A stretch of 63,774 nt of DNA, filler included, from Octopus bimaculoides (GCF_001194135.2; 5 parts of 4 records of this genome joined end to end with filler, not necessarily neighbours in it); one strand, 5' to 3'; shown: positions 1 through 63,774, counted from the first letter of the whole stretch. Notes: generated by a model from the letters alone, not told the origin. Program-made: numbers and translations.

Positions 1-11470: not shown

Positions 11471-12089
11471 ATTGAAAAAAATCGACCTTGTTTGTAAAAG
11501 ATTTTGAACCTTAAGCAAATTTCGTTCCCGCACGTATGGAAATAGGGGAAGAATTCTGTTAAGTGACCCTGACATTTCGTCGCCTTCACAATGTTTCTCA
11601 CCCATGAACCCTAGAAACATTAACCACCGTATTAAGCGTCCCCAACAACGAACAAGTACACCAAATACATCATGAATAAATGTCAAGACTTCAGGTGGTC
11701 TCGAACCCTGCGCTAATGGTTTCCTCCACAAAATACTGATATCGACGGCCCGTCTGAGAAACGGAACCGCGAGGTGGAGTCGCTGCTGCAGCGTGTGTCG
11801 CTGGTTAATTCTCCGCGGCAATTGACATCGCAGTCATGACCGCAGGGCGAGGCTGAACGCATCATTAATTCAGGGGTTTGCGGCCCGTTGCTCCCTTCCC
11901 TTCCATCTTCTGCTGCTTAATCTCCGCCCCACTTGTTTTGTTTTCCTGTTTCTTTGTTTTCTTGTAATTAAATTGCGATAAATAAAAGTAATTTGAATGT
12001 TAAACTACTCTATAAATACAAACAAACGAAAGGGAATTACAAACAGAAATCCTGTCTCTGTTGTATGATGAATATTCAGGGTAAGCCTT

Positions 12090-12840
12090 ATTTCCATTGC
12101 TAATCCGCCTGGTGTTAAACGAACATGTTATACCTGACTGGAATGAGATCAAATGGTACAGGCCGACAATCAACGACATTTTGTACATGGATGGCCTCAA
12201 GTTATGCTCCGTAGATGACAAAGAAACAAAAACAAAATTAGGAAAATAGCTATGTACAACAGTGCATGGATTCAATAGAGTCATATGATATAAAAGCCAT
12301 CTGGTATGGGGGTGGGGTAATTAATTAAAACCGTCAATGTTAGGAGATGAAAGAGAATATGACTAAAAATAGATTTAAAATTATGTAGGAATTAACGAAC
12401 TAGAGAGAGTGTAACTGAGAGTAATGAAAGAAAATGTTAGGGAAGAATATTATAAATATATTAGGGTATAAATATATAAATATATTAGGGTATAGATACA
12501 TAAATATATAAATATATTAGGGTATAGATACACAAATATATAAATATATTAGGGTAATACTTTAAATTGAGAAAAATAGCAAAATAAATAAATAAGGTAA
12601 TAGGAATTAATATTCTGGTTGTTCTAGTAATTAGAGTTATAATCTCTACCGGAAGTTAAGTGAATTAGCAAGTATTGATGGGAAAACAAGGAAAATAATG
12701 ATTGCATTTGAAATAGATCGTAGAAAAGCCGACGCAGAAAAGGTAACATTTGTCATGAATATGTGGAGGTAAGGAGTGTTCTGTAATTAGAAAACTATTA
12801 TCAAATAGCTACAGTGGAACTGCAAAAATGTCTTGCAAGG
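12090..12840 (+). pseudogene. R4/Dong-like (restriction-like endonuclease clade) LINE RT fragment
   Basis: INDILYMDGLKL (YMDD-type motif), GDEREY, MKENVREEYY, IDGKTRKIM, KADAEK..., ENYYQIATV match the RT C-terminal half of R4-type elements; many stops. Confidence 0.75.
12460..12556. repeat. ~32-bp minisatellite inside the R4-like RT
   Basis: ATAAATATATAAATATATTAGGGTATAGATAC repeated about 3 times. Confidence 0.85.
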
Positions 12841-12886
12841 AATGATGGGAAATTCATACAAATATATGAAGAGAATGACTACACGC

Positions 12887-12937
<51 letters not shown>

Positions 12938-13161
12938 TTTAAGACCTGTTCGAATGACCCAGAGATATTTGAACCTTAAAATCTTTTCGAAAATATATGA
13001 ACTGGTCTTAGTTATTCTCTCAGTAACCGTTTCGCGAAGCAAATCACGTATATANNNNNNNNNNNNNNNNNNNNNNNNNNNNNNNNNNNNNNNNNNNNNN
13101 NNNNNNNNNNNNNNNNNNNNNNNNNNNNNNNNNNNNNNNNNNNNNNNNNNTGTATGTATAT

Positions 13162-13587
13162 ATAAAGTGATAGTATGTTGTCAACTTAATGTGAGAGACC
13201 CATAAAAGGGAAAGATGCTACTGCTATTTAGCCCTGGGAAACACCGTGTCCTGTTGGACTTGACACATTTCCTGTGTCCTTATGTTTTCAAAGTGGAGAC
13301 AAGCACCTCCACCCAGCAAAGCCAGCATCCAGAGACTGGTTTCAGAGTCATTGTTCATCATCAGTCTGGAGTAATCTCTTGATGCTGGCTTTGCTGGGTG
13401 GAGGTGCTTGTCTCCACTTTGAAAACACAAGGACACAGGAAATGTGTCAAGTCCAACAGGACACGGTGTTTCCTAGGGCTAAATAACAGTAGCATCTTTC
13501 CCTTTTATGGGACTGTCGCAGTAAGTTGACAACATACTATCTCTTTATCGTGCTGCTACTGCATATATTTCTCTGAGAGATTTAGAA

Positions 13588-13589
<2 letters not shown>
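13162..13589. mobile_element. fold-back copy of the hammerhead-bearing ~350-bp element
   Basis: About 170-bp near-identical inverted arms (13162-13333 and 13377-13548). It is homologous to 34673-34885 and ends with the same CTCTGAGAGATTTAGAAAT motif. Confidence 0.9.
13328..13370 (-). ncRNA. minimal type I hammerhead ribozyme (slightly decayed)
   Basis: TCCAGA-CTGATGA-TGAACAATGACTCT-GAAA-CCAG-TC-TCTGGA: perfect 6-bp stem I and GUC triplet; stems II and III each carry one change relative to 34636. Confidence 0.8.
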
Positions 13590-13621
<32 letters not shown>

Positions 13622-13959
13622 ACATAAAAAGGTATAATAATGGGGTTTAGGATTACCTGGAACACCCTACCAATCAAAAAAGCCTTTTATTAACCTGGTG
13701 TATTTGTTTAGCAGAAAGCTTAAGAAAGATTTTTCTCGGATTTCCCTTATTAACAACTCTTAACATTTGTACATACATACATACATACATATACACACAC
13801 GCGCATATAATATATATATTACATGTGTATGTGTTGGTGTGTGTGTGTGTATGTATGTATACGCGCACACACGCATATATAATATACATATTATATGTGT
13901 GTGTGTGTGTGTATGTGTGTATGTATGGATTTACATGCATATCTTTCTTGCTTTGTGGG

Positions 13960-14266
13960 GCTAATTTATGCCTGCAGTCTTCCAGAACGATTTTTGTGGA
14001 CATTCTGAACAATTCCTTCTGCTTCAAAATTCATCTAATTCGAGTGACTGTAAATCGCGTAGGCAGATCCCTTTGAAATTCCCCCTAAACTGTTTTTATT
14101 CGTCGTCTGCATTTCAAACGTCCTGTAGCAAACTAAGATCAATTTTCTGAGTTCAAATCTTAGTCTGGCTAACCTCATTATTTCTAGAGGGTCAAATCAA
14201 AAACGAAATGAAATTTAAGTCAGTCATCAGCTGTTAAAGTGCTTATATACTTTTTTGGACACCCTG
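13960..14266 (-). mobile_element. Tc1/mariner-superfamily 5' end with transposase N-terminus
   Basis: Minus strand CAGGGTGTCCAAAAAAGT TIR-like end, then decayed FEAEGIVQNVHKNRSGR, typical of the Tc1-type HTH region. Confidence 0.65.
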
Positions 14267-14885
14267 CACACACACACATACGCCCACACACACACACACG
14301 CAAATATTCATATATATATATATATACATAGGCATATATACAAAAACATTCATACAAATATACGTACACTTATATAACATACAGACATATATCTGCATAT
14401 GTACACATATGAATGTATGTATATATATATATATATTCATATATATATATATATACATGTATATGTACGTATATGAATGTGTATATATTATATTTTATAT
14501 ATATATATATATGCATACATACATACACACATACATACACACTCTCACACACATATATTTGCTGTCAGTGTTAGCGATAAATAACCTGTCTAAATGAGAA
14601 AGTTTCACAATTTCCTGACGTAAATTGTCTTACAGAGAACTTGTTGACCATTGACCTCGCTCTAAATTCGGAAACTTTATTTGGACTCAACACTTACACA
14701 TGACTGATTATACACTAGCATACACACATACATACATACATACATACATACATACATAATACATACATACATACATACATACAGGTTTATATAATGATAT
14801 ACACGACTGGCTACATACAATAGTATGCACACAATGCATATATACATATACAACAAATACCCCAGTATATACCTACATACACATG

Positions 14886-14917
<32 letters not shown>

Positions 14918-16395
14918 AATATATACACATATGCATACACACACACAGAGACAGACATATCTAAACATAGAAACATCCACAAACATCATACATACATACA
15001 TGTATACACAGTCATATCACACGCACAAATCGTACATGCATTTATAGAATATATATATATACAAGCATTCATANNNNNNNNNNNNNNNNNNNNNNNNNNN
15101 NNNNNNNNNNNNNNNNNNNNNNNNNNNNNNNNNNNNNNNNNNNNNNNNNNNNNNNNNNNNNNNNNNNNNNNNNNNNNNNNNNNNNNNNNNNNNNNNNNNN
15201 NNNNNNNNNNNNNNNNNNNNNNNNNNNNNNNNNNNNNNNNNNNNNNNNNNNNNNNNNNNNNNNNNNNNNNNNNNNNNNNNNNNNNNNNNNNNNNNNNNNN
15301 NNNNNNNNNNNNNNNNNNNNNNNNNNNNNNNNNNNNNNNNNNNNNNNNNNNNNNNNNNNNNNNNNNNNNNNNNNNNNNNNNNNNNNNNNNNNNNNNNNNN
15401 NNNNNNNNNNNNNNNNNNNNNNNNNNNNNNNNNNNNNNNNNNNNNNNNNNNNNNNNNNNNNNNNNNNNNNNNNNNNNNNNNNNNNNNNNNNNNNNNNNNN
15501 NNNNNNNNNNNNNNNNNNNNNNNNNNNNNNNNNNNNNNNTATATATATATATATATATTCATACGTACATATATTCGCTCATACACTGATACATACATAA
15601 ATACGTATATACATATCAACACAAAAACATACATACACACCTAAATACACACATATCTAAATACATATATACTCATACACATATACGTACAATCATACAC
15701 ACACACACACTTTTTGCTCTCTACGTTTTCTCTCATTCTTTCCCCAATGCCCCACAGTCAAATACCACTCTCATATTCTCATATTCTCTTATTCTCATAT
15801 TCTTCGTAGTCTTCATACGCCGCCATCATCAATCTTTAATTACTGTCCATAATTACCTGGCTGCCTACGGACCTTAAGGGTTTGTCCTCATGCCTGACGG
15901 TAGGTGGCAGTAATAGTACTGTGCTTGTCTTGTTGGCTCATGTGAAAATGATGGTAGTGGTAGTAGTGGTGGTGTTAGTGGTAGTGGTGGCGGCGGAGGT
16001 GATGCCAATGACATCATTGTTATGTGTGACGACTCATCTTGTGCTGGAGATGGTGTGTGGACCGATTCAGTTCTTGATTGGTGGTGATGATTGTATACAG
16101 TGATAGCTTGTGTGTGTGTGTGTGTGTGTGTGTGTGGGCGTGTGTTTGTATATGTATGTGTATATGCACGTGTGCAAAAACGTGTATTCACTGTTTTTTT
16201 AAAAAAGTACGCTGAAGATTTCCGAGTTTGACCGAAGTGTGGCCTAATCTGTCTGTTTGTCTCTCTCTACCTCTCACCTTCTCTCTCTATCAATCTTACA
16301 TCACGTCTCTCAACTCTTCTCTCTCTGTAGACACTCACGCATACACATACACATATGCATTTATATTTCAATGTAATACATATATGCGTAATCCA

Positions 16396-16436
<41 letters not shown>

Positions 16437-16478
16437 GAATTACGCGTATATGTGTGTGTGTGTGTGTGTATATGTATT

Positions 16479-16599
16479 AATATTTTGCAGAAGTAAGAGA
16501 GTGACTCAAGGTCGGAGAGTTTCGTGCGTTGGCACTTATCAAGTGTCAACGCATGAAACCCTAGGACCTTGAGTCACTCTCTTACTTCTGCAAAATATT
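16479..16599. repeat. ~59-bp-arm hairpin (fold-back)
   Basis: AATATTTTGCAGAAGTAAGAGAGTGACTCAAGGTC...CACTT, loop ATC, then AAGTG...GACCTTGAGTCACTCTCTTACTTCTGCAAAATATT. Confidence 0.95.
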
Positions 16600-16829
16600 T
16601 TCTTGTCTGCACCAACATCCGTCCATCCATCCATCCATACATACATATATATGGTCCACTACACGCAAGATTTAGGCAGATATACGTTCAAAACAATCCG
16701 TTCCAACCGATGCAAATTCTGCAAAAGGTTATCCTAGATAACCATATTCAAATACTTATTTCGGGAATACTTTTCTGCACCAATCTTCACTACAACGTCG
16801 TCATGACATTACTAGCGTCGAGGTATTCA

Positions 16830-17037
16830 AACCTCTGAAGACATGACGATATTCCCCCACCTGGACGGGACGCCGGTCCATCGCAGCGTTACTCATTTTT
16901 GTCAGCTGAATGAACTGGAGCAACGTGAAATGAAGTGTCTTGCTCAAGAGCACAATGCACTGCCCGGTCCAGGAATCGAAACCATAATCTTACGATCATG
17001 ACTCCAACACCCTAACCACTAAGCCATGCGTCTCCAC
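16830..17037 (-). mobile_element. tRNA-derived SINE (family C)
   Basis: Head GGCTTAGTGGTTAGGG...GGTTTCGATTCC and central CTTGAGCAAGACACTT; related pieces lie at 42680-42905 and 56690-56930. Confidence 0.8.
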
Positions 17038-17503
17038 TTTTCAATGTGTCGCCCCAGCATGGCCGCATTCTAATGACTGGAACCAGGTGAGAAAATAAAG
17101 ATACGAATCAGACGAAATGAATGAGAAATGGTTTTGTTGTTGCTGATATCGTTATTGAAGCGGAAGTGAATGCAAGAGAACTGAACTGTTTAAGAATAAC
17201 GATACAAACGTGTTTCATACGGGATTCACCCACACCCACACACACCCACCCACACACACGCCCGCGCATGCTCGCTGGGAGGAGTGTTGGGTTCCAACTT
17301 GATGTTCATCAGTCATATTCCTATGACGAGTAATTGAATGAATTGGTTGACCAGTGCTGTGCAGTGGGATCCAATCTGGATCTCTATGAATCCGAAATGA
17401 AATTCTTAATCATAGAAAATATTCTGTCTGTCTGTCTGTTCATCTAAGGGTCTGACTCTCTATAGGCCTGTCCAGAGGTTTGTTAGTTTGTCCATCTCTC
17501 TCT

Positions 17504-17588
<85 letters not shown>

Positions 17589-17922
17589 AGTATATATCTA
17601 TCTAATTACCTATCTATCTAATTATCTATCTATCTATCTGTCTGTCTGTCTATCTATTTATGCACCTGTCTGTCCATATTTGTCTGCTTGTCCATCTGTC
17701 TGTATGTATGTATGTATGTACGTATGAATCTATTTATCTATCTGTCCATATATCTGTCTGTCAATCCATCCATCTGCCCGTCCGTCCGTCCGCCTGTCCA
17801 TCCATCCATCCATCCGTCTATCTATCTACCTACCTACCTACCTACTTACCTATCTATCTTTCTTTTTAATTCATCTATCTGACCTGACCATTTATCTGTT
17901 TGATTATATGTCTGTCAATCTG

Positions 17923-17959
<37 letters not shown>

Positions 17960-18464
17960 NNNNNNNNNNNNNNNNNNNNNNNNNNNNNNNNNNNNNNNNN
18001 NNNNNNNNNNNNNNNNNNNNNNNNNNNNNNNNNNNNNNNNNNNNNNNNNNNNNNNNNNNNNNNNNNNNNNNNNNNNNNNNNNNNNNNNNNNNNNNNNNNN
18101 NNNNNNNNNNNNNNNNNNNNNNNNNNNNNNNNNNNNNNNNNNNNNNNNNNNNNNNNNNNNNNNNNNNNNNNNNNNNNNNNNNNNNNNNNNNNNNNNNNNN
18201 NNNNNNNNNNNNNNNNNNNNNNNNNNNNNNNNNNNNNNNNNNNNNNNNNNNNNNNNNNNNNNNNNNNNNNNNNNNNNNNNNNNNNNNNNNNNNNNNNNNN
18301 NNNNNNNNNNNNNNNNNNNNNNNNNNNNNNNNNNNNNNNNNNNNNNNNNNNNNNNNNNNNNNNNNNNNNNNNNNNNNNNNNNNNNNNNNNNNNNNNNNNN
18401 NNNNNNNNNNNNNNNNNNNNNNNNNNNNNNNNNNNNNNNNNNNNNNNNNNNNNNNNNNNNNNNN

Positions 18465-18497
<33 letters not shown>

Positions 18498-19289
18498 ATA
18501 TTTATCTTAACTTATCCAACCAACCCTTCTCCATCCGTCTCCAATACACAAAAATTTCAGCTGATTTACCGACAGCAGTCGTTTATTACAAAGTTAATTA
18601 ATATATATTCAAACAAAATGGGAATTTAATTAACAATCTAATTAGTAAAGACGTTGATTACGCGCATATCTCTCTTTCTTCCTCTTCGCTCTCTCTCTCT
18701 CTCTCTCCCTCTCTGTCCGCCTTGGAAATCATTGCAAACATAACGTAACTTGATTTATTCCATGTTTGCATTATATCGCTCTGTCATTGTTCAGTATTGT
18801 CGGTCCCAGCATGTGAAACTGATCGTCTGTCTGTGTGTCCCCTTCAATGTGTATGTATCGCTGTATGTGATGGCTGATGATTATGTGCTCGTTAGACGAG
18901 CATGACCATCGCTAACATGTAGCATCAGCGATACCCGAGCAAGTGTTTCAAATCGACACCGCACCGACTCTCCCTAGCAATACCAAAGCACTCAATGATG
19001 AGCAAAGCGTGAGATTATCTGGTTCAGCAGAACGGTGGACCTTTATGTCGGAGTTAACCTTCTCGTAGAGGGATGCCTTAACAAAGAGCTGGACCCTCAC
19101 GCCCAGTGGGCTTTTTGCAACTTCGGACACCAACCCGAATGAAGAAGACAAAAGACTCGAGGGATGGGGAACCCGATACAAGGGTGGAGACAGGAGCACG
19201 GTGGTAAACATGGCGTCAAGTGTGTGGCTTGTGTGCGCATTGTTCACTCGTATTAATATCGATTGCAAATTTTGGCAAGTGGTTTCCGG

Positions 19290-19470
19290 TGGTGGGGGTG
19301 GGGGTGGAATAAGTCGATTACATCGATCCCAGCACACAACTGGTACTTATTTTACCGACCCTGAAAGGAAGAAAGGCAAAGTGAACATCGGCGGAGTTTG
19401 AACTCAGAACGTAAAGACGGACGAAATGCCGCAATACACTTTGTCCGGCGTGCTAACAATTCTGCCAGCT
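19290..19470 (-). mobile_element. family B SINE
   Basis: GGTACTTATTTTACCGACCCTGAAAGGAAGAAAGGCAAAG...GAACTCAGAACGTAAAGACGG. Confidence 0.85.
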
Positions 19471-20456
19471 CGTTACCTTCAACTCATGCATAAATATTGC
19501 GATCGAATCTAGAGCAAACAGAACCGACATGTCGTTAACAATACATCGAAAGTGACCCCCACGAAGAGTCAGTTCTCAGAGAAGAGCTTTGTAAAACCGG
19601 CTGAGAACTGCAGCAGCAAAACTTAAGCGATTTACTAGAACTTACACGATTCCTTCAAGAATCGTCTGCGCTGGAACAATATCTCGTTGCAGCACACATT
19701 CCCTGAAAAACAATGCAGTACATTTCAAAATCGAGAGAGAGTGGAGAGAGAGAAACAAGATATCACGAGTAACATTAAATGTGGTAGAAATATTTTTTTT
19801 TCTACTCTAGACACAAGACCCGAAATATGGGAAGGAGGGGTGGCAGTCGATTGGACCGATCCCCAGTACGCAACTGGTACTTAATTTACCTTACCGACTC
19901 CGAAAGAATGAAAGGCAAAGTCGACCTCGGCAGAATGTTGTGGAAATATCAAAGAACTTGTCAAATTCCTGCTACTATTGCTTCGCAAAGAAGCTCATTA
20001 TATAGCTCGATCTAATGCAAATATAAAATTAATCAAAATTAAAAGGAAAACTGAGCTTATGTCAACTTACCGACACTTACACAAATTCTTCCTTTAGCAT
20101 TACTGACAAGATTGAACAGGAAACAGATGACAACGTAAGATGGACAAAGCGTGAGGCATGTAGAAAAATCTTAAAAGAACTGATGTATGCGGAAAATGGA
20201 TCTAACGAAACCAGGAATCTCGTGTTCAGTCATTTTCTATGCCAAGCAAATTAACATGTAGCATACTTTCAAGGTAAAGCTCTACCGATCACATTTGAGA
20301 TTTTCGAGCACAACATAAACACACACACACACTGACGAGTGTACGGCATGCATACACAGATACACATATGTATGTAAGCATGTATGTATGTATGTGGTTG
20401 TGTATAAGCGGATGTGTGTATTCATATTTATCTGTTTCTTTCTCTTATTCCCCCTC

Positions 20457-20527
<71 letters not shown>

Positions 20528-20949
20528 AATGTATAGCTAGATAGATATACGTACACACATGTCTGTATCTAATTGTTCCTTCTCTCTCCATATATATACG
20601 TATACACACACACACACACACACACAATATATAATTATTTAACTAAACACATATATACGCACGCACACACATACACACGAATATTAACGCAGCAGGCAAT
20701 TTTTAATATCAAAGAAGTTTCTTAAAAATGAGAAACCATAACTAAATATAACGATTCATGCAATAGATACAAAAACATATTCTAAAACAAATTCACACAG
20801 GCGCGCATGCGCAAACAAACAAACACACACACACATTTCTGTTTAGCCGCAGGAATCATATGATATCTAACCTTTAACTTTAAGAAGTTTCTATGCAAAA
20901 TAGGGACTCGCAGGTTGTTGGGGATGGTTGTCAGAAGTAACTAGGATAT

Positions 20950-21049
20950 NNNNNNNNNNNNNNNNNNNNNNNNNNNNNNNNNNNNNNNNNNNNTTAATTA
21001 ATTAANNNNNNNNNNNNNNNNNNNNNNNNNNNNNNNNNNNNNNNNNNNN
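20950..21049. other. artificial 100-bp scaffold spacer (44 N + TTAATTAATTAA + 44 N)
   Basis: The identical construct recurs at 45712-45811, 52653-52752 and 60286-60385. Confidence 0.95.
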
Positions 21050-21124
21050 GGGGGGGGGGCGTGCATGTGTGTATTGTGAGTAATTTTGCCTTGATATCAT
21101 GTGATGAATGTAAACAAGCATTTA

Positions 21125-21305
21125 TCATCTTACAAGCAATGCTGTTTGTTTCCAGAAGTGTCTGGCCACAGGGAAACATTACTTTGCTTGGAAACAACTG
21201 AAGGTTGGTGACAAGAAGGGCATCCAGCTGTAGAAAACCTGCTCCAATGATTTCCATCCGACCATTGCATGCATGGAACACATCACACGATGATGATGAT
21301 GGTGA
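21125..21305 (+). mobile_element. RTE-type 3' end with (GAT)n tail
   Basis: GGTTGGTGACAAGAAGGGCATCCAGC...CATGG...(GAT)n; the same family occurs at 27640 and 33190. Confidence 0.7.
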
Positions 21306-22149
21306 TAACAACAATGATGATGATGGAGGTGGGATGAGGTGGTAATGATTCTGATGGTGGTGGTTGTGATGATAATGATATATTTCAAATAATTATGTTT
21401 CACCTATGTTTACTGTTTGACATGAAGGACTTCTGCTCTTCAAGTTTTGGTTGTAAAGATGTTTGAATGTGTTGTTCTAACCACTGCAGTAGTTCCATGG
21501 TTATTTCTTCAGATTCTGATGAGGAATCACCAACCTTCAAAGAGAACAAATTCCTGAATGTACCAGTTACTAATAAAGGTCAACAGTTATAACAGCTATT
21601 TCCCTGGTAAAACACAAATATACACACATTTAATAGAAACGTATACTGAACAAAGTAGTCTCTACATAGTCACTCACTTTGCTAGAAATATCAGATAAAT
21701 TTTACAAATCACATCAAATTGTCTTAGAAAATTGGGAAGGATACATTAAACACTCTCATTTCTAGATACTCCTAAAACGAAGAAATTATGATGGTTCAAA
21801 TATCATTAGTCATAGGTATTCTCACTCTTAGTTGACTTGGGGTTAAACACCAACAGAGACATAAAATACATACATAGGTGTATATATATTATCCAAAGTA
21901 TACAGTATCACGGCTGATCTTACCAATCAGTTTCGTGCTAGGAATTCAACAGAGTGTTAGGTAACAATCATATTATATAACCCCACACTCATCAGAATTA
22001 GCCAATATGGAATGAAATATGGTACCATATTTCATTCCATGTCAGAATATTGGTAAGATCAGCCATGATGGATATATAATACAGATAACATAACCACTCA
22101 ATTGACAGATATACAAGTGCATCTTTTTTCTCACTTATGGACGACTAAC

Positions 22150-22210
<61 letters not shown>

Positions 22211-22214
<4 letters not shown>

Positions 22215-22642
22215 ACATATGGGGAAAATTCTGCATGTGGGTGTGTTTGTGGAGTTGTTAGCTAACTCCTACATTGTTTCATCAATTTGGATGAAACTTG
22301 ACACATGAGTAGAACTCATGTCTGGAAACCTCATGGCATACTCAGGCTGTTGAAAAAATCGATAATAGGGCCCGTGGAAGGGATCCTTATATATAACTAA
22401 TATATTTTATTTTAAAAACCAATGGAAATAACCCTTTCGTTTTCCTAAATTATGTGGTAAAAATGAAACTGAGTATGCTTATTTCTTAGTATTTGAACTG
22501 TTTGAGTTATCTTCGCAATTTATCCAGTACAACCCTAAAACAGGCAAATAGTATTTTCCTAAACAATAGATCCACTTATTTCAATTAGTGACTTATTCAC
22601 AAATATACCAACACTAGCGCCCCTGAGGGTAATATTCTCTAG
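22211..22642 (+). mobile_element. non-autonomous Helitron/DINE-like element (tentative)
   Basis: 5' TACTACATAT, internal ATTTGGATGAAACTTGACAC motif, 3' small GCCC/GGGT hairpin followed by CTAG. Confidence 0.4.
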
Positions 22643-24122
22643 GCACACACAAGAGCCCTTTTCAGAGTTATTTACTTTGAATTGTTATTATCTCATATCT
22701 GATTAGCCTGTTATTACATAACATGCTTCACGGTTTTAGTATACATACCTTATTAGTATTTCCTTCTATGTACTATATACTCTGTGAACGTATTAAAGCC
22801 CTTTTCGGGGCTACTTTATTTGAATTCTTACTATCATGTAACTAATTTCATGTTATTACATAACTGACTTCACAATTTGGGTTTCCATAACTTATTGGGA
22901 ATTCCTAAAAACAAGATCCTGTGTAAGACAGTTCAGTATTCTCTGTAAATGCACAAAAACCGTTTTACAGGTGACATACTTTGTATTGTTGTTATTGGAT
23001 TAGCAAAACAATTATGAGAATGGAACCAATGGATAAGCCCTGCTTTCCCAGGAATTATCGGGTACTTCAACTATTATATATATATATATATAAATTAAAT
23101 TAAAAGGGTAAAGGATTATCAATTTATTAATTAATAAATCAATCAATAATTAATAATTTTTTTACCAAGCCCATCGGTATGAAAGCACCATTATTGGTGG
23201 AGAACTTATTCATTTTNNNNNNNNNNNNNNNNNNNNNNNNNNNNNNNNNNNNNNNNNNNNNNNNNNNNNNNNNNNNNNNNNNNNNNNNNNNNNNNNNNNN
23301 NNNNNNNNNNNNNNNNNNNNNNNNNNNNNNNNNNNNNNNNNNNNNNNNNNNNNNNNNNNNNNNNNNNNNNNNNNNNNNNNNNNNNNNNNNNNNNNNNNNN
23401 NNNNNNNNNNNNNNNNNNNNNNNNNNNNNNNNNNNNNNNNNNNNNNNNNNNNNNNNNNNNNNNNNNNNNNNNNNNNNNNNNNNNNNNNNNNNNNNNNNNN
23501 NNNNNNNNNNNNNNNNNNNNNNNNNNNNNNNNNNNNNNNNNNNNNNNNNNNNNNNNNNNNNNNNNNNNNNNNNNNNNNNNNNNNNNNNNNNNNNNNNNNN
23601 NNNNNNNNNNNNNNNNNNNNNNNNNNNNNNNNNNNNNNNNNNNNNNNNNNNNNNNNNNNNNNNNNNNNNNNNNNNNNNNNNNNNNNNNNNNNNNNNNNNN
23701 NNNNNNNNNNNNNNNNNNNNNNNNNNNNNNNNNNNNNNNNNNNNNNNNNNNNNNNNNNNNNNNNNNNNNNNNNNNNNNNNNNNNNNNNNNNNNNNNNNNN
23801 NNNNNNNNNNNNNNNNNNNNNNNNNNNNNNNNNNNNNNNNNNNNNNNNNNNNNNNNNNNNNNNNNNNNNNNNNNNNNNNNNNNNNNNNNNNNNNNNNNNN
23901 NNNNNNNNNNNNNNNNNNNNNNNNNNNNNNNNNNNNNNNNNNNNNNNNNNNNNNNNNNNNNNNNNNNNNNNNNNNNNNNNNNNNNNNNNNNNNNNNNNNN
24001 NNNNNNNNNNNNNNNNNNNNNNNNNNNNNNNNNNNNNNNNNNNNNNNNNNNNNNNNNNNNNNNNNNNNNNNNNNNNNNNNNNNNNNNNNNNNNNNNNNNN
24101 NNNNNNNNNNNNNNNNNNNNNN

Positions 24123-24185
<63 letters not shown>

Positions 24186-24489
24186 TCAGACTATCCCATT
24201 TGAGGAGGGAGAAATGTTCAATTAATCATAATGTTCATCAACATTTAATGTCCACCCTCCATCAGTTTGAAAACAGGTGTTCATAAAGAAATTACATTCA
24301 TTATATTCTGTTTGTAGATTCTATAACATTGGAAAAATAAAACGTCTTTTAATAAACACTAACTCAATGTGTGTAAACATGCTTTTTAGAAGAGTGTATG
24401 TGCGTATGTGTGTATTATGAGAGAGAGAGCGAGAGAGAGCAAGAAAGAGAGTGAGAGAGAGAGAATAGAAAATTGAATGGAAGAATGAC

Positions 24490-24992
24490 AAAGGAATCAT
24501 CATTATTTAACATCCATTGTCCATGCTGGCATGGGTTGGACAGTCTGACCAGGACTGGCATGCTGAAAGGCTGCATCAGACTCCAAACTGTTTTGGCATG
24601 GTTTCTACGGCTAAATGCCCTTCCACAATGACAACCACTCCGAGAGTGCAATGGGTTCTTTCACATGCCACCAGCACAGGTGCCATTTGCATGACACCAG
24701 TATCTGCCACGGCTTCAGTTTTACTTGACTTGATGGGTCTTCTTCTCAAGCACAACATGATACCAAAGATCTTGGTCATTACCCCTGTGAAGCCCAATAT
24801 TCCAAAGGTGTTCCAGCCACTTTGCCTCCATGAGGCTCAATGCTCAAAAGGTGCTCTTTACATGCCACTTGCAAGGGTGCCAGTTACATGACACCAACAT
24901 CAGCCATAACTGTGATTTCACTTGGCTTGACGGGTCTTCTGAAGCACAGCATATCACCAAATGTTTCAGTCACTATTCATTGCCTCTGTAAG
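24490..24992 (-). mobile_element. RTE LINE 3' end (3' UTR, internal ~190-bp duplication, (GAT)n tail)
   Basis: Minus strand ends CCCATGCCAGCATGG...GTTAAATAATGATGAT; 24875-24992 is the reverse complement of 25965-26085. Confidence 0.85.
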
Positions 24993-26095
24993 GCTCAAAG
25001 AATTCAAGGTAGAAGTAGGGGTTCACCAAGGATCAGTCCTAAGCCCCCTCTTGCTCATCATAGTCCTCCAGGTAATAACAGGAATTTAAGACAGGCTGCC
25101 CCTGGGATCTCCTCTATGCTGATGACCTTGCTCTAATAGCTGAGTCACTACCAGAGCTAGAGAAGAAGTTCCAGGTATGGAAGCAAGGTCTAGAATCAAA
25201 GGGCTTATTAAGTAGGAAAGCAGTCCAATCACAAATCCCTTCAGGTAGAGGGCCCTGCTCGATCTGTAGAAAAGGTGTAGGTAATAACTCTGCAAGATGG
25301 ACCCAGTGCAAGCTTTGGACACATAAAAAGTGCAGCAATATCAGAGGAAGGTTAACAGGGAAAATAGCTTTTGTGTGTGGTAGATGCACAGGTGCAATAA
25401 ACACCGAAAATGTACAGAAAATAGACTCTATTAACTGCCATGGGGATAAGCTAGAAGAGTAGATAACTTTCATTACCTAGGTGATCAAGTTAGTAGCAGA
25501 GGTGGATGCTCTGAGAGTGTAGCTGTGAGAATAAGATTAGGCTTGGCAAGGTTTAGAGAGCTCGTGCCTCTGCTGGCAACAAAAGGCCTCTCTCTCAGAG
25601 TGAAAGGCAGATTGTATGATGCCTGTATGCAAACAGCTTTGCTACATGGCAGTGAAACATGAGCTGTGACAGCTGAGAACATGCGTAAGCTTATAAGAAA
25701 TGTAGCCAGTAGGCTTTGCTGGATGTGCAATATCTGTGTGCATGTTCAACAGAGTGTAAGCATCTTAGGAGAAAGTTATGCATAAGCGGCATCAGATGTG
25801 GTGTGCAAGAGAGACGGACGTACTGGTATGGTCATGTGATGTATATGGATGAGGACAGCTGTGTAAGGAAGTACCAGTCCCCAACTGTGGAGGGAACCTG
25901 TGTTAGAGGTAAACCCTGGAAGACATGGGATGAAGTGGTGAAGCATGATCTCTCAACTTTGGGCCTCACAGAGGCAATGAATAGTGACTGAAACATTTGA
26001 TGATATGCTGTACTTCAGAAGATCCATGAAGCCAAGTGAAATCACAGTTATGGCTGATGCTGGTGCCATGTAACTGGCACCCGTGCAAGTGTCAT
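24993..26095 (+). pseudogene. RTE-clade LINE ORF2 C-terminal half (RT) with PHD-like Cys-rich insert
   Basis: GVHQGSVLSP, LLYADDL, CSIC...C..WTH..C...C..C, FHYLG, LLHGSET, WYGHV, GKPWKTW; frameshifted. Confidence 0.95.
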
Positions 26096-27324
26096 GTGTG
26101 TGTGTGTGTGTGCGCGTGTGTGTGTGAGCACGTATGTCTTTGTATCTGTTTGTCCCCACATCACCACTTGACAACCAGTGTTGGTGTGTTTACGTCCCCA
26201 TAACTTAGCAGTTTGACAAAAGAGACTGATAAAATAAGTACTAGGCTTAAAAAATAAGTCTTTGGGTTGATTTGATCAACTAAAACCCTTCAAGGCAGTG
26301 CTCCAGCATGGCCACAGTCAGATGACTGAAACAAGTAAAAGAATATATATATACTATCTGAAATGTCATTTACTAATGAGTTCATTTCACTTGTGGGGTG
26401 GATTTTGAAAAACCAATTCACACACACACACACACACACACACAGATCAGAGAAGTAATGTGTACCTAACTAATACTTTGATACTGTTATTAACCGCAAA
26501 ACTAAACAGTAAAGAAATGTGGAACCCAGTTCACTAAAGTGATATAGTGAGGCTTTGTTGTCATGGTGACGTTATGACATAAGTGCAAGGTATAGATGAA
26601 CTCACATAATGGTAGCAGTAGAGGAATTTAATGATAAAATTTAGAGATTTTGTCTCATAAACAGGAACAAATAGTCTTTTCTTCTCAAAATAAATATAGG
26701 TTGCACAGTGAGTGATGTAGTGTTGTATGTAATTGTTGCTGTTGTTGATGCTGCTGCAGTTCTTGTTGTTATTACTGCTGCTACTTGTAGCTGTTGCTGT
26801 TGTGGTTGTTGTTCTTTTAATTGCAAATCAGCATTGATCATAGATAACAATGATCAATGGCTTTCCAGTCATGACCAATCTGCCTGTATAGACTTATCTA
26901 GTATGTTCTTCATTTTCTTTATAAGGTGTCAAGCTGTTTTAAGGGGGATTTGGCTGTTATGTCCAGGAGGTCCACTGACTACACTCAGACTTCTTCATTG
27001 GCTTGTGACGTAATGACTAATGGGAGAAGGAACTGTTATAACAGAAAATATAACTCATCTTGTCTAAAGCATCATTTTCATTCTTGAATGGATAAGATCA
27101 AATGGTGCCACTGGTATGGCAGCAACACTCATTTACAATTAACATATGATGTGAAATCATAGAGACACTAACACACACACACACAATATATATATGTATA
27201 CAAATATAAACATATACATATTTATGAATAAATGTATACCTATAAACATATACACATATCAATATATACGTATACAAATATATCCATATGTAAATATATC
27301 AAATATATATATACATATACATTT

Positions 27325-27790
27325 TCATCATCATCTTTTAACAACCAAGTTCCATGCTAGTGTGGGTTGGATGGTTTGACAAAGACTGCATTGTGCTTCA
27401 GTATCTGCTTTAGCATAGCTTCTAAGGCTGGATGTTCTTCCTAACACCAACCACTTTACAGTGTTTACTGGGTGTTTTTTTCATGCGGTTGTTCTAAAAG
27501 CATGGTTGCCCTTGCATACAGGATTATCCCCTGCATCTCTCTCCAGCTGAACATTCCTAATCTTGCAGGCTCATAGGTGCTGGTGTCACATAAACGCATC
27601 TGTGTTGGTGCTGCATGAAATCACTCAGCTCACTCTGTAAAGTGGTTGGTGTTAGGAAGGGCATCCAGTCATAGAAACCATGCCAAAACAGACATGGAAT
27701 CTGGTCAGCTCTTCAGTTGGCCAGCTTCTGTCAAGCTGTCCAGCCCATGCCAGAATGGAAAACAGATGTTAAAGGATGTTCATGATGATA
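27325..27790. mobile_element. two RTE-type 3' ends in divergent orientation
   Basis: Minus copy about 27325-27490 and plus copy about 27560-27790, both containing AAAGTGGTTGGTGTTAGGAAG. Confidence 0.7.
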
Positions 27791-28559
27791 CTGACAGGCA
27801 CTACTGAGACCACCATGCAGCTCACAAATCTGCAAAAGTCAAGGAGGTGGTGGTGATGAGGTGGGGGTGGGAGGTCCTTATATCATTAGATGGGGATTAA
27901 CGTATCAGAGACGTTGGGGTAGAGCAGGTCCATATTGTAGAGCAGCTACAGACTATTTGCAATTAGGAGGGAGAGTGAGAATGAACTGATGGTATCTCCA
28001 GTGAGATAAATGACAGTGATGAGGTATCCAAGTGGTACCTCAAGGTATGAGGTGAGTAGTAATGGATAGGGGGTGGGGTGCTTGCAGGAGTGTATGTGGT
28101 GGGAAGGGATAGGGAAATGGGAGAAAGGAAGATAGGGAGGCAATATCTGTAAAGATTGGGAAGAGTTGAAGGGAGGAAGTGCATGATTTGGGAAGGCTAG
28201 AGGGATGCTTGCAGTAGGTTAATAATGATGATACAGTTGACAGGAGGAGAGTGATGACATGTTTGGATAGGTTACAAGAGTGGAGTAGGGAGAAGTGGGG
28301 GCATGGTGCATGAGATGATTTGGTGGTCCATGGAAGGATGGGACGGCCAATGTAGCATGTGGGTGTAGAAAACAATATTAATGGATGAAGAATAGCTAAC
28401 AAGTGAAATAGTTCTGGATAACAAGAAAGAAAAGTGGTATCAAGAGCAGGGGATGAGCTGCAGTGAGAGAGATATGGGGAGGGGTCAATATGAGGAGGGA
28501 ACTGACCAAGTGAGGTTCCCATTATACACTTATGTGACAGATACACACACTGCTTCCAG

Positions 28560-29260
28560 AAGTTAGTTTCATTGTGATGGGCAGGTCTTATCATGAGCCT
28601 CATATCACCAGTCATTTCTTCTGTGAAGCTCAGGATTCTGATGTTGGTCTTCACCACTTTGTCCCATGTCTTCTTGGGTCTGCCTCATCTACAAATTTCA
28701 TCCACATTTAGTGATTGGCACTTCTTCATACAGATGTCCTCATCCATATGCATCACATGACCATACCAGCACTGTCTTCTTTCATGCCCATTGCATCTAA
28801 ATCCTCTTATACCCATCTTTTCTCTCAGCACATTTATATTGTCATTCATGTACACTAACACTGCACATCCAAAGAAACATACTCACTTCATTTCTTTGCA
28901 GCCTTCTCACGTCCTCTGCATTCAAGGCCTATGTTGCACTACCAAGCAGCATTGCAGTTTTAACACAAGAATCATACAATCTACTCTTCACTGTAAGAAA
29001 AAGATTTTTGTTGCCCACAGTAAGAGTAACTCCATGAACTCTCTCCAACCCATTTTTACTATAGTTACTATACTTTCTACCGCCTATGAACAGAACAGGA
29101 ACACAGGAGTACAAAGAAAACGAGTTACACAACTTCAGAGCCAACTTCTTGCCCTCATTCCCAACAGACCAGCAGTATCCAACCTGCAACAGATCCTTCT
29201 CAACCCACATCAGATTGATTGGCCACAGCCAGACACCTCACGACCTATCTTCTTCTCATA
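28560..29260 (-). pseudogene. RTE LINE ORF2 C-terminal fragment (same family as 24993)
   Basis: VKSRLYDSCVKTAMLLGSAT, WYGHV, GRPKKTWDKVVK on minus. Confidence 0.85.
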
Positions 29261-29360
29261 TAATGTCAATGGTCATTGTCAATAACAATTGACAAACATT
29301 TCTATACTTTCAGAGCAAGTACCTCCCTTGTTGATGACATCTCAGTAGCAAAAGTTATCA

Positions 29361-29401
<41 letters not shown>

Positions 29402-29689
29402 TTGATTGATAGATAGATATACCCATATACTTACACAATAGGCTTCTTTCAGCTTCCATCAACTAAAACTACTTGCAACGAACTTTTTTCCCCTACCAAA
29501 AAAATGCATGTATGAAAGTGTAATTATTATACCTGAGCATTTGTGCATACATAAGTATACATATCTTGGTATGTATATAAAAGTATGTATAAATGTTAAC
29601 TGAATTTCCTAGAATAGGATCTAACATTATTTATATACTCATATTGACACACTAGTGTCCTCATCTTGATTGTTACAGTTACAAGGTTT

Positions 29690-29845
29690 CAATTCTTGTT
29701 CTCTCCAGCTTTTTTCAGTTCCCATCTACCAAATCCACTCACAAGCCTTTGGTTGGCCTGGGGCTAAGGTAGAACACACTTGCCAAAGGTACCATGCAAT
29801 TGGACTGAACCAAGAGCTGTGTGATTGGGAAGCAAACTTCTTACC
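29690..29845 (-). mobile_element. family A SINE 5' half
   Basis: Reverse complement of the SINE A head. Confidence 0.8.
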
Positions 29846-32180
29846 ACATAGCCACACCCAGTATAGTTCTCTATTAGTCAATCTCTTACTTTTGATATCA
29901 CACAAATCAATGCATATACATACACACAACAAATCATACAGCATTTTGCAAATTTTCCAGCTGCCTCTTGAAGCTTGTTATAAAATTAGTAGTTTTTATT
30001 GCTGCTGTTTCATCTATGGGTGTATAAAATACAAATATATTAGCATTTTCCTTTGTACACCAAAACCTAGCATAGCAAACAAGATTCTCTCATCAATTGC
30101 CATTCATTAAATTTTTACCTTTCTTACTAATTTATATATATATATATATATACATCATACATGTATCATTATTATTGTTGTTGTTGTTATTAATGCAGCG
30201 AGTTGGTAGAACTTAGACAGGGTGCTTAGTAACACCTTGAGTTCTTAGTTCAAATTCTGATAACATCAATTTTGTCTTATCCTTTTAGGAGAGGTGAGTA
30301 GTGCTTTTTACGTGACACAAGTACAGGGGAGGTCAGTTTTGGTAAGGTTTTTATAGCTGGATGCCCTTCCGAACACCAACCACTTTACAGTGTGGACTGA
30401 GTGCTTTTAAGTGGCACCTGCACTAAAAAAAAAACTTTCAAGAAGGGAGGAAGCATTGGAAGAGGTGATCTTGTGTTGGATGATGAAAAGGCTATAGTGA
30501 GACAGATGTGGATGTCTTGCTGTAGAGGAAGTACAAGGTTACCCAGCCAGAGCAAGAAAGATCAGGAATGTACGGGAGAAGAAGAGAGGGAAGTACAGGA
30601 GAAGAAGAGAGAGTGGGAGACAGCAGGATAGAGATGGTGGCAAAATGCAAGGCATACACATAAGGAATGGGGATAAGAATGTAAATGGGATAGTTGAGTA
30701 AAGGAAGAGAGAGATATAGATGGTGGCAAGTGCCAGGGCCACAGTCTAATACCTGGCCACAGTCTAATGGTTGAAACAAGTAAAAGATAAAAGACTGGGA
30801 CAAATGGGTATCACAGAAAAATAGACAAACAAAAAGAATGAATTGAAAATAAGCTATAAGGTAAGGGGGGAAATTGCAGCCATGGAGAAAAAAGGGAGAG
30901 AATCACAGAGAAACACACACACATGTATTTACAATCATATTTTTATGTTGACATAGATTAGATATACAAAACATTTTTGAGGCAGATTTTCTATTGCTGG
31001 ATATTTTTCTTGTCACCAAACCTTCACTTGTTTTTCAAGAAAGGTATTTTTCATTCCACTGGTCCATTCATGTCCAATGAACAAAAAGACGTTCATTGCA
31101 TGGGAAAATGTAAACAAGGTCACCACTTTTTGCTCAGATGATGTTAATGAGAACACACAGAATCGATATTCACATGCACAGTCTTACACACACACACACA
31201 CACATCTCTCAGAAACGCCATTGCACCCAACAATACACAACCATGCACTTTTAAATATGCTCATTGGAGATGCAGCACTTGTCTCTCTACATTAACAACA
31301 CTTGAAGTTTAGCAGCTCAACCAGTAGAAAATGATACAATAGGTAGATTGTAATCTGAAATATGTAATGGAGTTGATATGATTAAAATCCTTAAAAGCAG
31401 TGCCCCAGCATGGCTACAATTCAATGAGTGTAACCAGAAAAATAATGAAAGAATATACATATACACATAAGAAGAGAGAACTCTAAGTTAAGACAGATGG
31501 ATAGTGAGATAAAAACATTAATATATACCTATATATACATTACATAAATATCAGAGAATTACATTCTTTGTATTTTAGGAATATCACATGTTTTAGTATG
31601 TAATTAAATATACAGAAATATATCCAAGTTTCTTGAATTTTGTAGAACATATGAAATAGTTGCTCATTTTCTTTAAACTGTCATGATAGCAGGTGTTTAC
31701 ATATTCTTACTATGGGTAAGAAGTTTATGTGTTTGCATGTGTGTGTGTGTGTAACTGTGATTGTATAAAAAAAAATTTATACATACCTGTTGTTTAACAA
31801 ATTTATACATATTGGTTTCTCCATATGCTTCACTTACTTTGTGTACTTAGAGTGTCTTTGTTGCCAGGGAAACATCATTCGGCACTGAAATACCTCACAA
31901 CACACACACATACATACACATATGTATATACACGTAGACATGAACAAAAGTATATGCTGGTAGATAGGAAGAGAAATATGTTGTCACATGTAAATACATG
32001 TTCAGGTGTACTGTTGGGTCGATGTCAGTCTTAATTCTTTGCTCTGTAACTCTGAAAATCCTTTGTGTACCACCAGGTGAAATATTCTAACGAGAAATTA
32101 ATTAACAGCTTAAAGATATTAATACATTTTTAATAAAGTTGGTGGAACTGAAATAAGTGGTAGAACTTTAAGCTAAATCC

Positions 32181-32392
32181 CTAACCCTTTAGCATTCAGA
32201 TTATTCAGTGAAATACAATGTTTGTTTGTTTATACTGTTTTGAATTAATCGTGCATTATCTTATAGTTAAGAGACTTTAATGACAGTTTAGTTTTAAAAG
32301 GACATTTTAGGATTGAGGTGAGAAGCCATATCTGGTCTGCTTCAACATGAAACTGGTAAAATATTTTGACTGGTTTGAATGCTAAACAGTAC
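32181..32392. mobile_element. piggyBac-type MITE (tentative)
   Basis: 5' TAACCCTTTAGCATTCA and a degenerate complementary end TGAATGCTAAACAG. Confidence 0.4.
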
Positions 32393-32719
32393 TTAGTTTC
32401 ATTCCTCAAAGTTTCCAGTTCAAATTCCACCAGAACTAACTTAGTCTTTTTATCACTCATATACAGCTGCAGCTGACTGAAGAAATAACTTGGTACCATA
32501 TTAAATTTCAGCTTCACCGTTTCTCTATTTCACACACTTTTTTCAGTCAGTTCATTCTCCAGAGATCTTCTGGAAAATGAACTGATTGACTCTTTCTGCA
32601 TAAGTACACATCTCTAAGCGGAGTTCAACATTGCTAACTAAAACACTACATAAACAGGAGAGAAATATCAAATAGTCCTTTTAATTTACTCATTTAGGGT
32701 GAGCAGGTGGGTAGATAAG

Positions 32720-32878
32720 TGCAGGTGTAGCTGTGTGGTTAGAATATAGCTTTCCAACCATATGGTCTTGGGTTCAGTCCCACTGCACTTCACCTTGGAC
32801 AAATGTCTTCTACTATATGCCCAGGTCAATCAAAGCCTTGTGAATGAATTTGGTAGATGGAAACTGAAAGAAGGCCAT

Positions 32879-32937
<59 letters not shown>

Positions 32938-33136
32938 TTGTCCCACCCCACCATCACTTGAAAACTGGTGTGAGTGTGTTTAAATACCAGTAACTTAGCA
33001 ATCTGGCAAACAGAAATTAATAGAATAGGTCAATAGGCTTAAAAATAAGTACAGGGGTCTATTTATTCAACAAAACTCAAAGCAAAGCTCCAGCATGGCC
33101 ACAATCTGATGAATGATACAACATAAAGGAATAAAA
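32720..33136 (+). mobile_element. family A SINE
   Basis: GCTGTGTGGTTAG...GGGTTCAGTCCCACTGC...CTCCAGCATGGCCAC. Confidence 0.85.
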
Positions 33137-34516
33137 GGTGTGTGTGTGTGTGTATTTGTGTCTCCTTGTCTTGACATTGTATAGTTGTAAATGAGTGTCA
33201 TTCTGTGAAAACATTTGTGGCCAGCAGGGAAATATAACATTGCTTGGAACAGGTCAGGGTTGGTGACAGGAAGGGTATCAAGTCATAAAATATTTGCCTC
33301 AATAAACTCCATTTGACCCATGCAAGCATGGAAAAGTGGACTCAAAACGATGATGATGATGAGTATAGAGTTCCAAGAAGATCTTGAACTTTTACCAAAA
33401 TATTTTTGAAATTTTTTTATTTCTCTTGTACTTTATTGATTCCGGTAAGTCATAGTTGTGTCGTTATTGCTAACATCAACTATTTCTCATGCCAGTTTCA
33501 TTTGTAACTATTGTAAAAAAAAAAAAAGTGCAGCGATTAATTAATGAATTTTTTACTCTTTTATTGATTTCATTTACTTGGCAGTGGACATTCTGAAATG
33601 TTGCACTTCAAAGACAAACTTTGTTCATAAAGAATTTATATATTTTTATTATTATGGAGCATTTGAACATTTAAAAAGAGAATTTATGAAATTCTATTTT
33701 ATTTTAAGTCAATTTTTCCTAATGATTTTTTAACATTTCAAAGAAAATTTTAATGAAAATTTACTTTACTGATTATCTTTGAACATTCCTAATTAGTTTC
33801 ATATTTGAATTGAGATAAATTCACAGGAATAAATAACTACACATAGTGCATGCCATGATTTTACCAAAATTTTCCAGGCAAATTTTCAGATTTTTTTTTT
33901 TTTTTTGACTATCTTTGCTATGTAAATTATGCTGTCATACAGAATGTTACTTAATTAAATTTCATCTAATTATGAGAGATTACGATGACATAGCTTAGCA
34001 GTGAGCAAGTGATCAAACAGTATTTCTGATGAAATGTTTAGGTGGGGTTGCAATCACACAACAAAGGTCATACAGTTGGTTTGACTAAAAACACAAACTA
34101 CAAAAGAAAAAACATTATAATAATATTTAGCTATTACTCACCATGGATTTAAATTTATCATAAATGAAACCAACTTGAAGCAGTTTTTACTGATCATCAC
34201 AAAATGCAGATTTTGCTTCCAATTTTGCATTCAAATATGACTGTCACTTAATATCTGTGGTATGTTGGAATGAGACGACTGAGAGAGAGAGAGAGATTGC
34301 CACGAAAGAAGTCATAAAATATCGCAGACGATGTTTACGATTCCAGTGAACAATTATTCATTCAGCGAATGCCGAACTGTAAATAAGTGGGGATACATTG
34401 TGTATGTGTGTGTGGTAACTGTTCAGTTTAGTGATATTAAAAAGTAAATAAAAATTAAGAAGGAGGTATCTAGTAAAGGGCCATACACAAGTCAACTTAC
34501 TGTTAACAAATCCCAA

Positions 34517-34895
34517 TCTCTGAGAGATTTAGAAATATTATATTTCTAATTTTGCTGATCAGTGAATAAACTTCACTATGATTTATATAAGTTTGCGAAG
34601 GCGAAACAGGCTTCGCTATCCAGCTGGCAAGCTACTTCAGGCTGATGACGAGCAAAGACTCAGAAACATGTCCCTGAATGCTGGCTAGGCTGGGTGGAGG
34701 AGCTTGTCTCCCCCTCGCAAACTTAAGGACACAGTAATTGAGTCAAGGCCGACAGGAAGCGGTCCAGCTTCCTAGGGCTAAACGGCAGTAGTGTGTTCCC
34801 TTATTGGGATTGTCACATTAAGTTGACAATATACAACTTTATCGCTCCACTACTGCTTAAATCTCTCTGAGAGATTTAGAAATATTATATTTCTA
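34517..34895 (+). mobile_element. ~347-bp hammerhead-bearing unit with 32-bp terminal direct repeats (retrozyme-like)
   Basis: TCTCTGAGAGATTTAGAAATATTATATTTCTA at 34517-34548 and 34864-34895; no ORF; central HHR; many hairpins. Confidence 0.8.
34636..34678 (+). ncRNA. minimal type I hammerhead ribozyme, intact consensus
   Basis: TTCAGG-CTGATGA-C-GAG(CAAAGA)CTC-A-GAAA-CATG-TC-CCTGAA: 6-bp stem I, palindromic ACATGT stem III, GUC cleavage after 34672. Confidence 0.9.
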
Positions 34896-35708
34896 TATAT
34901 NNNNNNNNNNNNNNNNNNNNNNNNNNNNNNNNNNNNNNNNNNNNNNNNNNNNNNNNNNNNNNNNNNNNNNNNNNNNNNNNNNNNNNNNNNNNTCGTATTT
35001 CAAGGCTTCATAGTTTAAACAAATTACATGCGAAGCGCATTTGTTCATCAAAATTATATTCCATCATATTCTATTGTCTGTTCTCATCGTTGTGCCACAA
35101 GCTCAATTCCACATTTATACCATTTGGCTTGTTTAAAGGTAAAAATCTCCCTATATCCGTTTTCAACCTCATCCACGTTGTTGAACTTTCATCTGTGCAG
35201 GAAAGGAGTCAACGGTCTGGGCTGTAGGCAGAGTGGGGCAACACTTCTAGCCCCACACGTTCATACTTGGTTACATCGGAATGTGTGCTGGAAAAATTGC
35301 TTTTTTTTTTTTTCCTGTTTCCACCGCCAATACCAGCACTACTACCACCATGACAAAACCCACAATGATCACCACCACTTCATTGTTCCTCGATAGAGGA
35401 ATCCGGAAAAACTTGTGCGATATTGAGTTTTCTTCCTTACTTAAACCAAGCATGGAGTTATAACATTATTTGGTGAATAAAGTATTGCTATAGGATTTGT
35501 ATTGTCATTCCTTCTTATGATAGTTTACTCATTGAGTCAAATATGAACAAAGTCCTACACCTCAAAGACTGAGCACAATAGTGCTGAAGTCAAACACTGT
35601 TTCGCAATAAATACAATTTTCTCACCAGTATTCTCGATATCAACTACATGTTCATCCTTCGCAAATTTCTAGTAGCGAGACAAATTTCTCTTATGTGATA
35701 TTGAAGTC

Positions 35709-35915
35709 ATATTTTTTATTACCCACGAGGGGCTAAACATAGAAGGGGACAAACACCATCGGGGAACTAAAATTATAAAATGGAGGTATAAAGAAAGAAA
35801 CAAAATAAAAGAAAAGAATGAATTATGAAAAAGATGATATAATGAGGCGAAATGCTCACTCGACCCCCCGACGTCGAGTGGTTACATTGATACCGTTTTG
35901 TCCTTCAGTACCTTC
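35709..35915 (-). mobile_element. 5'-truncated L1/Tx1-like 3' end flanked by a 15-bp target-site duplication
   Basis: TGTGATATTGAAGTC at 35694-35708 and 35916-35930; the insert begins with a T-rich tail and TTATTACCCACGAGGGGGCTAAACATAGAAGGGGAC. Confidence 0.75.
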
Positions 35916-36003
35916 TGTGATATTGAAGTCGACTAGCCTTTTACGGTTTCAGCACGTTAATCTGTAATGATTGGTCATCTTACCTGTTATGTGAGTTTGG
36001 AAC

Positions 36004-36176
36004 ATTGGTTGAGTCCTGTGCTTTGATTGGTCAAGTATTGCGCGGGATATGGATTGATGATCCAATCACGTTGCGCGTGATACATTTTGAACTAATCTGA
36101 ATTTGCGCTGGAGCCTACCCTCCTTCTATATATAGGTCTAACAGATGATCTATGAGCAATGTACTAGAAGGTGAGT
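36004..36176 (+). promoter_or_regulatory. candidate Pol II promoter (3 CCAAT boxes, TATA) and donor site
   Basis: ATTGG at 36004 and 36026, CCAAT at 36062, TATATATA at 36127-36134, AAG|GTGAGT at 36170/36171; locally CpG-retaining. Confidence 0.4.
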
Positions 36177-37769
36177 CATGTTAGTTTTCTGCTGCTATTC
36201 GCCAGAACAGAATTATTATAAGAGAGCATAACTACAGCCAGTGCTATACAACCATCAGTAATCGTGATGTGTTTATTTTGTCCACTGTAATATTTAACGG
36301 AAGAATGAACTCTCGCTGTTACTTTTAAAGTTTTATTATTTCCATAAGTGAACACGCAACATATATTATAATGGTATGTAAGACTCCGTAGTAAAACCAA
36401 GTTGAGGCTATATACCATTCCGTTATATTCCTACCTCAACACACTATTTGAATTTTTCAAGACTTTTATAAATGTGAGGGCAGAATAAATTGTCTAAAGG
36501 ATATCTGCATTAATTAAATCAGAGAATGTTTATGAAACATCAACTTGTAATTTGCAATCCGCTGTCAACAGAATCCTTGAATCAAATTTCCTCAAGTCTT
36601 AAAATTCCTGGCTAAAGAATCCAGACTTAACAAGACGGTGCTACCAGAACAAAATTCCATGATACGAGATGGTTTTATTTATGAAATAATATCAACTGTT
36701 CTACGTGCCAGAACATTAAACTTCGCTCAAAAGAATATAAGTGTTTATAAACCATGACGTTTTCGTAATGTTCCAAAGGACACTAGACAGGAAACTATTT
36801 CACTAGCTACTTCTCTGAAATGTGTGTGCAAGTATAGACATGAACGTAGAGAACGTCTAGCAAGAGATGCCATAAATGACATGATAACAAAATAGTGGGG
36901 GTAAGTCAATATACACACTTGAAACAGCCTTAGATTAAAATACCGGTGTGTATAATATGTGAATACAAACATGGAAGAGCACTGTTAAAAACGCACAGCT
37001 TTGCTCAGAATTCCAAGCCAGACACGATGTTTCAACCCGATTTGGTTTCCTCAGGAAACACCATATCTTATGATCTGAATGAAGCCTTGTGTTCTTGCCA
37101 CACAAATCTTTTAGACATGTTTCTCTGAGACAAAATATTACAGTCAGTGTAGTTCCACACTTGCGCATATACGTAGTCTGATCAATATACAAATGTTTAC
37201 TTCCAAAATAGACAACTTCGATTTCCAGTTTAGGGCGACATGTCAGACATTGCTCCAGCTGAGGTCATTGTCTTATCTGCTTCCCCTAAAATTGCTAGCT
37301 TTGTGCCAAAATAAGACGGTTATTTCTTAGGACATGTAAGGCGTGGAGCGGTGTGTCGGTAAAATATTTTTTGGTACTTCTTCCGACTCTTTCCATTTTG
37401 AGTTCAAATCCCATCGAGGCCAGCTTTGCTTTCCATCGCTCCAGAATGGATAAAATACCACTGTCCCCTAAAAATTTCAGTCATTGTGCCTATATTTGCA
37501 GTTCCTTCTTACAACAAATAACTTCAACTTTAATTCCTCCAGGAATTCCTAAAATAAAGTACCAGCAAATACTAGAGTACACGATATCGGCCAACCCCCT
37601 TCTCCCTCTCAAAACAGCTGGCCTTATGTCTAAATTAGGAGTAATTTCTTGTGATTGGAACGCAAGCATGATCGAGACAAATCTAGGGTTATAGAACATA
37701 TCAACACGCAAAACCATTCTTTCGAAAAATAATTAGAACCTACCCCTTCCGTGATCTAAACTTACGTGA

Positions 37770-38120
37770 CTGTGTGGTAAGAAGTTTGCTTCCAAATCAC
37801 GTGGTTCTGGGTTCAGTCCCACTGTCTGGAATATTTGGCAAGTGTCTTCTACTATAGCTTTGGGTTGACCAAAGCCTTGTAAATGGATTTAGTAGGTGGA
37901 AACTGAAAGAAGCCTTTTGTCTTCCACCACCGTTTGACAACCGGTGTTGGTGTGCTTACGTCCCTGTAACCTAGTGGTTCTGCAAATGAGACCGATAGAA
38001 TAAATACCAAGCTTTAAAAAAAAGTAAGTACTGGGGTCAGATCATTTGATTAAATATTCTTGATGGTGGTGCCCCAGCATGGCCACAGTCAAATGACAGA
38101 AACAAACAAAACAAAAGATA
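37770..38120 (+). mobile_element. family A SINE
   Basis: GTGTGGTAAGAAGTTTGC...GGGTTCAGTCCCACTG...CAGCATGGCCACAGTC. Confidence 0.9.
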
Positions 38121-38744
38121 ACCGTGTGATGGCGAGTAGCATCTACACATCATAAGATTCCCACCACTACTTTGCATTCCATTCTTCCTTTGTGTCTCTT
38201 GGAACAGGTATTAACCCTTTTGAGACATTGTAGTTTAGTATGTGTAGGCAGAAAGGCCAATTTTTTTTTTTTTCTTTTTTTTTTTTGTATTGAGATACAT
38301 CTACTGAAAGACGATCTCTGATTAGCTATTACACTTCAAAACCAACCATTCACAACGTTTGTTTCATCAGGCCGATGGATCTGCCTCAAAGCCTTTTCAG
38401 CTTGTATCACTTAGGGCCGATCAATCGGCCTGAGTGCCCCAAGAGGGCTAAAGAGTTTTTCGGCCACTTGCAATCTTAAATTTTTGTAAATGCAACTTAA
38501 CTTTTTTTTTTTTAATTTTGGAGCGCCCCTTTTTAAGTAGTTATTATGCCTAGCAGCCACCTACGTGGTGAGTGAGATATCACAACTAAACTAATTTTAA
38601 AAGGATTGTATAATCTATTAACAGTGAAATGATAAAAATGATTAATAAAGACAAATGTTTTTAATTTACTTTGTACATTGCAAGTTAATGACTCAAGCAA
38701 AAGACCACTGTTAGACCTGGAAAATGTTGCAAGGGAGTCTCTTT

Positions 38745-39000
38745 CTTTTTTTTATCGAGGCATCATCCAGTCAGCCTGATTGCCCGGGCCAGCCTGATTA
38801 CCTCTCTCCATCCCTCCCGATTTTTCATTAGACTTTTTAGGTCTTCAATTTGGAATCCAACATCATCTGTAAGCTGATGTATATACGTCTTCCGTGGTCT
38901 TCCGGCCGCTGTGGTACCATGATTTGGTGTCCACAGCAACACATTACACGCTAGTTCTTCTTTACTTCTCCAGCAGTGGTCAGCAAACCTCAATCTCCGC
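38745..39000 (-). pseudogene. RTE LINE ORF2 C-terminus
   Basis: RFADHCWRSKEE...LLWTPNHG...GRPRKTYIHQL...MKNREGWR is a typical RTE C-terminus. Confidence 0.9.
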
Positions 39001-41990
39001 TTTTGAATGGTTGATGAGAAGGTTGGTACATTCCCATATAACCGTTGTCATGACTATAGATCATTCCAGAGTCTCATACACAGTCTCAAAATGCAGAATA
39101 ACATCATGGCATTAATTCGTGACGCTTTTGTCTCAGGAATAAATTCATCGACCATTCGTTAATGCTTACTTGAATCTACCGAAGACAACCTAGAATCATT
39201 GATAAAAATTTCTTTAACCATGGAATTAACCAACGTGGATGCAAGGAAGTTGTCAAGAATGAATTCCCCCTTCATACTCCAGTTCTGACACCTTAAAGAA
39301 AACGATCTAGCTACAAGTGTGGTGAGTCTATTCACCCAAAATCAACATATCCAGTCACGAATTCTACCAATTAACTACTGCCGAAAAGAACACTGAGCAA
39401 CCGTTTGCCCCACAAAGAAACCAATTTTTTTCATGATCAGAACAGAAGGTAACGGAGACCGCGAAAACGATCCAACAGACGATAATTGTGCTTCAATTTT
39501 TCAGCTAGCCATCGTCTGGAAATGAACAAAACTCATTAAAGTTTTAAGTAAATGGTCACACAACAAACGCTCTACTGGACACTGAAGCAGATAGGACTTT
39601 TATTTGTCTAGATCTAGTATTTGGGCTTCCTCTAACAATGTAAAAAAAAAACGCTTATCGTTTTAGCCGGTAACAGTCAATTGAAGATCCTATCACGAAG
39701 CAGAAGTGTATAGCGTTAAGTCATTCGTATCATCGATTCTATTAAGAATGGATGTTTTAAGATTGCACAAAGCGCTAGTGTTAAGACGGAATCCAATCTC
39801 TGATTGCGTTTCTCTAAAGGAATTAAGTTGCCAACGTTTAAGTCTACTGCTCGGCGTCGATACATCCAAATCAACACCGATCGCTACGAAATCGTGATGA
39901 AATTATCACAGAGGGTTCATCGAAGGTGAAATCAGTAGAATGTTGAAAGATAGGATTATTCAGGGAAATAGAAGCGCATAGTGCTCATGGTCATTTGTTA
40001 TGTCAAGAAAGAATAAGTCAAGGCTAGTAGTCGACTATTCCAAAACCATATATCACTTTAGTCCTATTGCTGCTTACGTTGCACTTAAAATTAATGATTT
40101 ACATGAAAGAATCACGTCTAATCATTACTTGTCTACTATCGAGTTGAAAGAAGCCTACTACTAAATTCCATTGCACAAAGAGGATTTTCATTTCACGGCT
40201 TTTGAAGTCTGTAACAAACTGTTCGAATTACAAGCCTACCATTCGGGTGTACCATTGCCGTGGCCATCTTTCAACACATTATGGATTCTCTTCAAAAGAC
40301 CTGTTGTTACATCGATGATATCACCATCGGAGGCGAAACAAAGGAAAAACACGACAGTAATTTGGCCAAATTGTAGCAACCAGATGGGCAAGCCGACATG
40401 CAACATCCATCCGCTTCCTAGGACATGCGATAGAGCAAGGAACGCTTAAACAAGATCCAGAAAGATATCAGACATCATGGAGCTTGAAGAATTTAACACC
40501 ATTGGAGGATTAATTAGCGGATTATTTGCGTATTACGCTAAGTGTATTCCGAATTGTTCAGAACTAACCATGCATTTAACGAACGATCAAGAATCTATCA
40601 AAAAAGACGGTTTAACTTCGGTGGATATGAGTGGCAAATTAACACTCAAACGAGGGTTTGTGAAATCGATCCTGGCAGCTCCAGACTTTAACATGACCAC
40701 TCTTTATACAGACAAGTGCATATGAGGTGGCATCGGGCGGTGTATTATCTCAGGGTGGAAGGTGAGTGGCATTCTATAGCCGAATACTTCAAAATGCCGG
40801 GAGACACCAATAAGCCATAGAAAATGAAGCTTGTGCAATAGTGGAATGTTGCATACGTTGGCGATATCTTATAATTGCAAACACTCAAGTACAATTCTAA
40901 TTCCAAAATTCTTGATACAGGCCACCCTATCCTGGAAACGAATGTCTATCGACTTTGTTAGACCGATAACCAAATATTCCGATTTTACTTACTTTTTAAT
41001 GAATACCCGCATCATCCCTTTTCTTTTCCGTGTAAATGGATATCTAATAAAGTGGTCATTGAGAAACTGGATGAACTTTTCTCTCTTTTCTGGAAGCCTT
41101 AATGCAGTTCACTCAGACAGGGTGCTCAATTTGAAGCGGCGAAGTTCAGAGCCTTTCTATTGGCGAATGGCGTAATCAAGACCAGAACTATTCCAGATCA
41201 TCCTTAAAGAAATGGTCAATACGAGCGAATGAACACGACTATATGCAAGACAATAGCTCTTGGTTTGAAGTCAGAAGGGTTATAGAAGACTGAGTGGACC
41301 AAGGTAGTTCCACTGGTCTTAGCTTCTATCAGAGGTCTTTTATGCACAGCAACCAACGAAACTCCTCCCGAAAGAATATTTACTTTTCGCATCGTCTTGA
41401 GACTCGACTCCGATCTGCCATCGCTCTTAATCAACGTTGGTTCAACGGCTTTACTTCGAAGTCATCTAGTTCGAAAAGGTGATTCACTTGTAGAGAAGGT
41501 TAAATTATCGGAAACTCTTACCAAATTCCTCACGGGTACAGTTTGACAACAGCTGCACCACTGCAGTTCGAGATCTTGCTTACTATCCCCCAGATTCATC
41601 GTTAGAAAAAGGTAATAAATTGTTCTTAGACACTCCTGTTCAATGAAACAATTCTTACTAGACGCAATACTGTCCAGATACACAACCGGAAATATCTGTG
41701 TTGTCATCGGCAGACCCAGCTGAACCAACATTGGACCATAGTAAGGAAGCTTTAGAAAATTCGCCGGATAATGCACACGATCTTGGAATTCTCACGAGCA
41801 GTTTCGTAACAACCAGGTTAAACCGAGTAGTGAGGTCATTGCTTGACGATTACGTACTAGACATCGAACGCAGCAGAGAAGGCTGATGTGATGGTGTTTT
41901 TAATCCATCATTCACAGCAGTCCTATACTTTTTGTCTTCTTTCTCTTCTGTCTCGCTTCCATCCATATTATATAAATCTCTTAACTAACT
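39000..41990 (+). mobile_element. decayed Gypsy/Ty3 LTR retrotransposon (gag-pol remnant, probable 3' LTR start at about 41887)
   Basis: IRDAFVSGI (gag), RLVVDY, LKEAYY.IP, TAFE (RT), IEKEACAIV-like (RNase H), PWKRMSIDF and VHSD (integrase). A purine tract AGAGAAGG is followed by TG. Many stops and frameshifts. Confidence 0.9.
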
Positions 41991-41996
41991 ATAGAT

Positions 41997-42358
41997 GCGC
42001 GCATGATTGTGTGGCAAGAAGCCTGCCTCCCAACCACATGGTTCCGAATCCAGTCCTATTGAGTGGCACCTTGGGCAAGTGTCTTGCACTATAGCCTTGA
42101 GCCGACCAAAGCTTTGTGAGTGGGTTTGGTACACGGAAACATACATACATGTGTGTGTTTGTCCCCCACAACGTTTGACAACCGGTGATGGGTTGTTTAT
42201 GTCCCCGTAACATTAGTGGTTCAGCAAAAGAGACCGATAGAATAAGTATTGGGCATAAAAATTAAGTACTGAGGCCTATTCGTTCGACTAAAATGTTCAA
42301 CGCGGTGCCCCAGCTTGACCACAGTCTAATCACTGAAACGAATGAAAAGCAAAAGATA
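41997..42358 (+). mobile_element. family A SINE
   Basis: Full head, body and tail similar to 43162. Confidence 0.9.
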
Positions 42359-42679
42359 ACGTAAGTCCGCATGTTTTTAAGATTGAATAAAACCTTCAGT
42401 TGTCGCATTTTCAGCGTTTAGATGCATCATGCCTTATTTTCTCTACTTTTGTCCCACTAAAACGAATTTCCTACTTTTCCGATACTCGTCTGTTTCCGCG
42501 TTATACTTACATTATACTATCAAGCTTTAAAATCTGAAAAGCAGAATCGTTTTGCGTCTTTTCGATCCACTTAATTGGTCCCAGTAGACCAGCTTTTCCA
42601 GAATAGGCTTTACTTTCGTTTCCCGCCGTTCTTTATTTAATATTTTATTGTGACCAATAAAGTAGAGACTACTAAAAGG

Positions 42680-42905
42680 GTAAAGACCCCGTTCAGTCGT
42701 GAATGACCATGGGATTGCACCTAGAAAGTTATCTTCCGAGGCAAGGTTGTTTATGGAAGACCAGCAGTCGCCCATGCATACCAGCATCCCTTCCCCACCG
42801 ATCTTGTCCAAGGGAAAAGCAAAGTCCGATACAGGTGAGTGAACTGGAACAACGTGAAATAAAATGTCTTGCTCAACACACAGAAGTCCGGGAATCGAAC
42901 TAACT
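42680..42905 (-). mobile_element. family C SINE with RTE-like tail
   Basis: GAATGACCATGGGATTGCACCTAGAAAG is shared in reverse with 56885-56915. Confidence 0.75.
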
Positions 42906-42978
42906 ACCACAAACACACCTGTATATAAATCAGGCTAGAACTTAAATCAAGTCATTCGTCCAACCACGTGCCCAAATG

Positions 42979-43635
42979 CAGGGGTCTCTAGCCATCGGGC
43001 CATAGACAATTTAGTACCGGGCCGCACAGACAAAAAAAGTTCTACTTCTTTATTGACTATCAGAAACTGCGGGTTGTTCTTGCATTATTTATATGTAATA
43101 ATTAATTGTATTGATATATAATAATATATGTAATAATTAATTGTATTGATATATAATCTTAGGCGCATGACTGGCTCTGTGGTAAGTAGCTTGCTTACCA
43201 GCCACATGGTCCCGGGTTCAGTCCCACTGAGTGGCACCTTGGGCAAGTGTCTTCTACTATAGCCTCGGGCCAACCAAAGCCTAGTGAGTGGATTTGGTAG
43301 ACGGAAACTGAAAGAAGCCCGTCGTATATATGTATATGTATATATGTGTGTCTGTGTTTGTCCCCCAACATCGCTTCACAACCAATGCTGGTGTGTTTAT
43401 GTCCCCGTAACTTAGCGGTTCGGCAAAAGGGACCGATAGAATAAGTACTAGGCTTACAAAGAATAAGTCCTGGGGTCGATTTGTTCAACTAAAAGCGGTG
43501 CTCTAGCCTGGCCGCAGTCAAATGACTGAAATAAGTAAAAGAGTAATTATATATTATGCAGTTTGTTTTGCCATGCGTGAGATACCCCGGTTCATGGAAA
43601 AATTGTCTTGCATGAAACGGTCAGTGGTGCAAAAA
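42979..43635 (+). mobile_element. MER1-like hAT-Charlie non-autonomous element interrupted by a SINE
   Basis: 5' CAGGGGTCTCTAGCCATCGGGCC...ACCGGGCCGCACAG and 3' CCCCGGTTCATGGAAAAATTGTCTTGCATGAAACGGTCAGTGGTGCAAAAA resemble MER1/Charlie termini. Confidence 0.6.
43162..43545 (+). mobile_element. family A SINE, full length, little diverged
   Basis: tRNA-like head GGCTCTGTGGTAAG...GGGTTCAGTCCC, (TA/TG) middle, GTAAAAGAGTA tail. Confidence 0.95.
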
Positions 43636-44192
43636 AAAAAAAGAAAGAAAAAATACCATCTGCAACCCTAAAAAATATTATTTTCAAGACGAAGAAGGTT
43701 GTCAGAAATCACCTTCACTGAAAGAGGCAGGTCGAGGGGAGATAATATTTACTGCAGCTCGATTATTCCCCCTGATTTTCTTAATCTTATTTCAAAAATA
43801 TTCTTTCATTGTAGTTGTCGAAGACCTCTCGGTCGTTTATTTTTATCCGTTTTGCTTAATTTTCTCTCCTTTTGTCCCCAGAAATAGATCATCTTTTTTC
43901 TTCGATCCTTGTTTTTTTCCTTTACTTACAACAACATTAAATTATAAAGGTTTAAACAATGAAATTCAGAATCGTTTTACTTCTTTCCACTCCAAATAAT
44001 TGGACCAAGGAGACCAGCTTTTTTGCCGCAGAATTGTGGCCACGATTGTGACATGATAAAGTCCAACGGAGTTTATAAATAGATCAGATTCTCATAGAGA
44101 AGTTAATCGATTTTTCAATTTTTTATCTACTAAGAAAATATTCTACATTCGCAGATAAAAATAATTTCGTTCACTTTTTCTGAACAATATCT

Positions 44193-44445
44193 AGCTTGCT
44201 TACCAACCACATGGTCCCGAGTTCAGTCACACTGCGTGACATCTTGGACAAGTGTCTTCTACTATAGCCTAGGGCCGACCAAAGCCTTGTGAGTGGATTT
44301 GGTAGACGGAAACTGAAAGAAGCCCGTCGTATATATGCATATATATATGTATGTGTGTCTGTGTTTGTCCCCCAGCATCGCTTGACAACCGATGCTGGTG
44401 CGTTTATGTCCCTTATGCGTTTATGTAACTTAGCGGTTCGGCACC
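44193..44445 (+). mobile_element. family A SINE, partial
   Basis: TAGCTTGCTTACCAACCACATGGTCCCGAGTTCAGTC... Confidence 0.9.
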
Positions 44446-45811
44446 TATAAAGCGCTTAGTTGTATAGTCGACTTGTATACATATATGTGTGTATCCTATA
44501 TCTAAGGTTAGTATATAGGAATAAATTAACCAGAAGGGTACAGTAATAGCTCTCAGATATATTCCAGGTTCCAGCTAACCACATTAAGTAGTTATAAACA
44601 TCAACGATCGTTTAGTAAAAGCAATTTTGCGGTAATTCTTCAGATGAATAACTAAAGGATTGGCTTCCCTGAATTATGAATATTATCAGGAATGTAAATT
44701 TCTAATGTATATATGCATACATGAGAGCAGAAAGAGACATAAAATCACCTATTTTCTAAATTTCCGAAACAACCTATGAAAATCAATATCAATAAAGGAT
44801 ATGAATTCATTTGGACTTGCATCATTATATCGCCAAATAAAATAATTATATTTAACAATTTCTTTTTTCTTTCTCTTATTGTGCATGACCCCATCAACAA
44901 CTATTGTTACGTGCTATAATTTCTAAAAAAAAATATCGAATTTTTTTAATGAAGAATTCTTTTGTTTGTATGTCAGCTTCATCTGCTCTGTCTTGGCCAT
45001 CAATCCCATAATATATAATACAATTATAAATTTAAATTTTTAATGTTTTTTATCATTGAGCACTTCTTCATGTGAGTCGAGCAAACATGAAAATATTCCC
45101 GTTGTCTGTTCTAGATTCTTCCCAATTGAGAGTTGAGCGATATCTACTGCAACCTCAAAAAAAAAAAAAAAAAAACAGGTTGTAACTTTTCTTCTTCGTC
45201 AAGCTTTCGTTTCAAAACCAATACTGTTTTGTCAACATAAACACAATCTACTTTATCCCCCACGTTATCGTCGCGATATCTGGTTGCTGTATCATCATCT
45301 GCAGACTGTAGGCGTGCTTAACGTTGTAACATTCCAGGTGGTTTTCTAAAAACTATCCAATTACCTAGAACAAAGGTTTCGTAAGTTTCACCTTCAGTTC
45401 TGTCTTCCTTCTTCCTGTTTCTGTGCATCAAGTATACACACTGATTACGGTGGTTCAACGAATTCTGTCTAACAGGAATATTCCAGCATCTAAACTTACG
45501 TATCTACACATGCGAATATACATCCATACGCACACACTGTTTCAGTTAACTTACTGAGTCCTCTTTTCTTTCAGTTTGTAGTGCTAAGTATAATTTATCC
45601 ACAGTTTGTGTGTGTGTGAATATATCTATGCACAGACGTGTGTGTTTAAATATATATATATATATATATATTTGTATATTACGCACACACGTCTGTGCAT
45701 ATTTATATATANNNNNNNNNNNNNNNNNNNNNNNNNNNNNNNNNNNNNNNNNNNNTTAATTAATTAANNNNNNNNNNNNNNNNNNNNNNNNNNNNNNNNN
45801 NNNNNNNNNNN

Positions 45812-45879
<68 letters not shown>

Positions 45880-46765
45880 GCGTAAAAGTCGAACGATGAA
45901 ATTGAGTGCTCAACACCGCATTGGTGGATACAATTTCTTTATTAGTGAATTATGGCTAACATTGGTTTCATGCGAAGAAAAATAGGAAAATATCTTAATA
46001 TCCTAACATTTTTTTCAAACCGAAGGAGTGGTGTTTGTCTCCATTTTGGATAAACACAAACTCTCGCTGAATTCGCGGAGACTCTCGTGAATAAAACAAT
46101 GAATCAAGGGGGCTACTCTTGGATGACATCTTTTGAGTGGTTATTTCCCTTGGATTTTACTTTTGGGCAAACAGTCGCATGGTAAATTTTTGTCTTATAT
46201 TGTATTCTGGGTGTATATTGTATTCGTATTCTTGTGTGCTGAGAGAGTTCCTCATGGGGAATTTGTATGTTATGTATATTCAAATTTCACGTTGAGGAAA
46301 GGGGCTATCCTGATGGGATTAGTGGCGCAGGTAGTGGGTTCTCTTTGAAGTGATTGAGTGTGAAATATTGCTTGTATATGCAGTGAGAGAAGATTTCATC
46401 CCTAATATTTAGGATGTTATCTGTTGACTGTATGATATTTAGTTTGTCAGTGATACAGATTTCACATTTGGTACCCAATCCTCTGTATTTTGGGGTTTTA
46501 GGAATAATGTTATATTTTATCCGAGGATTACTTATTCTATCTTCTTTCAATGTCCATATCATATTGGATAGTGATGTTGAGTGTTTTTTTTATATTTTTG
46601 TCTGTGAATGACTCCAGGTGTTGTGTATACCTTCCTTTTAACGAGATGCCCGTCATTCCGATATACGTCTTTGCTTCTCCGTTGGAATCCGTCATCTTGG
46701 CCTTGTATACAAGTTGCTTTTCGAGACAGTTGTTGTTTAGGGGATTGCATTTAGTTTCGCATGCT
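45880..46765 (-). mobile_element. Penelope-like element 3' part: GIY-YIG endonuclease plus 3' region
   Basis: CNPLNNNCLEKQLVYKA...KTYIGMT...RYTQH...W.LKE...KCEIC..DK..I...LNIRDEIFSHC is the PLE GIY-YIG/CCHH pattern; frameshifted. Confidence 0.9.
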
Positions 46766-47045
46766 GATAGCACAGGGCTTGAAACTTTTCAGCATTAAAC
46801 TTCATGCTACTCTTCTCAGCCCACTTGTATGTTTCATCCAACTCACATTGCAGGTGCATAGTGTCGTCAGGGTTCTGTATCACCTGTGAGACTTTTGTAT
46901 CATCTGCATAACTTGTGATCGTGGCTCTCTTTATGGCTGAGTGCATATCTGAGAGGGCCATTGAGAACAGTAGCGGTCCCAAAACAGTGCCTTGTGGAAC
47001 ACCGCTCACTATTTGTGTGTCATGCAATAAGGTCTCTCAGGAAAG
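46737..47045 (-). pseudogene. CR1/L2-group LINE RT fragment
   Basis: SGVPQGTVLGPLLF, SYADDTK, LQCELD, WAEKSSMKFNAEK. Confidence 0.95.
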
Positions 47046-47092
47046 GAATTTTTGTTCTGTTACTAATTGTTAACGGTCCTCTGGTGTTCAGT

Positions 47093-47127
<35 letters not shown>

Positions 47128-47129
47128 CA

Positions 47130-47161
<32 letters not shown>

Positions 47162-47407
47162 NNNNNNNNNNNNNNNNNNNNNNNNNNNNNNNNNNNNNNN
47201 NNNNNNNNNNNNNNNNNNNNNNNNNNNNNNNNNNNNNNNNNNNNNNNNNNNNNNNNNNNNNNNNNNNNNNNNNNNNNNNNNNNNNNNNNNNNNNNNNNNN
47301 NNNNNNNNNNNNNNNNNNNNNNNNNNNNNNNNNNNNNNNNNNNNNNNNNNNNNNNNNNNNNNNNNNNNNNNNNATATATACATATATATATACACACATA
47401 TATATAT

Positions 47408-47625
47408 ATATGCATATATGGGTACAGGACGTCACAAAGCGTAAACAACATGAAATCCGAAATACGGAAAACAACATGAAATACGAAGACAAACTTTCAA
47501 ACTTTTTTGCGAACAACAGGAGAAACAAATGGAAAACAAGACAAGTAACATAAAGAACGACTTTTCATCAGTTGTCGGCTGTTTATCTACTCCACATTGC
47601 GATCAATTCACGACAGTATGTGCTT
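47408..47625 (-). repeat. interspersed repeat (second copy at 58040-58255, opposite strand)
   Basis: GCATATATGGGTACAGGACGTC and TTTCATCAGTTGTCGGCTGTTTATCTACTCC are shared in reverse with the 58xxx copy. Confidence 0.85.
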
Positions 47626-48042
47626 TGAGAAAACAGTTGCTCCCGCAAACCAAGATAAAATTTGTGATTTTACAGAGGGTCAAAGTTGGTAACAAAAACA
47701 AGACAGTGAAACAAATAGTGGGGGCTGCTAAGCCAGACGGAGTAAGGTGGTGAACGCTGAGGAACATTGCTTGATAGGAGAAAAGATAGGAGAGGAGACA
47801 GACAAGAATACGTCTGGTCTGTGCAACAGACCGGAAGGAAAGAAAGATGAACACCTGTGGAAAAAAAGATGGACGATGGTCACGTGTGAGCAAAGAGAGA
47901 GTAAAGGAGGAAGAGGGAGAGAGGGACAGATAGAGAACGGTGAAGGGGAGAAAAAAGAATTAGTGAAAGGATGGGCGGGAAAAAACGAAAGGGAGAGAAG
48001 GGGAGAAAAAAGAATTAGAGAAAGGAAGAGAGAGAAAACGAA

Positions 48043-48088
<46 letters not shown>

Positions 48089-48349
48089 AGTACAGAGGAG
48101 AGTTGTATCAAAATTATTAAGACAAACTTACTTGGAAATGGATGCGTGATACACACACACATATATATATATTATATGTATATATACATATATACGTATA
48201 TATGTATGTATAAATATATGTATGATATATATGTATATATGTTTAAATGTATACCTACACACACATATACACACAAATATATATATACATACACACATAC
48301 GCTCATATTTATGTACATATATATATTCTTTTATTCATTTATTCTTTTG

Positions 48350-48545
48350 TTTCAATAATTTGACTGCGACCATACTGGAGCAGAGCCTTTAGTCAAACAA
48401 ATTGATCCCAGGACTTATTCTTTGTAAGCCTAGTACTTATTATATCGGCTCCTTTAAACCCAACCGCTAAGTTACGAGGTATTAACACGCCAACATCGGC
48501 TGTCAAGTGATGGTAGGGGGACAAGCACAGACACACAAACACATA
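48350..48545 (-). mobile_element. family A SINE 3' half
   Basis: Reverse complement of the SINE A tail region. Confidence 0.85.
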
Positions 48546-48579
48546 CGTGCGCGCACACACACACATGCACGCACACACG

Positions 48580-48616
<37 letters not shown>

Positions 48617-49196
48617 NNNNNNNNNNNNNNNNNNNNNNNNNNNNNNNNNNNNNNNNNNNNNNNNNNNNNNNNNNNNNNNNNNNNNNNNNNNNNNNNNNNN
48701 NNNNNNNNNNNNNNNNNNNNNNNNNNNNNNNNNNNNNNNNNNNNNNNNNNNNNNNNNNNNNNNNNNNNNNNNNNNNNNNNNNNNNNNNNNNNNNNNNNNN
48801 NNNNNNNNNNNNNNNNNNNNNNNNNNNNNNNNNNNNNNNNNNNNNNNNNNNNNNNNNNNNNNNNNNNNNNNNNNNNNNNNNNNNNNNNNNNNNNNNNNNN
48901 NNNNNNNNNNNNNNNNNNNNNNNNNNNNNNNNNNNNNNNNNNNNNNNNNNNNNNNNNNNNNNNNNNNNNNNNNNNNNNNNNNNNNNNNNNNNNNNNNNNN
49001 NNNNNNNNNNNNNNNNNNNNNNNNNNNNNNNNNNNNNNNNNNNNNNNNNNNNNNNNNNNNNNNNNNNNNNNNNNNNNNNNNNNNNNNNNNNNNNNNNNNN
49101 NNNNNNNNNNNNNNNNNNNNNNNNNNNNNNNNNNNNNNNNNNNNNNATATATATGTATATATATATATATATAGATAGATAGATAGATACATATAC

Positions 49197-49231
<35 letters not shown>

Positions 49232-63774: not shown

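What the first reader, a model, noticed from the sequence alone, without database searches (positions are those of the whole stretch)
34517..34895. Candidate octopus non-LTR retrozyme: 347-nt unit, intact GUC hammerhead, terminal direct repeats
Seen: a non-coding unit of period 347 bp bounded by an exact 32-bp direct repeat, with a fully consensus minimal type I HHR (34636-34678) and multiple hairpins. A diverged homolog lies at 13162-13589, and an assembly gap follows immediately. Established: non-LTR retrozymes described in some metazoans (cnidarian, bivalve, amphibian) are non-autonomous units of a few hundred nt with type I HHRs, often in tandem, processed into abundant circular RNAs and thought to depend on PLEs. 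Minimal HHRs with palindromic stem III work as dimers. Inference: a retrozyme family in a cephalopod, where I am not aware of a characterised one. The adjacent gap may hide a tandem array, which would provide the two HHRs needed to excise a monomer.
Basis: partly seen in the sequence, partly recalled or inferred. Interest (0 to 1): 0.9.

Follow-up and report, generated by a model that had tools for sequence, protein, structure and literature searches.

The report
Solo hammerhead-ribozyme retroelement copy (retrozyme-like)
This is most likely a single, probably dead-end copy of a short non-coding mobile element that carries a self-cutting hammerhead RNA motif, a known kind of element (animal "retrozyme") that I could not find described for cephalopods; nothing shows that this copy is active.

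Summary
The sequence features are real. An exact 32-bp direct repeat (34517-34548 / 34864-34895) bounds a 347-bp non-coding unit. A type I hammerhead (HHR) motif lies at 34636-34678, at the tip of a ~138-nt hairpin. The unit RNA folds far better than shuffles (z about -7.4).

The HHR is not "fully consensus". The normally conserved G10.1-C11.1 pair is a C·A mismatch, and Rfam reports no hammerhead there. A covariance model built only from three experimentally validated retrozyme HHRs (coral, mussel, axolotl) ranks this site first in the piece (17.8 bits, E about 0.003). Its helix III plus cleavage site (GAAACAUGUC) is identical to that of an axolotl retrozyme.

Only 1.09 units are assembled. 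After the second 32-bp copy the sequence turns into TATATA, then a 92-N gap, and the post-gap DNA is unrelated. No reverse transcriptase or GIY-YIG coding remnant lies nearby.

Best reading: a solo, longer-than-unit insertion of a 347-nt retrozyme-like element. The 32-bp overrun matches the 30-40-bp "tail" left by Penelope-like element (PLE) machinery. With one weakened, dimer-dependent ribozyme, this locus cannot excise a circle by itself.

Copy number, tandem arrays, circular RNA and the host organism could not be tested. It is a new member of a known kind, of modest interest.

The parts
34517..34863 (+). One 347-bp unit of the non-coding element (43.8% GC; local background 37.8%)
   Evidence: Period defined by the exact 32-bp repeat. 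Longest open frame is 42 aa. Linear fold -126.9 kcal/mol, z -7.4. Circular fold -125.5 kcal/mol, 67% paired, z -7.4. GC.
34517..34548 (+). First copy of the 32-bp terminal repeat. It holds two small palindromes, TCTCTGAGAGA and TTAGAAATA-TTA-TATTTCTAA; the second is complete only in this copy, because it needs A34549.
   Evidence: hairpin in the MFE and the centroid structure.
34588..34725 (+). Long imperfect hairpin of about 138 nt. It extends helix I of the ribozyme, so the HHR sits at its tip.
   Evidence: MFE and centroid structures. Inverted similarity 34588-34624 / 34689-34725.
34636..34678 (+). Type I hammerhead motif. Helix I 34636-41 / 34673-78 (6 bp). CUGAUGA 34642-48. Helix II C49·A62, G50-C61, A51-U60, G52-C59, with loop CAAAGA 34653-58. 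GAA 34663-65. Helix III A66-U71 and C67-G70, with loop A68 U69 (palindrome ACAUGU). C17 = 34672, cleavage 34672^34673. Internal loop UAC 34633-35 / U 34679 closes helix I.
   Evidence: Sequence. Only hit of my descriptor in the piece. Top hit of model R1, built from coral, mussel and axolotl retrozyme HHRs: 17.8 bits, E 0.0032. No Rfam hit.
34864..34895 (+). Second copy of the 32-bp repeat. It is the start of a second unit and then stops. Read as overrun ('tail') of a longer-than-unit cDNA.
   Evidence: 100% identical to 34517-34548. The next bases differ from the first copy. PLE insertions carry an optional 30-40-bp (31-bp in Adineta vaga) 3' extension (PMC8557442, PMC11167929, PMC3846280).
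34896..34992 (.). TATAT (34896-34900), then 92 N. Probably an AT-rich or (TA)n flank that broke the assembly.
   Evidence: The sequence after the gap is unrelated to the unit.
34491..34516 (+). Flank directly upstream of the unit that resembles an inverted copy of unit bases about 34804-34827 (22 of 26 matches, 2 gaps). Marginal.
   Evidence: Local alignment score 28 against a shuffle mean of 20.1, sd 2.4, maximum 30. It could be chance, or a short inverted partial copy of the kind seen at PLE 5' ends.

Best explanation
The 379 bp at 34517-34895 are one slightly longer-than-unit copy (347 bp plus 32 bp of the next unit) of a short, non-coding, highly structured retroelement. It carries a type I hammerhead ribozyme of the kind found in animal non-LTR retrozymes.

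Inferred life cycle of the family:
1. Tandem copies are transcribed.
2. Two hammerheads pair through their palindromic helix III (ACAUGU) and cut after GUC.
3. The 347-nt monomer is circularised by a host RNA ligase.
4. A Penelope-like element RT/endonuclease copies the circular or tandem RNA into a nick in AT-rich DNA.
5. Running a little past one full turn leaves a terminal redundancy, here 32 bp.

This particular copy has a single ribozyme. That ribozyme has a weakened helix II (C·A at 10.1/11.1) and a helix III too short to fold alone. It is therefore most likely a dead-end monomer that cannot excise a circle on its own.

Shown: the repeat, the motif, the fold, the absence of coding capacity and of a neighbouring PLE ORF, and the resemblance to validated retrozyme HHRs.

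Inferred: transcription, cleavage, circularisation, mobilisation by PLEs, and the existence of other copies.
For: - Exact 32-bp terminal redundancy at 347-bp spacing.
- Because the redundancy repeats the start of the insertion, the template period must be 347 nt. That is too short for an autonomous element.
- HHR core complete with a 6-bp helix I, and the only descriptor hit in the piece.
- Model R1, built only from the coral Amil224, mussel Mg353 and axolotl Ax353 HHRs (sequences from the supplement of PMC7229834), ranks it first: 17.8 bits, E 0.0032.
- GAAACAUGUC is identical to axolotl Rtz330, and its loop 2 CAAAGA is close to that element's CAAAAA. Axolotl Rtz353 has a U·U mismatch at the same helix II position and still cleaves, better as a dimer.
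- Unit size of 347 bp is close to the 330-353 bp of the axolotl and mussel retrozymes. GC of 43.8% is within the <45-50% reported.
- Rod-like or branched fold with the HHR at the tip of a long hairpin, z about -7.4 for both the linear and the circular form.
- No ORF longer than 42 aa. No RT or GIY-YIG on the + strand within 1.7 kb upstream or 2.4 kb downstream. No match to a Poseidon PLE protein anywhere in the piece.
- The 32-bp overrun and the TATAT flank fit the PLE 'tail' and the AT-rich target preference. PLE target-site duplications reported in A. vaga are only 8-10 bp.
Against: - Only one copy could be examined. There is no second copy in the 24.6-kb piece and I had no access to the genome or to reads. 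Family membership, boundaries and conservation of the ribozyme are therefore unproven.
- Rfam's hammerhead models do not detect the motif.
- G10.1-C11.1, described as highly conserved (PMC4209133), is absent, and helix II has only 3 Watson-Crick pairs.
- The R1 E-value is modest and only roughly calibrated.
- The defining tandem arrangement is not seen at this locus.
- The 32-bp repeat could instead be an unusually long target-site duplication.
- An unconstrained co-fold of two HHR domains did not give the textbook dimer as its minimum-energy structure.
Confidence: 0.55

Rival explanations
1. One reading: the locus is really a tandem array of 347-bp units that the assembler collapsed or lost in the gap. 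Adjacent hammerheads could then excise 347-nt monomers from this very locus.
For: The contig ends 5 bp after the second repeat copy, which is typical of an assembly break at a repeat. Retrozymes are usually tandem (PMC7229834). PLE-type tandem insertions are known to break short-read assemblies (PMC8557442).
Against: The bases after the second 32-bp copy (TATAT) differ from those after the first (AATTTTGC). The gap is 92 N, and another HHR would need at least about 130 more bp. The first 400 bp after the gap show no similarity to the unit on either strand.
Confidence: 0.15
2. The element proper is only about 315 bp (34549-34863), or is a 5'-truncated end or solo pseudo-LTR of a larger autonomous element such as a PLE. 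On this reading the 32-bp repeat is a long target-site duplication in an AT-rich palindromic target.
For: HHRs sit in PLE pseudo-LTRs, and most genomic HHR copies are solo, truncated pieces (PMC4209133). Retrozyme TSDs are described as 'larger than 4 bp'. The repeat is AT-rich, like PLE targets. PLE pseudo-LTRs often start with palindromes.
Against: Documented PLE TSDs are 0-10 bp, whereas a 30-40-bp terminal extension is characteristic. The 22-nt palindrome is complete only in the first copy, as expected if the second copy is a truncated overrun of element sequence. There is no RT or EN remnant anywhere in the piece. The HHR architecture matches the retrozyme type rather than the PLE minimal type with a long helix II.
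Confidence: 0.17
3. The hammerhead-like motif is a chance match inside an unrelated, locally duplicated, hairpin-rich repeat. No ribozyme was ever involved.
For: No Rfam hit. Imperfect helix II. Random sequence of this composition gives 0.075-0.55 descriptor hits per Mb, so a whole-genome scan would meet chance hits. Only one copy was seen.
Against: Several features coincide. All 11 core nucleotides are present with a 6-bp helix I. Loop 2 is 6 nt and helix III is palindromic, as in validated retrozymes. The motif sits exactly at the apex of a 138-nt hairpin in a unit with z -7.4. It lies inside a repeat-bounded unit of typical retrozyme size. It is the top hit of an independently built model. 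A second HHR-like core 2.3 kb away suggests that such elements are common in this genome.
Confidence: 0.1

Closest known systems
Metazoan non-LTR retrozymes (Cervera & de la Pena, NAR 2020, PMC7229834): coral Amil224, mussel Mg353, axolotl Rtz330/Rtz353
   Same: - Non-coding unit of a few hundred bp (347, against 224-353) with low GC.
- One type I HHR per unit, with a 6-bp helix I and a short palindromic helix III.
- GAAACAUGUC identical to axolotl Rtz330.
- A mismatch at the base of helix II, as in Rtz353.
- Predicted compact rod-like or branched circular RNA.
- Presumed dependence on PLEs.
   Different: - Only 1.09 units are present here, not a tandem of two or more.
- No sequence homology outside the ribozyme core.
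- G10.1-C11.1 is replaced by C·A.
- Expression, circularity and copy number are unknown.
- The host would be a cephalopod, for which I found no report.
Pseudo-LTRs of Penelope-like elements with minimal hammerheads (Cervera & de la Pena 2014, PMC4209133; Arkhipova 2013, PMC3846280; Craig 2021, PMC8557442; Frangieh 2024, PMC11167929)
   Same: - Type I HHR that must dimerise.
- Palindromes at the 5' end of the repeat unit.
- A 30-40-bp terminal 'tail'.
- AT-rich insertion sites.
- Frequent solo copies.
- Trouble for short-read assemblies.
   Different: - No RT/GIY-YIG ORF next to it or anywhere in the piece.
- The terminal redundancy implies a 347-nt template period.
- Helix II is short (3-4 positions) rather than the 6-8 bp of PLE min-HHRs.
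- Helix I is 6 bp and continues into a long rod.
Classical hammerhead-bearing repeats: newt satellite 2, Schistosoma Sm-alpha, cave-cricket pDo500 (now viewed as retrozymes)
   Same: Dispersed or tandem repeats of about 330 bp with a type I HHR. From memory, not tested here: a UAC bulge six pairs from the core and a CAAAUA-like loop 2, similar to UAC and CAAAGA here.
   Different: Those families exist in thousands of copies and have demonstrated transcripts and cleavage. None of that is known for this unit.
Plant LTR retrozymes (Cervera et al. 2016, PMC4918200)
   Same: Non-autonomous retroelements whose RNA is cut by hammerheads and circularised.
   Different: The plant elements have type III HHRs in real LTRs of about 350 bp, a PBS and PPT, 4-bp TSDs, GC above 55%, units of 600-1000 nt, and Gypsy-dependent mobilisation. 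None of this applies here.

Membership tests
Hammerhead ribozyme, type I | Conserved core CUGANGA ... GAAA ... with A15.1-U16.1 and a cleavable H17 | tested here: met
   CUGAUGA 34642-48, GAA 34663-65, A34666-U34671, C17 = 34672.
Hammerhead ribozyme, type I | Helix I formed by the sequences directly 5' of the core and directly 3' of the cleavage site; open end at helix I | tested here: met
   UUCAGG / CCUGAA, 6 bp, extended by a long imperfect stem.
Hammerhead ribozyme, type I | Stable helix II closed by the conserved G10.1-C11.1 pair | tested here: not met
   C34649·A34662 mismatch, followed by only 3 Watson-Crick pairs. There is precedent for a mismatch here: U·U in the axolotl HHR_Amex2, which cleaves weakly.
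Hammerhead ribozyme, type I | Detected by curated covariance models (Rfam hammerhead families) | tested here: not met
   No hammerhead family listed at E<=1 on the piece or at E<=10 on 422 nt.
Hammerhead ribozyme, type I | Matches a model built from experimentally validated retrozyme HHRs that does not include this sequence | tested here: met
   R1 top hit 34635-34679, full model length, 17.8 bits, E 0.0032 (rough calibration).
Hammerhead ribozyme, type I | Self-cleavage at the predicted site | not testable with these tools
   Needs in vitro transcription of monomer and dimer constructs.
Metazoan non-LTR retrozyme | Non-coding unit of about 150-450 bp with one type I HHR; no LTR, PBS or PPT; GC below 45-50% | tested here: met
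   347 bp, 43.8% GC, ORFs of 42 aa or less, no Pfam domain.
Metazoan non-LTR retrozyme | Head-to-tail tandem arrangement (dimer or more), so that two HHRs flank a monomer | tested here: not met
   1.09 units assembled. The sequence diverges after the second 32-bp copy and the post-gap DNA is unrelated. The 92-N gap leaves some doubt. Families are reported to include solo monomers (bioRxiv 10.64898/2026.07.22.740005).
Metazoan non-LTR retrozyme | Compact, highly base-paired predicted circular RNA | tested here: met
   Circular MFE -125.5 kcal/mol, 67% paired, z -7.4.
Metazoan non-LTR retrozyme | Multi-copy family in the genome | not testable with these tools
   No other copy in the piece. No access to the genome. 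Indirect routes failed.
Metazoan non-LTR retrozyme | Expressed as linear and circular monomer RNA joined at the cleavage site | not testable with these tools
Autonomous Penelope-like element (pseudo-LTR of) | RT plus GIY-YIG endonuclease ORF between or next to the repeats | tested here: not met
   Pfam on the three + frames of 32800-34520 and 34993-37400 shows no RT or GIY-YIG. tblastn of Poseidon_Ac against the whole piece gives E>=15.
Autonomous Penelope-like element (pseudo-LTR of) | Optional 30-40-bp 'tail' extension at the 3' end of the insertion | tested here: met
   32-bp continuation into the next unit at 34864-34895, against 31 bp and 30-40 bp in the literature. This is a signature of the PLE insertion machinery, not of autonomy.
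Autonomous Penelope-like element (pseudo-LTR of) | [quoted passage not shown] | tested here: inconclusive
   C34649 can be read as the extra nucleotide before G10.1. An extra A34662 then precedes G12, helix II has only 3 bp, and helix I is 6 bp.

The most novel reading that the evidence does not exclude
The copy is a fossil of a living cephalopod retrozyme family. Elsewhere in the genome, tandem 347-bp units would be transcribed, cut by dimeric hammerheads, and accumulate as abundant 347-nt circular RNAs. They would be mobilised by the Penelope-like elements reported as recently active in Octopus vulgaris (PMC13282606). That would be the first ribozyme-made circRNA family in a cephalopod.
Probability: 0.25. 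Interest if true: 0.5.

Novelty: new member of a known kind. Interest (0 to 1): 0.35.

Why it matters
If a family stands behind this copy, it would extend hammerhead retrozymes and ribozyme-made circular RNAs to cephalopods. Transposable elements are abundant in cephalopod genomes, and Penelope-like elements are reported as recently active in Octopus vulgaris.

The locus also shows in one place two things that link retrozymes to PLEs. One is a retrozyme-type ribozyme. The other is a 32-bp terminal overrun of the kind attributed to internal initiation by PLE reverse transcriptase. [quoted passage not shown]

As a single, probably inactive copy of a known kind of element, it changes nothing fundamental.

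Tried and rejected
I did not try to get round this.
- Other copies through called proteins: a 328-aa concatenate of every open frame of the unit found nothing among 5.8 billion proteins.
- Exact look-ups of window ORFs next to the unit (122 aa and 205 aa): not on record.
- Sampling the host genome through the LINE fragment at 38.8 kb: one 1.2-kb Logan contig only. Neither the organism nor the family could be checked this way.
- Pattern scans for the ribozyme in the metagenome and viral collections: 0 matches.
- Rfam: no hammerhead.
- tRNA or SINE head in the unit: none. The bacterial promoter scan is irrelevant for this sequence.
- Homology of the whole unit to the coral, mussel or axolotl retrozymes: none beyond the core. 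A 17/20 AT-rich match to the mussel unit is within shuffle range.
- Paralogous 'empty site' in the piece: the flanks are unique apart from microsatellites.
- MAFFT misaligned the fourth HHR (axolotl Rtz330). It was left out of the model, which makes the test more conservative.
- Co-folding two HHR domains did not return the textbook dimer as its minimum-energy structure. I give this no weight in either direction.
- Rejected: an autonomous PLE hidden next door, and a continuing tandem array as assembled.

Full report
**What is in the sequence**

The piece is AT-rich (37.8% GC), full of microsatellites and SINE-like repeats, and has two N runs of 906 and 92 bases.

- At 34517-34548 and 34864-34895 lies an exact 32-bp direct repeat, 347 bp apart.
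- After the first copy the sequence continues AATTTTGCTGATC. After the second it continues TATAT and then runs into 92 N (34901-34992).
- The first 400 bp beyond the gap have no similarity to the unit on either strand. Alignment scores of 17-20 sit within the shuffle range of about 19 ± 2.5.
- The assembly therefore shows 1.09 units, not an array.
- No other copy exists in the 24.6-kb piece.

**The ribozyme motif**

Bases 34636-34678 read UUCAGG CUGAUGA CGAG CAAAGA CUCA GAAA CAUGU C^ CCUGAA.

- All core nucleotides are present.
- Helix I is 6 bp and is closed by an asymmetric internal loop (UAC / U). It then continues as a long imperfect stem.
- Helix III is A-U and C-G around AU, that is the palindrome ACAUGU. 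Cleavage would follow GUC, between 34672 and 34673.
- Helix II is the weak point. C34649 faces A34662 where a G10.1-C11.1 pair is normally conserved, and only three Watson-Crick pairs follow.
- Rfam lists no hammerhead here, even at E<=10 on a 422-nt search. 'Fully consensus' is therefore too strong.

*How likely is this by chance?* My own descriptor finds this as the only hit in the piece. In 40 Mb of composition-matched random sequence it gave 3 strict hits and 22 loose hits. That corresponds to about 0.002 expected in this piece. A genome of a few gigabases would hold on the order of a hundred or more chance hits, so the motif alone does not settle the matter.

*Independent test.* I took the retrozyme sequences printed in the supplement of Cervera & de la Pena 2020. 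I aligned the coral, mussel and axolotl Rtz353 ribozymes and built a covariance model with the hammerhead structure. I then searched the whole piece with filters off.

- The finding's site is the top hit: 34635-34679, full model length, 17.8 bits, E 0.0032, with rough calibration.
- The fourth sequence, axolotl Rtz330, was left out because MAFFT misaligned it.
- That sequence is the closest relative of the motif here. It has the same GAAACAUGUC and a 6-nt loop 2, CAAAAA against CAAAGA.
- Axolotl Rtz353 has a U·U mismatch at the same base of helix II. It is reported to cleave weakly as a monomer and much better as a dimer.

*Which type of hammerhead?* By the description in Cervera & de la Pena 2014, canonical metazoan type I hammerheads have a 6-bp helix I, a 4-bp helix II and a 1-2-bp helix III with a 2-4-nt palindromic loop. 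The motif here fits that. It does not fit the PLE 'minimal' variant, which has a short helix I and a 6-8-bp helix II.

**The unit as a whole**

- It is 347 bp and 43.8% GC.
- It has no open frame above 42 aa and no tRNA-like head.
- Its RNA folds to -126.9 kcal/mol, against -89 ± 5 for dinucleotide shuffles (z -7.4). The complement gives z -6.6.
- As a circle starting at the cleavage site it folds to -125.5 kcal/mol with 67% of bases paired, z -7.4.
- The ribozyme sits at the tip of a hairpin of about 138 nt (34588-34725).
- The 5' end of the unit carries two palindromes, TCTCTGAGAGA and a 9-bp-stem hairpin. The second is complete only in the first repeat copy.

**Neighbourhood**

- Pfam on the three forward frames of 32800-34520 and 34993-37400 finds no reverse transcriptase or GIY-YIG domain.
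- tblastn with the Poseidon_Ac PLE protein (supplement of PMC11167929) finds nothing in the whole piece, E>=15.
- The unit is therefore not the pseudo-LTR of an autonomous PLE sitting next to it. A 92-bp gap could not hold one.

**Interpretation**

The literature gives three relevant signatures.

1. Animal non-LTR retrozymes are 150-450-bp, low-GC, non-coding tandem units with type I HHRs. They are expressed as circular RNAs and thought to be mobilised by PLEs (PMC7229834). A 2026 preprint argues they are non-autonomous derivatives of PLE pseudo-LTRs and that families include solo monomers.
2. PLE insertions characteristically carry an optional 30-40-bp 'tail', 31 bp in Adineta vaga. It is explained by two internal RT start sites. 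PLE endonuclease prefers AT-rich DNA (PMC8557442, PMC11167929, PMC3846280).
3. Documented PLE target-site duplications are short, 8-10 bp or none.

The 32-bp redundancy followed by TATAT fits signature 2 better than a 32-bp target duplication. There is a further argument. The redundancy repeats the very start of the insertion, so the RNA template must have had a period of 347 nt, whether circular or tandem. That excludes a piece of a 3-kb autonomous element, unless the repeat is after all a target duplication.

I therefore read the locus as a solo, longer-than-unit cDNA copy of a 347-nt retrozyme-like element. It has one ribozyme, a helix III that cannot fold alone, and a weakened helix II. 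This copy cannot release a monomer by itself. It is probably a dead-end insertion.

**Rivals**

- A collapsed tandem array in the gap: 0.15.
- A 315-bp element or truncated PLE end with a long target duplication: 0.17.
- A chance motif in an unrelated hairpin-rich repeat: 0.10.

The coincidence of motif, apex position in a long hairpin, repeat-bounded unit of retrozyme size and the independent model hit argues against chance.

**Limits**

I could not obtain a second copy, read data or the organism's identity.

- A protein-space trick with all open frames of the unit found nothing.
- Look-ups of window ORFs found nothing.
- The LINE fragment gave one short Logan contig.
- Pattern scans of the metagenome and viral collections were empty.

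Papers in the library report 31 recently active Penelope-like families (336 insertions) in Octopus vulgaris (PMC13282606). No paper in the library connects hammerheads or retrozymes with cephalopods beyond a remark on PLE clades.

**Verdict**

This is a real, retrozyme-like hammerhead element copy: a new member of a known kind, with modest interest. The decisive data are genome-wide copies, the sequence across the gap, and back-joined reads at GUC^C.

Noticed in passing
window 37009-37060 (- strand); also 37114-37131 (- strand): A second hammerhead-like motif, found by the retrozyme-HHR model at 17.5 bits, E 0.004: UGUUUC|CUGAGGA|AACC-AAAUCG-GGUU|GAAA|CAUCGUGUC. The core, a 4-bp helix II and a 3-bp helix III are intact, but helix I is not adjacent to the cleavage site. 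About 90 nt upstream on the same strand, CUCAGAGAAACAUGUC resembles the 3' half of the main ribozyme. It is probably a decayed relic of another HHR-bearing element. It has no homology to the 347-bp unit, no special fold (z -1.25) and no flanking repeats.
   Followed up: partly
window 34491-34516: The 26 bp directly upstream of the unit look like an inverted copy of unit bases about 34804-34827 (22 of 26 matches, z about 3.3 against shuffles). This may be chance, or a short inverted partial copy like those at the 5' ends of PLE insertions.
   Followed up: partly
window 26288-26349, 30754-30794, 31390-31451, 33075-33136, 38059-38120, 42295-42356, 43488-43549 (with longer copies 32743-32922, 37782-37961, 42019-42198, 43187-43366, 44192-44371): A dispersed SINE-like repeat family with a conserved block ...CCAGCATGGCCACAGTC-AATGACTGAAAC..., followed by an A-rich tail. 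There are at least 6-7 copies in 24.6 kb, often next to (TG)n.
   Followed up: no
window 38763-39060 (- strand): The 3' end of a LINE-type ORF (...GRPRKTYIHQLTDDVGFQIEDLKSLMKNREGWREVIRLA...), broken by stops further upstream. Its only relative in the protein collection is a 93-aa product (70% identity) on a 1.2-kb Logan contig of run SRR11869391.
   Followed up: partly
window 24860-25000 and 25957-26097; also 25772-25987 / 28605-28820: Long inverted repeats: 141-nt arms 92% complementary and 956 nt apart, and 216-nt arms 72% complementary. These are foldback or MITE-like structures, or oppositely oriented repeat copies.
   Followed up: no
window 45620-45708: A perfect-looking AT/GT-rich hairpin around (TA)n. 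It matches several miRNA precursor families on both strands, far below their gathering scores (for example mir-3149 at 53 bits against 100). This is most likely a low-complexity palindrome at the edge of the piece.
   Followed up: no
window 43090-43157: An exact tandem duplication of a 35-bp AT-rich unit (1.9 copies).
   Followed up: no
window 23217-24122 and 34901-34992: Both assembly gaps have non-round lengths (906 and 92 N). This suggests size estimates from read pairs rather than placeholders, which bears on how much sequence the gap next to the unit can hide.
   Followed up: no
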